Assembly (NCBI GenBank): GCA_050949175.1
Contig: JBMNFG010000011.1
Location: 195,749-259,748 of the forward strand
Direction: 5' to 3'
DNA: 64,000 bases
From: Bacillota bacterium
GTDB taxonomy: Bacteria; Bacillota; SHA-98; UBA4971
How positions within the stretch are numbered: position 1 is the stretch's first letter; the number at the start of each line of letters is the position of its first letter. Below the pieces are notes generated by a model. The model saw nothing but the letters and a program-made list of their open reading frames with translations. It did no database searches and was not told where the DNA came from. A program made the position numbers and the translations under genes. Below are positions 1-64,000 of the stretch, one piece after another.

Positions 1-86
1 ACCTGTAGCCTTTCAGGTAGCTGAAAACGGGATGATAACTACAATTGACATGGATCTTGCACTTCTCTGAAAATATTACGGTATTA

Positions 87-1265
87 TCACCTTTCAACTA
101 TGACTGAAAGGCCCATACCTCCGCCTATACATAAGGTGGCAAGGCCAAATCTTACATCTCGTTTAATCATTTCGTGCAAAAGCGTAACGAGAATCCTTGC
201 TCCGCTTGCCCCGATGGGATGGCCGAGAGCTATGGCACCTCCGTTGACATTGACTTTATCGATGTCCCAGCCAAGCTCTCGCCCGACTGCAAGGGACTGG
301 ACGGCAAATGCCTCGTTTGCCTCGATTATGTCTATATCATCCAGGTTCAACCCTGCCTTTGCCAAAGCTTTTCTTGTGGCAGAGACAGGCCCGATTCCCA
401 TCACTTTAGGCTCTACGCCTGAACTTGCGTACGCCTTGACGGTAGCCATCGGTTTTATCCCAAGTTCAGAAGCCTTATCTTTTGATGCTATGACAAGCGC
501 AGCTGCTCCGTCATTGATGCCTGAGGCATTCCCCGCTGTAACAGTTCCGTCTTTCTTAAAGGCAGGCCTTAGAGATGCGAGTTTTTCCTTGGTAGTACCG
601 GGCCTTGGGTGTTCGTCCCGGGAAAAGACTATCGGATCGCCTTTTCGCTGAGGGATTTCCACCGGTACTATCTCGTCTTCGAATCTCCCTTCAGCGATCG
701 CTTTTTCAGCTTTCTGCTGGCTTCCGGCTGCAAATTCATCTTGCTCCTCCCGGGTGATGCCGTACAGTTCTGCGAGGTTTTCAGCGGTAATCCCCATGTG
801 CACGTCATTGAAGATGCACCATAAGCCGTCTGATATCATACTGTCAATGAGCTCCCCATGACCCATGCGGTACCCGTATCGAGCCTTGTGAAGGATATGC
901 GGGGCCAGATTCATATTCTCCATGCCGCCTGCCACTATTACGTCTGCGTCTTCGCACATTACGGCTTGAGCTGCAAGCACTACAGCCTTGAGACCGGAAG
1001 CGCATACCTTGTTCACAGTCATGGCAGGCACTTTCGCATCTAACTTCGCTTTCATCGCTGCCTGCCTGGCAGGGTTTTGGCCTTGCCCTGCCTGGAGTAC
1101 ATTTCCCATAATCACCTCATCTACAGTATCCAGGGATATCCCTGCTCTTTTAATCGCTTCTTTAATGACGACTGCACCTAGGTCACCGGCACGAACATTC
1201 TGAAGTGTACCCCCGAAAGTACCGATCGCCGTCCTCACACCGCTCAAAATCACAACCTCGCGCAC
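87..1265 (-). CDS. acetyl-CoA C-acetyltransferase (thiolase II)
   Basis: 392 aa. N-terminal [16 protein letters not shown] and C-terminal [12 protein letters not shown] thiolase signatures, with the catalytic Cys region NKVCASGL. Confidence 0.9.
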
Positions 1266-1271
1266 CTTTCC

Positions 1272-1991
1272 TCACTCCCTGTCTGCGTGTTGTGGGAAGG
1301 GAACACACCGTTTCGGTGATTCTGTCCTCTCATAACCTCTATATTCCACGGTTATTCTGAAGACACGGCCCAACGTAAACAATCCTGCACCTATCTCCAT
1401 GGTCATCATCTCAGGAAACCACTCTTCAGAGGATTCGCTGCGGAAAACCACGGTCACGTATCGCATGGAAAAAGGCTGAGCAAATGCCCGTTCTGTTGAG
1501 GACGACTCGATTTTCACAGGTATGCCGGATTCCTTCTCCAACCAAGCTGTACCTTCCAGCGCCTCTGTCCCTTTACGCCAAATATACTCGTACTTGACGC
1601 ATTGTTTTCCTTCTATGTCTTTTATCTCAGGGGTTGTATTGAGCGATATATCATTTTGAGACTCAGGTTCAAAAGGGCTGTTATCTACAATATTAAGAGA
1701 GTTTGGATCAACGTAGGAATTGAAAGAAGATTCGTCTTTGCTTTTTGGTGTGAAATCCAGCAGGGCTTCCTCTTTATGCTCCACCTCACCGCGTTTGTTT
1801 AGAATCTCAATCCTCAACACCGCCGACTGCGGAGCCCATCCCTTGTTTGCTTCCGCTATAGCAACTGCCTTTTGCCACAAGGGGTCTTTTTCGGCGCCCT
1901 TTGCCAAATTACATGAGGAGAAGACAGATAAACCGGTAACGCATATTATCAAAACGACAGTATACAACCGAAAACAATAGGAAAGAGACAT
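1272..1991 (-). CDS. hypothetical lipoprotein
   Basis: 239 aa. Signal peptide with lipobox-like LSVFSSC. Gap of 6 bp to the thiolase gene. No recognisable domain. Confidence 0.45.
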   Translation of the reverse strand: MSLSYCFRLYTVVLIICVTGLSVFSSCNLAKGAEKDPLWQKAVAIAEANKGWAPQSAVLRIEILNKRGEVEHKEEALLDFTPKSKDESSFNSYVDPNSLNIVDNSPFEPESQNDISLNTTPEIKDIEGKQCVKYEYIWRKGTEALEGTAWLEKESGIPVKIESSSTERAFAQPFSMRYVTVVFRSESSEEWFPEMMTMEIGAGLFTLGRVFRITVEYRGYERTESPKRCVPFPQHADRE

Positions 1992-2074
1992 TCAAGAGGC
2001 AGCCCCCAGTAAATGGTAATATATGCATATTATACATATATTACCATATGGGGGTCAATGCCTCTTCTTTCGTG

Positions 2075-4591
2075 CTAGCACTCAGTATATCCACAAGCCA
2101 TGCATTTGAGACAACCTTCAACATGGATCAGATTCCACGTACCGCATGCCGGGCATAGGCTGAATAATTTAGCTGTCGGGCCGGCGTCTTCAAACCCGGA
2201 CATATCGTCCGAACTGCCTTGGGCGTTTTCGTCGCCTCGCAGCTCGTCAAGGTATCCTGCGAGGAACTGGCCTATAGCATCAGGAACAGACCGGACTCTG
2301 CTGGGCCCGAACCCGATACTCCTGGAACCGCCTATCCCGGTCAATTGGGCAGCAATCTCATCGGGGTCAACACCGCATCTTAGGGAAATTGATACCAGCC
2401 TTGCAATTGCCTCTGTAAATGCGCTGACATCACTTCCTGCCTTACCGATCTGTGCAAAGAGCTCAATGGGATGACGGTCCACTGTATTCAGTGTAAGGAA
2501 GAGCTTGCCGAGGGGGGTTGCCCGTACATCAGTAAACCCAACCAGCCTCGACGGCCTGTCTATAGGACGAATCTTGCCCCATACCCCATTTATGCGTTGC
2601 TGCACTCCACTTAAGGCTAATTCCGATCGGACACCGTCTGTGTCAGCAGCAGCAGAAGCCTCCGTACCTACAGTCAATACTTGTTCGTCACGGCTGCCGT
2701 CCCGATACACAGTAACACCTTTGCATCCGAGAGTATAGGCAAGAAGGAAAACCTCCTCCACATCGTCAGGTGTTGCTTCTCTCGGGAAATTCACAGTCTT
2801 GGAAACTGCGTTGTCAGTATACTTCTGAAATGCTGCTTGCATCCGGATATGCCATTCCGGCTCTATTTCATGGGCTGTGACAAATATCCTCTTAACTTCC
2901 TCAGGCACGCCTTCAACATCAACAAGAGAGCCTTTCCTTGCTACCTCGTCCATGAGCTCGTCTGAATAGAACCCCATCTCCTTTGCAAGGGATTCAAACA
3001 CCGGGTTGACTTCGCGAAGGGTAGTCCCGTCCAGAATATGCCTGGTGAATGCAAGGCTGAAAGCAGGCTCTATCCCGGAAGATGCACCTGCTATGATGCT
3101 TATTGTTCCGGTAGGCGCGATTGTTGTTGTAGTTGCATTTCTGACCCTGAGGCCTTCCTCTTCCCTCCTGCTTCCCTTCCAGTTAGGAAACACTCCTCTG
3201 CTCTTGGCCAGCTCCTTAGATGCCTCCCTGCTAACCGCTTGGATGAATTCCATTACATCACCGGCAAGATTGACGGCTTCCTCTGAGTCATATGCAATAC
3301 CCAGCTGCATCAGGAGATCTGCCCATCCCATCAGGCCCAGGCCTATCTTACGATTCGCTTTATGCATGTCCTGGATTTCGGGCAACGGATACTTGCTGGC
3401 ATCAATCATATTGTCGAGGAAGTGGACTGCCGTGTAGATGGACTCACGCAGGCTTTCCCAGTTAATCTTCGGTGTACCGTCAACTCTTGTAACAAACCTG
3501 CCGACATTGAGAGAGCCCAGATTACACGCCTCGTATGGCAGGAGCATCTGCTCGCCGCAGGGGTTTGTAGCTTCGTACAAACCTATATTGGGAGTGGGGT
3601 TGAACTCATTAAGACGATCAATAAAAATAATACCGGGCTCCCCTGTTTTCCATGCCGACTCTACTATGAGGTCAAAAACATCTCTTGCCCGAAGCTTTCC
3701 GGCAATCTCCCCGGTCCTGGGATTTGTCAGTTCGTATTCACCGTCGTCTTTCAGGGCAGTCATAAACGCCTCAGTGACTGCTACTGAAATATTGAAGTTA
3801 GTCAGCTGCCTCGTATCGTTCTTCACAGTAATAAACTCAAGAATATCCGGATGATCGACGCGAAGTATTCCCATATTGGCACCGCGCCTGACTCCGCCCT
3901 GCTTAATCGCTTCTGTAGCCGCATTAAACACCTTCATAAAAGAGACAGGGCCTGAAGCAACACCACCTGTAGTCCTGACAACATCATTCTTCGGACGCAG
4001 CCGGCTGAATGAAAAACCTGTGCCTCCCCCGGATTTATGTATCAATGCCGCGTTCTTTAAGGTTTCAAAGATGCTTACCATGGAGTCGTCAATCGGCAAA
4101 ACAAAACATGCAGAAAGCTGCTGAAGCTCTCTCCCGGCATTGCTCAGGGCTGGTGAGTTCGGTAAGAATTTTCGTTCTACCATGAGGTTATAGAAACTTA
4201 CTGCAGTCCGGACGAGTCTGGGCATACGCTGGGCTATTGACGCATGGAGATCCTCCCAGGTCCCCTCCACTTGACCTCTGGATGATAAATCTTCAAAAGC
4301 ATGCTTCAATGTGGTCCAATCCCATGATGAAAGCTCCAGGGCAGGAAGAGAAGCTTCTTCTTCGGAGGAAGATGAATCGTGCGGCACTTCCGATCCCGGC
4401 TCATGTCCGTTATCATACGCAGGATCATATAGCACGTCTATAACGGCTATATTCTTTGCCACCCTCCACAGCATCTCTTTGGGAGTCTCAATAATCTCTC
4501 CTGACTCGTCCCTACTTAAGTAACGGTTTTCAAGGACCGTCACAGCACTGGGGGATAACTCTGGCTCAGGCAAGGATAATTCTGATTTCAC
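2075..4591 (-). CDS. nrdJ: adenosylcobalamin-dependent (class II) ribonucleoside reductase NrdJ
   Basis: 838 aa. VLENRYL...ETP N-terminus, NPCGEQ and EACNLGSLN active-site motifs, and a C-terminal Cys4 ribbon CPACG...CLKCMACG. Acidic Ser-rich insert near the N-terminus. Confidence 0.88.
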   Translation of the reverse strand: MKSELSLPEPELSPSAVTVLENRYLSRDESGEIIETPKEMLWRVAKNIAVIDVLYDPAYDNGHEPGSEVPHDSSSSEEEASLPALELSSWDWTTLKHAFEDLSSRGQVEGTWEDLHASIAQRMPRLVRTAVSFYNLMVERKFLPNSPALSNAGRELQQLSACFVLPIDDSMVSIFETLKNAALIHKSGGGTGFSFSRLRPKNDVVRTTGGVASGPVSFMKVFNAATEAIKQGGVRRGANMGILRVDHPDILEFITVKNDTRQLTNFNISVAVTEAFMTALKDDGEYELTNPRTGEIAGKLRARDVFDLIVESAWKTGEPGIIFIDRLNEFNPTPNIGLYEATNPCGEQMLLPYEACNLGSLNVGRFVTRVDGTPKINWESLRESIYTAVHFLDNMIDASKYPLPEIQDMHKANRKIGLGLMGWADLLMQLGIAYDSEEAVNLAGDVMEFIQAVSREASKELAKSRGVFPNWKGSRREEEGLRVRNATTTTIAPTGTISIIAGASSGIEPAFSLAFTRHILDGTTLREVNPVFESLAKEMGFYSDELMDEVARKGSLVDVEGVPEEVKRIFVTAHEIEPEWHIRMQAAFQKYTDNAVSKTVNFPREATPDDVEEVFLLAYTLGCKGVTVYRDGSRDEQVLTVGTEASAAADTDGVRSELALSGVQQRINGVWGKIRPIDRPSRLVGFTDVRATPLGKLFLTLNTVDRHPIELFAQIGKAGSDVSAFTEAIARLVSISLRCGVDPDEIAAQLTGIGGSRSIGFGPSRVRSVPDAIGQFLAGYLDELRGDENAQGSSDDMSGFEDAGPTAKLFSLCPACGTWNLIHVEGCLKCMACGYTEC

Positions 4592-4787
4592 ACGGAATTC
4601 CTCCTATGAATAATCAAGTCTGCTACTTTGATAATTATTATGAAGATTTTAGTGTGGCTTGTTGGTAACAAAATGCTTGTTCTCAGATTTAGATTCCCCG
4701 CCGGGCATGGATCTCCTTCTCGAATTTGTGCGGCAAGATTCAAAATCCATCTACACCATTCGACAAGCTATTCTCATGTATGACAGC

Positions 4788-5075
4788 GGATCTTGCCGCG
4801 CCTTGTATAGCGAACCTTGCTGCGCCTCGCAGAGCGAACCTTGGTGTTTCTTGTACGCGAATCTTACTGTCTCTTGTATAGCGGGCCCTGCTATCTCTTG
4901 TACGCAGATCTTACTGCGCCTCGCCCAGTGAACCTTTCTGTCGCCTGTATAGCGAGCCTTGCTGTTTCCTGTATAGCGAGCCTTGCTGTTTCCTGTATAG
5001 CGAACCTTTCTGTCTCTTGTACGGCGGACCTTGCTGTGTCTTGTACAGCGAACCGTACTGTCTCTTGCACAGCGG
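4788..5075. repeat. tandem array A: about 12 degenerate units of about 24 bp (consensus CTTGCTGTNTCTTGTATAGCGAAC)
   Basis: Direct reading of the sequence. Lies between the MATE stop codon and the nrdJ start codon. ORF-track ORFs here (4751-5179, 4817-5152, 4891-5142) are repeat artefacts. Confidence 0.9.
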
Positions 5076-5117
5076 GTGTTGCCATGTCGTGTTGCGAGTA
5101 TACTAAAACTGCGGTAG

Positions 5118-6488
5118 CTAGCGGATTTCGATGCGCTCCCAATTGCCCTTAGAGAAATATATCCGCCCGACAATGGCACGGACTACCCATTCAATGCATA
5201 TCCCAACCCATACCGCAGCAAGAGAGAGACGAAGGACATATACGATGAACGCAATCACAGGTATGCGCACAACCCATGTTCCGATGGCAGTCATTTTCAG
5301 GGCGGATCTTGTATCACCTGCACCTCTCAGCGAACCGCGGAAAGTATCAGCAATACCGATGAAGACCTGTTCCAAGCCGGCTATTCTCAAGCAGGTTGCA
5401 GCCAGCAGCATAACCTCAGTCTCAGCAGTAAAGAACGACACGATAATATGGGGAACCGCAAAGAAAAGAACAGCGAAACCGCCCATTGTCATAACAGCAT
5501 ACCTGATAGCCCTGTACGTAACCAGTCTGGCTCGGTCAGCCTTTTTCGCACCAAGGTTCTGTCCTACAAGGACCCCGGATGCGGTGGCAAAACCTAAGCC
5601 GGGCATAAAGGAAAGGGATTCTGCAGCGATCGTCACTTGATGAGCTGCGAAAGCTACTGTACCGAGGGATGCAATCATGAATGATGAGAGTATCCTCGCT
5701 GTGCTCGTCAGTGTTTCTTCGAGAGCAGCGGGGATGCTCAGTGTCACCAGGGTCTTAACTGTATTCATGTCAATCGCAAAAAGCTTTCGGATCTTCATGG
5801 AAAGCATTGATCTTCCCTGGAATAAGGCAACTAATGTAAGAATTCCTCCTACCACGTTTGCAAACAGCGTGGCAATAGCTGCACCGGTCACACCCAGCCT
5901 GGGAAATCCAAGAACACCGAAGATAAGGACATAGTCACCGATTGCATTGATCGTGTTGGTGACAAAAGACACAAACATCGGAGTGCGGGTATCCCCTGCA
6001 CCTCTTAGGATGCCTGCACCGACCTTCGTTAAAACGAGCATCACAGAGCCTGCTCCGACAATACGAAGGTATCCGATACCCATGGCGCTTACTTCGTCTT
6101 CAAATCCACCGAGGCGAAACACAAGAGGAGCAGAAAGGTGCGTACCAACGGTAAATATAATGCCTAAGAGAATCGAAATGAGCAATGCCTGCCCCGCAGC
6201 GTGAGCTGCTCTGCCGGTATCTCCTGCACCGACTGATCTGGCCACAACAGCCATAGCACCTACAGCAACCGCAGAAAACACCCAGACGAGGTTCCAGTAG
6301 ACACTCCCTGACAGGCCTACCGCACTGAGGGCCTGAGCTCCCAAATGTCCCACCATAGCGGTGTCTACAACCCAAATGAAGGTATGGAGGATATTCTCAA
6401 CAATTGCAGGCCACGCAAGCTTCAATACTTCCCTGTCTAACTCAGGATCGGAAAATTCCCTGGCATATACTGTGTTAATATCGGACAT
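5118..6488 (-). CDS. MATE family efflux transporter
   Basis: 12-TM profile with the MATE-typical N-terminus LKLAWPAIVENIL and a duplicated half. The ATG at 6488 has a GGAGAT RBS; the ORF could extend to 6596. Confidence 0.82.
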   Translation of the reverse strand: MSDINTVYAREFSDPELDREVLKLAWPAIVENILHTFIWVVDTAMVGHLGAQALSAVGLSGSVYWNLVWVFSAVAVGAMAVVARSVGAGDTGRAAHAAGQALLISILLGIIFTVGTHLSAPLVFRLGGFEDEVSAMGIGYLRIVGAGSVMLVLTKVGAGILRGAGDTRTPMFVSFVTNTINAIGDYVLIFGVLGFPRLGVTGAAIATLFANVVGGILTLVALFQGRSMLSMKIRKLFAIDMNTVKTLVTLSIPAALEETLTSTARILSSFMIASLGTVAFAAHQVTIAAESLSFMPGLGFATASGVLVGQNLGAKKADRARLVTYRAIRYAVMTMGGFAVLFFAVPHIIVSFFTAETEVMLLAATCLRIAGLEQVFIGIADTFRGSLRGAGDTRSALKMTAIGTWVVRIPVIAFIVYVLRLSLAAVWVGICIEWVVRAIVGRIYFSKGNWERIEIR

Positions 6489-6650
6489 AGTTTCTTCATC
6501 TCCTAAGTTGGACGCATCCCCTACTTTAACAAAAACCTTCATCTGCCGCAAGATACAGAGTCCGGTCTTCGTGTCCCTGTCATACTGCTTTGCCATTGCG
6601 ACACCGCAGGACGACGCCCCATTTATTATCGTCGATCTTTTCGGTGTTCG

Positions 6651-6980
6651 CTAGTAGGGTACCGCAGCCTCACCACAGTCCAGTGTCCGCCACTAGGGTA
6701 CCACAGTCCACAGCCCGGTCTCCTCTAGTAGGGTACCAGAACCGGTGTCATCTAGTAGAGTACCACAGCCCTGTGTCCGCCAGCAGGGTACCACAGTCCA
6801 CAGCCCGGTCTCCTCTAGTAGGGTACGTGAGCTCGTTGTCCTCTAGTAGAGCACCATAGTTCGGTGTCCTGTAGTAGAGTACCACAGCCCAGTGCCCTCT
6901 AGTAGAGTACCACAGCCCAGTGTCCTGTAGTAGGGTACCAGAGCCCAGTGTCCTGTAGTAGGCTATCACAGCCCGATAGC
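6651..6980. repeat. tandem array B: about 10 units of about 30 bp (CTAGTAGRGTACCACAGYCCAGTGTCCTG)
   Basis: Direct reading. Lies immediately upstream of the MATE start codon. Confidence 0.9.
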
Positions 6981-7064
6981 TACAAAAAGCGGCAGAAATC
7001 TAACTACATTTCCTCATCCAACCACACTTCCTTACATCGCCGGCCGGATTTGGGCCACCTCTTG

Positions 7065-7560
7065 AGATTTTTTCGGGCACATGCTCATAAGTGGTCTGTT
7101 TTCAACCACCTTTCCTCAAAGAGGTGCTTCAATTTCGACCACACTTTCCGATTTTTTCGAGCAAATGTTCATAAATGGGAGATTTTGAACCACCAAAACC
7201 GGCTCAGGTGGTAGAGATTCGACCACATTTTCAGGTTGTAGGCGGGTTTTGGGAGCTTTTTCGGGCTTAGGTGGTAGATTCTCTACCACATTTTCTAAGA
7301 ACGTGGCAGTTTTTCGCCCACCTTTTCAGAAAATGTGGGCGAGTTTCGACCACCAAACCGTGATTTGTAAGATTATGGGAGGCGCGGTGGTCGATATTCT
7401 ACCACCTTAACGCCTGATCATGGTAGAAAACCTTCCACCTTTAGGCCTCCTGGTGGGCGAAACTCTACCATTTTAGAGCTTACGCTCAAAACTGTGGTCG
7501 AAAAGCTGCCACCAAAAGGCGTTAAGGTGGTTGGTTTTCGACCACTCCAGCCCGTATGCC
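7065..7560 (-). repeat. dispersed hairpin-array element, copy 1 (inverted relative to copies 2 and 3)
   Basis: The reverse complement of 7300-7380 matches 38180-38260 almost base for base. The element is built of 20-nt hairpin cores GGTGGTMGA-N4-TCKACCACC. Confidence 0.88.
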
Positions 7561-8058
7561 TAGGCATTGGTGTATCGACGCATGCCTCGACGCCAGTATA
7601 TTGACAAATGCCCAGGCGCCAGTATATTAACGGATGCCTATGTGCCAGCGTATTGAGGTATACCTAGGCGTTAGTATATTAACGCGTGCCTAGGCGTTGG
7701 AGTGTTGACGAATGCATAGGCATTGGTGAATAGACGCATGTCTAATCGTCAGTGTATTGACGCAGGCATAGGCGTTAGTGTGTTCACGCATTGCTAGGCG
7801 ATAGCGATCGACTCAGGCCTAGTATGCCTAGGCATTGACATGTTGATGCGTGCCTAGGCGATACTGTATTGACGCATGCGGAGCATACCTAAGCGCTAGT
7901 GTATTGGCGCATTCCTAGGCCATACTTCATTGACGCAGACCTAGCATGCGTAGACGCTAACGTATCGACACGTGCCTAGGCGCCGGTGTATCGACACATG
8001 CATAGTCACTGGTGTATTGACGCATGCATAGGCTTTGGTGTATTGACGCATGCCTAGG
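7553..8058. repeat. tandem array C: about 17 units of about 30 bp (GCATGCCTAGGCGTTAGTGTATTGACGCAT)
   Basis: Direct reading. Abuts copy 1 of the dispersed element and the 3' end of the A2M-like gene. Confidence 0.9.
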
Positions 8059-11000
8059 GAGTGTATGCCACTGCGTGGATAGGTTTATAATAGTCTTCCG
8101 ATATCAGCTCCCGGACAACTGTGCCGCCTGTGTCAATAGTCCGCCAGACTGCAACCCGGATTCCAGGCTTTCCGGCGGAAATCTTCTCATTTTCGGAGTT
8201 GCCGCCTGCCATGAGTCTGGGCCTTTCTACATTCAAGACTTCCCGCGTCACCTCCACTTGCCTCTTGGCTAAAAGACCAGCCTTTACCTCGACGGTAAGT
8301 CTCGGTCCCTCTGTGCGTGCACTTATAGTCACCGGGACATCCAGTTGGTTCTTGAACCGCAAGTCAAGCCCGCTTTCTTCACTGATCGTAGCATCAAAGC
8401 CCGGTGGCACATAGTCTACAGGCTGTGAGTGCGGGTGACGCTCGACTATCTCCAGCCCCGCCCTGAGAACCGCGTTATATAGCGTAGTCGACACCTGGCA
8501 GATACCTCCTGCCACTCCTGGCACGCTCTTGCCTCCTGAGATCACCCTGGCTTCTTTGTACCCCTGCGCCTCAAGCCTCGGCCCTAATACCTTGTCCAAA
8601 GAAAACACTTCTCCGGGCTGGAGCACAAATCCGTCAATAGCCTGCGCAGCAAGGGCGATGTTGTGATTCCTATTCAATTCTGGCTCTTTAACAGTAGTAG
8701 AAAAACCCGCTAAGGTAGGCATCTCAACAACTATATCGTGGCTCCTGGAAGCACCGTATACGTCAGGCAAGTACATCCCCCACGCCATAGTCGGCATCAC
8801 CTTGTATTCTCCAGGCCGTTCAGCCCTCATGGAATACACTATCTCGTTCTCGCCCTCATCAAGATAAGTGCTGAAGATCGCTACTTTCTCATCGCGGATT
8901 TCTTTCTGCGCAAACCAGAAATCCCAGCTGTAGCGGTCAACCGGCTTATCGATCACTTCAAATCCTGACGGAAGGGGATCCTCAATCATGATGTACGTGC
9001 GAGGCCTATCCGTTCTCACGGTGAGCCTGACTATAATCTCATCTCCCTGATTCACACGGCCTGTAATCGGCTCAAAGGTGTTGCTTCCTTGGACTTTGCG
9101 GTAGTAATTGCGACTCACCTTCAGGCCGTTATCAACTTCTGCCATGGATTCAGACGGAGTCACGTACTTGCAGCTAACAGAGTAATAGAGCCTTCCCGTA
9201 CCCGTTTTCTTGACAACAAGTTCATTCTTGCCCGGAACCAATTGGCTCGGGTCTATCTCTATCACGCTCTCCTTATCCCATGCATTTTTCCCGGAAAACG
9301 CGATCCTTTCCACCTGTTTTCCATTGAGTGATACGTTTGCCGTTATATTTGACTTAATCTCCTCACGGAGCTTCATATACTCAGTTAGCGCCATTACGGC
9401 AATGGCAGTGTCTTTCGTAGATGTCCAGGCATTCCCCATGCGTGCTTCAGACAGCCACCTCACAACTTGCGGAGCCACAGGATGGTCAGGCTCTACAGCC
9501 AGTATTGCCAAAAGGGCATATGCAGTAGTCTCAATCCGATTGTCGGCCCAGTACCACTCCTCCTGTGACGCATCCCAGTAAGTCCTCGCGTTATCACCGC
9601 GAGCACGCTGCAAGAGGTCGCCAAGGACTATCCTTGCATCATCAAGCCTCTCCACGTTCTTCAAAGTCAGAGTAAGGAGAGCCAGAGAATAGTTGGAAAG
9701 CTCCTCGCGCCTCACGATCATCTCATCAAGACGGGGCAGGAACCTCTCTCCGACCTCAGACATAATGAACAAGTTGTATACCAGGTCATCAACGCTTTTC
9801 GGCTTGTTAAGGAATACGCCAAGTGCCCTCTTGCCTCGCATTAAAACGCCGTCATCTACGTGGTAACCTGCTTTCTTTGCGAGATTGAGGCCATACACTA
9901 CGTACGCAGTTGTCCTTGCTTTAGGCTCGTCATATCCCCACCAGCCCCAGCCGCCTTCCCAGTGCTGATACTTGTATAACCGGGCAAGGCCTGCGTTTAC
10001 CATATCCGGAAGGTCCTTCTCAATCTCAGGCATCTCAATGCCCAGTTCACGAAGGGTATTGGAAACGATAATGTTAGGCAGGAACGAGTTCATCGTCTGC
10101 TCGGTACAGCCGTACGGATAGGACGTTAGATATTCTAGAGCTCCTAAAGCAGTGGCAGCCACAGAAGGTGCAAGCCTGACTTCCACATTCAATGTGTTAT
10201 CTATTACATCTTCCGGAACATCAAATACGATTTTCACTTCTCCGTCTTCTGCCGGGTCTTTCCCTACCTCGCCGCCATCAAATACCTGAACCTGGTTACC
10301 AAAGGGCAGCACGGAAACGTTAAGCTCCAGAGCATCACTGAGTCTTCCTGCACTTGCTGACGCAGTAAACTTAGCAACACCTACTGTGTCGCATTTGATC
10401 TTCCAGTTAAGTGTAGCCTGCGCGCCGGGAGCCAGGTCTACTCCTCGCTCTTTCCCATCAACCAAGGCGACCCCTTCTGCTTTGAGGCTGACCTTGGCGT
10501 TTATTTGCCTGTCAGTATAGTTGTGGACGATTGTAGATATATAAGTAGTATCGCCCAGCCTGAAGAACCTAGGCACAGCCATCCTGACAATAAGGTCCTT
10601 CGTGGTCTTCACGTCACGCGTAGCGGACCCCACTTGGGTAGCCAATGTATGGCCTCTGACAGTTGCCCTCCATGTAGTTAAGGAATCAGGCATGGTGAAA
10701 CTGACTTTCGCTGTGCCTTTTCTGTCAGTCATAACTACAGGCGCCCAAAAGGCTGTATCCGGAAAATCCCTTCGGACATCTGAGTCACCTGCCTCCTTGT
10801 CTGCGCCTCCATAGTACCACCGCGGGAAAGAGTAGTTTGTCATAATCTGGTTCCATATCGACCCGTAGAATGCTTTCCGGATATCAGGTGCAAGCTCGCC
10901 CTGGATGGCATAAATCGATGCGTCCACAACTCCTATTGAGACTTCAGCCTGCACGGGACGGCCTGCATGGTCCAGCGTCTTAATGGTATAGGAAGCCCGC

Positions 11001-13084
11001 TCGCCAGGGCTATAAGTCTCTTTGTCCGGAGTAATGGATATATCAAGGAAGTTCTCTTTTACTGAAACATACATCACCTTTTCCTGCATATAAAGCTGTT
11101 TCCCACGGACAAAAGTGACTGTAAAGAACGAGTTAGGACTGAATTCCTGGGTTATGGGGATCTCAAACAGCCTCGTATGTCCTGTGAGCTCAACCACTTC
11201 CCAGGAGGCTAAGTCGCGCCCTTCAATGGTAATCAATGCCCAAACATGGTCAAACGTTGTATTCACAAGGACCTTTGCAACATCACCTATCTCATAGACA
11301 TCCTTGTCAGTAATGATCTCGATTTCAGTCCCGCCGTAACTGGACCAGCTCCCTTCATAGCCGGCTACCCAGACGTACGCTTCCTCAACAATGCGGTTCC
11401 CTCTTTCGTCAACCCCAGAGACTTCCACCAGGTAAGACCCTTCTTCTTTCGGAGTAAACTCGAACTCCGCCTTCCCGTCCTTACCTGTGGATACCTTCCC
11501 TGATTGCTCCTTCCACCTGATGGATTTGTCCCCATCCCAGGTTTCCTTCATGCTTTGCCATTCAAGATCTACGGCATGAGGTTGGCCGTCTATGGTCTCT
11601 GCTTTTATAAGAATCTTTGAAGGCTCTCCGGGAGGTACTACGTATTTGGCAGGCTGGACAGTTATATCGAAAAGGCCTCGAGAGAGAATCACTGACGACC
11701 TTCCCGTAACCTCCCTTAAACTCTCATCAGTCACGGTTGCTTCTAAATACAATCTCTGAGACCTCTGGATCTTATCTGTCTTTATAGTAAACTGCATGGT
11801 TCCGTCATCTGACGTAACACCTTCGCCTGAATCTACAAGCTCGCCATAATACCCGTAACCCGCGTCGAAAACAGGATAATAGCCCAGGTCTTCTGTGGAG
11901 TAATAACTACGCCAGTACGGTTGGGCGTACACGGCGTACTTTACCTTTGCGCCGGCAACAGGTTTGCCGAAGTAGTAATTAGCTGAAATCCTGGCAGATA
12001 TCTCATCCCCTGCCACATAAATGTCCTTGTCAGCAGTGACTGTGACCTCATACTCCGGCTTCCTGTATTCAGCCACTTTAAACCAGCCATTATGCGTGCT
12101 TCCACACACATTGACAAGGACCCGGTAATCACCTAAAGAAGGCTCATCTCCTAGGGTAAGTTCTCCTGTAACAGAGCCGTACTTGTTGGTCTTAGTGTCT
12201 GCCCTGTAAATAACCGCATCCGTTGAATCTCTAACCTCAATTGTGACTTCTTCATCAGCCAAAACTTCAAAAACTCCGCCTTTATCTTCACGAAGAATGC
12301 CTTTAATCGATACCTTCTGACCCGGCCTGTATATCGGCCGGTCAGTGTAGATATACACCTTATAACGGGCATCTTCCCAGTACCTCCAAGAACTTATCTG
12401 TGCAAAACTGACGCCATCGTCCTCTTCCCGGACACCGAGTATGAACATTTCTCCCCTGGGAGTGCCGGTAAGATCAAAAGCGAAGAGCCCGTCGCGATCT
12501 GTGGTTCCCTCTCCGATGATTTCCCTGTTTTCGTTGTATATGGTAATCCTGGCGCCTTCACACGGGGCCTCCTTGCTGAAGGTGTAGGCGTAGACCAAGA
12601 GTTTACCCTCACCTTGTTTAGTCACGAGCCCAAGGTCTGTTACAATAAACCAGTCGCTGGCTTCACGTCCTTCACTGTCTCTGGCCGTGACCATGTACAC
12701 TCCTTTACCCTCGGACCCGATTCCCGGATCTACCCTGAATCCCGATCCTGCCGGGCCTTGACGAGGACGTTCCCAGAACTCCCGAACCAGTACTGCGTCT
12801 TCCGGCATAACCTGCTCAGTTAAGGATAATGACCCGTGCTGTCTAAAAAACGCTTCTGCATCGAATTTCCAGACAGAAAAGTCAACTCTGGTAGCACCCT
12901 CGCTCCTCACGCGGATCAGGGGCGTCTCAGCCGGTGTATTAACCCGTACGTCTGAGTCCACGTACAAGTGACCTTCAGCTGCTTTGCTGTCTACCGGAAA
13001 CGAGCGTAGAGCAAAAGCCAGTCCGATAAAGAAAGCCACGATTACACCTGTTACAAATAAATTCCGATGACGCTGTGTTTTCAT
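8054..13084 (-). CDS. alpha-2-macroglobulin family protein with intact thioester motif, fused to a C-terminal VanW domain
   Basis: 1676 aa. N-terminal signal anchor and a large beta-rich MG-domain region. YPYGCTEQ (CxEQ thioester) at about residue 950, then a receptor-binding-like domain. Last about 170 aa carry the VanW signature GGICQVSTTLYNAVLRAGLEIVERHPHSQPVDYVPPGFDATI. Confidence 0.72.
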   Translation of the reverse strand: MKTQRHRNLFVTGVIVAFFIGLAFALRSFPVDSKAAEGHLYVDSDVRVNTPAETPLIRVRSEGATRVDFSVWKFDAEAFFRQHGSLSLTEQVMPEDAVLVREFWERPRQGPAGSGFRVDPGIGSEGKGVYMVTARDSEGREASDWFIVTDLGLVTKQGEGKLLVYAYTFSKEAPCEGARITIYNENREIIGEGTTDRDGLFAFDLTGTPRGEMFILGVREEDDGVSFAQISSWRYWEDARYKVYIYTDRPIYRPGQKVSIKGILREDKGGVFEVLADEEVTIEVRDSTDAVIYRADTKTNKYGSVTGELTLGDEPSLGDYRVLVNVCGSTHNGWFKVAEYRKPEYEVTVTADKDIYVAGDEISARISANYYFGKPVAGAKVKYAVYAQPYWRSYYSTEDLGYYPVFDAGYGYYGELVDSGEGVTSDDGTMQFTIKTDKIQRSQRLYLEATVTDESLREVTGRSSVILSRGLFDITVQPAKYVVPPGEPSKILIKAETIDGQPHAVDLEWQSMKETWDGDKSIRWKEQSGKVSTGKDGKAEFEFTPKEEGSYLVEVSGVDERGNRIVEEAYVWVAGYEGSWSSYGGTEIEIITDKDVYEIGDVAKVLVNTTFDHVWALITIEGRDLASWEVVELTGHTRLFEIPITQEFSPNSFFTVTFVRGKQLYMQEKVMYVSVKENFLDISITPDKETYSPGERASYTIKTLDHAGRPVQAEVSIGVVDASIYAIQGELAPDIRKAFYGSIWNQIMTNYSFPRWYYGGADKEAGDSDVRRDFPDTAFWAPVVMTDRKGTAKVSFTMPDSLTTWRATVRGHTLATQVGSATRDVKTTKDLIVRMAVPRFFRLGDTTYISTIVHNYTDRQINAKVSLKAEGVALVDGKERGVDLAPGAQATLNWKIKCDTVGVAKFTASASAGRLSDALELNVSVLPFGNQVQVFDGGEVGKDPAEDGEVKIVFDVPEDVIDNTLNVEVRLAPSVAATALGALEYLTSYPYGCTEQTMNSFLPNIIVSNTLRELGIEMPEIEKDLPDMVNAGLARLYKYQHWEGGWGWWGYDEPKARTTAYVVYGLNLAKKAGYHVDDGVLMRGKRALGVFLNKPKSVDDLVYNLFIMSEVGERFLPRLDEMIVRREELSNYSLALLTLTLKNVERLDDARIVLGDLLQRARGDNARTYWDASQEEWYWADNRIETTAYALLAILAVEPDHPVAPQVVRWLSEARMGNAWTSTKDTAIAVMALTEYMKLREEIKSNITANVSLNGKQVERIAFSGKNAWDKESVIEIDPSQLVPGKNELVVKKTGTGRLYYSVSCKYVTPSESMAEVDNGLKVSRNYYRKVQGSNTFEPITGRVNQGDEIIVRLTVRTDRPRTYIMIEDPLPSGFEVIDKPVDRYSWDFWFAQKEIRDEKVAIFSTYLDEGENEIVYSMRAERPGEYKVMPTMAWGMYLPDVYGASRSHDIVVEMPTLAGFSTTVKEPELNRNHNIALAAQAIDGFVLQPGEVFSLDKVLGPRLEAQGYKEARVISGGKSVPGVAGGICQVSTTLYNAVLRAGLEIVERHPHSQPVDYVPPGFDATISEESGLDLRFKNQLDVPVTISARTEGPRLTVEVKAGLLAKRQVEVTREVLNVERPRLMAGGNSENEKISAGKPGIRVAVWRTIDTGGTVVRELISEDYYKPIHAVAYTP

Positions 13085-13091
13085 GGTTGCT

Positions 13092-13937
13092 TTACCCCCT
13101 TACGGGCAGAGTTTTCCCGAACTTTTCTGTTTCAAAGACATATAACTCGAACGGAGTCTGAGCTCCTATACCTGCTTCCCGCATAGCCCATTCCTTTTGA
13201 TATTTGCTTGTCCTGGCCTCACCCGGCAGTATTACCCCGGAGCGCCCACTTGTCTTTATCAGAATCCCTTCCAAACGCGGGTTAACTATCACATCGGGAC
13301 TCTCTCTTCTGACCCGTCCTACAACAGATACGCAAAACTCGAGGTTATCAAGGTCTTCCGCTGTTATCGGAGGATGGCGGATGTCCATGGTAGCAGCCAT
13401 CCGGGCTGCCCTCTTAATCTCTTCATATAAGTTGGGCTCGCCGGGATAAATCCTTCCCATACATCCCCTGACTTTGTTGTCAATTATTATCGTAACGAAC
13501 ACGCCCGCTTGAATGCTCTTAAGGGGGCTTGACGAGGATTTGTCGGCATCATTCTCGCTTGGCCCCGGCTTTTCGCCCAGGACCACGCGGGTTACAGACC
13601 TTCCGGCAATATCCAGAATCTCCTGTTCCAAAGCAGGCGAGCGCAATGCTCTCAGCCTGTCCAAAGGGTCGCTTCCTTGAAAGATCGGAGATGCTTCGCC
13701 AAGCCGAGAGGGACTTTCCTCATCCGGCCTCTGCTCCTCTAGCGGTGATTTCAAAGATAAAGAATCCAGCCCTCCACGGCCTTCTCCTTGAACACCGTGG
13801 GGGCTGTATGAAGCCTTAAGAATGAAGAGGCCTACAATAATCAGGAAAGCAGTGATGCAACTAATAGTTACCCGTCTATTGCCAGGCTTCCCCCGGCCTT
13901 GCGAAGTCACAGAATCCAAAGCTCCTTTTTCAAGCAA
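13092..13937 (-). CDS. membrane-anchored AMMECR1-domain protein
   Basis: 281 aa. Basic N-terminus, one TM helix (ITAFLIIVGLFIL), a Pro/Ser/Glu-rich linker, then the AMMECR1 core GVFVTIIIDNKVRGCMG...DIRHPPITAEDLDNLEFCVSVVG. Only 8 bp downstream of the A2M-VanW gene. Confidence 0.68.
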   Translation of the reverse strand: MLEKGALDSVTSQGRGKPGNRRVTISCITAFLIIVGLFILKASYSPHGVQGEGRGGLDSLSLKSPLEEQRPDEESPSRLGEASPIFQGSDPLDRLRALRSPALEQEILDIAGRSVTRVVLGEKPGPSENDADKSSSSPLKSIQAGVFVTIIIDNKVRGCMGRIYPGEPNLYEEIKRAARMAATMDIRHPPITAEDLDNLEFCVSVVGRVRRESPDVIVNPRLEGILIKTSGRSGVILPGEARTSKYQKEWAMREAGIGAQTPFELYVFETEKFGKTLPVRG

Positions 13938-14140
13938 GACGGTCTTTTTCGGTTGAACGTAATTACCTGTGAGTTCAGTTCTATTCGTCTATGCTCGATT
14001 CCTTCCCAATTCCCTATGTAAACCTTATAAATTTTGGATCTTAATTCGTAAATAAGGTTTTTTGCCCTCTCCGACATAGTAACGTCCATTATACGTTGGA
14101 ATAACATGTTGTGAGGAAGACTTATGAAGGGAGAATCATT

Positions 14141-15001
14141 ATGATTACATATATAGTCCAACCCGGTGATACCCTTGCCTTAATCGCACAACGCTTCGGT
14201 TCTACAGTGCAGTCAATCGTCTCCACAAACAACATATCTGACCCGAACCTTATTTTTGTGGGACAGGTACTGCAGATACCGGTGGCAGGTGCACCGCCGA
14301 CTGCGACTCCGCCTACTACGCCGGCACCACCTACTCCTGCCCCTACACCGCCGTCGATTACAGTCCCTGACGGCTTCAGGCTCTACATTGTACAGCCTGC
14401 AGATACCCTGGCTGAGCTCGCAAGACGCTTCGGGACGACTGTTCAGGTCCTGGTTTCGGTAAACCGCATCCCTGATATAAACCTGATAACTGTGGGACAG
14501 GTCTTGTTTGTTCCCATAAGGCCGATTACAGTTGTGCCTGTGCCGCCGCCCAGTCCGCCGACACCGCCGGCACCGCCTACTCCACCTACACCTCCGGGAC
14601 CGCCTGTCACCGGAGTGAACCAGGTTTCCCTGGTCCAAGGCGGGCTTAGGCATACTTTCATGGTAAGTAGGACAACATTTTCACGGGGTGAGCCTGTCAG
14701 GCTGAGCCTCAGCAAGACGAATGTCACAGGATCCCCTGTGTCCATCACTTACAGAGGAAGCCAAAGATATGACTTTATCGTTACACGGGCAGGCAGAGAG
14801 ATTTGGCGGTGGTCTGAAGGGCGCTTCTTCACATTTGCTATCGAAACAATCTCTGTAGCCCCGGGAGAGCGTCTCCTCCACATACAGATATGGAATCAGA
14901 CTACAAACCGCGGAGTTCCGGTGTCTCCGGGAGTCTATACTGTCACAGCAGTTAACACAGGGACAGGAGTGAGGCTTAGCATTCAAATCGAGATTAGATG
15001 A
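14141..15001 (+). CDS. LysM-LysM protein with Pro/Thr-rich linkers and a C-terminal beta-rich domain (possibly BsuPI-like protease-inhibitor fold)
   Basis: Two LysM repeats ([17 protein letters not shown]..., [17 protein letters not shown]...) and PT-rich linkers. ATG at 14141 with a GGGAGA RBS; the ORF is also open from a GTG at 14111. Confidence 0.72.
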
Positions 15002-15117
15002 CGATCGAAGTCAGGCAGGCAAGTAATTGTCCTCGACTTGCCATATAATTACGGTATATAATCGTGGAAGACAGACACCCAATGCTCAGGCTGAGTTAAC
15101 AAGAGGAGGCATGCGAT

Positions 15118-15336
15118 TTGCGCGAACAAGTAGAAAAAGCCCTTGATAAGATAAGGGTTGCGCTAAAAGCGCACGGCGGCGACGTAGAACTTGTGGATGT
15201 TGAGGGCAATGTAGTGAAAGTAAGACTTACAGGCGCATGTGGAGGATGTCCCTTTTCCACAATGACACTGAAGAACGGTATTGAGCGGACACTGAAGGCG
15301 GAGATCCCTGAGATAGAGAGAGTGGAAGCTGTATAG
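15118..15336 (+). CDS. NifU-like (Nfu C-terminal domain) Fe-S assembly protein
   Basis: 72 aa. LTGACGGCPFS motif. TTG start 8 nt after AGAGGAGG. Confidence 0.7.
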   Translation: MREQVEKALDKIRVALKAHGGDVELVDVEGNVVKVRLTGACGGCPFSTMTLKNGIERTLKAEIPEIERVEAV

Positions 15337-15400
15337 GCCGAAAATACAATTTTGCCTTGTATTTACGAAGGGAAGCCGCCCAGGATCTGGGCGGCTGACG
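15337..15400. terminator. hairpins between convergent nifU-like and aorC-like genes (AAATACAA-N7-TTGTATTT; GCCGCCCAG-GATC-CTGGGCGGC)
   Basis: Perfect 8- and 9-bp stems read directly. The flanking U-tracts are weak. Confidence 0.45.
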
Positions 15401-15455
15401 ATTGTACTTCCGTGATTAACTGGAATCGCGCAGTCAGCTATAATCGTTAGTATAG

Positions 15456-16769
15456 CTATCCTAATGGACCGCAATAGGAAAGCCTTGTCCCCGTATGCAC
15501 AACATCTCCATAGCTTAACCTGGCACCAAGCAGCACGTTCCTTATGCCGGCAGTATCTTCACCCCGTGCTATCAGGCTCCGTAAGACACCTGCCGCTTGT
15601 GTGGAAGGGCCTGAGATCACAGCTCCTACCAACCGCCCGTCGGAGAACACCAGGCGCCTGTACTCTTTTCTACGCCTATCCAGGAACAATACTGCCTCGT
15701 CCCCTTCTTCAGGCCGGATTTTCCCTAAGGTTATCAAAGACTTATCACCGAACGAGACTGAATTCAGGCCTACGTCCCCCGGATATGACACTCTGCGCCC
15801 GGCCATATTGTATCCTGCAACTCTTCCCTGCCAGACAGCGCTGGACCAAAGCGCGTTTACCCAATGCTTCCCGCGGGCTCTGTCATGGCCTTCAGCAATG
15901 TCGCCTGCCGCGTAGACATTCGGGACATTCGTCTCCATCCTGTCGTTTACAAGAATACCGAACCCTGCCTCGATCTCGGTCCCTTTTATGCTAGACAGAT
16001 TGGGGCTTACACCTTTCCCGATGACAACCATGTCACAGTCTATAACCTCGCCTGTTGAAAGGCGGACCCTTTCAACTTCTCCGTCTCCTTCAATCGCTGC
16101 GGCATCGCATCTTAGCCTGATATCCAAACCGGGCACTTGGAACATATTGAACACTACTTCTTGATCCTCGGGGGCTGTGATCTGAGACAGCAACCTTCCG
16201 GAAGTTACGACAAGCACGACATCTATGCCGCGGGCAAGCAAGCCTTCAACTGTCTTAATACTGACAAGGCCTCCGCCTAGCACCACTGCCCGCTTGGATG
16301 TGGGAGTCTTCTCCTTGATCTTCTTCGCATCCTCCAGAGTCCTTAAAGAATACACACCTGACAGCGTAGCCCCGGGAATATCAGGAACCTGGGGACTGCT
16401 GCCCATTGCAAGCAGCAGCGAATTATAAGCCAGGCGGCGTCCGTCTTCAAGTTCAACGACTTTTCCGATGGGATCAACACGAGAAGCCCCTACACCCAGC
16501 AATGGCCTGACCCCGTTCTTTTCGTAAAAATCCTCATCTACCAGAAAGACGTCGTCAAGATCGGTTTTTCCGCCTATCCAGTAGGTTAGGAGAATCTTGG
16601 AATAATACCTCTCAACCTCGGGAGATACGATTGCTACCTCGCCGTCAGGGTCTACCTCGCGTATGGCAAGGAGGGCGCTGATTCCCGCAGGACCGTTCCC
16701 TAGGATCACGTAATTGCTAAAGCCAGAGTCTGCTTTACCTTCTTCGAACGCCTTATCAACCAAAGGCAA
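15456..16769 (-). CDS. FAD/NAD(P)-binding pyridine nucleotide-disulfide oxidoreductase family protein (AorC-like electron-transfer subunit)
   Basis: 437 aa. GxGxxG dinucleotide folds (ILGNGPAGISA, VVLGGGLVS). Last gene of the AOR operon. Confidence 0.72.
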   Translation of the reverse strand: MPLVDKAFEEGKADSGFSNYVILGNGPAGISALLAIREVDPDGEVAIVSPEVERYYSKILLTYWIGGKTDLDDVFLVDEDFYEKNGVRPLLGVGASRVDPIGKVVELEDGRRLAYNSLLLAMGSSPQVPDIPGATLSGVYSLRTLEDAKKIKEKTPTSKRAVVLGGGLVSIKTVEGLLARGIDVVLVVTSGRLLSQITAPEDQEVVFNMFQVPGLDIRLRCDAAAIEGDGEVERVRLSTGEVIDCDMVVIGKGVSPNLSSIKGTEIEAGFGILVNDRMETNVPNVYAAGDIAEGHDRARGKHWVNALWSSAVWQGRVAGYNMAGRRVSYPGDVGLNSVSFGDKSLITLGKIRPEEGDEAVLFLDRRRKEYRRLVFSDGRLVGAVISGPSTQAAGVLRSLIARGEDTAGIRNVLLGARLSYGDVVHTGTRLSYCGPLG

Positions 16770-16808
16770 TTCCCCTCCCTCGAAGCCTGTGGCTTGAGCA
16801 AAGTAAAA

Positions 16809-17087
16809 CTAGCCGCCGGCGACAGCCGAGAGGAAACTGACGGTGTCGCCGTCATTCAGTTTGGTCTTGACTCCGGAGATAAACTCAATATTCCTTCCGT
16901 TTACAAGGATATTGATATCCCGCCTGAGTTCTCCGGATCCGGTAAGCAATTCATTCTTAAGAGGCAGGCCGAAGCGGGATACCAGGACTTCGACTAAAGT
17001 TTCTATATCAGGAGCCAAGTCAGCAGGTATCTCCACTTCGTCAACGCCTGTCGCTGTCTTCATGAAGAAGAAGAACCTAACGCGCAC
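16809..17087 (-). CDS. MoaD/ThiS-family small protein (AorD-like)
   Basis: 92 aa ending in GG. The beta-grasp length fits. The real start may be the internal Met at 17063. Confidence 0.6.
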   Translation of the reverse strand: MRVRFFFFMKTATGVDEVEIPADLAPDIETLVEVLVSRFGLPLKNELLTGSGELRRDINILVNGRNIEFISGVKTKLNDGDTVSFLSAVAGG

Positions 17088-17118
17088 GTTATGCCTCCTC
17101 TTACACCCATCTTGACTC

Positions 17119-18924
17119 TTATTCTTCGAGACCCAGCCTTTCCAGGGTTTCAGGGGTCGGGTCTCCTTTATCTGTCCAGCCTCTGAGCGCGTAGTACTCA
17201 GCTAACATCTCAGCGAGTTCCACTACCTGGCCTTCGGCCGGCCCTTCCGGCATCTTTTCTTCAGTAAGCCTGGGCACAAGTCTGTCCTCGTTCCCTGTCA
17301 ATCCTTCCCTCATGTTGTAGAGGCGTTCCAGGTTCCATATGCGTTCACCTGCAAGGAGCGCTTTCTCCTCAGGGAACGGTATGCCTGTTGCAGGCTCAAG
17401 CATGCTTGCCACATCAGGCGCACCCAGGGCAAATGTGGTGAACAAACACACGCCTGAAGAGTCCACCAAAGCTGTTACATCCTGAAAAGCCTTGACCCAG
17501 AAAGCCTTGTTTTCCTTGGACAGAGGATCCAGCTTTTCAGGGACACCCAGCATCTCAGGGGAGATGGTGTAGCCTCGCACGTGACACCCGCCTCTGTTGG
17601 ATGTCGCGTAGTTGAGTCCGATACCCTTAGATCCACGAGGATCGTAAGCCGGATACTCCTGCTTCTTCGTGCTCATCGAAAGCTCAGGATGGCCGAACTC
17701 CTCCGCAAGGCGGTATGACCCTTTGGCCAGCAGCTCGCCGATTCCCTCTTTATAAGCAGTCTTCTTAATCGCCTCAATCAAGATATCAGGGTCACCGAAC
17801 CTCAGCGGTATATCGGTGGCATCCTTCGGCATGTAACCTTTCTCGTAGAGTTCCATGGCGCAAGCTATGGTTGATCCCATGGTGATGGGGTCAAGTCCAA
17901 GCTCATTGCACAAGTAGTTGCCTTTCGTGATGGCTTCCAGGTTGTCTATGCCGCATGTTGCACCGAAGGCCCAGATAATCTCATATTCAGGACCTTCGCC
18001 TTTGCCTGCGTATTTTCCGGTGGCCACTTCAGTTGGCCTGCTGCAGGCGATTGGACAGGCAAAGCATGAGCGCTTCCTTACAAGGAGCGTGTCTGCCAAG
18101 GTCTCGCCGGATATCTTCTCTGCTCCTTCAAACACACCGGTCTGGAAGTTCCTTGTAGGGAACGCTCCGTGCTGGTTGACTACGTTCACCAGGACAGGAG
18201 TGCCGTAAGTCGGCAGGCCTTGCGAGGTAACAGGATGTTCCTTGATCTTCTTCAAAGCAGCTGCCACAGCCTGTCTGAATCCATCCATGTCTGCAATTCT
18301 AACGTCACCTGTTCCGCGCACGACAACGGCTTTCAGGTTCTTTGAACCCATGACAGCACCGACTCCTGAGCGGCCGGCAGCTCTGCCTTTGTCATTGATG
18401 ATGCATGCAAACAATACCTGGTTCTCACCTGCAGGCCCTATGCATGAGACTTTAGCGTCAGGATCTGTCTCAGCCAGGAGGATATCTGTGGTTTCCGATG
18501 TGTCCTTGCCCCAGACATGTTTCGCAGAACGGATTTCCACTTTTCCGTTGTTTACCCAGATATAAACCGGCTCATCAGCTTTCCCTTCGAAGATGAAAGC
18601 GTCAAAGCCCGCGTACTTCATTTCAGCAGGGAAATACCCGCCTGAATTAGACGCAGCTATATACCCGGTAAGGGGAGACTTTGTGATAACGTTGTAACGG
18701 CCTGATGATATGGCTCCTGTCCCTGTAAGAGGTCCTGTTGCAAATATCAGCTTGTTTTCCGGGCTGAACGGATCTATTCCAGGTTTAGTCTCGTCGTACA
18801 AGATCTTTGTACCCAAGCCTCTGGCGCCCAGATACTCCTCAGCCAGCTTGGGATCAAGATCTTCTACCTTAACTGACCTATTGGTCAGGTCTATCCTGGC
18901 CAGTTTTCCTATCCAACCGTACAT
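17119..18924 (-). CDS. aor: tungsten-containing aldehyde:ferredoxin oxidoreductase (AOR family)
   Basis: 601 aa. The N-terminus [24 protein letters not shown]...[15 protein letters not shown] closely resembles Pyrococcus AOR, and the full-length layout is AOR-type. Confidence 0.9.
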
Positions 18925-19424
18925 CAGATCTTCACCTCCTGCAGGGCACGCTTCAGTTTGTCACCGATTTCCATACGTTTACGGACCATCGCACTGTCTG
19001 CTTCCACAAACTTAATGGCGTCCCACGGACAGAACTTAACGCACTCCGGATCACCGCCGCACAGGTCGCATTTGACTGCCTTGCCGTCAGGAGAGCAATA
19101 GGAAATCGCTCCGAACGGGCAAGCAGCTGAGCACATTCTGCAGCCTATGCATTTGGATTCTTCGATTACTACAGCACCTGTTTCGGGGTTCTTGGATATT
19201 GCGCCGGTGGGACATACGTCTCTGCAGAGGGGTTCTTCACAATGCTGACATGTTACTGGGAAGAAGAAGTTGTCTTCGAGGAAAATAGCTACTGTGATTC
19301 TTGCCTTAGCCGGATTGATTACCCCACACTGCCTTGCTGAACAAGCCAGCTCACAAATACGGCATGCGGTACACTTCTCATGCTCTACGAGCAAGAGTTT
19401 CTCCAAGGCACCATCCCTCCTCAA
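18924..19424 (-). CDS. 4x[4Fe-4S] ferredoxin-like electron-transfer subunit (AorA-like)
   Basis: 166 aa with four CxxCxxCxxxCP motifs. The stop codon overlaps the AOR start codon. Confidence 0.85.
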
Positions 19425-19590
19425 ATCTTCAGTTTTTGCCTGCGAGATAATTTATTCGCCGGAATACTATGAAAATCCTTCCATTAAATTCATTTCGGGA
19501 AACCGGTCAGAAAACCGATCAGGGAACCGGCTCCACCGTTTATCGGCCCGGCCCTTTTTTTGTTGGTTTAAGCCTGTAGCAGGGCATAAG

Positions 19591-19630
19591 ATAAAAACAG
19601 CCCCCGGGTCATGGATTAAACCCGGAGGCA
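19591..19630 (-). terminator. putative intrinsic terminator downstream of hutU
   Basis: Hairpin GCCTCCGGG-N12-CCCGGGGGC followed by UGUUUUUAU on the minus strand. Confidence 0.45.
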
Positions 19631-19644
19631 AAGGCGAGCCTCTT

Positions 19645-19690
19645 TTACACCCTCAAGAACAAACTCAAGAACAGACTTAAGAACAAAAGG
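19645..19690 (-). promoter_or_regulatory. three direct repeats TGTTCTTGAG spaced 12 bp apart, upstream of the AOR operon
   Basis: Minus-strand reading TGTTCTTAAGTCTGTTCTTGAGTTTGTTCTTGAGG, about 220 bp upstream of the aorA-like start codon. Confidence 0.4.
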
Positions 19691-19713
19691 ACGCATATGC
19701 TAAGCTATTCTTT

Positions 19714-21384
19714 TCAGCGGTTGATGCCGTCTGTGTCCAACATGGGGACCTTAATGCCATGCTTTCTTGCAGCCTCTATAGCTTTGTCATACCCTGCGTC
19801 AACATGTCGCATTATTCCTGTGCCTGGATCCGTCGTGAGCACTCTTTCCAGACGAAAGTCCGCCTGGTCACTACCGTCTGCGACTACCACCATCCCTGCA
19901 TGGATTGAATAACCTATCCCCACGCCGCCGCCATGATGCACAGAAACCCAGGAAGCTCCGGACACTGCATTCAATAATGCGTTCAAGATAGGCCAGTCAG
20001 CTATAGCATCGCTCCCATCATTCATTCCTTCCGTTTCCCGGTTCGGGGATGCGACTGAGCCTGCATCAAGGTGATCACGTCCGATTACAATAGGAGCTGA
20101 TATCTCACCTCTCCTCACCAGCTCATTGATGGCCTTGCCGAACCTTTCCCGCTCACCATAGCCTAACCAGCATATCCTGGCAGGCAACCCTTGAAACTGC
20201 ACTTTTTCCCGGGCGAATCTGATCCATTGAGCCAGATGCTGATCTTCCGGGAACTCCCTCAGCACAACCTCATCAGTCTTGTAGATGTCTTCAGGATCTC
20301 CGGAAAGCGCAACCCACCTAAAGGGTCCTTTGCCTTCACAGAAGAGCGGACGAATGTAAGCAGGAACAAACCCCGGATAGGAAAACGCCTCTTTAACCCC
20401 TGCATTGAAAGCTTGCTGCCTTATGTTGTTGCCGTAATCGAAGGCTATTGCGCCCTGGCGTTTCATATCAAGGATAGCCTCAACGTGGACTGCCATGGAT
20501 TCCATTGCTCGTTCTATGTACTGCTTCGGATCGCGGCTGCGCAAGCTTTCAGCTTCAGCGAAGGATAGGCCTCTAGGGATGTAGCCTCCTAAGGGATCAT
20601 GGGCTGAGGTCTGGTCTGTAACCAAATCAGGAATGACCCCGCGCTTTGCGAACTCAGGATGGGTCATTGCTGCATTTCCAAGCAAGGCTATGGACAAGGG
20701 GCGCTTCTCATGCTGCGCTTCTCTTGCGAGCCTAATGGCCTCATCAATACTTGTCGTCATAGTGTCGCAATACCCGGTTTCAAGCCTTCGTCTTATGCGC
20801 TCTTCGTTCACTTCCACTGCAATGACGACTCCGCCGTTTAAGGTAACAGCCAGAGGTTGAGCTCCTCCCATTCCGCCAAGGCCTGCGGTGAGGACAAGCC
20901 TCCCGGCAAGGCTACCGTCAAAGTGCTGTTTTGCAGCCTCAGCAAAGGTCTCGTACGTTCCCTGCAAGATGCCCTGAGTGCCTATGTAGATCCAGCTCCC
21001 TGCAGTCATCTGCCCGTACATGGTAAGGCCCATTTCCTCAAGCTCCCAAAACTTCTCCCATGTAGCCCATTTAGGGACGAGCATTGAGTTGGATATCAGC
21101 ACCCTCGGAGCAAGTTCATGTGTACGAAAGACACCAACAGGTTTTCCTGACTGCACCAGGAGAGTCTCGTCACTTTCCAACTCTTTGAGGGTTCTGGCTA
21201 TAGCGTCAAAACAATCCCAGTTCCGCGCTGCCTTACCTCTTCCGCCGTAAACCACAAGCTCGTCCGGGTTCTCCGCTACCTCAGGATCCAGGTTATTCAT
21301 GAGCATCCTCATGGCAGCTTCCTGCTGCCACCCTTTGCACGAAATTGCAGAACCCCGCGGGGCCTTCACTATCCTCGACACCAC
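19714..21384 (-). CDS. hutU: urocanate hydratase
   Basis: [32 protein letters not shown] matches the HutU N-terminus. A GTG at 21384 has an AAGGGGG RBS; the ORF is formally open to a TTG at 21408. Confidence 0.9.
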
Positions 21385-21404
21385 CTTCGCCCCCTTTTCA
21401 AATA

Positions 21405-21454
21405 TCAAAGTAAAACGGGCAAGGTTTTGGCTCTGTCAAAATCCTTGCCCGTTC
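21405..21454 (-). terminator. intrinsic terminator of ftsH
   Basis: 11-bp perfect stem AACGGGCAAGG / CCTTGCCCGTT followed by UUUUAC on the minus strand. Confidence 0.7.
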
Positions 21455-21472
21455 CTAAACTGCGATGCTTTA

Positions 21473-23458
21473 CTATGCTCCACCTGGGCTTTCCGCAAGC
21501 TTCGGCGGACTCGGCGAAACCCTGGCTTTACCCGGGCTAAGCTGCTCTTCTTGGCCTGCCTCTTCGTCTGCGGCGACTGCAGCTGCAACATGGTCCGCTA
21601 CTCTCTCAGTATCAGTATCTTCAGCAGCTACGCTGACTTCATCTGAGAGCACCTCGTCGATTTCAGCGCCTTCCAGAGTCTCTTTTTCTTTCAGGGCATT
21701 GGCCAGTCTTATCAGCTTATCCCTATTGTCTATCAAGAGTGTTCTTGCACGTTCGTAGGATTCGTCCACTATCCTCCGGACCTCACGGTCAATCAGAGCG
21801 GCCACCTCTTCGCTGTAGTCTCTGTCATGGCCTAAGTCGCGTCCGAGGAAGACAGTTTCCTCGCGACGGCTTCCCAGGGACAGAGGGCCTAGTTCTTCAC
21901 TCATGCCATACTGGGTAATCATCCTACGAACCAGCTTCGTAACCTTGTTCAGGTCGTTCTCAGCACCTGTCGATATCTCGTCAAATGTTATTTCCTCAGC
22001 AACCCGTCCGGCAAGGGTTACGACTACGTTGTCAAGGATTTCAGACTTAGTCCTGAAGAACCTGTCCTCCTCCGGAAGCATCAGCGTGTACCCGCCCATT
22101 CTCCCTCGAGGGATTATCGATACCTTCTGGACAGGATCCACATTCGGCAGGAGTTTCGCGGCTAAAGCGTGCCCTGCCTCGTGGAATGCCACTAAGTCTT
22201 TCTCCCTCTCAGTCATGACTCTGCTCTTTTTCTGAGGCCCTGCTATAACCCTGTCGATAGCCTCGTCGCAGTCCTGCATCGAGATCTTTCTTCTTCCGCG
22301 CCTTGCTGCCAGAATTGCAGCCTCGTTAAGGACGTTTTCCAAGTCAGCGCCGGTAAATCCGGGAGTCCTCTGGGCTATTACCCTGAGATCTACGTCTGCT
22401 GCCAGAGGCTTATTCCTTGCATGGACCTTCAGGATCGCCTCTCTGCCATTAAGGTCCGGCATATCCACTACTATTTGCCGGTCGAAACGCCCCGGCCTAA
22501 GCAGTGCCGGGTCAAGCACGTCAGGCCTGTTCGTTGCGGCAAGAAGTATTATGCCTGTGTTTGACTCGAACCCGTCCATCTCGACTAGGAGCTGGTTCAA
22601 GGTCTGCTCTCTCTCGTCGTGTCCTCCGCCAAGGCCTGCCCCACGCTGCCTTCCGACAGCATCTATCTCGTCAATGAACACAATGCACGGGGCATGCTTT
22701 TTGGCTTGATCGAAGAGGTCTCGCACCCTGGAAGCGCCGACACCGACAAACATCTCTACGAAGTCTGAACCGCTTATGATAAAGAACGGGACACCTGCCT
22801 CGCCGGCAACAGCACGTCCGAGAAGGGTCTTACCTGTTCCCGGAGGCCCTACCAAAAGGACTCCCTTGGGTATCTTAGCTCCTAGCTCCACAAACTTCCG
22901 GGGATGTTTGAGGAATTCCACGATCTCAGCAAGCTCTTCCTTGGCTTCGTCAACACCTGCTACATCAGCAAACGTGGTTTTCCCGCGTTCTTCCATGTGC
23001 AGCCTGGCCCTGCTCTTTCCAAAGGAAAGGGCTCTGTTGCCTCCGCCTTGCATCTGATTAAGAAGGAAGAACCACAGCCCAATGAAGAACAACATGGAAA
23101 GAGCCTGTGGCAATATCGTATACCACCACGGCGCCGCCGGTTTCGGTTCGGCTAAGACCTCAATTCCTGCAAGCGTACCTTCACTATCTTTCAGCTTGTC
23201 GGTGACGAGGGATATATCCGGCACATAGGTTTCAAATTCTTGACCGTTGGCCAAACGTCCCTGGACTTTGTCGTCACCGATTATGCGGAGCATCTCAATA
23301 TTGCCCGAATCAAGGTTTTCCATAAACGTGCTCAGGCTGATCTCTTGCGGCGTCGCTTTCTGACCGTAAAAAGTGCTGGCAATTGACACGGTCATCAGGC
23401 CAAGCAAAATCCATAGCCCAAGCGTTCTTAATATGTTGTTCAACTGATCTCCTCCCAT
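21473..23458 (-). CDS. ftsH: ATP-dependent zinc metalloprotease FtsH
   Basis: 661 aa. Walker A GPPGTGKT, second region of homology, and the HEAGHA zinc site. Confidence 0.95.
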
Positions 23459-23587
23459 TAGTCACCACCCGGCGTCAGGTCGCGCCGGTATCCAAAATAG
23501 CAAGCTCCTCTCCAGAGCGGAAACAAAGATATCTCTAGAGTAAGAATTGGCTAATAATTTGCATGCACATTATAACACACGGCATTA

Positions 23588-25123
23588 TCAATCACAACTT
23601 AGATACCTGCGCCTAGCTCTAAGGTGGAGGACCTTTTCGGTAGTAGGTGAAAGCTTAGCAAAATCGCTTACGCATACCCCAACTACCCATAGAATCTCTG
23701 TTCCCCATATAATAACGGGAATACGGTCTCGTACGTTCCTGGGTATTTTCTTGTCTATGAAAACATCCTTGAGTTTCTTGTGGCCCTTCATGCCGAGAGG
23801 AGATAACCTATCTCCGGGACGCCTATTTCTTACTGTGATGTGCCCGGTGATCACGCCAAGGTCAAAGTAGGCTTCATTGTGATCAGTCAAAGATATCGTA
23901 TCCAGTAGGCCCGGCTTATCTTCAATATTAAATATGTCAGCTTCTATAGTAATACCGGCTTCCACAATCTCAGTATCACCGGGAACTCGGAGTACATACT
24001 CAAAAGGATGGCTATCTTCAGATAGGGCTGATTCAAAGCCTTCCTCTTCCGCCCACTCTAAGATAATTCGATCATATTCGCGCCTAGCCTGGAGATTGCC
24101 TGGCAGCGAGATGCGGGATCCGGTCTTGCCGCTTCGTGCAAGCTCCAGCACTTTCTCAACGTGTATAGACTCGAAGTCTTCAAGGTCCCCTGCGAGTTCA
24201 TATACTGCCTGTCTGATAATCCGCCTCTGAATCGCTATGTGCTGCCGGCTCAGAGCAGGTATATTGATGATTACCTCGTGCGGCAGGATAACTTCTGTGA
24301 TCTGTCCCATCATCTCGCAGACTCTACCCGAAATATAATCGTCATCATCCTGCACAAGCTCTGCAGTGGTGCTTAGTGTGTGGATCACTCTCGGGTTATA
24401 GTCCTGCTCAAGATGGGGAATGAGCTCGTGCCTGATCTTGTTCCTGAGATAGACAGGGCTCACATTCGATGCGTCTATATAGTATACAAGCTGCGCTTCG
24501 TGACAATACGAGCGAATCTCAACAGGGGTTGCGTTGATCAGGGGACGGATGACTGTGATCCCGCTGGCCGGATCAAGCGGCCTCAGCGGAGGAATTCCGC
24601 CCAGCCCTCTCAGTCCCGTCCCGCGGATAAGCCTGAGAAGAACAGTCTCGGCCTGATCTCCAGCGTGATGCCCTAATGCCACCTTGGAGGCGCCTTCATC
24701 AAGGGCAATGTGACGGTAAAAGCCGTAGCGCACATTGCGGGCTGCAAGTTCTATGGACAGTTTCTCGTTTTTGGCGTACTCATTTACGTCCACTGCTTCG
24801 ACTGTGCAGGGGAGCCCTAATCTCGCAGCAAGGCCTTGAACATATTCGGCTTCCTCATCAGCGGCCTCGCCTCGAAGCATGTGGTTGAGGTGGGCTACGT
24901 GAAGCGAGATGTCGAGTTTGTCCTTTAGCACATACAACGCATGCAAAAGGGCGATAGAATCAGGCCCTCCGGAGACGCCTGCCACGACTTTATCTCCCGG
25001 AGCCAGCATGTCATATCGCCTAATGGTTGCAAGCACATTACCGATGAACCGGTTGTCTTTTGCATTCATGCGCAAATCACACTCATCAAAAACAAGGATT
25101 CGGCGGCCGCCAAAGGATTTCAC
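23588..25123 (-). CDS. tilS: tRNA(Ile)-lysidine synthetase
   Basis: PP-loop VVAGVSGGPDS, followed by substrate-binding and C-terminal domains. GTG start at 25123; the internal ATG at 25069 is the alternative. Confidence 0.85.
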   Translation of the reverse strand: MKSFGGRRILVFDECDLRMNAKDNRFIGNVLATIRRYDMLAPGDKVVAGVSGGPDSIALLHALYVLKDKLDISLHVAHLNHMLRGEAADEEAEYVQGLAARLGLPCTVEAVDVNEYAKNEKLSIELAARNVRYGFYRHIALDEGASKVALGHHAGDQAETVLLRLIRGTGLRGLGGIPPLRPLDPASGITVIRPLINATPVEIRSYCHEAQLVYYIDASNVSPVYLRNKIRHELIPHLEQDYNPRVIHTLSTTAELVQDDDDYISGRVCEMMGQITEVILPHEVIINIPALSRQHIAIQRRIIRQAVYELAGDLEDFESIHVEKVLELARSGKTGSRISLPGNLQARREYDRIILEWAEEEGFESALSEDSHPFEYVLRVPGDTEIVEAGITIEADIFNIEDKPGLLDTISLTDHNEAYFDLGVITGHITVRNRRPGDRLSPLGMKGHKKLKDVFIDKKIPRNVRDRIPVIIWGTEILWVVGVCVSDFAKLSPTTEKVLHLRARRRYLSCD

Positions 25124-25169
25124 TACTTGGGTCCCTACCAGTCCTCGTCATAACACTCTACCTGCAATG

Positions 25170-25535
25170 CAGCCAGGAAAACCTTCGCGTCTAGTGTATC
25201 ATGGAAGAATTCCCCGTCTTGTATATCCTGGAAAAGCTTCGCGCCCAGTCTATCCTGGAAACACTCAGCGTCTTGTATAGCCTAGAAATTCTTCGCGCGT
25301 TGTATAGCCTGGAAAAACCTCGCGTCCTGTGTATCCAGGAAGCCTGGAAAAACCTCGCGCCCTGTGTATCCAGGAGAGGCTTCGCGTGCAATACGTGCCG
25401 GAAAGACTTCGTGTCTGCTTTAACCTTGACGGACCTCGCGTCTTGTATATACCCCAAACACCTCACTGCCAGTGTATCCTGGATAGACTCTGCGTCTAGT
25501 ATATCCTGGAAAGACTTCACCTGTAGTATAGCACA
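25170..25535. repeat. tandem array D: about 12 units of about 30 bp (CTTCGCGTCTTGTATAKCCTGGAAAAG)
   Basis: Direct reading. Lies immediately upstream of tilS. It shares the decamer CTTGTATAGC with array A. Confidence 0.88.
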
Positions 25536-25559
25536 AGTAAGCATACAAACGCTTCCATC

Positions 25560-26570
25560 TTTCCCTAAGCGCGAGCGCGTTGAACCGGCGGATTGGCTCA
25601 TCAGGAGAACCGACCAAAAGATTCAGGAAGCTTCTCGCATTTAACATGGCTCATGTCGTGCGCCAATGAACGCCATTTTGTGACGTACCAGCGCCGGAAT
25701 GGCTCCTCGACAAAGCCATTCAAGAGGATTCAGACTCCTTTTAGCCGCCGATTGGCTCATCGTGTGCGCCATTTAAGCTCATCTAAGACTCTTCGTGCGC
25801 ATGGATGGCTCTCACACAGAGCCATCCATGCACATTTACGGTCCTTTGAAGTCCTTTTGAGGCCAGAACGGATCATCAGTTAAGCCATTCAGAGCTGTCT
25901 TCAAGCTTTTTTGTCTTAGATCGGCTCGCGTGGTGAGCCATTCCGATCGATTTGAGAGTTTGTCAGCAGTTGATCGGCTCATCACGTGAGCCAACATGCG
26001 CATTTAAGTTCCTTTTGATGCCCTGTTGCGGCCAAAACGGTTCACAGGGTGAGCCATTCACAGCGACCCTAGCGCTTTTTGCTCCTAGATCGGCTCACGT
26101 GGTGAGCCATTCCGATCGCTTTGAGAGTTTGTTAGCAGTTGATCGGCTCATCACGTGAGCCAACATGCGCATTTAAGTTCCTTTTGATGCCCTGTTGCGG
26201 CCAAAACGGTTCACGAGGTGAGCCAATCATGCCGACCTGAGGAGTTGTTGCCCGCGGATTGGCTCGCACCGTAAGCCATTCTCACCGGTTTAGTCGCTTT
26301 CAGGTAGTAGATCGGCTCGTGATTGGCTCGCTTTATGAGCCAACCCGAGCCGTCTAACGGTTTCTCAGCAAACACATGGTTCTTCGGAAGAGCCATCTGG
26401 GTCTACTTGAGACTCTTGCTGCTATCGAACGGCTCACTCCATAAGCCGCTCGGGTCCGCTTCAGGCTTTTCGGGCTGCTAAATGGCTCTCGCCATGAACC
26501 GACCAGAAGGATTTGCCTATGTGCGTATGCTTGTGCAGTCGATCAGCTCGCGGGATCAGACAATTTGCCC
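25560..26570. repeat. array E: about 1 kb of about 50-bp units built on the palindrome (AT)GGCTCA-N3-5-TGAGCC(AT), with a near-identical 160-bp higher-order duplication at 25941-26100 and 26101-26260
   Basis: Direct reading. Includes a perfect 14-bp inverted repeat GCATGGATGGCTCT-cacac-AGAGCCATCCATGC. Confidence 0.9.
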
Positions 26571-26629
26571 AGTTTAAGGGTTCTTTATATGCTGATCTTT
26601 ATATACCCGCCCGGACCATGATGGTTTAC

Positions 26630-29122
26630 CTAAATCAATAGGCCAATACTTCGCCTCGGATACAACGTATCGTCTGCAGAAGACTCGTTCTGCGGGTTCT
26701 GTCTGCGAGACTTCCTTTTGTAAACTCGCACTACAAGAACGGTCATATCGTCAGAAGCACGCCCCCCGGAATACTGTAACGCACGGTTAAGGATAAGCTG
26801 GGCTATTTCGTCAGGACGCTCTGTTGTGACAGTGGAAATCAGCCTCTCAACCCAGTCATCAGGTGCATGCACAGGGGCAGCTGAACCGTAAAGTCCTGCT
26901 GTAGAGTTTAAAACCCCATCGCTGACCATGACCACAAGGTCACCTGCAGACAGCTTCTGCCGGGTCTTTCGGATTTCTATCGCGTCAAATATTCCTGCAG
27001 GAAGAGATGGGGATTCGATTGTCTTTACGACTCTACCCCGTTTGACAAAACTCGGAGGTGAACCTACCTTTATGAACTGTATCTCTCCTGTGACCATGTC
27101 CATAGTGGCCACATCCAAAGTGGCAAATGATTCTCCGGGTGACCTCAACAGAAGAATAAGGTTTGCGGTCTTCACTGCAAACTCCTGGTCAAAGCCTGCC
27201 TCAAAGAGCCTTTCCAGCATACTTACTGCTGTAGAACTCTCTATTGCGGCCCCTTTTCCTGTTCCCATACCGTCACTGACAATGAAGACTCCTCGCCCGT
27301 CTGCAAGTTCCAGCACTGAATGGGCATCTCCGGATATGTCAGTTCCGAACTTTGCCGTTACCGCAACTCCGCTCTCAATGCCATAGATCCTTGCTTGAGA
27401 AAACATGATCTCGCACGTAGGTTGCCCTGCTCTGTTTCCGCACCTTACCTTGGAAACCTCAAGCTCCCTGTTGAGAAGCCGGGAAATCAGCGGACCCACC
27501 GCGTTCCTACACTCCCTCTCTCCACAGCACGCTGCCTTTTTTACAGTGACATCAAGCCTCCCCCTTCTGCTGGCGACGACACTGACCTCTGTAATTCCCA
27601 GCCCGAGACGGGAAAGTTCTCGCATGATCCTCTGTTCTGCACTGGTCTCCAGCTCAACGCAGGCCCAGACATCTTCACCCAGGTTGTGGAGGATTTTAGC
27701 TATCCCTTGCAATTGCCCGGAAAACATGTATCGCCCTTCCGCAAGCCTCCTGGCATAAGCCAGATTGTGTCTGTGGGAACCGGTGGAACTGTTCACTGCG
27801 GCCACGAGTCCGGGAACATTAAGACACCTCCAGCTGAGCTGGTCCTTGACTTCACTAACCTCTACCCGGGACTTTAATTCAGCCAGCGCAACCAGGTTCA
27901 GCACATCTCGGAAAGTCCTGTGGAAAGCATCGCCCCAGCAGAAAAGATAAGCCCTGCACTTGCTGCATACAGATGAGGAAATCTCATGTAACATGTGGGC
28001 GATATCTGCTCGTTCCGCCAACTCCGGATCGTACGGGATCTGTCTTAGCATCGATGAAAGTTCACCGAATACCTTTGAGAAATCCACCAGCTTCTGCGAG
28101 AGAAGCTCCTGGACTCTCCTGGCATGCGCCTCCCCGCCCCCTCCAGGTCTCCTCTGCAAAATCGGCAACAACTTAGCCACTCTTTGTAGACCTCTTCTCG
28201 GAACAAGCAGGAACAACAAACCTGACGCACCCAGCTCCGCGGTAAAAAGCAACACATTCCTCCTGCCAGATACCTGAAACACAAGGAGTCCCGCCCCCAG
28301 CGTAAACCCTATGGAAGATGCAATCTTCCCATAACTACGCATACTGCCCGCCAAAAGTCCGCCTAGAGCGTATGCGCCAACTATAGGAGGCAGCCCCTGC
28401 CCTGACACAGCGCACGCGAACCCGGTTAAAGCCCCCGCTGCAGCTCCAAAAGGTGCTCCTCCTGAGTAGGCTATGACAGTAGTCGCAACACCGGCAGCTA
28501 CCGGGCCTAACGAAACACCCTTGATCTCTACACCTGCCAACCCCATGGTGATTCCTGCGCAAAGCAATCCGAATGAGGCTGCCTGCTCAGGCCCAAGAGC
28601 TCCCCAGTGGGGTAAGGCAGAGAATCCCCTTCCAACTCCGCCCCAGCTGAAAATAGCAGCAGCAAGCCCACCTATGGCAGCTTCCAATCCTACTATCGCC
28701 ACGGAAGGCCGGGATACACCGACGATGTATTGGAGGAATTGAGGCACGATAAAACCGAATATCATTATACTTACAGGCAACAGAAGAGGTCTTGCCTCTA
28801 CTCGACGGGAAAACAACCGTGCAAAGAGCACAACAAGGACCAAAGGAGCACCTGTCCATATCGTGTCAGAACCCAGTGTCAGTCCGTTCATTCCTAAGAA
28901 GACGCCAAACATTGTGAGCGGGGCGATAGGGCCTCGACACGCTGCCAGCACTCCGAGGTAGGCTATGCCAAAGGGAGCACCTGCACCGAAAATATGTGCT
29001 CGCCCTAGAAGAGTCCCGATTAAAGCGCAAAACACAGCTGCCGGTGAGAGTGCATGGATCCAGAAATCCCGGATGCGACCGGCTCTCATCGGTGCAACTC
29101 GCTTCCTATCCTTCCTATCCAT
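26630..29122 (-). CDS. spoIIE: stage II sporulation protein E (PP2C phosphatase with multi-TM N-domain)
   Basis: About 10 TM helices followed by a C-terminal PP2C domain (GVFIVSDGMGTGKGAA...DDMTVLVVRV). Start chosen at 29122, which has a GAGG RBS. The ORF-track N-terminal extension to 29416 is basic and Gly-rich and is probably not translated. Confidence 0.85.
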   Translation of the reverse strand: MDRKDRKRVAPMRAGRIRDFWIHALSPAAVFCALIGTLLGRAHIFGAGAPFGIAYLGVLAACRGPIAPLTMFGVFLGMNGLTLGSDTIWTGAPLVLVVLFARLFSRRVEARPLLLPVSIMIFGFIVPQFLQYIVGVSRPSVAIVGLEAAIGGLAAAIFSWGGVGRGFSALPHWGALGPEQAASFGLLCAGITMGLAGVEIKGVSLGPVAAGVATTVIAYSGGAPFGAAAGALTGFACAVSGQGLPPIVGAYALGGLLAGSMRSYGKIASSIGFTLGAGLLVFQVSGRRNVLLFTAELGASGLLFLLVPRRGLQRVAKLLPILQRRPGGGGEAHARRVQELLSQKLVDFSKVFGELSSMLRQIPYDPELAERADIAHMLHEISSSVCSKCRAYLFCWGDAFHRTFRDVLNLVALAELKSRVEVSEVKDQLSWRCLNVPGLVAAVNSSTGSHRHNLAYARRLAEGRYMFSGQLQGIAKILHNLGEDVWACVELETSAEQRIMRELSRLGLGITEVSVVASRRGRLDVTVKKAACCGERECRNAVGPLISRLLNRELEVSKVRCGNRAGQPTCEIMFSQARIYGIESGVAVTAKFGTDISGDAHSVLELADGRGVFIVSDGMGTGKGAAIESSTAVSMLERLFEAGFDQEFAVKTANLILLLRSPGESFATLDVATMDMVTGEIQFIKVGSPPSFVKRGRVVKTIESPSLPAGIFDAIEIRKTRQKLSAGDLVVMVSDGVLNSTAGLYGSAAPVHAPDDWVERLISTVTTERPDEIAQLILNRALQYSGGRASDDMTVLVVRVYKRKSRRQNPQNESSADDTLYPRRSIGLLI

Positions 29123-29704
29123 TGAGCCTCTATCAACTCTGCCTTTTTTAGAAGTCCTCCTATCGAGTCCATTTCCGTCAAATCCATCAGTCTCAGATCG
29201 ATAAGCTCCGGGTGTACTTCGGCCGGTCTTACTTTTACCACGCCTATTACCTGCACCTATTGATGATACCCGTACCCTTTTACCCTGGCCCAGAGAAACA
29301 CCATATCCGGAACAACGAGAGGTTCTGTGCTTAGCCTCTCTACCCATCCCCGGCTCCCCCTTTTCTTGCCCGCAGTGGGTTGTCCCACAGTTGACTGACT
29401 GTTGCGATACTACCACAGGGGGTTGGGAGGAACCTGACGGAAATTGTACTCATCGCCACAAAATCTTGCGGCATGCCTTTCTCGAAATCTCCAAAAGTCA
29501 GCCCCGCATTCAAAGAGTACCCATGAACATCGTCTTGCTTCTTAATCCTTTGCTAGCTGGTTTTCAGTGGTTTTGTTCGGAGGATCAGCCGAGCAGAAAT
29601 CACAGGTTAAGGAGGAATGCGGCATGTTGGCAACTCGGTAGGGGATGATGACACATCAGTAAGGCATTTGACTATTCTCGCCACATAAAAACCTCGTCCC
29701 CGGT

Positions 29705-29800
29705 TTCATGCAACGTTTAGCAAGAGTATTGACTTGGTCTTTGTATGAGTATGAACACGGACAGCGGAGCAGATACAAGGATTGACTTGCTCTTTGTAAG
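29705..29800 (+). promoter_or_regulatory. pair of about 30-bp direct repeats ATTGACTTGNTCTTTGTAWGAGTATGAAC upstream of the lysE-family gene
   Basis: Direct reading. Each repeat has a TTGACT -35-like hexamer. Confidence 0.35.
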
Positions 29801-29934
29801 AGTATGAACCGCACAGGTGAGCAGGTCCTTTGCAAGACCCACGCACATCCACGCACATCTATGAATGGACGCAAGCAGAATCTGAGTGTATACTAATGAG
29901 ACTGAGTACTCGGCAGATGAGGAGATACTGTAAA

Positions 29935-30546
29935 ATGCCTGATATGTTTGCATGTCTGTCATACGTATTTATCATGACCATCACCCCAGGTCCGAACAAC
30001 ATGGTATGCCTGGTAAACGCCACAAAATTCGGTTTCAGAAGAACGCTTCCCTTCCTTTCCGGGCTTGCTGTGGGAGTCATCGTAATAATGATCGGATCCA
30101 GTTATCTGAACCTCTCTCTGTCCAGATTCATCCCGAGTTTTAGGCCTATAGCTGAGGTTTTCGGCGGATTGTACATGACGTACCTTGCAGTGCGCATCTT
30201 AAGAAGCGAAGGGGTCACAGCTGATGCAGACACCGGTAGTGCAACTTTCGCTATGGGTTTCGGTATGCAGTTTATCAATGCCAAACTGATACTTTATGCC
30301 TTGACAGTGACTGCCAACTTTGTTACCCCTTACTATCAGTCGTTTATAGCTATAGTTCTCATCTGTACATTCCTGGGATGCGTTTCCGCTATGATGGCTT
30401 CCTGTTGGGCTCTGTTCGGAACTGCAATCCAACACTTCTTCGGGAAGTACAGGAAGATAGTTAACACAGGCATGGCATTACTTCTTCTTTACGCAGCGCT
30501 CTCCATATCAGGGCTGCTTACTCGCATTGGGCTTCTAACGAAATGA
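29935..30546 (+). CDS. LysE/RhtB family amino-acid exporter
   Basis: 203 aa with the MTITPGPNN N-terminal motif. ATG at 29935 with a GAGGAGAT RBS. Confidence 0.8.
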   Translation: MPDMFACLSYVFIMTITPGPNNMVCLVNATKFGFRRTLPFLSGLAVGVIVIMIGSSYLNLSLSRFIPSFRPIAEVFGGLYMTYLAVRILRSEGVTADADTGSATFAMGFGMQFINAKLILYALTVTANFVTPYYQSFIAIVLICTFLGCVSAMMASCWALFGTAIQHFFGKYRKIVNTGMALLLLYAALSISGLLTRIGLLTK

Positions 30547-30582
30547 TGGATGCGATAAACCTCAGAATCCCAAATCCCGGGA

Positions 30583-31779
30583 TCACTCGTATCTCAGAGC
30601 TTCAATAGGATCCAGGTTCGCTGCCTTATACGCAGGATAGACTCCAAATACGACTCCAGAGAAAGAAGCGGAGATAACCGCGACAGCAATGGAGAACAAT
30701 GATACATATGTAGGCCATTTAGCTATCTTGGCGATCAAGGCAGCCAGCGCCCATCCAAGCAGAATTCCTATCGCTCCACCGACCAGGCAAAGGGATATGG
30801 CCTCAAACAGAAACTGTTTTAAGATATCGCCTTTCTTGGCACCGACAGCTTTCCTTATCCCCACCTCGCGGGTGCGTTCAGTAACTGACACCAGCATGAT
30901 ATTCATAACGCCTATCCCACCAACAAGCAGGGAGATGCCGCCTATGCCTCCAAGAATCACAGTAAATATCCGCGCGACGGTCTCTGTGACCTCCAGAATA
31001 GAAGCACTGCTTATGACACTGAAAGAAGCATCCTTACCATGACGTTGGGCAAGGACTCTTTTGATCTGGTCCATGGCCTCTCTCACTTGGCTCGTGTCGC
31101 GGGCTTCGCAATATATGAAAGCTACTTCGTCACTGCCTGTCATGCGCTTAGAATGAGTAATCGGCAGGTAGACAGACATGTCAGAAGGATTCTCCCCAAA
31201 GATGGTCCTGCCTTCCTCCTTCATGACTCCTATTACAGAAAAACTCTGCCCGTTTACCTTGACCTTTTCGCCTATTGCACCGGATTCGCCGAAAAACTTA
31301 TTCGCCAGGCTTCCGCCGAGGATCACCACAGGACGCTGGATCCTAACATCAAGTTCTTGGAGGAATCTGCCCTCCTTCAGGCGCCCTTGATACATGGTAG
31401 AGAGTCCTTCGTCTGTAAAAGTAGCACTTGTGTTGTATCTGTCCGTGCCGTATTTCACTGTGACCATTCCCACACGTTGCACACTTACACCGGCAACAGC
31501 AGGACACCATTTACGTATCGCCTCGGCATCTTCATACGTCAGTGATTTCCTACGCGCTCCTGAGATTGCCTCTGCAGTATAGTCGGGCTGTACAAAAATA
31601 AGATCGGAGCCGAGCCCGGCCAGCTCCATACTGACCAGCTTTCTCCCGCCTTCGCCTATGGACATCATGGCGATGACAGATGCAATCCCGATCACTATAC
31701 CGAGAAGGGTAAGGGCCGACCGCAGCTTGTTCGTTCTCAAGCTGGCGAGGGCAAGTCTCATGCATTCAAAGAATGTCAA
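30583..31779 (-). CDS. ABC transporter permease, MacB/FtsX family
   Basis: 398 aa. N-terminal TM helix, a large extracytoplasmic domain, and a C-terminal 3-TM FtsX-like region. Confidence 0.85.
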
Positions 31780-32504
31780 CTCGCGCCCCCCTTCCCTTCT
31801 TCCGCTCCTGCAGGTCTCTCAAGGATATCTGATCCATTTCCCTCTCTGACGATCAGTCCGTCCCTTATCTCAACAAACCGATCTGCCATAGCCGCTATCT
31901 CAGGGTTGTGAGTGACGAGTATTATGGTTATTCCCTGTTCATGGAGCTCCCTAAGAATCCTCATAACCTCAAGGCCGGACTTGGTGTCAAGGTTTCCTGT
32001 GGGTTCGTCCGCCAGTATGATAGCAGGCTCTGTCACCAAGGCCCTGGCAATCGCCACCCTCTGTGCCTGGCCGCCTGAAAGCTCATTGGGCCTGTGGTGC
32101 GCCCTGTCAGCCAGTCCTACCTTCTCAAGAGCGCTTAAAGCCCGCTTTCTGCGGACAGAACCTTGAACACCGGAGTACACAAGGGGGAGCTCAACGTTTT
32201 CCAGAGCTGTAGCACGGGGCAGGAGGTTGAAGGTTTGAAACACAAACCCGATCTTCTTATTTCGAATCTCAGCCAGCTCATCATCGGACAGTGTGCTTAC
32301 CTCTCTCCCGTCGAGAGAGTAAGTACCGCTCGTAGGCCTGTCAAGGCACCCGAGGATATTCATTAGCGTTGACTTACCTGACCCTGAAGGCCCTATGATA
32401 GCCACTGACTCACCGCGCTCTACCTTGAGGGATACCCCCCTTAGAGCGGCCACCTGGATTGCGCCGGTATCATAAACCTTCTCTATATCCTTTGCATTAA
32501 TCAT
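31776..32504 (-). CDS. ABC transporter ATP-binding protein (MacB/LolD-type)
   Basis: Walker [10 protein letters not shown], signature LSGGQAQR and Walker B ILADEPT. 4-bp overlap with the permease gene. Confidence 0.9.
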
Positions 32505-32538
32505 ATAGTGTCACCTTGGTTCATCGTAGTCAGTCACC

Positions 32539-33972
32539 TTAGTTGTGCGTACTTAACCGCACCTGTTTGCCGTCCTCAAGCTGTCGTAAGGCATTGTAGT
32601 CACCGATTATCACCTGGTCGCCGATGTCGATCCCTTCGAGGATCTCCGCATCTATCGCATCTGTACGCCCGATAACCACCTTGATTCGGCGAGCCTTGGA
32701 GTCTTCTTCATCCACCACAAAAATCGCGTCTTCCCCGTCTTTCCCGACAATGGCTTGGATCGGAACCACCAGAGCATTCTCGTTAGAGTATGTAATAATC
32801 TCCACATCTGCGCTCATCCCGGAGCGGAGGTCATTTCCCGGATCATCGACATCTATCAAGACATGGAACCCGGGTGTAATCCCGTCGTGCACTGCCTGAG
32901 GAGCAATCTCTGACACCACGCCGAAGAATGTCTCACCCCACATGGCATCTGTAGAGAAGGTTACACGTTGCCCCACTTTCACCCTGGCAATGTCTGTTTC
33001 ATCTACCTTTGCCCTCACCCTCATGCCGTCGGAAGCCGAGATTACAACAAGGGGCATTCCTTCTGTAACGACTGCGCCTTCCTTTACGGAAACAGCGGTG
33101 ACTACACCGTTCTCGCTCGAGGTTACCGTAGCCTTGGCAAGGGCCGATTCAGCCAACCTGAGTGCGGTATTGGCCTGGGTAAGCCGGGCCTTCACCGCTT
33201 CTCTGCTCTTTTCCTTCAAAACCTCTTGTTCCTTGGCAATGGCCAATGCCATCTCAGCTTCTCTTACCTGGGCCTCTGCAAGCTCCACCTGCTCTCTGGA
33301 AGGCTGCTCAAGAAGAGCCTCATACTGCTTCTTCGCTGCCTGGTGCTGGGCCTTAGCACTCTCAACCCTTGCCCGCGCATCTTCCAAGGCAGCCTTGGTC
33401 ACTGCCCCTTCCTCGTAGAGAGCCTCCATTGCCTCGAGTTGGCGGATTCCCTCGTTCAGTGCGATTTCCGCTTGAGCCACCTGGGCTTCTGCCTGGGCAA
33501 TCTGGGCTTCAGACGGACCCTTGAGGAGATCCTGAAGCTTCATTTTTGCCGCCTGCAGCTGGGTCTCAGCCTGCTGGACAGCGAGGGTTTTACCTGATTC
33601 GCCCGCCAGCTGCGACTCGACCTGCGCAAGTTCCGCTTCCATTGCCACAACTTGCGCTCTAGCCTGCTGCACCTGGGCTTCAAGGTCCTGTGTCTCAAAT
33701 CTTACCAGCCGCTGGCCGGCTTTGACCGTATCCCCTTCCCGCACATAGACCTCTCGTACCCTTCCCGTAATCCCTGCCCTGACCTCTACTGTCCTGGCAG
33801 GCTCGATTACTCCTTGTGCTGACACAGCCACATTAAAAGGGCGCGGCTCGACTTTGATACTGTCTACTGTAATGACATCCTTATCGCCGCCAAGCCTCTT
33901 TCCTGCAACAATTGTCGCCAGGCATATTAAAACAAGCCCTATTATTACTATGGGAAGCCTTCGTCTTACCAA
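32539..33972 (-). CDS. HlyD/MacA-type periplasmic adaptor (efflux membrane fusion protein)
   Basis: 477 aa. N-terminal TM helix, a long Ala/Gln/Glu coiled coil, and beta-barrel/lipoyl regions. Confidence 0.82.
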   Translation of the reverse strand: MVRRRLPIVIIGLVLICLATIVAGKRLGGDKDVITVDSIKVEPRPFNVAVSAQGVIEPARTVEVRAGITGRVREVYVREGDTVKAGQRLVRFETQDLEAQVQQARAQVVAMEAELAQVESQLAGESGKTLAVQQAETQLQAAKMKLQDLLKGPSEAQIAQAEAQVAQAEIALNEGIRQLEAMEALYEEGAVTKAALEDARARVESAKAQHQAAKKQYEALLEQPSREQVELAEAQVREAEMALAIAKEQEVLKEKSREAVKARLTQANTALRLAESALAKATVTSSENGVVTAVSVKEGAVVTEGMPLVVISASDGMRVRAKVDETDIARVKVGQRVTFSTDAMWGETFFGVVSEIAPQAVHDGITPGFHVLIDVDDPGNDLRSGMSADVEIITYSNENALVVPIQAIVGKDGEDAIFVVDEEDSKARRIKVVIGRTDAIDAEILEGIDIGDQVIIGDYNALRQLEDGKQVRLSTHN

Positions 33973-34094
33973 TGGAAGTGACCCCTTTCCCTTGCCATAT
34001 CCTGTAGCACTTCAACTCATTACTCATTCTAATACTTTTTCTAGACTTTGTCCTATTCCACGCACACTCCGGTTTACCTTTTTTCCTTCGCTGA

Positions 34095-34335
34095 AGGTTT
34101 CAGAATGCCCTAAACGGCGTCGGTCTCTCTACAGGGCACCGGTCTTTCCATACAGGGCATAGATTTTTCCCTACACCGCGTAGATATCTCCCTACAAGGC
34201 ATCGGCCTTTCATTACAAGGCATCGGCATCTCCTGAAAATGCATCGGTCCCTCCTTACACAGCATTGGTCTATCCGTACAAAGCATCGGTATCTCCCTAC
34301 AGAGCATCGGTCTCTCCTCACACAGCGCCGGCCTC
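34095..34335. repeat. tandem array F: about 11 units of 22 bp (GGCATCGGTCTCTCCCTACAGA)
   Basis: Direct reading. Lies in the divergent promoter gap between the hlyD-like and YIP1-family genes. Confidence 0.88.
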
Positions 34336-34498
34336 ACGGATCAGGCACCTAAATACCAGGCGGGCGGCGTCCAAGCAAGATGAGAGGATTGGCCCGTCTA
34401 CCTTTCAAGTTACGCTGAACATCAGAGGAAAACCCTGGTTCGCGATGAATATATATGAAACAGTCTTTCTTACCGTAGAAAAGGAGTTGACCTTTATC

Positions 34499-35197
34499 AT
34501 GTCTCATTCAAACTCATCTCGTAAAAAGAGCCTCATTTCCCGTGCGGTAGGTGTGCTTGCAGACCCCGGCCCTACCTTTGAAGATATAGTCAAAAGCCCG
34601 GACTATGTGGCGCCTGTCATATTCATTCTCCTTGCAGGAGTGCTAACGTTAGTAACCACGATTCACACACTTAGAAGCATGCCCGAATTGTTTCCCTCAG
34701 ACATCCCCATGCCTGCCCAGTCCATTACAATAGGGATTTCCTTGGTGACCTTTGTCATAGGGCAGATATTCATATGGCTTTTGCGGGCATTGGTATTCAC
34801 GGGAATAGGAGCGATGATAGGATCAAAGGCAGATTATCGAAAGAGCCTTGCTGTCTCAGGTTACTTAAACATAACCCTTGTGATCTCCGGGATAATAACT
34901 GCAATCGCCATTGCCACCACAGGACAGCCTGTCGTCCTCGGACTGGGAATGACGCTGTCGCCTCAGGATTTAGCTACTGTGAAGGGAGTTATCTTATCAA
35001 ACATAAATGTGTATACCCTCATTTATATTGTCCTAAGCTCTGTCGCACTGGCAAAGTTATGGGACGTGAAAGTATCTAAAGCAGCTTTGATTACAATAAT
35101 AATGTGGATCATAGTTGTAGCTGCTTCAGCCGGTACCGCACATCTAAGCTCTCAACTGACTCAGTTCCAGGTAGACATGGGCGTAAGCCCGAATTAA
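34499..35197 (+). CDS. YIP1-family membrane protein
   Basis: 232 aa with 5 TM helices. ATG at 34499 with an AAGGAG RBS. The upstream part of the ORF-track ORF lies in repeat array F. Confidence 0.6.
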   Translation: MSHSNSSRKKSLISRAVGVLADPGPTFEDIVKSPDYVAPVIFILLAGVLTLVTTIHTLRSMPELFPSDIPMPAQSITIGISLVTFVIGQIFIWLLRALVFTGIGAMIGSKADYRKSLAVSGYLNITLVISGIITAIAIATTGQPVVLGLGMTLSPQDLATVKGVILSNINVYTLIYIVLSSVALAKLWDVKVSKAALITIIMWIIVVAASAGTAHLSSQLTQFQVDMGVSPN

Positions 35198-35229
35198 CCG
35201 GGCTGCTGCAGGCATCACAACCTGCAGCA

Positions 35230-35475
35230 GCTTAATGAAAGAACAGGTTTTCTGAAGATGCTTTTCTGAATGTGCTTTTCTGAATGCGCTTCTCTGAATA
35301 TGGTTTTCCAAAAATGCTTTGTTTGCAAAAACATCCACAGGAAGGAAAGCTATACGAATAAGCTGTACAAACACAATAATAGTTAGAACTCATTCACCTT
35401 GGGCTACTCTATTAGTCACTCTATTAGCTACTCTATTAGTTACTCTATTAGCTACTCTATTAGCTACTCTGTTAC
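35230..35475. repeat. two short arrays: 13-bp unit TGCTTTTCTGAAT x about 6, and 12-bp unit CTACTCTATTAG x about 6.5
   Basis: Direct reading. Lie in the convergent gap between the YIP1 and ade genes; the second overlaps the ade stop region. Confidence 0.85.
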
Positions 35476-37266
35476 TAAAGGCACGTGGCAGAATTGTATA
35501 ACATCCACCAAGCCTCGGTTTGTAATGCGAAGCTCAGGGATGACAGGAAGAGACAGAAGTGCCATTGTCATAAACGGAGATGACAACTTGCAGCCCAAGT
35601 CCTTCCATGCCTGTGCCAACCTGTCGACATTCGCCTGGACTTCTTCTACCGGCTCATCTGACATGAGTCCTGCAATGGGTAGCGGCAAGATAGCTAAAAC
35701 TTTACCGTCTCTTGCAACGACCATCCCTCCACCGACCTCAGCCAGGGTATTGGCTGCAAGGACCATGTCGCCGCCGTCCATACCGACAACAAGCAAGTTA
35801 TGGCTGTCATGTGCGACGGTTGAAGCTGCAGCTCCTGCCTTGAGCCCAAATCCTCTGACAAAACCGCAAGCCATAGTTCCTGTAGCGTTGTGCCTCTCTA
35901 TCACAGCTACCTTTGCCAAATCCTGCCGATGGGAAGCATGAATCTCTCCGTTTTCGTCCGCCACAACTTCTACCTCGGCATGCTTTGTCACAGCCTGACC
36001 GTCTGCCACCTCTATGACTCTAATGCGGACATTCTTTCCTGACGGACCGGCTTTGATACGGAAGTCATCGCGGGAGATAGGATGGGAAAGCCGCACTGAT
36101 TTTGTGGCATGGTCAGGATAGGTCCACTTGGGGAATTCCACGAGCATACGGCCGTTTTCTGCAACGATCTCTCCATCTGCCATGACCTTCTCAGGACGCG
36201 GGTCGGCGAGGTCTCTGATGAACAGAATATCGGCAAACTTGCCAGGGGTAATGCTTCCCAAGTCATGACTCATCCTGAAAGACTCTGCAGCATTGATAGT
36301 CGCCATCTGGATAGCAACTATAGGTGGGGTTCCTTCTTCGATTGCACGCCTAACAACATGGTTCACATGGCCGAGAGTCAGCAAAGTGTCAGGGTGCACA
36401 TCATCTGTAACAAGCACGATACGCCTGGGATCAATACCTGTCTCTGTATAGCTCTTAATCGTAGCCTTGATGTCACGCCAGCCTGACCCTTCCCTGAGCT
36501 TTGCGTACATCCCCAGTCGCAGCTTAGCTAAGCTTTCCTGCCATGTGACAGACTCATGGTCTGAGATGATGCCGCACGCTGCGTAAGCAGAAAGATTCGG
36601 ACCTAGATCAGGGGATGCATAGTGGCCGGTAACTACTTTGCCCGCCTTCAAGGTCTCGGCAATCTTGCTCATGACCTCCTCATCCTGCGCCAGGACACCT
36701 GGGAAGTTCATCATCTCGCCGAGGCCGACTACTTCATCCCAGGCCATGGCAGTTCTGATGTCAGATGCAGTTAGCTCCGCGCCTGCATCTTCCATGCCCG
36801 GCGCTGCAGGAACGCACGACGGCATTGTGGCATAAACCTTAAGAGGGAGCCCCCTACCTTCTTCTATCATCAGCCGAATCCCGTCCAGGCCCAGGACATT
36901 TGCAATCTCGTGGGGATCCATGAAAACAGCAGTAGTCCCACACGGGAGAACCGCCCTGGCAAACTGGCTGACTGTTACCATACTGCTTTCAATATGAAGA
37001 TGTCCGTCCAGAAACCCCGGAACTAAATAGAACCCTTCCGCATCGATAACCTCCGTGTCTTCGCCTATACATGAAGCAGCATCCCCGACAAGAGCAATTC
37101 TCCCAAGGCGAACAGCAACATCCACACCGTCAAGGATTTCACCTGTTATAACGTTAACCAATCGTCCGGAACGAATAACTACATCAGCGGGAACCTTTCC
37201 TGTGGCACATGCCACGAGTTCCCGGCAGACTTCATGAAGAGGTTGCCTTGTTTTCCGTCCTGACAT
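35464..37266 (-). CDS. ade: adenine deaminase
   Basis: 600 aa. Amidohydrolase metal site LVPGFLDGHLHIESSMV and the C-terminal adenine deaminase domain. Confidence 0.88.
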   Translation of the reverse strand: MSGRKTRQPLHEVCRELVACATGKVPADVVIRSGRLVNVITGEILDGVDVAVRLGRIALVGDAASCIGEDTEVIDAEGFYLVPGFLDGHLHIESSMVTVSQFARAVLPCGTTAVFMDPHEIANVLGLDGIRLMIEEGRGLPLKVYATMPSCVPAAPGMEDAGAELTASDIRTAMAWDEVVGLGEMMNFPGVLAQDEEVMSKIAETLKAGKVVTGHYASPDLGPNLSAYAACGIISDHESVTWQESLAKLRLGMYAKLREGSGWRDIKATIKSYTETGIDPRRIVLVTDDVHPDTLLTLGHVNHVVRRAIEEGTPPIVAIQMATINAAESFRMSHDLGSITPGKFADILFIRDLADPRPEKVMADGEIVAENGRMLVEFPKWTYPDHATKSVRLSHPISRDDFRIKAGPSGKNVRIRVIEVADGQAVTKHAEVEVVADENGEIHASHRQDLAKVAVIERHNATGTMACGFVRGFGLKAGAAASTVAHDSHNLLVVGMDGGDMVLAANTLAEVGGGMVVARDGKVLAILPLPIAGLMSDEPVEEVQANVDRLAQAWKDLGCKLSSPFMTMALLSLPVIPELRITNRGLVDVIQFCHVPLVTE

Positions 37267-37269
37267 ACG

Positions 37270-37975
37270 GTCTCTCCCTCCTTAAGTCACGGGCCTTGCA
37301 TCTGTTTAAGTCGCGGACCTTACCCAAGGTTAAGGTAAGGTCCTTACCTATGTTTAAGTCACAGGCCTTACCCATGTTTCCTATGCTATATACCAGACTG
37401 CCGTCTCCTTTGTTTCCTCAGTTGTTTCCCCAGCTATATACCAGGCCGCCGTCTCCTTATGACGGGCTACGATCCCCTCTACACAGCTCTGACTGCCATC
37501 TCCTCATGACGAGCTATGATTCCGCCGCCATAACTATATACTAGACTGCCGTCTCCTTGCCGTCTCCTTATGATGGGCTACGATCCCGCCTCCACGACTC
37601 TGGGCCATAGTTGTGCTTTTCACGTTTGGGCTTTCCATAGTCGTGCCCTTTTGTATTTTTTCTGCAAATTGCTCGCAAGTCCTCCCCTCACTGCTGTGGT
37701 AGGAAACCCTTCATCGGTAAGCTTTTGCTGCTACATTCGCAATTCTCTCCCACCCTGACAGATTCAGGCATTGCCAATAATCTAGTTCAAAGCTTGTCCG
37801 GCTCAAAGTTTGCCCAGTTCACAGCCTGTTTAGTTCAAAGGCCGTTTAGTTCAAAGCCTGTCCCTTTTAAAGCGTTTCCTTTTTAAAGCTTGTCTGTTAC
37901 AAAGCTTATCCATTTCAAAGACTGTCCATCTCAAAGACTGTCCGTTTCAAAGATTGTCCATTTCAAAGATTACGC
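37270..37975. repeat. compound repeat block upstream of ade: GTTTAAGTCRCGGRCCTTRC x4, CTATATACCAGRCYGCCGTCTCCTT x3, then a 20-bp array GTCCATTTCAAAGACTGTCC x about 10
   Basis: Direct reading. Confidence 0.85.
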
Positions 37976-38011
37976 ACGATGGAATTCCTGACATTGTTGC
38001 GGAACGGCGAA

Positions 38012-38495
38012 GCCCCGGTGGTCGAAAACCGCCCACCGTTTGGCTGTTTGATGGCAGTTTTTCTACCACGGTTTTGAGCGTAAGCTCTAAAATGGTAGAG
38101 TTTCGCCCACCAGGAGGCTCAAAGGTGGAAGGTTTTCTACCATGATCAGGCGTTGAGGTGGTAGGATATCGACCACCACGACTCCCATAATCTGACAAAT
38201 CACGGTTTGGTGGTCGAAACTCGCCCACATTTTCTGAAAAAGTGGGCGAAAAACTGCCACCTTTTCCAAAAAAGTGGTAGAGAATCTACCACCTGAGCCT
38301 TAAAAAGCTCCCAAAACCGGGCTCCAACCTGAAAATGTGGTCGATTCTCTACCACCTGAGGCAGTTTTGGTGGTTCAAAATCGTCCATTAATGAGCATTT
38401 GCTCGAAAAAACCGGAAAGTGTGGTCGAGATTGAACCACCTCTTGAAGGAAAGCTGGTTGAAAATCTACCATTTATGAGCATTTGCTCAAACAAA
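38012..38495 (+). repeat. dispersed hairpin-array element, copy 2
   Basis: About 12 cores such as GGTGGTAGAGAATCTACCACC (9-bp perfect stem). About 85-90% identical to copy 3 and to the reverse complement of copy 1. Confidence 0.88.
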
Positions 38496-38689
38496 TCCAA
38501 AAGGATAGTCCAAACTGAACTACTGTTCCTAAGAAACATGGCAGAAACTCGCCTACCCCTACCGACAGTATCGACGGCCGTGGCACCATCGACGGTAATG
38601 AGGAATAATTCTGATCAGAAGAGATCCTGATTAGAAAAACCCTGATCAAGGAGGGTTCGGATCAGGGAAAAGCCCAGCGTGCTCACGTA

Positions 38690-38790
38690 CGGAACAAGCA
38701 TCTATGGGACAACCCCCTATGCGACAACAATCCATGAGACAACAATCCATGAGGCAACAACCTAGGGGACAACAACCTAGGGGACAACAA
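38690..38790. repeat. short array CAACAATCCATGAGR / CAACAACCTAGGGGA x about 6
   Basis: Direct reading. Abuts the 3' end of the dehydrogenase gene. Confidence 0.8.
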
Positions 38791-39778
38791 CGTTTTGCGG
38801 ATTTCCTTCGATGAATCTCAGGATGTTTTCGCAGGTGGTGTCAAGAATGCGCAAGGTAGCCTCGCGGCTGTTGAAGGCATTGTGCGGGGTTATTACCACG
38901 TCTTCCCTGCGTAGAAGCATTTGGTTTTGTACAAATGTCTTCAGGACGTTTTTTGAATAGTCCTTATTCAGAACATAACCCTCTTCCAGCATAAGCTCCT
39001 CACCCTCCAGCACGTCAAGGCCTGCGCCTCCGAGGATCCCTTGGTCCAAAGCCCATACCAGCGCTTCTGTCTCGACTAATCCTCCCCTTGCCGTGTTTAT
39101 CAAGATTGCGCCTTTCTTGACTTTCTTAAGGCTCTCCTTATTAATCAGATGATGAGTCTTCTTGTTGTATGGCACATGCAGCGAGATTACGTCTGACGAG
39201 CCCAGCAGCTCTTCAAATGGGACGTAGCGGTAGCCTAAGACTTCTGCCAAAAAGACATCTTTCTTTGTATCATAGGCTAGGACCTCCATGCCAAAGCCTT
39301 TGGCAATTCTGATTACGTGCATACCGATTTTTCCGCACCCTATGACACCGAGAGTCTTGCGTTTAAGGTCAAACCCTTGCAAATCCTCGAGGGAAAAGTC
39401 TTGACGGATAGTCCTACAGTAAGCCTTATGGACATTTCGCGAAAGCGCCAGTATAAGGGCAAATGTATGTTCAGCGACAGTGTTTTCGCCGTAAAACGGC
39501 ACATTCACCACATGTATCTTGTTCTTCTTACAAAACTCAATATCTATATGGTCGAAACCTGTGGATCTCGTCGCTATCAGCTTGAGTTCAGGGAACTTCC
39601 GAAGAGTATCCGAAGTCAGATGAGAGTAAATGAATACTGAAATGCCCCATGAATCGGTAAGACCGTCAAGGTCGGTCTCCTGCACTGTCTCATGGGAAAA
39701 TGCAGTCTCAACATCGCGAAGACGCGTGCGGTACCTATCCTTTTCCCACTTCCCTACCTCAAAGAAAGCGATTTTCAT
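38777..39778 (-). CDS. D-isomer-specific 2-hydroxyacid dehydrogenase, NAD-binding
   Basis: GVIGCGKIGMHV Rossmann motif and the catalytic R/E/H arrangement. Start MKIAFF at 39778; the ORF is open to 39817. Confidence 0.85.
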   Translation of the reverse strand: MKIAFFEVGKWEKDRYRTRLRDVETAFSHETVQETDLDGLTDSWGISVFIYSHLTSDTLRKFPELKLIATRSTGFDHIDIEFCKKNKIHVVNVPFYGENTVAEHTFALILALSRNVHKAYCRTIRQDFSLEDLQGFDLKRKTLGVIGCGKIGMHVIRIAKGFGMEVLAYDTKKDVFLAEVLGYRYVPFEELLGSSDVISLHVPYNKKTHHLINKESLKKVKKGAILINTARGGLVETEALVWALDQGILGGAGLDVLEGEELMLEEGYVLNKDYSKNVLKTFVQNQMLLRREDVVITPHNAFNSREATLRILDTTCENILRFIEGNPQNVVVP

Positions 39779-39861
39779 AGGCTTAGTTTGCCACGGGCCT
39801 CTTGCACTCATGCGCAAGGGGTGTCATAATAATAAAGACATGAAAATTCCATAAAGATGTC

Positions 39862-39980
39862 CGCTGGGGGTGCTGCACATCTCTTCTGTGTGTGGCTGAG
39901 AAGGTCTAGTTAAGGCCTACCCTTTGAACCTGATCACATAATGTCCTGGGTAATGCCAGCGTAGGGAAGCGGGTGATATC
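39862..39980 (+). promoter_or_regulatory. TPP (THI-box) riboswitch aptamer
   Basis: GGGGGUGCUG...GGCUGAGAAGG...UACCCUUUGAACCUGAUC...GGGUAAUGCCAGCGUAGGGAAGCGGG matches the TPP riboswitch consensus blocks. It carries an about 11-nt insertion, ACAUAAUGUCC, between the CUGAUC and GGGUAAU blocks. Confidence 0.85.
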
Positions 39981-40008
39981 TGGTAAGAAGAGGCGTAAGA
40001 TTAGGTTG

Positions 40009-40050
40009 AAAAGGCCGCGGACACATTAGAGTCCCGCGGCCTTAAGTTTT
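40009..40050 (+). terminator. riboswitch expression-platform terminator
   Basis: GGCCGCGGAC-N10-GUCCCGCGGCC followed by UUAAGUUUU. Confidence 0.65.
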
Positions 40051-40059
40051 AATGGGGTA

Positions 40060-40150
40060 CTGATCGGAAAAACTATCAGAAATCCGGGAAAGTATCAGAA
40101 ACACCACAAAGCATGAGAAACTCCACAAAGCATTAGAAACACCGCTTAGG
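40060..40150. repeat. array M: about 18-bp units AGCATKAGAAACYCCACAA x about 5, inside the thiT leader
   Basis: Direct reading. Lies between the riboswitch terminator and the thiT RBS. Confidence 0.8.
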
Positions 40151-40186
40151 TAAGTCCTAGATTACTTTCAGAGGAGTTGTTCAAAA

Positions 40187-40837
40187 GTGACTGATTCATC
40201 ATGGCTGAAGAGCGTGGGAGATGCCCTTCTAAGAACAGAGAATATTATTATGATTGTGGCCATAGGCATCCTGGTCTATCTTTTGTGGCTCACAAATCCA
40301 TCTAAAACGAAGACAAGTGCAGGTAGAAGGCCTGTCTATACGATAACTGAAATCGGCGTGGCTGTTGCGCTTGCTTCGATACTCGGTATGATTAGACTCT
40401 ACAGAATGCCTCAAGGAGGCTCAGTTTCCCTGGAAATGCTGCCTATCTTCTACGTCGCACTCCGGAGCGGCGGAGGTGTAGGCATACTGACAGGCCTTGC
40501 ATTAGGGCTTGTACAATTGCTCTTAGGAGCGTATATCGTCCATCCGGTGCAACTCCTTCTTGACTACCCTCTGGCATTTGCCTTCCTCGGAGTGGCAGGT
40601 TTCTTCCGAAGACACCAGGTGCTCGGAATCATCTTAGGCGGGCTGGGCAGGTTCATAATGCACGTATTGTCAGGCGTTGTGTTCTTCGGAACCTATGCCC
40701 CGGAAGGGACTAACGTGTGGCTGTACTCAATGACATATAATGCGTCTTATATGATACCTGAACTCATCATCTGCATAATCGTCATGCTTGTCCTGGGTTT
40801 AGGGAGAAGCACCTCCACATCTGTGGGAAGAGGGTAG
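40187..40837 (+). CDS. thiT: thiamine transporter ThiT (ECF S-component, YuaJ family)
   Basis: 6-TM protein. The block LRSGGGVGILTGLALGLVQLLLGAYIVHP...LLLDYPLAFAFLGVAGFFRR aligns to L. lactis ThiT (LRRGLTAGLVGGLIWGIL...HAYIL...LEYLVAPVSLGIAGLFRQ). GTG start with a GAGGAG RBS. The TPP riboswitch lies upstream. Confidence 0.78.
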   Translation: MTDSSWLKSVGDALLRTENIIMIVAIGILVYLLWLTNPSKTKTSAGRRPVYTITEIGVAVALASILGMIRLYRMPQGGSVSLEMLPIFYVALRSGGGVGILTGLALGLVQLLLGAYIVHPVQLLLDYPLAFAFLGVAGFFRRHQVLGIILGGLGRFIMHVLSGVVFFGTYAPEGTNVWLYSMTYNASYMIPELIICIIVMLVLGLGRSTSTSVGRG

Positions 40838-41038
40838 CCCAAAGAAAAGAGTAGTCAGGGAAAGCAGCAGCACTATAGAACTAATGAAGTTTATTGTCCA
40901 TTGTCTCATATTGAAGTCCCTCCCTGAGCGAATGGTCATAGTGTATAAGTGGGAAGCATAAGCACTACTACAAGAAGGAATACTTATACTGACCTTTACA
41001 ACTTTACAATTTTAGTTTGGATGGGAGGGCGCGAGGCA

Positions 41039-41797
41039 ATGGAAAGCGTGAGAGAGCCAATGGATACTCAAGTAGCAGAAATTGCGCCTGAAGTATCCAC
41101 CCAGGAAAAACCTAAGAAGAAGAGAAAGCGGCATGTATTTACTGAGTATGAAGACGGGCTTCTAAGGAAGGTCCTGGAGAAAAAGCCGGGGGAACGGAAG
41201 AAGGAAATCGAAAGGCTTGCAAATCTCTTTCAGGTTCCTTATCTTACTTTGAGACACAGGTTTTATACGGTTATAAAGAAGCGCGCTGATGAAGAGGCTA
41301 AGGCAGCAGCTAAGAAGCGCGCCGCTCGGGCTGTTGAGGAGGTAATTCCAACCGCAATCGTGCCTCCTGAGGCAATACCTGATACCGAGCCCCGTCTTCA
41401 CAAAGATCCCATGGAAGAGATCCTGACTTTGCCTGCACGGGTGGAGCGTCTGGAAAAACGGATGTATGGAATGCTCGACCTCAAAGGCTTTGTAGATAGG
41501 CTGATCGACATCCAACACCAACTCGAACGGGAGCAAGAGCTCCTTGAGGAATTGGCTCGGAAAGAGCGGGAAATCGAACGCATTCAGGCTGACATGCAAA
41601 AGAAGATGGAGCGGATGAAAGCCCGGGAAGAGGAATTGGATGACCTGTATAAGCAGCTGGAAGTCACTCTCCACCAGTTTATGAACTTGTCATCCATAGA
41701 CAAACTGAAGGTGCTGGGCGATTTCACCATCAAGATAGAAACAGTAGTTGATAAATTCGGTAATATCATAAGGAGACGGCCAATCGTTGTACCATAA
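41039..41797 (+). CDS. putative Myb/SANT-like (RsfA-family-like) regulator with C-terminal coiled coil
   Basis: HVFTEYEDGLLRKVL...YLTLRHRFYTVIKKR resembles the RsfA helix-turn-helix; the Glu/Arg/Leu-rich C-terminus is coiled coil. ATG at 41039 with a GGGAGGG RBS. Confidence 0.38.
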   Translation: MESVREPMDTQVAEIAPEVSTQEKPKKKRKRHVFTEYEDGLLRKVLEKKPGERKKEIERLANLFQVPYLTLRHRFYTVIKKRADEEAKAAAKKRAARAVEEVIPTAIVPPEAIPDTEPRLHKDPMEEILTLPARVERLEKRMYGMLDLKGFVDRLIDIQHQLEREQELLEELARKEREIERIQADMQKKMERMKAREEELDDLYKQLEVTLHQFMNLSSIDKLKVLGDFTIKIETVVDKFGNIIRRRPIVVP

Positions 41798-41835
41798 TCA
41801 CACGTAATCGCACGTAATCGCACGTAATCACACAT
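41795..41835. repeat. 10-bp unit CACGTAATCG x4
   Basis: Direct reading. Confidence 0.8.
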
Positions 41836-42015
41836 AATCAGGATTGAGCTTAATGGCACCCCACAAATGCCATACACGTGGGTTTATCAACGGCGCGTGC
41901 CGATCATCCTCGCATGGACTCAATCGTGCTTCGGCACACACCGTGCTCACTCAGGTTTGCATCGCTGATACGCATGTTTTAAACTCTGTGCGTATCAGCA
42001 ATGTCATCCTGGACA

Positions 42016-45000
42016 TCATGTGATAAGTATTGCTTTTCTCATGGATAGAAGATATATGTAAGCCTCTTTTACAGGTTTTTTATAGATAGTCTCCAAAGCT
42101 TCTTTGTATACTAGGATCTGGCCAAGATACCTGCCGGCAATTGCCTCGGGATCATCCCCCGGCCTTCCGCCGGTCTTAAAGTCGATGAGGACAAACCCGT
42201 CATCTTCGTCAATAATGCAGTCAATGATACCTTGGACCAAGACGCGTTCGGTCTCAAGGACATCTTCGCCAAGCCCGGAAAGCTCGGGATATACTCTTGC
42301 AGCCGGAATTCCCAGAGAGAACGGTACCTCCCGCATAACTCTGTCAGGGTCTGCCGTGACACGCCTGCCCAAAGAACTCTCGAAAAAGTCACTGATCGAT
42401 CGAACATCAACTTCGCGCGCAAGTTCACCGGTGAGAAGCTCAGCATCGACCATCGTTTCGATACTCTCCTCGATGCTGGAGACATCCAATGGCCCTTTAA
42501 GATCTAAGTGCTGAATAACGAGGTGAGTGGCTTCCCCGCGCTCAGAAGGGGTAATTTTGGCTGATTGGAGAAATCCGGGAGGCGGCGCAAGCCGGCCTTG
42601 CTCAGGCGGAGCAGGAAACGCATCTTCCCGGCTCAATTCCGCATCTTCCGTGCTGAAATCGAATCTACGTTTTATCTCAGCCCAGGCTACTTTAGATGCC
42701 TTCTCCGCCAAAGGGCTGTACGGGTATTGCCAGGATGCGTGCGCCTGGATTTCCTGCCAGAGCTCGGGGTTAGGTTGCCTGCCAAGGGGGTGTGCCCTGA
42801 CAACCAGGTTCCAATCAATGTCTGCTCCTTTTAACCCTGAGTCTGTTAAGTTCTCAAACCCTGAACATGCTTCGCCCACAGAAAGCACGCTGACTGTGAA
42901 TTCAGCAAGATCATCGTAAACAACAGGATCCGCAGAATACCTGCCTGAGTCCTCATCCCCCGGTATTCGGGCTCCGTTTTTGTGCCGGACAAGACACGGC
43001 CCTACCCAATCCAGGAACCGTCTGGCCGAGTACAGCACATCCTCAGGCAAACCCCATCCTGTTGCCGGAGCGTTGGAACGCCATTCGGCAGCGGCTTTCG
43101 TAAGGTCCTTGTCTGATCCTACCAGGATCAATCTCTCTCTCGCCCTTGTCATGGCCACATAAAGGACGCGCATCTCTTCAGAGATTGTCTCCTTGAGCCT
43201 CGCCTCTCTCACGCCGTGATATGCAATTGTCGGATATTTAATCCGCTTTAAAAAGTCAGAATACACAGGCCCGAGCCCCTCTTCTGAATGGAAAAGGATA
43301 TCGCCTTTAAGGTCTTGCATATTGAACTCTTTCCCCATATCAGGGATGAAAACCACAGGGAACTCCAAGCCTTTGCTCTTGTGGATACTCATGATCCTTA
43401 CCACGTCTTCAGTCTCCCCTAAGGCCCTAGCTGTCCCAAGATCCCCTTCGGCCTCTCTCAACCTGTCAATAAAGCGAAGGAACCTTACCAGGCCTTGCCG
43501 GGAGAACCTGTCAAACTGCCTTGCGCGTTCGTGAAATGCCCTGAGGTTCGCCTGACGCTGGACGCCTCCGGGCATACCGCCGACATAGTCAAAGTACCCG
43601 GTATCGCGGTACAGCTGCCATACTAAAGCTGAAAGAGGAACCCTTCGCGCCACTGTTCGCCAGGATTCCAACCTCTCCAAGAATCCTGCAACCTTAGATG
43701 CGAGCTGCACATCTTCAAGCTCTGACGGAGCAGTCTCCAAGGCATGATAGAAGTCATTGTCCTTGCTGCACAAACGGATCTTAGCCAGCTCATCAGGGGA
43801 GAAACCGACTAATGGCGAACGGAGCACGGCAGCAAGGGGAATATCTTGCCTCGGGTTGTCGATGATCCTCAAAAGCGACAGCATCGTCTCTACTTCAACT
43901 GCCTCAAAGTAGCCTGTTCCAAGCTCTGCATAAGCCGGGATATCCGCTTGCCTGAAAACCTCCATCAACACATTTGCCCTTGCCTTCGTAGCGCGCATCA
44001 GCACAACGATATCCCGATATGACACAGGCCTATAGGCCTTTCTTTCTTTATCCCACACTTGAAACTCAGGGCCCGGATCGGTTGTTGTGCCTCGCACCAT
44101 CTCCGCAATGCGGCGGGCTATCAATCTCCCTTCAACCTCCAAGGCTTCCAGGTCTTCCGGATCCTCCGGATCTTTCAGGTCTTCCGGATCTTCGTCTTTC
44201 CATCCCCTGTCAGTGTCTTTGTCCGCAGCACCTCCGGGGCTGCCGTCACCGGGCCTGCCTGGCAGGTCTTCTACGTCACCTGACACCTGCCTATCCCAAG
44301 CAGCCCCCCTGTCAACTAGGTACACCTCTACAGGAGGGTTATCGATGTCCCCTCTGAAAAGCCCGGTATCGTGGGCAGGATAATCATATCCTGCCACCAA
44401 TTCAGCATCAGCATCATAGTCAATCTCGCCTACGCCTTGTGAAAACACCTGGCGAAAGATGAAATTGACGAAATTAATCACCGACTGCCTGCTACGAAAA
44501 TTCTTCGCAAGGTCAATCCGTTTACTGTCACCGGTTGCATCGCCTTTTGGATATTCTCTATGTTTCTCCATGAACAGCCTGGGCTCAGCCAGGCGGAACC
44601 TGTATATACTCTGCTTTACATCGCCTACCATGAAGCTGTTCCTGGGAGATGAAACAAGGCTCAAAATCTCATTTTGAACAGGGTTAATATCCTGGTACTC
44701 ATCGACCAGGATTTCCTTATACCTCTCCTGCAGCTCCTTCGCAACGTCAGACCCGGTCCATCCCCCTGTCTCTTCATCCGGCTCTCTCAGCACCTCCAGG
44801 CACAGATGCTCAAGATCATTAAAATCTACCAGGCTCTTCTCACGCTTTGCAGCCGTATACGCTTTGGCAAATTCCTTCACCACATGGACGAAGGCCTGCA
44901 TAGACTGGGCTATCGCTCTGATATCGTCAACCAGTTCTTGAGGAGGCCTTGAAAAGCAGTCCTCCTTTAGGCCTTTTAGGAGTTCTCTTGCCTCATTCCT

Positions 45001-45951
45001 TCGGGCTTGGGCTTCAGATTTCAAATCCTCATCACAAGAGCCAGGTTTTGCACTTGGAAGACGCGCAAACTCCAACGCGCTCAACAGCCGGGCAAGCCCT
45101 TCCCAATCCTTGTCCGTGCACGCCTCCAGTATCTTGCTGCAAGAATCCATCTCAGCCCTGAGCAGCTCTAAATAGGAGGAAGGGCCTCCGGGCATGCCTG
45201 CCAGCTCCACTGCCCGCTCAAGGCTGCGGTATGCCATCTGTGCTTTGCGTATCACTCCCTGGCGGGCACGTTCTGCCCAATGCAGGTCATAGATGGAGGT
45301 ATCAGCCTTGATAGAGAACATTGAGGACAGCCGGGACAACCATTTATTAGGATCAGGCCTGCTCCGGGAAAACTCATAAACACGGAGGGCCAGGTCTTTA
45401 ACTCTTTCGTCACCCCTTCTGCCTCCGTACCTGTCTATGAGATCTGTAAAAGCATCTGCGAAGAGAGGATCGTCATAGAAGCTTTCAAACAGCTCATCTA
45501 TAACTTCCAGCTCCAGCAGCTGGCTTTCCACGTCATCCATTACTCGAAAAGCAGGGTCGATTCCCAATCTGTAGAAATACTGCCTGATGATCCTGTGACA
45601 AAAAGAATGGATCGTCGAGATGTCAGCCCTGCTGACCAAGGCCAATTGCTTGGCAAGCCTTGTGCATCCGGGGTTGGAATCCAGCTCCTCTTCCAGAGCT
45701 CTTGCTATTCTGTCCCTCATCTCGGATGCTGCTGCATCAGTAAAAGTGACAACAAGCAGCTCGTCTATGTCTACAGGATTCTGAGCACGAGTAAGGAGGT
45801 AGACTACCCGCTCGACTAAGACTGCAGTCTTCCCTGCACCTGCTGCAGCAGAGACCAGGAGGTTGCGGCCTCGTGTAGTTATTGCATCCAGCTGCTCTTC
45901 AGTCCACTTGATTTTACTCTTGGCACTAGGGGATCCTGTCTTATCTGTCAT
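42016..45951 (-). CDS. addA: ATP-dependent helicase/nuclease subunit A AddA
   Basis: UvrD-type helicase motifs (AAAGAGKTAVL, the later helicase motif blocks) and a C-terminal RecB-type nuclease. The start ATG overlaps the addB stop codon as ATGA. Contains an acidic low-complexity insert. Confidence 0.93.
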   Translation of the reverse strand: MTDKTGSPSAKSKIKWTEEQLDAITTRGRNLLVSAAAGAGKTAVLVERVVYLLTRAQNPVDIDELLVVTFTDAAASEMRDRIARALEEELDSNPGCTRLAKQLALVSRADISTIHSFCHRIIRQYFYRLGIDPAFRVMDDVESQLLELEVIDELFESFYDDPLFADAFTDLIDRYGGRRGDERVKDLALRVYEFSRSRPDPNKWLSRLSSMFSIKADTSIYDLHWAERARQGVIRKAQMAYRSLERAVELAGMPGGPSSYLELLRAEMDSCSKILEACTDKDWEGLARLLSALEFARLPSAKPGSCDEDLKSEAQARRNEARELLKGLKEDCFSRPPQELVDDIRAIAQSMQAFVHVVKEFAKAYTAAKREKSLVDFNDLEHLCLEVLREPDEETGGWTGSDVAKELQERYKEILVDEYQDINPVQNEILSLVSSPRNSFMVGDVKQSIYRFRLAEPRLFMEKHREYPKGDATGDSKRIDLAKNFRSRQSVINFVNFIFRQVFSQGVGEIDYDADAELVAGYDYPAHDTGLFRGDIDNPPVEVYLVDRGAAWDRQVSGDVEDLPGRPGDGSPGGAADKDTDRGWKDEDPEDLKDPEDPEDLEALEVEGRLIARRIAEMVRGTTTDPGPEFQVWDKERKAYRPVSYRDIVVLMRATKARANVLMEVFRQADIPAYAELGTGYFEAVEVETMLSLLRIIDNPRQDIPLAAVLRSPLVGFSPDELAKIRLCSKDNDFYHALETAPSELEDVQLASKVAGFLERLESWRTVARRVPLSALVWQLYRDTGYFDYVGGMPGGVQRQANLRAFHERARQFDRFSRQGLVRFLRFIDRLREAEGDLGTARALGETEDVVRIMSIHKSKGLEFPVVFIPDMGKEFNMQDLKGDILFHSEEGLGPVYSDFLKRIKYPTIAYHGVREARLKETISEEMRVLYVAMTRARERLILVGSDKDLTKAAAEWRSNAPATGWGLPEDVLYSARRFLDWVGPCLVRHKNGARIPGDEDSGRYSADPVVYDDLAEFTVSVLSVGEACSGFENLTDSGLKGADIDWNLVVRAHPLGRQPNPELWQEIQAHASWQYPYSPLAEKASKVAWAEIKRRFDFSTEDAELSREDAFPAPPEQGRLAPPPGFLQSAKITPSERGEATHLVIQHLDLKGPLDVSSIEESIETMVDAELLTGELAREVDVRSISDFFESSLGRRVTADPDRVMREVPFSLGIPAARVYPELSGLGEDVLETERVLVQGIIDCIIDEDDGFVLIDFKTGGRPGDDPEAIAGRYLGQILVYKEALETIYKKPVKEAYIYLLSMRKAILIT

Positions 45952-48900
45952 ACCTTTTCGCCTTTCCCTCCGGAGGCACACCCTTGGCCTTGTATTACCG
46001 ACCAGAACTCGTCATCCTCCAGTCGTCTCAGGTTGCGGTAGGTATTGCCGCGAATCAAGATATCAAACCCGCATACCGGTTTGTAACTGCAATGCTCACA
46101 CGCTCGCTTAGTCCCTTTCCTGTATGGTTTGATCCCTATCTCTCCCCTTCGGATCTCTTCAGCGAGGTCCTTCAGTTTATCCTTCAAAAACTCAGAAAGA
46201 ACCTCATACTTCTCTGAATCAATAACAGGCGCCTTCGACCTCTTCGAGGGGAGCCCTTTCTTCGTTATGCCTGCAGCAATCAGTTTCGATTCTCTACCGG
46301 CTTCGACCTGGGAATCCATAAGTTGTATTACATCTTTACCTCCTATGATGATCCCGTTCATTCGGAGTTTCTTCATGCGTTCTTCTTCCAGTTCATCGTC
46401 GTCGATGGGGCCGTCGGCGGAAACAAACGGGTCAATTATGGGGAAGTACAGAGCACCTGCAGGCAGGACTTCTGTCCCCTTGGATTTCTTCCAGTTCTCC
46501 ACAACTACAAGGAGATAGACAAGGAGCTGGAGGGTAAGCCCGTAGTACACATCGTGAAGACGCAAGGATTTTGGGCTGCTTTTGTAATCGATGACCCGAA
46601 CATAGCAGCTATCCTCTGACTCTGCGATATCGACCCTGTCTATGCGGCCTCTTATCGCCAGGCTTCCACCTGTCTCAAGGGGGATGCTAAGAGCAGGCAT
46701 TCCTCCCGGCTCGCCAAAAACCACCTCATGCTCTATCGGCTGAAAGCTGCTATGCTTTTCGTGTTCCGCCAAAACGGCAACTGCATTATTAAGTATCCTC
46801 TCAAGCACCCTTGCCATATAACGATACCTGGCAGATGACAAGAGGATTTCGTTTTGGAGTTTAGGCGCCAGTTCATCCACTATCCCTTTAACAAGATCAG
46901 CGATCTCAGACTGCTCCATAGCTGCCAGTCTTTTTGAATCTTCAAGCTCAGAAAAAAGCCTATTCATTGCTTCGTGCATAAACATGCCCATTCCCGGGGG
47001 CTCCAGCTTATAGAGCTCCCTCTCTTTAAGCCCTAAGATACTCCCGGCAAAATGAGCAAACGGACACGATGCAAACTTCTCCAGCCGGGTTACGCTTGTG
47101 CGCAACCGATCTTTGATATAACCTTCGATCACAGGCTTGCTGAGCTTTCCTGCATCGTTTGAGAACCCAAGACTCCCCAGGATGAATGAGGCATCCTTTC
47201 GCCGGCCGGGCTCGCTTACAAGCCATTCATAGACATCCAACCAGAACCCGCCGATCTGCTGTCCGCCGCGGCTTCTCTGGAAGACCCGGGAAAGAAGGGC
47301 TGCAGCCTTCTTCTCCGATGTGATGCTGTCAAGGGCCTCGTCTCCGGGTGCAGGCAGATCCATCCCTTTGAACTCCTCTTTGACTTTAGGAAAGAGCTCC
47401 TTTATCTGACCGACAACCTGGGATGGGCGTTTTGCTTTTCCTTCCCCGTCAGCCAGGGGATAGCTTATCTGGAGGAAATCCCATGCTCTGGTAAGGGCAA
47501 CATAGACGTTGTATTGCTCCTGCAATTGAGTGAGCCTGCTGTCAGGAGCAATGGCCAGGTGAGACTCTTTTAACCGCAGCCTGTCCCGGTCTGTAAGGAT
47601 AGAGTCTTCCGCTGTCCGCTTGGGGAAAGCGTCATATGTAGCTCCCATCAGGAAGGCCGCCTTAAGCGGAGGATGTCTCGACCTGTCAGTTGAACCTACT
47701 ATGACCTGGTCCAAGGCCGGCGGAATAAGACCGAGAGTCAGGTTCTCGAGGCCTGCCTCCATTATTTCAGCGAATTCTTTCGAAGACATCTCCTTATCGC
47801 CTAGAGCTTGGACGACTTCATCAAGGAGTTCGATAATGGCATTCCAAACCTGTTCGTTTTCCCTTGCCCCTTCCGGATCCCCTGAATCAATACGCTCCTT
47901 TCGCCACTTGTCCAAGCGCTGATCGACTCCCAAACCGATGAGAAGCTCAAATAAGGCTTCGGCCATATCCCGCACTGAGATGCTGGGTCTCTGCAATCTG
48001 CGGTAGAACGTTATTAAGTCTTCCGTAGCCCTTCTTCTGACATCATCAATAATCGTGAGAGGATCTTCGTCTCCGGCCCAGTCTTCCTGTATGACTTCCT
48101 CAGGTTCGCCGAATCCGTATGTCCGCCGGAAAGCCCACGGCTTTGCATCAAGCCATGACTCTCCCAGAATGCCGTGGGCTAGCACGTAGTTTTCCAGTAT
48201 ATCGACTTCGCTTCGCAACACGGGAATAAGGTCTGTTTTCAGGTAACGGAATACAGGCTCCTGCCTGAACCCGTACGAAGCTATCTCAAGGGCTGATCTT
48301 ATGAGTTCAATTAAAGGGTGATGGGCCACAGGACGTCTTCTGTCTATAAAACACGGTATCCCGTAATCCCGGAAGATCGGTGCGATGAGGTCGTGGTATT
48401 CATCGAGTTCAGGGACGATGACTCCTATATCGCGAAAGCGCATGCCTTCTTCCCTTACAAGCCTGAGGATCTCCAGGGCCACAGCTTCCGTTTCAGCCCT
48501 GGGATTTGCACACGCCACCAACTTAAGCCCGTGCGGTACTTCCGTAAACCGTTTGGCCGGCCTTGAAGCGAATTCCCGCTCAAGATGGCAAAGGGCAGGC
48601 ACTCTCTTCGGGGCATCTTTACCGTCAAGGATCAAAGGAGGCTCTATCTCAACGTTAAGCTCGTAAGCAAGGCTTTTGAGATAATTGTACGTCTCCCATG
48701 TAGGATAAAAGAGATCTATTTCTGAAGGGCGCCGAGATGCATCTTCGGGATCCAACAGGAGAGCGATGTTGACTTCCTCTGCAGCGACAAGCAATGCACC
48801 GAGCACCGAATACTCCTGCGGAGCAAAACCTCGAAACCCGTCAACCCACACAATCGCCCCTCGCACCAGACTCGACTTACGTATCCTTTGTGCAGCGCAA

Positions 48901-49460
48901 GTCAGGTACTCGTCAGGGTCCAGGTACTTATCTCCCAGATACTCGCGATAGGCTTTGGTCAAGATTATGAGATCGTTCAGTTTAAGAGTGACAGGAATAT
49001 CACCGAGGCCCTTATCCACAAGCTCATCTCTGGCTTTCTCCAGGTCGGGAAGACTGACGTTATACATGCTCATTTCCTTTAAAGTGGAAGACAGGCACGC
49101 AGCAAATCCATACTGCTTTGATGCCGAGGCAAAAAGCCTGAGGCTGTCCCTGTTTTCATGGATCAAGGATCGCAAGGCCATAACCTTGCCGAGCTCTCTG
49201 ATTTGTTTACGCCCGCCCCCTCCCACCTCATTCAGAACCCTGCCTGCAAGCCGCTGGAAGCTTAGCACCTGTGCACGGGCAAACCCGCGCAAGCCGGGCA
49301 TGTTGATGAGCATATGCTCCATCTGGAAGGTAGCCTGATCAGGCACAAGGAGAATAATGGGGGGTCCGTTGGGGTCCTCGATAAGGGCTTTTCTGATGTT
49401 TTCAAGACAGGTGCGGGTCTTGCCTGTTCCCGCCCGTCCCAAAATGAATCTTAGACTCAT
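45948..49460 (-). CDS. addB: ATP-dependent helicase/nuclease subunit B AddB
   Basis: 1170 aa. N-terminal Walker A GRAGTGKT and a C-terminal nuclease with the Fe-S Cys cluster CEHCSYKPVCGFD. Confidence 0.9.
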   Translation of the reverse strand: MSLRFILGRAGTGKTRTCLENIRKALIEDPNGPPIILLVPDQATFQMEHMLINMPGLRGFARAQVLSFQRLAGRVLNEVGGGGRKQIRELGKVMALRSLIHENRDSLRLFASASKQYGFAACLSSTLKEMSMYNVSLPDLEKARDELVDKGLGDIPVTLKLNDLIILTKAYREYLGDKYLDPDEYLTCAAQRIRKSSLVRGAIVWVDGFRGFAPQEYSVLGALLVAAEEVNIALLLDPEDASRRPSEIDLFYPTWETYNYLKSLAYELNVEIEPPLILDGKDAPKRVPALCHLEREFASRPAKRFTEVPHGLKLVACANPRAETEAVALEILRLVREEGMRFRDIGVIVPELDEYHDLIAPIFRDYGIPCFIDRRRPVAHHPLIELIRSALEIASYGFRQEPVFRYLKTDLIPVLRSEVDILENYVLAHGILGESWLDAKPWAFRRTYGFGEPEEVIQEDWAGDEDPLTIIDDVRRRATEDLITFYRRLQRPSISVRDMAEALFELLIGLGVDQRLDKWRKERIDSGDPEGARENEQVWNAIIELLDEVVQALGDKEMSSKEFAEIMEAGLENLTLGLIPPALDQVIVGSTDRSRHPPLKAAFLMGATYDAFPKRTAEDSILTDRDRLRLKESHLAIAPDSRLTQLQEQYNVYVALTRAWDFLQISYPLADGEGKAKRPSQVVGQIKELFPKVKEEFKGMDLPAPGDEALDSITSEKKAAALLSRVFQRSRGGQQIGGFWLDVYEWLVSEPGRRKDASFILGSLGFSNDAGKLSKPVIEGYIKDRLRTSVTRLEKFASCPFAHFAGSILGLKERELYKLEPPGMGMFMHEAMNRLFSELEDSKRLAAMEQSEIADLVKGIVDELAPKLQNEILLSSARYRYMARVLERILNNAVAVLAEHEKHSSFQPIEHEVVFGEPGGMPALSIPLETGGSLAIRGRIDRVDIAESEDSCYVRVIDYKSSPKSLRLHDVYYGLTLQLLVYLLVVVENWKKSKGTEVLPAGALYFPIIDPFVSADGPIDDDELEEERMKKLRMNGIIIGGKDVIQLMDSQVEAGRESKLIAAGITKKGLPSKRSKAPVIDSEKYEVLSEFLKDKLKDLAEEIRRGEIGIKPYRKGTKRACEHCSYKPVCGFDILIRGNTYRNLRRLEDDEFWSVIQGQGCASGGKGEKV

Positions 49461-49606
49461 GGATTATTCCTCCGCTCCTTCATAAATTGTTCCTCTTGTT
49501 GATAAAAAATCCTCCTCCCCTTGGATCCACAGGAAGTTCCCCTTGACGCAATATTGAACTTGGGGCATGCTTGATCCGAAGACGTGTTTGAGAGGAGAAG
49601 GCCACA

Positions 49607-50998
49607 ATGAACTCATCCGCCGGCCAACTGCACAGAGACTCCGGAATGTTCCACGTAACTCTGGATCCTGAAGGACCCGGTGTAATCAGGCTCCATTTGA
49701 GAAGGGCGGAGAAGAACTTGTGGAACCTCTTAGGAAAGCCGAGACTGTCTAAGCTATGGATCAACGGAACCCAGCTCCTTCTGCTTGAAGATTCAGCAGC
49801 AGATATAGTTCAGTCCATCATAGAGACGGCCCAAGATGAAACGCGCCCCGGGGAAGAGGTTTCTTTGGAGAGTTGGCGCAAGATCAAAAAAGAAATCGGA
49901 AAGAGAGTTCAGAATCTTTATCCGCGAACCCCTATTTCGCGGATTGAAGAAGATATCGATTATATATACGGATTGATTGTGGAATTATCTAAAGGCGCGT
50001 GTCCGAAAGATTTAGGAATAGAAGGCCAGATAATCGATTATGAGGAATGGCATATCCCCGCCAGGATGGACCTTATGATCTCGTCAATGAAGGGTTCAGG
50101 CTGCCAGAATGCGTGCTCATGGTGTTATGCAGCTGATATGCCTGATATACCTGAGCTGGACACCGATTCCTGGAAAAAGGTCCTGGATATGCTATGGGAA
50201 ATCGGTATCCCGCATATAGATTTCACCGGAGGAGAGCCGACAACAAGGTCTGACCTGATTGAACTCATAGAGTATGCCGAAAGATTCGTAACAGGCCTCA
50301 TAACCAACGGAAGAGCCATACCGCACCTTGCGAAAGATTTAAAGAGGGTAAGTTTAGATTACATCCAGATAAGCATAGAATCAGCTGACCCTAAGATCCA
50401 TGATAAGATTGTCAACTCGCCGGGGGCATGGAAGGAGACGGTCAGCGGAATCCGGGCCGCTCTCGATGAAGGGCTTTATACATCCACCAATACGACCCTT
50501 ACGCGGGAGAACGCAGATGGTTTCCCTGAGCTCATTCGGTTTCTTGCAGATCTGGGTGTCCGCTACATCGGATGCAACAGCCTGATTAAAACAGGCGGAG
50601 GGCGAAACCACAAAGATGCCATGGATGAGGCTGAGCTCGAAGCAATCCTCAAGAAGGCTGTTGATGTTGCAGATGAACTTAAGCTTGAACTTAGCTGGTT
50701 TACACCCACGTGCTACCTGAAGCTGAATCCTGTTAACCTTGGGTTAGGAGCCAAATCCTGTTCAGCATGCACAACTAATATGGCAATAAGGCCTGACGGA
50801 GTGGTGGTGCCTTGCCAGTCATGGCTGCACGATGAAGGTCTCGGCAACATCCTCGAGGAGCCATGGGAGAGGATCTTCAACCATCCCCTTGCACGCAGGA
50901 TAAGAGCACATGAACTCAAGGACCCAAAGTGCGGCGATTGCCCGCACCTTGCTGTGTGTGGTGGCGCTTGTCAGATAGAACAAGTCTTGCCTAAGTGA
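49607..50998 (+). CDS. radical SAM protein with C-terminal SPASM-like Cys-rich domain and an about 150-aa N-terminal extension
   Basis: CQNACSWC (Cx3Cx2C) at about residue 165; C-terminal CSACTT...PCQSW...KCGDCPHLAVCGGACQ. Confidence 0.78.
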   Translation: MNSSAGQLHRDSGMFHVTLDPEGPGVIRLHLRRAEKNLWNLLGKPRLSKLWINGTQLLLLEDSAADIVQSIIETAQDETRPGEEVSLESWRKIKKEIGKRVQNLYPRTPISRIEEDIDYIYGLIVELSKGACPKDLGIEGQIIDYEEWHIPARMDLMISSMKGSGCQNACSWCYAADMPDIPELDTDSWKKVLDMLWEIGIPHIDFTGGEPTTRSDLIELIEYAERFVTGLITNGRAIPHLAKDLKRVSLDYIQISIESADPKIHDKIVNSPGAWKETVSGIRAALDEGLYTSTNTTLTRENADGFPELIRFLADLGVRYIGCNSLIKTGGGRNHKDAMDEAELEAILKKAVDVADELKLELSWFTPTCYLKLNPVNLGLGAKSCSACTTNMAIRPDGVVVPCQSWLHDEGLGNILEEPWERIFNHPLARRIRAHELKDPKCGDCPHLAVCGGACQIEQVLPK

Positions 50999-51105
50999 TG
51001 TGCAGGGAAACGAAAAGCGGAAACGAAAGGCTGCACGAAACCCAGATGCTGCGCAAAACCTAAGTCGCGGTCACGCACAGGATCTAAGAGAAAGAGGTTA
51101 TTATA

Positions 51106-52266
51106 ATGGGAAAAAGCCTCCCTCATACAAGACATATAACATGGATCCGTATATGTATCTTCCTCGCAGTCTTCTGCTGCGTTCTCACGCTTCCGGTATT
51201 TGCAGATACCGGCACCTATAAGATAAAAGACTATGCAGTAGAGATAACCCCCCAGCCTGACGGCAGCTGGGTGGCTTACTATACTCAAGAATGGGAAGTG
51301 CTCAGCGGATCGATTCCTTGGGTTACCGTAGGCCTGCCTAACGCAAACTATGAAGTGATTTCTTGGACCGGCGCAGCAACCCAAGTGAAGCCTGACAACC
51401 AGGGTGCGTGGAGCGGGGTTTACGTCCAACTGGATAATGACTACAGAAGGGGAGAAAGCTTCAATTTCGGGTTTAAGGTGATTCAGCAGAGAGTCGCCTA
51501 CCCCAAAGAAGGTTCACACGTGGAGTTTTCCTTCACTCCCGGTTGGTACGATAACAGTCCGGTTGAGCGCATGACGATTACTTTAGATAACCCCTGGTCG
51601 CCGGAGGATTTAAGATATACATCCCCTACCCCTACGGAGCAGCACGACAATAAGGTCGTATGGGTGACATCTCTCAGGCCGGGTCAGCGCTTCAACGTCG
51701 ATTTCGCGTTTTCACCTGAAGTCTTCACCGAACTCCGGCAGACTCCAAGGGGATCTATGCCAGGGGCATCCGGTGAGGGCGAAGAAATGTTCGATGCTGC
51801 CATCATCGGCTTTATCATCCTTTTCATTTTTATCTTGCTATTCCTTATAATTATCAGCGCCATCTTAAGAAGCCGTCGAAGGTATTACCGCCCGAGACGT
51901 GGAATTTACTATGGGACTCCTAAGCCTTTCGTTGCACCTGTACCTGCCGTTCCGGGCACAAGACTACGAAGGGTGCCAGGTAAGAAGGGAGAGTCTCCTA
52001 AGTCGGGAGATTCCAAGAAATCCGGAAGCGGAGGCGGTGGTTTCGGCGGTAGATCTAGCGGGTGTTATTGCGTATCGTGCGCATGTGCCTGCGTATCATG
52101 TGCATGCGCATGTGCGTGCGCAGGAGGGCGAGGAGCAGGTTGTGCACAGAAGTTCAGCCGGATGGGCTTAACTGATAAACGAGACACAAAGGCAGAGATC
52201 GCCCGGAAGAACACAGAGGCCGCTTGGAAGAACCATGAGACGGAAACAGAAAGAGCTGACATGTGA
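51106..52266 (+). CDS. DUF2207-like membrane protein (signal peptide, extracellular domain, TM helix, low-complexity C-tail)
   Basis: Architecture plus the Gly-rich tail GSGGGGFGGRSSG. The tail continues into an unusual Cys/Ala stretch CYCVSCACACVSCACACACA. Confidence 0.65.
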   Translation: MGKSLPHTRHITWIRICIFLAVFCCVLTLPVFADTGTYKIKDYAVEITPQPDGSWVAYYTQEWEVLSGSIPWVTVGLPNANYEVISWTGAATQVKPDNQGAWSGVYVQLDNDYRRGESFNFGFKVIQQRVAYPKEGSHVEFSFTPGWYDNSPVERMTITLDNPWSPEDLRYTSPTPTEQHDNKVVWVTSLRPGQRFNVDFAFSPEVFTELRQTPRGSMPGASGEGEEMFDAAIIGFIILFIFILLFLIIISAILRSRRRYYRPRRGIYYGTPKPFVAPVPAVPGTRLRRVPGKKGESPKSGDSKKSGSGGGGFGGRSSGCYCVSCACACVSCACACACAGGRGAGCAQKFSRMGLTDKRDTKAEIARKNTEAAWKNHETETERADM

Positions 52267-52934
52267 TGAACACCCACATGACACGTGTCAAACGGACTTC
52301 GCCTGACTTCGTAGGCGTGAAAACACCGCAATCTGTGGATTTTGCCAGGCTCTTATGGTTTCTCCTGGTTACAGCCTTGATCGTAGTCACAGTGTCAGGA
52401 TGCGGGTTTATCAAGAACGCTCAACAATCCCCCGGCGGGACACCGGATATGCCTTATGACGAAAACGTTGAAGTCCCGTCAGGAGACCCTGATTTCCCCC
52501 CGCTAGGGCAGTACTGGGTAGTCGACCCTGACGGCCTCGTAGGGATATCAGCCATCCGGATGGCAGATGAAACACTTGACGACCTGAAATCTCAACGCAT
52601 AGCCGAAGTGGTAATAGTCGTCCAAAAAGGTGTCAAGCATCCGGTTGAGTGGTCCACGCATTACGGTAGATGGCTCCGGCTGGGTGAAGCTGAAGGCCCA
52701 CATCAGAATAATGGTCTTGTATTCTTGATAATACCTGATGCGCCTGGCAGCTCAGGCAGAGTTTGGTATAGTATCGGCAGAGGCTTGCCGAAGTTGACAT
52801 CTTCTGATATGGGACCTCTCCTTGAAGAGGCAGCTTCATACGCTAATGCCGATGATTTGGACGGAGCGGTAATATCCATCGCAAGGAATATCCATGACAT
52901 TCTCCTGAAGATATATGGGAGGGGAGCGCAATGA
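52263..52934 (+). CDS. TPM-domain (TLP18.3/Psb32-like phosphatase) lipoprotein
   Basis: Lipobox VTVSGC. The TPM core runs VVIVVQKG...LVFLIIPDAP...RVWYSIGRGL. 4-bp overlaps with both neighbouring genes. Confidence 0.68.
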   Translation: MMNTHMTRVKRTSPDFVGVKTPQSVDFARLLWFLLVTALIVVTVSGCGFIKNAQQSPGGTPDMPYDENVEVPSGDPDFPPLGQYWVVDPDGLVGISAIRMADETLDDLKSQRIAEVVIVVQKGVKHPVEWSTHYGRWLRLGEAEGPHQNNGLVFLIIPDAPGSSGRVWYSIGRGLPKLTSSDMGPLLEEAASYANADDLDGAVISIARNIHDILLKIYGRGAQ

Positions 52935-53566
52935 GAAGAGGTTGCCTCTTTGGGGCAATAATAGGCATTGTAATCTTAGTTATCGTTATCTCCGGATTCT
53001 CCTGGATAATGGGGATACAAAGGACCTTGGTACAGCGGCAGCAATCTGTATTGGCTCAAGAAGGCCGGTACGGAGCTGCTCTTGAGACTCTCAGCGAAAA
53101 AATCAAAGGAATATGGGCAATTCAAAGGGATTTCCTTGAACACGAAAAAGATACGCTCACCGATGTAATAAGAGCAAGGGCCGAAGCCTTGGACCGTTCA
53201 GGCCAGGAGTTTGCAGCTGCAGTAGCTGAAGGGGATCCTGACAAGACTATAGAAGCAGCAAACAGGTTCCAGGAAGCAACCCGTGGGCTCGCGCTGTCTG
53301 TGGATGTCGTTGCTCTTCAAGAAGCCTATCCGCAACTGTTTTCCCCTCCAATAGTGCAACAGACCATGCGAGGCCTTGAAGAAGCCGTTAATGAGATTCG
53401 CACAGCTCTCGATGACTGGCAAGTGGCGATCCGAACATACAACACCTATCGAGGACAATGGCCTCAGAGCTTCGTAGCAGGTTTCCTGGGCTTCCCCGAG
53501 TCTTACGACTACTACAAGGCTGAAAAAGCCAAGCTGGACATGGATAAGCTTATGCCTTCCAGATAG
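52931..53566 (+). CDS. lemA: LemA family protein
   Basis: N-terminal TM helix and a LemA core (RAEALDRSGQEFAAAV...NTYRGQWPQSFVAGFLGF). Confidence 0.85.
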   Translation: MRRGCLFGAIIGIVILVIVISGFSWIMGIQRTLVQRQQSVLAQEGRYGAALETLSEKIKGIWAIQRDFLEHEKDTLTDVIRARAEALDRSGQEFAAAVAEGDPDKTIEAANRFQEATRGLALSVDVVALQEAYPQLFSPPIVQQTMRGLEEAVNEIRTALDDWQVAIRTYNTYRGQWPQSFVAGFLGFPESYDYYKAEKAKLDMDKLMPSR

Positions 53567-53639
53567 AAGGAAGGATATGGTGGGATAGAAGATAGGCTTA
53601 CCTGGCCTACCTACTATAAACAAGAAAGGGTGATTAGGG

Positions 53640-54860
53640 TTGACGAGTACCGTAGTTGAGCTCACCGGGCATATTATTGATTCGAGGAGCCTTCCTAAGG
53701 TGCTGGACGTCATTATCGAGCGAGGCGGCGACTTCGACATCGAAGAACTCAAAGTAGGTAGGAAGAACAATGACCCTAGCTATGCCAGGATAATGATTGA
53801 AGCAGAAAGTCAGGAAGCCCTGGACATGATACTTGAAGAAATAAGACGTTTGGGTGCTGTTGAAATGCATCTGGATGAGGCAGAGGTAGAACCGGCACCG
53901 AAAGACGGAGTATTTCCGGACAACTTCTATTCCAGCACTAACCTGGAGACATTTTTGAAGATTCGTGGTTCATGGATCCCTGTAGATGACATTGAGATGG
54001 ATTGCGGCATTGTCGTTGATTTCTCAGGGGACCCCCCCACAGCTCGCTGCGTGCCTCTGGGCAACATAAAGAAAGGCGACATGGTAGTTGTCGGAGGAAA
54101 AGGAATCAAAGTGATTCCCCTTGAGAAATCCAGGAAACGAGAGGTATTCAGTTTCATGGGGAGTGAAGTGTCCAGTGAGCGCCCTAAGGCCTTGGCTTTA
54201 GCAAGCATCGCTGAGACAATGAAAGACATCAGGTCCCGCAATAAGAAGATCCTTGCAGTTGTAGGGCCTGCAGTTATCCATACAGGCGCAGGCAGGCATC
54301 TTTCCGCGCTTATTGACGCAGGCTATATCAATGTACTGTTCGGCGGAAATGCCGTAGCAACCCATGACGTGGAATGGGCCTTGCTGGGAACCTCCCTCGG
54401 CGTTTATCTGGACACAGGGATTGCAGCTCCTGCAGGGCATACCCACCATATTAAGGCGATTAACACAATCCGAAAGTACGGAAGCTTTGAAAAAGCTGTA
54501 GAAGCAGGCGTGCTTACTAAGGGGATCATGTATTCATGTGTCAAGAACGGAATAGACTACGTCCTTGCAGGATCAATACGAGACGATGGGCCGATGCCGG
54601 GTGTCATCACTGATTCGGCAGAAGCTCAAGATGCAATGCGCCGTTGCCTGAAAGATGTGGAGTTAGCGCTGATGCTGTCTACAATGCTGCACTCCATAGC
54701 CACAGGCAATCTGCTGCCGGGAAAGGTCAAGACGGTGTGTGTCGATATAAACCCTGCTACCGTTACAAAGCTGGTAGACCGCGGCAGCCACCAGGCTGTG
54801 GGGGTAGTAAGTGACGTAGAGCTGTTCTTGAAAGAACTGGCGTATCAACTTATAGGGTAG
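53640..54860 (+). CDS. LOR/SDH-conserved-region (TIGR00300) family protein, archaeal-type ornithine-cyclodeaminase-like
   Basis: 406 aa. The N-terminus MTSTVVELTGHIIDSRSLPKVLDVI and the overall length fit the family. Assigned from memory of the family, not from a search. Confidence 0.5.
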   Translation: MTSTVVELTGHIIDSRSLPKVLDVIIERGGDFDIEELKVGRKNNDPSYARIMIEAESQEALDMILEEIRRLGAVEMHLDEAEVEPAPKDGVFPDNFYSSTNLETFLKIRGSWIPVDDIEMDCGIVVDFSGDPPTARCVPLGNIKKGDMVVVGGKGIKVIPLEKSRKREVFSFMGSEVSSERPKALALASIAETMKDIRSRNKKILAVVGPAVIHTGAGRHLSALIDAGYINVLFGGNAVATHDVEWALLGTSLGVYLDTGIAAPAGHTHHIKAINTIRKYGSFEKAVEAGVLTKGIMYSCVKNGIDYVLAGSIRDDGPMPGVITDSAEAQDAMRRCLKDVELALMLSTMLHSIATGNLLPGKVKTVCVDINPATVTKLVDRGSHQAVGVVSDVELFLKELAYQLIG

Positions 54861-54990
54861 CTGCTTATAGGATAGTTGATTATCGCATAGTTGCGGATAG
54901 TTGCCTATCGGATAGTTGCTTATCGGATAGTTGCTTATCGGATAGCTACTTATGGGATAATTGCTTAATAGGATCGCTGCTTGTAGGGTA
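54856..54990. repeat. array O: 13-bp unit GGATAGTTGCTTATC x about 10
   Basis: Direct reading. Starts at the stop codon of the preceding gene. Confidence 0.85.
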
Positions 54991-55116
54991 CGCCCTCTAA
55001 ACTTAAGATAGGACTCAAACCGGACACGCGGTGAGCCAAACCGTTAACATGCTTTATCCGTGCACATGCTGTGCCGGTAGACACGCTACGCCGACGCATG
55101 AGAGGTGAAACCCTGA

Positions 55117-55548
55117 ATGCTAAGGAACGCAACACTGGTTGCTCCACTTGTCGCATGGACGATTGCTCAAGTACTCAAGTTTGTAATAGATGGAATATCA
55201 AAAGGTAGGGCTGACTTTCGACGACTGGTAAATCCGGGGGGAATGCCCAGCTCCCACTCGACACTTGTGTCATGCATGTCAGTGATGATAGGAAGGATTT
55301 ATGGCTGGGATTCACCTCTCTTTGCTATGGCTGCCGTGCTTTCCCTCATAGTCCTGTATGATGCTGCAGGCATCAGGAGAGCCGCAGGCAAACAGGCGCA
55401 AGTCATCAACCGCATAGTGGAGGACATATACAAGAAACGCAAGGTGCCTGAACAACGTCTCAAGGAACTCCTAGGCCACACCCCGCTCGAGGTATTTGCA
55501 GGTGTTGCGTTAGGTGTTTTAGTAGCTTCCTATTGGCCTATTGGATAG
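55117..55548 (+). CDS. divergent PAP2 (YuiD/DUF212) family membrane protein
   Basis: 143 aa. GMPSSHS motif and the family length. Confidence 0.8.
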   Translation: MLRNATLVAPLVAWTIAQVLKFVIDGISKGRADFRRLVNPGGMPSSHSTLVSCMSVMIGRIYGWDSPLFAMAAVLSLIVLYDAAGIRRAAGKQAQVINRIVEDIYKKRKVPEQRLKELLGHTPLEVFAGVALGVLVASYWPIG

Positions 55549-55554
55549 CGGCAC

Positions 55555-55625
55555 TTTTCAAGGGCCTGCCTTTTTTGGGGTCTACCTTTTTCAAGAGTCT
55601 GCTTTTTCAGGAGTTCGCTTTTTGT
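55555..55625. repeat. about 18-bp unit (GYCTGCTTTTTCAAGRG) x4
   Basis: Direct reading. Confidence 0.7.
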
Positions 55626-55757
55626 CAACTGTTAAGCCCCAACCTCTGCTACCCCATAAGATACCGGTTTCGTTTGTATATGCACCGGGCACACTGCACG
55701 TTCCACATGTGTATATATAGCAAAGGCAGACTCTTGTGAAAATAGGAGGGGATCCCC

Positions 55758-57551
55758 TTGTCCCGGCTCAGACGGCTCCTTACACTAGCCCTCTTAAGTC
55801 CCATTTTCCCCGCATTTTTATGGGGGCCTTTCACCCATACGCACATTAACAGGAAAGCCTTGCAGAAAGCCAAGAAGCTTATGGAAAGCGGTGACGACAC
55901 AATCAACAAGCCGCTCGTCAACATGCTCACTTCATCAAAGAGAGTCCAAGAATCATATGCACTCGCCGCCAACGGTGCTGATGCCATATCCAGCTACCAT
56001 ACGTTAAATAACTTTACGGCCTACGACTATACCCATAATTCAATTCCTGACAACGCGAAAGGCCTTCCGAATTTCGGCTACACCCTGGTAGATACCTGGC
56101 ACAAGATGCCTGAATCAGCATGGAGTTCTCCTGATGCGAGGCTCCTCGACCTGGCTATTGCCTGCGGTTGGCTGTCTCATCAAGTAGCGGACTGGTACGC
56201 GCATTATGCATGTATAGACGGAGACGGCAACCTATGTGACCCGGAAGATGCCATAGCTGACGAAGTTTTTCGGTTTTCCGGATACTCCGATTCTCATAGA
56301 GTGATCGGGCACGATTATCCCGTGCCTCATCTTCGCCGCTATAACCTGGCTGACCATGGTTTGGCTGAATTTCTGGTAGATACGATAATCGTCGCCTCCC
56401 CCGACGGGCCGCAATTGCGCAATCTCTCCCTTCCCAACCTCTCGACTTTGAAAAACGGCTCCAATATTATCAGCACCGCATCTTTGGATTTCGGAGGGGC
56501 TGTTAAACTTCCCGAGGACCATGTCCCTATCTTGTGGCAAAACATGAACTTGATACTCCTGGGAATGTCCATCTTGCAGAAGCTGATATACCTGCGCAAG
56601 CCCAACTTCCACCGTGAAGCCGAACAGGTGGTCACCACGAAATATGTGGATCTTTCCATAGATCGCGTTGTAGATAAGGTCTTTAGAAAGAGTTTTGACG
56701 AAATGGCTGAGCTGGCAAGGTTCGGTAGGAAAATCCGCTCCCGGAACATGCCTATTGAACCATTAGACTCTAAGATCCAAAAGTATCCTGGCACTGTAAT
56801 ATTCAAGATAGCGCACTCCCTCGCGTCCTCTATGTCTCTTCCCGGCGGAAGTATCAGCCAAGCAACGTTCAATCGCACCCTAGCCATGATCGACAACCCT
56901 CTGGTGGCCTTTGAAAAAGCTCCTGTAATCGGCCCTTTAATGCGCTCACAATCCATAAGAAAAATCTTGTGGAACAAGGTAGGAAAACCGTCCCTTGAAA
57001 CCCTGATCACCGAATCCCTTGACAGCCTCGGAGGTCCTGACAAAGGTGTGCGAATACCTACAAGAGATGCACTCCTTGTCCTAGCCAATGCAGTGCTGCT
57101 AAAAGGAAGATCTTTAGAAAAGGCCCGACAGGACCTTGCATTGTCGCTGAAGCCTGTCATAACGGTGGTAAACTACGATGGGACAGCACTGGCTTCAGGT
57201 GCGGAATTGCCGACACAAAAAGAGCTCCTGGACATGGTGTTCAGACGACGAATGCTTATCTTCAGGCTCATACCGGCAGTCTCCAAACTGCGAGGCTTGC
57301 GTCATGCAGAGGAGAAATCTCTGGACATATCTTCGGTAAGGGTACGGTTCAACGGTTTTTCAATAACAGAATATCCGGAGTTCGCAGAAGCAGAGGCAAC
57401 TTACGAGAACGACAGCATAACCTCACCTGTGCTGGTTAAGGTCTCTTTTAAGTCCGGCTTCAGGCCAGGCAGGTACGACATCTTCGTTGACGTGCATGAC
57501 AAGGCCGGCGTGGGAGCTGAGTATCTCTACTGGGAGGTGGATCTCAGCTGA
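55758..57551 (+). CDS. secreted protein with N-terminal zinc-dependent phospholipase C / S1-P1-nuclease-like domain
   Basis: Signal peptide. After it, WGPFTHTHIN (the W-x-H metal ligand start) and a later HQVADWYAH His cluster. The C-terminal 300 aa are uncharacterised. Confidence 0.45.
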   Translation: MSRLRRLLTLALLSPIFPAFLWGPFTHTHINRKALQKAKKLMESGDDTINKPLVNMLTSSKRVQESYALAANGADAISSYHTLNNFTAYDYTHNSIPDNAKGLPNFGYTLVDTWHKMPESAWSSPDARLLDLAIACGWLSHQVADWYAHYACIDGDGNLCDPEDAIADEVFRFSGYSDSHRVIGHDYPVPHLRRYNLADHGLAEFLVDTIIVASPDGPQLRNLSLPNLSTLKNGSNIISTASLDFGGAVKLPEDHVPILWQNMNLILLGMSILQKLIYLRKPNFHREAEQVVTTKYVDLSIDRVVDKVFRKSFDEMAELARFGRKIRSRNMPIEPLDSKIQKYPGTVIFKIAHSLASSMSLPGGSISQATFNRTLAMIDNPLVAFEKAPVIGPLMRSQSIRKILWNKVGKPSLETLITESLDSLGGPDKGVRIPTRDALLVLANAVLLKGRSLEKARQDLALSLKPVITVVNYDGTALASGAELPTQKELLDMVFRRRMLIFRLIPAVSKLRGLRHAEEKSLDISSVRVRFNGFSITEYPEFAEAEATYENDSITSPVLVKVSFKSGFRPGRYDIFVDVHDKAGVGAEYLYWEVDLS

Positions 57552-57720
57552 TAGCTCGCGCCCGTCACTAATGCTGGTTAGGATCTCTTTTGAGTCCGGC
57601 TTCAGGCAGGCAGGTACGATATCCTCGTTGCGGTACATGACAAGACCGGCGTGGAAGCTGAGCACCTCTACTGGCAGGCAGATCCCAGCTGATAGCTAGC
57701 GTTCGTCAAACGCGATGTTA
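57552..57720 (+). repeat. degenerate tandem duplication of the last about 130 bp of the preceding gene (57420-57551), including its stop region
   Basis: Direct comparison. GATAGCTCGCGCCCGTCAC...GGCTTCAGGC...GGTACGA...GACAAG.CCGGCGTGG.AGCTGAG...CTCTACTGG occurs twice. Confidence 0.85.
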
Positions 57721-57784
57721 GTTGAAAAAAATATCACGATGAGCATCTTCTGAGCAAATTAAGGCAAAGCCGGCCTAAGTTGTG

Positions 57785-58080
57785 GCCTGCTAATACCGGA
57801 TGCACCCCGGCTCAGTTGGAATCTGTATGTCGCTCTATTGTAATGGACACTCGGGTAATACCCCAACAGCCTCACACTGTCACCCTGGATCGGCTGAAGC
57901 CTGCATATCGCACTACTGTAATGCACATTTGGGTAATACGTCAACATGCTATCGCTCTCACGTCCGCTCCGTTGAAGCCAGCATATCGCACTATTATAGT
58001 GCGCGCTTAGGCAATAACCCAACGTGCTCATACTCTCCCACGATTTGTTGCATATATGCGACAAATCGCACCATTAGATG
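57785..58080. repeat. array R: about 77-bp unit x about 3.5 (GCCTGCATATCGCACTACTGTAATGCACATTTGGGTAATACGTCAACATGCTATCGCTCTCACGTCCGCTCCGTTGAA)
   Basis: Direct reading. Lies immediately upstream of dmpA. Confidence 0.85.
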
Positions 58081-58102
58081 TAAAATACATTTGAGTGCAA
58101 CG

Positions 58103-59149
58103 ATGACGAGTATAAACAAGGATAAAGAACAAGAAACCGTCAGAACGAGGTGTTATGAGTTGCCGACCATTACAGATGTACCGGGCGTGCTTGTTGGACA
58201 TGCAGAGGACAGAGAGGGGCTTACCGGCTGCACTGCTGTTTTAGTCACCGATGGTGCAGTGGCAGGAGTTGATGTAAGAGGATCAGCCCCCGGCACGAGA
58301 GAAACGGATCTTATGAAACCCTGCAACCTGGTGGAGAAAGTCCACGCCATTGTGTTGGCAGGAGGCAGCGCATATGGCCTGGACGCTGCATGTGGAGCTA
58401 TGAGGTTTCTGGAGGAAAAAGGTGTGGGATTTGACACCGGTTTCGGTATAGTCCCTATTGTAGGCGCAGCGGTGATTTTCGATCTGGATGTTGGGAATCC
58501 GAAGCTGCGGCCTGATTCTGAAATGGGCTACTTAGCATGTAAGAACGCCTCTTCTTCAGTGCCTAGAGAAGGCAATGCCGGAGCCGGTCTCGGTGCAACT
58601 GTAGGCAAGCTTTACGGTCAGAGGTTTGCCATGAAAGGCGGATTGGGGAGCTGGTCAATAAAACTAGGCGCAGGAAAAGACCCGGAAGGCAACGAGGTTT
58701 CCGTTATTGTTGGGGCAATAGTCGTCGTAAATGCCCTGGGAAATATCATTGACCCGAAATCAGGAGAAGTGATTGCAGGTGCATACGACAGAGACAGAGG
58801 AGAGTTCATCTCCCTGACCTATGGTGATTTCCAGGGCTTCTCAGGCAACACCACTATAGGCGTTGTAGCCACAAACGCTGTCCTCTCCAAAGAAGGAGCA
58901 AATAAAGTTGCCCAGATGGCCCACAATGGCTTAGCCCGGGTGATACGGCCTGTGCACACAATGTACGATGGAGACACTGTTTTTGCTCTCTCAACGGGAC
59001 AAGTAGCATTCACCGGAGATAAGGCAAAAGATATCTCTTTGATTGGAGAAGCAGCTGCATCTGCCATAGAAGTCGCAGTCGTACGGGCTGTTAAGAACGC
59101 GGACGAATTAGCCTCAATTCCTGCTGCAAGCAGTATTATGGATTCCTAA
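58103..59149 (+). CDS. peptidase S58 (DmpA/L-aminopeptidase) family protein
   Basis: GTGCTAVLVTDGAVAGVDVRGSAPGTRETDL and the self-processing G-S/T region. ATG at 58103; the ORF-track extension to 57800 lies inside array R. Confidence 0.85.
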   Translation: MTSINKDKEQETVRTRCYELPTITDVPGVLVGHAEDREGLTGCTAVLVTDGAVAGVDVRGSAPGTRETDLMKPCNLVEKVHAIVLAGGSAYGLDAACGAMRFLEEKGVGFDTGFGIVPIVGAAVIFDLDVGNPKLRPDSEMGYLACKNASSSVPREGNAGAGLGATVGKLYGQRFAMKGGLGSWSIKLGAGKDPEGNEVSVIVGAIVVVNALGNIIDPKSGEVIAGAYDRDRGEFISLTYGDFQGFSGNTTIGVVATNAVLSKEGANKVAQMAHNGLARVIRPVHTMYDGDTVFALSTGQVAFTGDKAKDISLIGEAAASAIEVAVVRAVKNADELASIPAASSIMDS

Positions 59150-59191
59150 TGTAAACAGCTCGATTCCAACCCTCCCGTCCGAAGCGACAGC

Positions 59192-59675
59192 CTGGGGTGG
59201 TCGAAAAACAACCACCGAAACGCTCTTTAGTGGCAGCTTTTCTACCACAGTTTTGGGCGCTTGCTCGTAAATGGTAGATTCTCGCCCACCAGAACGCTCA
59301 AAGGTGGAAGGTTTTCTACCATGATCAGGTGCTAGGGTGGTAGGATATCGACCACCACGCCTCCCATAATCTGGTAATTTGCGGTTTAGTGGTCGAAACT
59401 CACCCACATTTTCTGAAAAAGTGGGCGAAAAACTGCCACGTTTTTAAAAAAAGTGGTAGAGAATCTACCACCTAAGCCCCAAAAAGCTCCGAAAACCGGG
59501 CCGCAACCTGAAAACGTGGTCGAATCTCTACCACCTGAGCCGGTTTGGGTGGTTCAGAATCGCCCATTTATGAACGTTTGCTCGAAAAAATCCAAAAGTG
59601 TGGTCGACATTGAACCACCTCTTCAAGGAAAGGTGGTTGAAACCGAACCATTTATGAGCGTTTGCTCGTAAAAAC
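59192..59675 (+). repeat. dispersed hairpin-array element, copy 3
   Basis: Collinear with copy 2 along the whole length (for example GTGGTAGAGAATCTACCACCTAAGCC, GTGGTCGAATCTCTACCACC). Confidence 0.88.
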
Positions 59676-60169
59676 CGGGAAGCGGGCTAAATCAGTTCAG
59701 CATTTCGAGAAAATGTGGTCGGAAACAGGCTCGGTTACCTTGCCTTAGCTCATCAAGCCCGGTTCTCAGAAGCTATGGCCTTCGTTAATAGGTGCAGTTA
59801 CGATTACATAGGTCCAGTTGAGATTACAGATGAGAGAAATCGTGTACTGTGTGAAAGCTACATAGCAACACCTCTCCCTAGGATCAGATAGTAGAAGGAT
59901 TGCTAGCGTATAAACGAGAGTATACAATATAGTAGGGTATATATCAGAGAGAAACACATGCAGGAAGCGTGGTTCGTAACTTCGTAACAAGGATACATGT
60001 AGAATCCTGATCCTTACCAGGACCGGAATTCTGCACAGGTACACCTGTTACCCGGCGTTTCTCTCAAACTTACAACGTCCGGCACTCTGATAGGGACTGT
60101 CAGTAGGCGGCTTTTTTCAAGAAGGCTGTTTTGCGAAGAGTCGTAACCGAGCAAGACCGCACTTTTGGA

Positions 60170-60262
60170 AAAGCTGCCGCAAGAAGAGCCTCAGAGCACT
60201 CAAAGCGCTCAAAGCACTGAGAGCATTCGGAGCACTCAGAGCACTCGGAGCACTCTTGGATC
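60170..60262. repeat. array T: 9-bp unit AGCACTCAG/AGCGCTCAA x about 9
   Basis: Direct reading, about 50 bp upstream of the GTG start of the next gene. Confidence 0.85.
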
Positions 60263-60314
60263 AGCGGCTCTAAAGGGCTGTCCCGGAAAGAGGCTGGAAC
60301 GGAGGTGTCGTAAG

Positions 60315-60854
60315 GTGAAACTAAATACGAAACAGATTGTTATCTCCGGTTTGTTGGTAGCTCTGGCGCTCGTCCTCGGAGTTACAGGGCTCGGATTCGT
60401 TCCGGTGCCTACCCCGGCAGGTGCCGCAACCCTCATGCATCTTCCAGTGGAACTCGCAGGAATATTACAAGGGCCTGTTGTCGGATCATTCGTTGGGCTG
60501 ATCTTCGGCCTCTTCACTCTCAGATTCTTGCCGGATCCACGTGTCGTCATACCTGCACGTCTCCTTATCGGAATAGTATCATACCTGGTATACGCAGGAT
60601 GCGGTAAGAAGTCTTGGAGCATCCCCCTTGCCGCAATCGCGGGAAGCTTAACAAACACCGTGGGAACTCTTGGCCTGGCAGTTGTCTTTGGATATATCCC
60701 CTTCTCCGGTCCTGAAGGGGCCATCGGTATAGCGCTGCTCCAAGGGGTGCCGGAAGCGATCCTCGCTGCAGTTGTAATCACACCTGTAGCTATCGCAGTA
60801 AAGAGGCTGGAAGCAAATAGACCTCTGGCTTATCCCATCTACAAAGGCAAATAA
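60315..60854 (+). CDS. small polytopic membrane protein, ECF-transporter S-component-like
   Basis: About 180 aa with 5-6 TM helices. GTG start with a GGAGGTG RBS. Substrate unknown. Confidence 0.45.
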   Translation: MKLNTKQIVISGLLVALALVLGVTGLGFVPVPTPAGAATLMHLPVELAGILQGPVVGSFVGLIFGLFTLRFLPDPRVVIPARLLIGIVSYLVYAGCGKKSWSIPLAAIAGSLTNTVGTLGLAVVFGYIPFSGPEGAIGIALLQGVPEAILAAVVITPVAIAVKRLEANRPLAYPIYKGK

Positions 60855-60921
60855 ACTGCAGTTGAGACTAAGCTTCAGCAACAGATCAGGAATGCAAATA
60901 GCCCCAAGGAGTGGAACACGA

Positions 60922-61872
60922 ATGCCAACTGCAAAAAAGGCTAACCCTGCCGCACCTGGGATTCGACAGAATCCTCGCCTCGGATACGTGCTGGCTTTGG
61001 CAGCTGCCGTAATCTGGGGTACTCTCGGCATTTTCGCAAAACTCATATATGCCTACGGAATCGACCCTATAGTCGTGGTATCACTACGGTCTTCCCTGGC
61101 TTTCATAGCCTTACTTATATCCTTTGTTATCCTAAACCCCTCTCAACTCCGTATCGATATAAAAGATATCCCTTTCTTTTTGGCATTCGGTTTTATCGGG
61201 GTTACCCTTAATCACTTGTCATACTTCGAAGCATTAAAGCGCATATCAGCAACGACTGCAGTGATTATCCTTTACACAGCCCCTGCCTTTGTGGCTTTGG
61301 GAGCTTGCATGTTTTTTAGGGAACGCCTGACAAAGACGCAAATGATTGCCCTTATTATTGCTTTTGCCGGATGCTTCCTCGTTGCCGGTGGCTATGATAG
61401 GGAGCTTATCTCTTTGAATCCAGCAGGCATTCTTTTAGCGCTCTTAGCCGCCATTACTTATGCTTCCTACACATTACTCAGCAAATATGCTCTTTCGAAA
61501 TACTCTTCATGGACAACGGTGCTTTACTCATTTGGGTTCGGCGGCTTCTTTTTGGTATGTTTTGCAGGCAAGAATCTCGCACAGGTCCTGGAGTTTTCTC
61601 CGACAGTATGGTTGTTAGTGCTTTGCATCGTATTCGGCCCGACGGTCGCTTCGTATGTTATGTACGTACTGGCTCTTCACCACATAAAGGCGGCTGACGC
61701 CGGGATCACCTGCATGGCCGAACCTGCTGCTGCCACCTTGCTTGCATTTCTGATTCTCGGCGAGACGCTGGCAGGCTGGCAGTTGGTAGGAGCTGCCCTT
61801 GTCCTCGCCGGAATATTTCTTATCCAGACGAAAAAGCCTGAAGACGAACCCTCCTGTAAAGAGGTCGCCTAG
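60922..61872 (+). CDS. EamA/DMT family transporter
   Basis: Ten TM helices in two EamA repeats. ATG at 60922 with an AAGGAGTGG RBS. Confidence 0.8.
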   Translation: MPTAKKANPAAPGIRQNPRLGYVLALAAAVIWGTLGIFAKLIYAYGIDPIVVVSLRSSLAFIALLISFVILNPSQLRIDIKDIPFFLAFGFIGVTLNHLSYFEALKRISATTAVIILYTAPAFVALGACMFFRERLTKTQMIALIIAFAGCFLVAGGYDRELISLNPAGILLALLAAITYASYTLLSKYALSKYSSWTTVLYSFGFGGFFLVCFAGKNLAQVLEFSPTVWLLVLCIVFGPTVASYVMYVLALHHIKAADAGITCMAEPAAATLLAFLILGETLAGWQLVGAALVLAGIFLIQTKKPEDEPSCKEVA

Positions 61873-62015
61873 CGGGATCCGGCATCGCACTTCATTCAAA
61901 GGCACAAGGAGATTTTGCATAGAAATCAGCATGGCTCCGAGGCTGTCCTCGGAACCATTAATGTCCCGGCTATGAGCATTTCTAAGTCTTCTGTATCCCG
62001 GTCTCGTGGATTCTC

Positions 62016-63668
62016 TTAAGCCCCCAGTATCGCTTTGAGATCTTCCTCCGGTGTGCTGATAGGCATAATACCGAACTTCTCCACAAGAACCTCAAGTACG
62101 TTGGGCGTAACGAACGCGGGCAAAGTAGGCCCGAGTCGGATATTCTTAATACCCAAGTACAGCAGAGATAGGAGTATAGCTACAGCTTTCTGCTCATACC
62201 AGGACAGAATCAGTGAAAGAGGCAGACTGTTTACGTCAGTTCCCAGCTTCTCCGCAAGAGAAACGGCCAACTGCACTGCTGAGAAAGCGTCGTTGCACTG
62301 ACCGACGTCGAGCAGCCTCGGAATGCCGTCGATTTCACCGAATTCAAGGTCATTGAATCTGTATTTTCCGCAAGCGAGCGTTAGGATAATGCAATCCTCA
62401 GGAACTGCCTTGGCAAGCTCTGTGTAGTAATTACGTCCGGGTTTTGCGCCATCGCAACCTCCAATCAAGAATACATGGCGGAGCTTGCCTTCCTTTACAA
62501 GGTCGACGACCTTATCTTGAGCTCCGAGAAGCGATGCCCGGCCAAACCCTACGATCATCGTTTTCTCAGGCTCATCTTCAGCAAATCCCTCTGCTGCCAG
62601 AGCAGCTTCAATCACAGGAGTAAAGTCTTTGTCTTTGATGTGACGAACACCGGGCCATGCTACGAGCCCTGTTGTGAAAATCCTGTCCTTGTAGGAGTCC
62701 TTCGGTCTTTGGATGCAGTTTGTAGTCATCAGGATTGCACCTGGGAATTTCTCAAATTCCGTGCTCTGGTTCTGCCATGCGCTACCGTAGTTGCCTACAA
62801 GATGCTTATACTTCTTAAGTTGCGGATAACCATGGGCAGGAAGCATCTCTCCATGAGTGTATATATTAATCCCTTTGCCTTCTGTCTGTTTAAGCAGCTC
62901 TTCCAGATCCTTGAGGTCATGTCCTGATACGAGTATAGCCTTGCCTGCAACAGGAGTAGTTCTGACAGCAGTAGGTACGGGGTCTCCGTAAGCTTCTGTG
63001 TTTGCCTTATCCAGTAGCGCCATACTACGTACATTAAGTTCACCTACGCGAAGAGCAGTGCCCAGCAAGTCGTCTAATGACGGGTCGCTTGCCGTAAGGA
63101 AGTCCAATACTTCGTGGAAGTCGCCGTACACTTTTTCATCTTGCACTCCCAGTATTTGCGCATGGTCCACATAAGCTGCGGCACCTTTCAGGCCGAACAG
63201 GATAAGATCACGTAGAGCGGCTCTATCCTCCCCCAGAGTCTCAACGCCACTGCGCCACTCCTCGGAGATTCTTGCTCCTTCCTCAATAAGCTTGGACAGA
63301 TCCTCGTCGCCTTGCCACTCAGCAGGGCCTTTTAGGGACTCAGGAGTTTTGCCTTGAGCCATACATGCGTCTTCATAGAGTTTTTTAGCCTTATCCTTTA
63401 GGGCCACACCTTTCTGGATAAGTTCAGCAACTCGCTCAGGGTCGAAGTTAACATTTGTGATAGTGGTAAAAAGAGCTTTAATTACAAACTCATCAATCTC
63501 TTGATCCCTCACACTCAGACTCCGGGCCCTCGTTGCATACATTGATATACCTTTCATGACATAGATTAGAAGGTCCTGAAGTACTGCAGTGCTTTCATCC
63601 TTACCGCAAACACCTACAACTGTACACCCTGTTCCTTTTGCTCGTTGTTCGCATTGATAGCAAAACAT
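62016..63668 (-). CDS. hcp: hydroxylamine reductase / hybrid-cluster protein
   Basis: The MFCYQCEQ N-terminal Cys motif and the full-length Hcp domain layout. ATG at 63668 with a G-rich RBS. Confidence 0.9.
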   Translation of the reverse strand: MFCYQCEQRAKGTGCTVVGVCGKDESTAVLQDLLIYVMKGISMYATRARSLSVRDQEIDEFVIKALFTTITNVNFDPERVAELIQKGVALKDKAKKLYEDACMAQGKTPESLKGPAEWQGDEDLSKLIEEGARISEEWRSGVETLGEDRAALRDLILFGLKGAAAYVDHAQILGVQDEKVYGDFHEVLDFLTASDPSLDDLLGTALRVGELNVRSMALLDKANTEAYGDPVPTAVRTTPVAGKAILVSGHDLKDLEELLKQTEGKGINIYTHGEMLPAHGYPQLKKYKHLVGNYGSAWQNQSTEFEKFPGAILMTTNCIQRPKDSYKDRIFTTGLVAWPGVRHIKDKDFTPVIEAALAAEGFAEDEPEKTMIVGFGRASLLGAQDKVVDLVKEGKLRHVFLIGGCDGAKPGRNYYTELAKAVPEDCIILTLACGKYRFNDLEFGEIDGIPRLLDVGQCNDAFSAVQLAVSLAEKLGTDVNSLPLSLILSWYEQKAVAILLSLLYLGIKNIRLGPTLPAFVTPNVLEVLVEKFGIMPISTPEEDLKAILGA

Positions 63669-63696
63669 CTTTCCGCCCCCCCTCGTTCGGATTGGT

Positions 63697-63725
63697 CTTA
63701 TAGAAGCCGCATATATAAGCAGCAA
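63697..63725 (-). promoter_or_regulatory. candidate sigma-A promoter of hcp (TTGCTG-N17-TATAAG)
   Basis: Read on the minus strand. A perfect palindrome GGACC-N-GGTCC lies about 45 bp further upstream (63767-63777). Confidence 0.4.
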
Positions 63726-64000
63726 GAGTCGAGGTAGTCTACTAATAATAATAGATCTCTCGTCTGGGACCTGGTCCTAGGCAGTCAGCCAAAACTCGCA
63801 GTATTGCCCTTAGCGCTGAAACGGTTTTTCTGAAGAAACACTGTCTCTAAACGTTCCTTGTTGTCCAATAGATCAGCTAAAGTAGTCTTTTCTGCAATAC
63901 CATCTATACTCGCTTGTACCTTGAGCCAAAGCTCGTTAAGAGGACATATTTGTTTGCGGTCGCAATGATAGTGTGTGGAAACGCATGGTTTGACAATGAC

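What the first reader, a model, noticed from the sequence alone, without database searches (positions are those of the whole stretch)
38012..38495. Dispersed, about 490-bp, non-coding element made of about 12 GGTGGTMGA-N4-TCKACCACC hairpins; three copies in 64 kb
Copy 2 (38012-38495), copy 3 (59192-59675) and copy 1 (7065-7560, inverted) are about 85-90% identical over their full length. Each is an internal array of 20-nt cores with 8-9-bp stems, for example GGTGGTAGA-GAAT-TCTACCACC, separated by 10-35-nt spacers that are also conserved between copies. There are no terminal inverted repeats, no target-site duplication and no conserved ORF. The small ORFs in the track translate the hairpins into VVExxPP repeats and are frame artefacts. 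Three copies per 64 kb would extrapolate to over 100 copies per genome if the density is typical. The element resembles REP/BIME-type or structured-RNA elements, but the core does not match any family I recognise. All copies are intergenic, and two of the three directly abut a different tandem array.
Basis: seen in the sequence. Interest (0 to 1): 0.72.

Follow-up and report, generated by a model that had tools for sequence, protein, structure and literature searches.

The report
Dispersed arrays of helically phased palindromes
An uncultured biogas-reactor bacterium carries many copies of a 0.5-kb non-coding DNA element made of twelve short palindromes, all on one face of the double helix; evolution keeps the palindromes and their spacing but not the DNA between them, so it looks like a docking array for a DNA-binding protein rather than an RNA gene or junk.

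Summary
Three copies of about 490 bp lie at 7063-7551 (inverted), 38012-38500 and 59191-59679 and are 86-89% identical. Each has 12 imperfect 19-bp palindromes, GTGGTMGA-N3-TCKACCAC. GTGG-N11-CCAC occurs 23 times in the window against 0.8 expected, always inside the copies.

It is a dispersed family. The host is an uncultured Bacillota.

New findings:
- Core positions follow a 10.6-bp period (Rayleigh R 0.91, p about 0.002), and AA/TT content shares that period.
- Two copies have orthologues at the same sites in a sister species. There TGG/CCA is 90% conserved, spacers 54% (four-fold sites 56-59%), with few indels (two 1-nt gaps at the copy 2 site).
- Neither hairpin model shows covariation. 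There is no Rfam hit, ORF, transposase or orientation bias.
- Copies evolve in concert within a genome and recombine; one natural hybrid has a switched flank.

Best reading: a DNA-level array of phased binding sites for an unidentified dimeric protein, organised like a BIME but not a REP. Confidence is moderate. The protein and the cellular role are inferred, not shown.

The parts
38012..38500 (+). Copy 2 of the element, used as the reference. It holds 12 cores, and its last 168 bp are two 84-nt modules.
   Evidence: It is 100% identical in other samples (L042, L044, L015). An orthologue lies at the same intergenic site in the sister species (L164:9395-9885).
7063..7551 (-). Copy 1, inverted relative to copies 2 and 3.
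   Evidence: It is 89.4% identical to copy 2. The same locus appears in metagenome contig L063.
59191..59679 (+). Copy 3.
   Evidence: It is 86.4% identical to copy 2. The orthologue in the sister species (L168:11168-11660) has near-identical spacings (62 for 63, 32 for the last 33).
38018..38036 (.). Core 1, GTGGTCGA-AAA-CCGCCCAC. It marks the sharp 5' edge of the strongly conserved part.
   Evidence: Its right half varies between copies without compensating changes.
38051..38069 (.). Core 2, ATGGCAGT-TTT-TCTACCAC.
38092..38110 (.). Core 3, ATGGTAGA-GTT-TCGCCCAC.
38125..38143 (.). Core 4, GTGGAAGG-TTT-TCTACCAT.
   Evidence: It is invariant across the three window copies and near-invariant across the 26.
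38158..38176 (.). Core 5, GTGGTAGG-ATA-TCGACCAC.
38210..38228 (.). Core 6, GTGGTCGA-AAC-TCGCCCAC.
   Evidence: A variant form, GTGGTTGAAATCGATCCAC, is shared by a subset of copies, which gives the family a mosaic pattern.
38242..38260 (.). Core 7, GTGGGCGA-AAA-ACTGCCAC. Three mismatched pairs are fixed in all 26 copies.
38274..38292 (.). Core 8, GTGGTAGA-GAA-TCTACCAC. This is the only perfect 8-bp palindrome.
38337..38355 (.). Core 9, GTGGTCGA-TTC-TCTACCAC.
38370..38388 (.). Core 10, GTGGTTCA-AAA-TCGTCCAT.
38421..38439 (.). Core 11, GTGGTCGA-GAT-TGAACCAC.
38454..38472 (.). Core 12, CTGGTTGA-AAA-TCTACCAT.
38326..38493 (+). Two tandem 84-nt modules, each about eight helical turns long. Each has two cores, a small GAGCRTTTGCTC inverted repeat and an A-run. 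The number of modules varies between loci.
   Evidence: family D5. L039 carries several further, progressively degenerate modules. Tail cores vary between loci.
38503..38556 (+). Degenerate tail: a decayed third module with two weak cores, for example ATGGCAGAAACTCGCCTAC at 38538.
37975..38011 (+). Weakly conserved leader upstream of core 1, roughly TTCC...CCGGRAGCGRCAG in several copies.
   Evidence: Read by eye from the alignment with flanks. Not tested statistically.

Best explanation
The element is a multi-copy, non-coding chromosomal DNA module. It most likely works as double-stranded DNA: an array of about 12 binding sites for one sequence-specific, probably dimeric, DNA-binding protein.

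Each site is a 19-bp imperfect palindrome with half-site GTGGTMGA. The outer TGG/CCA triplets are the critical bases. Site centres lie 3, 4, 5 or 6 helical turns apart (period 10.6 bp), so all sites face one side of the helix. A/T-rich and G/C-rich dinucleotides alternate with the same period along the whole 0.5 kb.

Bound protein would therefore line one face of a gently and coherently curved segment and could wrap or bridge it into a large nucleoprotein complex. Known analogues are Lrp at sites three turns apart, ParR on parC iterons, and gyrase or IHF on BIMEs.

Shown here:
- the anatomy and the helical phasing;
- purifying selection on the motif and on the spacing, but not on the linker sequence;
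- absence of RNA-type covariation;
- multi-copy dispersal, concerted evolution and recombination between copies.

Inferred:
- that a protein binds;
- which protein it is;
- what the complex does. Chromosome organisation, a supercoil-domain barrier or insulation between transcription units are the obvious candidates.
For: 1. Phasing. Core starts at 0, 33, 74, 107, 140, 192, 224, 256, 319, 352, 403 and 436 give a Rayleigh R of 0.91 at 10.6 bp, the best period between 8 and 14 bp. p is about 0.002 against a null that keeps the 32/33-bp spacings and randomises only the four long ones. The 84-nt module is about eight turns. AA/TT periodicity peaks at 10.5-10.6 bp in all five copies tested from two species (none of 300 shuffles reached it), and GG/CC peaks there in four of them. 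In a first-order wedge model the coherent bend over 480 bp is 332, 298 and 236 degrees for copies 1, 2 and 3. Those values are at the 99.96th, 99.6th and 97.4th percentile of all windows in the 64 kb.

2. Selection. Copies 2 and 3 have orthologues at the same intergenic sites in a sister species whose adenine deaminase is 88% identical in protein. For the copy 2 pair, TGG/CCA is 90% identical, the inner half-site 65%, the loop 72% and the spacers 54%. Only two 1-nt gaps occur in 455 nt. Four-fold degenerate sites of the flanking genes are 56-59% identical, and the surrounding intergenic DNA cannot be aligned. All 26 distinct full-length copies are 487-489 nt long.

3. Not an RNA or hairpin constraint. 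Covariation equals the shuffled expectation both for pairing within cores and for pairing between neighbouring cores. Mismatches are fixed. Half-sites drift independently. Rfam gives nothing. Copies sit in co-directional, convergent and divergent intergenic regions in both orientations.

4. The motif is private to the arrays: effectively no solitary cores in about 448 kb of same-species loci.

5. No transposase or any other recurrent gene sits next to copies.
Against: - No binding protein has been identified, and no autoregulated candidate gene with a solitary site was found.
- Palindromes are equally compatible with hairpins in single-stranded DNA, as used by HUH/Y1 enzymes. Low variation in the stems limits the power of the covariation tests.
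- Concerted evolution means the between-species comparison is in effect a comparison of two family consensus sequences. Two loci are not two independent observations.
- Selection on motif and spacing could serve the element itself, for example recognition by a mobilising or homogenising enzyme, rather than the host.
- The curvature estimate is a first-order model, and the local bend per 32 bp is unremarkable.
- Copy number per genome and the position of copies relative to the replication origin are unknown.
Confidence: 0.45

Rival explanations
1. It is a REP/BIME-like selfish element. The palindromes fold as hairpins in single-stranded DNA and are recognised and mobilised in trans by a transposase encoded elsewhere in the genome, RAYT-like or other. 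The array is a non-autonomous mobile unit, and the conservation of motif and spacing serves that enzyme.
For: - Dispersed, intergenic and palindromic, with at least 17 contexts.
- The modular 3' end has a variable number of 84-nt two-core units, which recalls BIME expansion (PMC2817692).
- Locus occupancy differs between related species. The sites of copies 2 and 3 are empty in more distant relatives (L166, L167, L170). A family member sits upstream of spoIIE in L164 and L166 but not in the window.
- Many assemblies break inside the element.
Against: - There is no unpaired GTAG or CGTC tag. The cores are symmetric, GTGG...CCAC (against PMC3733652).
- No Y1 or other transposase was found among 56 flanking ORFs or in the window.
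- The same 12 cores occur in the same order in every copy, unlike the variable composition of BIMEs.
- Positions are stable across a divergence at which four-fold sites are near saturation.
- No covariation, and no target-site duplication or terminal repeat could be recognised.
Confidence: 0.2
2. It is a diverged tandem satellite with no function. An old array of about 32-33-bp units was copied around the genome and is kept uniform only by gene conversion. Apparent conservation is a by-product.
For: - The window species is unusually rich in lineage-specific intergenic tandem arrays.
- Concerted evolution is strong: 69 species-diagnostic columns against 2 columns that support orthology.
- Copies recombine.
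- The element has a decaying 3' tail.
Against: - Gene conversion alone does not explain why TGG/CCA stays 90% identical between species while linkers fall to the neutral 54%.
- It does not explain why indels are almost absent.
- It does not explain why the four irregular spacings all fall on multiples of 10.6 bp.
Confidence: 0.15
3. It is a family of structured non-coding RNA genes of about 0.5 kb, carrying a string of hairpins that acts for example as a protein sponge.
For: - The predicted fold is much more stable than shuffled sequence: z = -10.2 on the + strand and -8.2 on the - strand.
- G-U pairs slightly outnumber A-C mismatches on the + strand.
- Length is constant.
Against: - The stability follows trivially from 24 similar half-sites, and both strands fold about equally well.
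- No covariation and no Rfam match.
- No conserved promoter or terminator: the flanks differ at every locus, and the scan finds nothing beyond chance apart from hairpins formed by the cores themselves.
- Copies lie in either orientation relative to their neighbours.
- Spacer sequence evolves neutrally while spacer length is fixed, which is not the usual pattern for RNA linkers.
Confidence: 0.08
4. It is a reiterated transposon end: an array produced by repeated duplication of the terminal binding site of an insertion sequence, as seen next to an ISKra4-family transposase in another Bacillota genome (L008).
For: - In L008 an array of about 10 GTGGYAAG-N3-CTTRCCAC palindromes, about 32 bp apart, starts 30 nt after the stop codon of a UPF0236/ISKra4 transposase gene.
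- Its units resemble that insertion sequence's right end...CCACAATCNTTACACGCACCC.
Against: - A profile of the element does not detect the L008 array.
- No such transposase occurs in any locus that carries the element.
- Homologous insertion sequence copies (L161-L163) have a single end and no array.
- The element's linkers bear no resemblance to that terminal repeat.
Confidence: 0.05

Closest known systems
BIMEs (bacterial interspersed mosaic elements) built from REPs, in Enterobacteria and Pseudomonas
   Same: Both are intergenic, dispersed, non-coding arrays of regularly spaced imperfect palindromes joined by defined linkers. Both can grow by duplicating a two-palindrome unit. BIMEs are known to bind proteins and have been proposed to organise the chromosome (PMC2817692; gyrase and IHF binding from my own knowledge).
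   Different: The cores are symmetric and lack the unpaired GTAG or CGTC tag (PMC3733652). Stems are short and A/T-centred rather than G+C-rich. No RAYT was found. Every copy has the same 12 cores in the same order and the same length. Helical phasing has not, to my knowledge, been described as a rule for BIMEs. The host is a Bacillota.
Neisseria intergenic mosaic elements (NIMEs: RS units bounded by 20-bp dRS3 palindromic repeats). From my own knowledge, not checked here.
   Same: Short palindromic repeats alternate with a limited set of linker sequences in intergenic arrays, and the arrays are substrates for recombination.
   Different: NIME composition varies from locus to locus. dRS3 is a phage or transposase target. 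There is no sequence similarity. The element here is a fixed 12-site unit.
Phased operator arrays that wrap around oligomeric regulators, such as Lrp sites three helical turns apart at pap and ilvIH, or ParR on parC iterons. From my own knowledge.
   Same: Imperfect palindromic sites are spaced about 32 bp apart, or at other integral numbers of turns. All lie on one face of the helix, which favours cooperative binding and DNA wrapping.
   Different: Those arrays are single-locus regulatory or centromere sites next to the genes they serve. This one is a stand-alone module present in many copies between unrelated housekeeping genes, and no cognate protein is known.
STAR elements of Staphylococcus aureus and BOX elements of Streptococcus pneumoniae. 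From my own knowledge.
   Same: They are multi-copy intergenic modular repeats in Gram-positive bacteria with no coding capacity and unclear function.
   Different: Their unit sequences and architecture differ: STAR has direct G+C-rich 14-mers, and BOX has A/B/C modules. Neither has a fixed 12-site array.

Membership tests
REP / BIME | Imperfect palindrome of 20-40 bp carrying an unpaired GTAG or CGTC tetranucleotide at one end (PMC3733652). | tested here: not met
   The cores are symmetric, GTGG...CCAC, with no one-sided tag.
REP / BIME | A cognate RAYT (Y1 transposase) gene flanked by the repeats (PMC2817692). | tested here: inconclusive
   None was seen among 56 flanking ORFs, although only the 25 commonest of 73 matched families were listed, or among the 30 window ORFs scanned against Pfam. 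The complete genome was not available.
REP / BIME | High copy number, typically more than 100 per genome, in extragenic positions (PMC2817692). | tested here: inconclusive
   All copies are extragenic. The count per genome is unknown.
REP / BIME | Regularly spaced palindromes joined by a few linker types in composite arrays. | tested here: met
   Twelve cores at spacings of 32-63 bp, with linkers conserved between copies.
MITE (miniature inverted-repeat transposable element) | Terminal inverted repeats and target-site duplications. | tested here: not met
   An alignment of 18 copies with flanks shows a conserved block starting at core 1 and a decaying 3' tail, with no matching termini. Target-site duplication cannot be assessed strictly because the 3' edge is fuzzy.
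CRISPR array | Identical direct repeats separated by unique spacers that differ between arrays. | tested here: not met
   The cores differ from one another, the spacers are only 13-44 nt, and the spacers are the same in all copies.
Known structured RNA families (Rfam 15) | A match to a covariance model at its gathering score. | tested here: not met
   No hit in the whole window. Only chance-level hits at E of 0.4 or higher over the element.
Structured RNA in general | Compensatory base changes that support a consensus structure. | tested here: not met
   On 26 distinct copies, two explicit pairing schemes both give covariation scores equal to column shuffles.
Phased protein-binding array (Lrp-like, ParR-like or gyrase-BIME-like) | Sites spaced at integral numbers of helical turns. 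| tested here: met
   R = 0.91 at 10.6 bp, p about 0.002. The same holds in the sister-species copy. AA/TT periodicity is 10.6 bp.
Phased protein-binding array (Lrp-like, ParR-like or gyrase-BIME-like) | A demonstrated cognate DNA-binding protein. | not testable with these tools
   This needs a pull-down, DAP-seq or EMSA.
Plasmid or phage iterons and centromeres | Similarity to, or location in, a plasmid or phage replicon. | tested here: not met
   No blastn match in 72,556 plasmid or 50,697 phage records. The neighbours are chromosomal housekeeping genes.

The most novel reading that the evidence does not exclude
These elements are a previously unrecognised kind of bacterial chromatin organiser. 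They would be stand-alone 0.5-kb modules of 12 helically phased operators scattered between housekeeping genes. Each would nucleate a wrapped complex with a dedicated protein. Selection preserves only the contact triplets and the helical register, and gene conversion keeps the copies uniform across the chromosome. In this reading they serve as structural anchors or domain boundaries rather than as regulators of any particular gene.
Probability: 0.25. Interest if true: 0.85.

Novelty: new variant of a known kind. Interest (0 to 1): 0.66.

Why it matters
Interspersed palindromic repeats are common in Proteobacteria, yet their function is still debated, and comparable families in Gram-positive anaerobes are hardly described.

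This family gives an unusually clean evolutionary signal. At a divergence where neutral sites are near saturation, only the TGG/CCA triplets and the base-pair-exact spacing survive, and that spacing equals the DNA helical repeat. This turns the question of what such repeats are for into a testable one: find the protein that reads GTGGTMGA-N3-TCKACCAC on one face of the helix.

The family also shows that 0.5-kb repeats evolve in concert and drive rearrangements in a natural population. In practice they break short-read assemblies and cause mis-binning in biogas metagenomes.

Tried and rejected
- Rfam search at gathering score over the whole window and at permissive E-value over the element found nothing usable.
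- tRNA and tmRNA scan found none.
- Promoter and terminator scan found only hairpins formed by the cores themselves.
- The minimum-free-energy fold pairs distant cores with one another. I judged it uninformative because all half-sites are alike.
- Coding potential was rejected: stops in all six frames.
- The genome-contig scan with a three-core pattern did not find the host genome. It returned mostly unrelated 31-33-bp tandem repeats from high-GC genomes, plus L008 and a mis-binned 1.1-kb contig, L015.
- L156, an array with a GTGGTC half-site, is a simple tandem repeat that the element profile does not detect.
- The ISKra4/UPF0236 lead from L008 was followed through one homologue search and three look-ups. 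It appears to be an independent phenomenon.
- Flanking-gene enrichment showed none.
- A search for solitary cores that could mark an autoregulated binding-protein gene found none.
- I compared the half-site from memory with known operators: the Spo0A 0A box, DnaA box, parS, CtsR, LexA, DasR/NagR dre, AbrB TGGNA and the inner part of the Tn3-family terminal repeat. These gave partial resemblances only, and I do not claim any of them.
- A literature search by assembly accession returned noise. A keyword search for a prior description found nothing relevant.
- Plasmid and phage collections gave no match.

Full report

Yes. The repeat finder recovers the three copies: inverted arms 7049-7545 with 38018-38514 at 88%, inverted arms 7068-7555 with 59187-59674 at 87%, and a direct pair 38017-38316 with 59196-59495 at 86%. 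The three copies align with 90% mean column identity and almost no gaps.

Each copy contains 12 cores that fit GTGGTMGA-N3-TCKACCAC. Start-to-start spacings are 33, 41, 33, 33, 52, 32, 32, 63, 33, 51 and 33. The bare pattern GTGG-N11-CCAC occurs 23 times in the 64 kb against 0.82 expected from dinucleotide shuffles, and all 23 lie inside the three copies.

- The loop is 3 nt.
- Only core 8 is a perfect 8-bp palindrome. The others have 4-7 Watson-Crick pairs of 8.
- The last 168 bp are two tandem 84-nt modules.
- A tail of degenerate cores follows.
- A weakly conserved leader precedes core 1.

There is no coding potential. Every frame carries stops in all 26 copies examined.

**2. Genomic setting**

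The window is chromosomal DNA of a spore-forming Bacillota anaerobe of about 50% G+C. It carries AddAB, FtsH, TilS, SpoIIE, ECF transporters, aldehyde:ferredoxin oxidoreductase and similar genes. The proteins recur in hundreds of biogas and anaerobic-digester assemblies labelled only 'Firmicutes/Bacillota bacterium'. The nearest cultured relatives (Thermacetogenium, Moorella, Desulfotomaculum) share about 62% protein identity.

Intergenic regions in this species are long, 1-1.5 kb, and full of unrelated short tandem arrays. Relatives have much shorter spacers and fewer arrays.

**3. It is a dispersed family**

Together with one 'viral' contig and the look-ups by protein, it gave 45 copies. Twenty-six are distinct and full-length. 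They are 487-489 nt long, with mean identity 87% and minimum 78%.

Clustering the flanks gives at least 17 left and 18 right contexts. Only one of them overlaps the window. Neighbouring genes are ordinary and diverse, no family recurs, and there is no transposase. Copies occur in co-directional, convergent and divergent intergenic regions and in both orientations.

Many contigs end inside the element. One scaffold has an N-gap there, and a 1,145-bp contig identical to copy 2 is mis-binned in a Chloroflexota MAG. No similar sequence exists in the plasmid or phage collections.

**4. RNA or hairpin, or double-stranded DNA?**

Rfam gives nothing. The predicted folds are very stable on both strands, with z of -10 and -8. 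But the minimum-free-energy structure simply pairs distant cores with one another, as expected when 24 half-sites are alike.

I tested two explicit schemes on the 26-copy alignment. Pairing within cores gives 77% of cells paired. Pairing between the right half of one core and the left half of the next gives 84%. In both schemes every covariation measure equals the column-shuffle expectation. Several mismatches are fixed in all copies; core 7 has three.

In diverged relatives of the family, the fourth base of the half-site varies independently on the two sides. So there is no evidence that base pairing is what selection sees. What is conserved is a half-site sequence.

**5. Helical phasing**

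The 12 core positions give a Rayleigh R of 0.91 at a period of 10.6 bp, the best period between 8 and 14 bp. Against a conservative null that keeps the seven 32/33-bp spacings and randomises only the four long ones, p is about 0.002. The long spacings of 41, 52, 63 and 51 bp are about 4, 5, 6 and 5 turns, and the 84-nt module is about 8 turns.

AA/TT dinucleotides have their strongest periodicity at 10.5-10.6 bp in all five copies analysed from two species (none of 300 shuffles reached it). GG/CC peaks at the same period in four of the five.

In a first-order Bolshoy-Trifonov wedge calculation the model helical repeat for this DNA is 10.61 bp. The coherent bend summed over 480 bp is 332, 298 and 236 degrees for copies 1, 2 and 3. 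These fall at the 99.96th, 99.6th and 97.4th percentile of all windows, and copies 1 and 2 are the two top-ranked segments of the 64 kb. The local bend per 32 bp is ordinary, so the feature is coherence rather than sharp bending.

**6. Evolutionary test**

A sister species, whose adenine deaminase is 88% identical in protein, keeps synteny. It carries an element at the same two intergenic sites as copies 2 and 3. More distant relatives, at 81%, 75% and 74% identity, have short, empty spacers at those sites.

The orthologue of copy 3 has spacings 33, 41, 33, 33, 52, 32, 32, 62, 33, 51 and 32. For the copy 2 pair, identity by category is:
- TGG/CCA: 90%
- inner half-site: 65%
- loop: 72%
- spacers: 54%

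Only two single-base gaps occur in 455 nt. Four-fold degenerate sites of the two flanking genes are 56-59% identical, and the rest of the intergenic DNA cannot be aligned.

The linkers therefore drift at the neutral rate, while the outer triplets and the exact spacing are under purifying selection. This is the pattern expected for protein contacts that must stay in helical register. It is not the pattern expected for RNA linkers or for junk.

A profile of the family also detects diverged members upstream of spoIIE in the sister species (E = 8e-8) and in the 81% species (E = 6e-16). That site is empty in the window. The family therefore spans at least three species-level lineages, and locus occupancy has changed over time.

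**7. Concerted evolution and recombination**

Paralogues within a genome are 86-89% identical in the window species and 81% in the sister species. Any between-species pair is 64-67% identical, whether orthologous or not. Sixty-nine columns are fixed differences shared by all paralogues of a species, against two columns that support orthology. The copies therefore homogenise within a genome.

A direct example of exchange is L039. Its element is identical to copy 2 over columns 1-88 and identical to the copy from another locus (L123) from column 60 to the end, and its right flank is that of the other locus.

One caveat follows. The two orthologous loci are not independent observations of selection.

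**8. Comparison with known elements**

In organisation the element is closest to BIMEs: regularly spaced palindromes with defined linkers, intergenic and protein-binding (PMC2817692). It fails the defining REP feature of an unpaired GTAG or CGTC tag (PMC3733652). No RAYT was found. Unlike BIMEs, every copy is the same 12-site unit.

It is not a MITE, since it has no terminal repeats. It is not CRISPR, since the spacers are conserved between copies. It is not a known RNA.

The array next to an ISKra4-family transposase in L008 looks like a reiterated insertion-sequence end and is not homologous.

Functionally the best analogies are phased operator arrays that wrap around oligomeric proteins, such as Lrp sites three turns apart and ParR-parC, and gyrase or IHF binding at BIMEs. 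These analogies come from my own knowledge and were not tested here.

**9. Verdict**

This is a real and previously undescribed repeat family, as far as these libraries show. My best explanation is a DNA-level array of helically phased protein-binding sites, with confidence about 0.45. The rivals are a REP-like selfish element (0.2), a functionless homogenised satellite (0.15), an RNA gene (0.08) and an insertion-sequence-end array (0.05).

I class it as a new variant of a known kind, the interspersed palindromic mosaic elements. The helical register, the register-only conservation and the fixed 12-site architecture are the parts a specialist would find surprising.

Noticed in passing
window 4785-5094, 6642-6993, 7556-8058, 25171-25545, 25819-26281, 34120-34326, 35248-35474, 37282-37379, 37786-37968, 38702-38791, 40089-40143, 54849-54987, 59788-59828, 60185-60255: Nearly every long intergenic region of this species holds its own short tandem array, with periods of 12-28 nt plus one of 169 nt. 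The units are unrelated to one another. Syntenic regions of relatives have far fewer: 7 rows in L164 and 1 in L167 over 22 kb. This looks like a lineage-specific expansion of intergenic DNA.
   Followed up: partly
L039:8000-9255 (ERZ27280784 contig, 103 kb): In one sample the copy 2 element is a clean hybrid with the copy from another locus, with the crossover between alignment columns 59 and 89. It carries extra 84-nt modules and is followed by different genes (patatin, acylphosphatase). This is a chromosomal rearrangement by recombination between dispersed copies.
   Followed up: yes
L015 (JAKOUW010000086.1, 1,145 bp, labelled Chloroflexota MAG); L043:8800-9300: A 1.1-kb contig 100% identical to copy 2 sits in a Chloroflexota bin, which is probably mis-binning. 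A JGI scaffold has a gap of about 500 N inside the element, and about a dozen contigs end within it. The repeat breaks short-read assemblies.
   Followed up: partly
L008:5800-7650 (DUMQ01000149.1, another Bacillota MAG): An ISKra4/UPF0236-family insertion sequence is inserted into an IS3 orfA. It is followed by about 10 units, about 32 bp each, that look like reiterations of its own right end: a GTGG...CCAC palindrome plus a CTTACAC-like terminus. Homologous copies of the insertion sequence elsewhere (L161-L163) have a single end.
   Followed up: partly
L003, L004, L006, L009, L010, L016, L017, L025, L026, L028 and metagenome loci L056, L065, L069, L090, L122, L132, L135, L143, L153: Many Planctomycetota (Pirellulales) genomes carry exactly three copies of the palindrome GTGGRGCGAWTCGCYCCAC spaced 32-33 bp apart. 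This is a conserved triple operator-like site of unknown function.
   Followed up: no
L046:4790-5407 (IMG/VR UViG_3300002079_000077): A contig classed as viral ends in a copy of the element. The copy lies about 170 bp beyond a tRNA gene, and a phage-type integrase is nearby in the equivalent locus L123. The element is probably host DNA next to a prophage attachment site.
   Followed up: partly
window 39818-40186, upstream of the YuaJ/ThiT-type thiamine transporter at 40187-40837: No TPP riboswitch, and no other Rfam family, reaches gathering score anywhere in the 64 kb. That is unusual upstream of a thiamine transporter in Bacillota.
   Followed up: no
L164:18515-18690 and L166:17773-18290: Diverged members of the family, with half-site GTGNTCGA, lie upstream of spoIIE in two related species. 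The orthologous spacer in the window (29417-29829) has none.
   Followed up: partly
window 57430-57708: A 141-nt tandem duplication at 85% identity lies at the 3' end of, and just beyond, the 597-aa ORF 55758-57551, which has no Pfam match.
   Followed up: no
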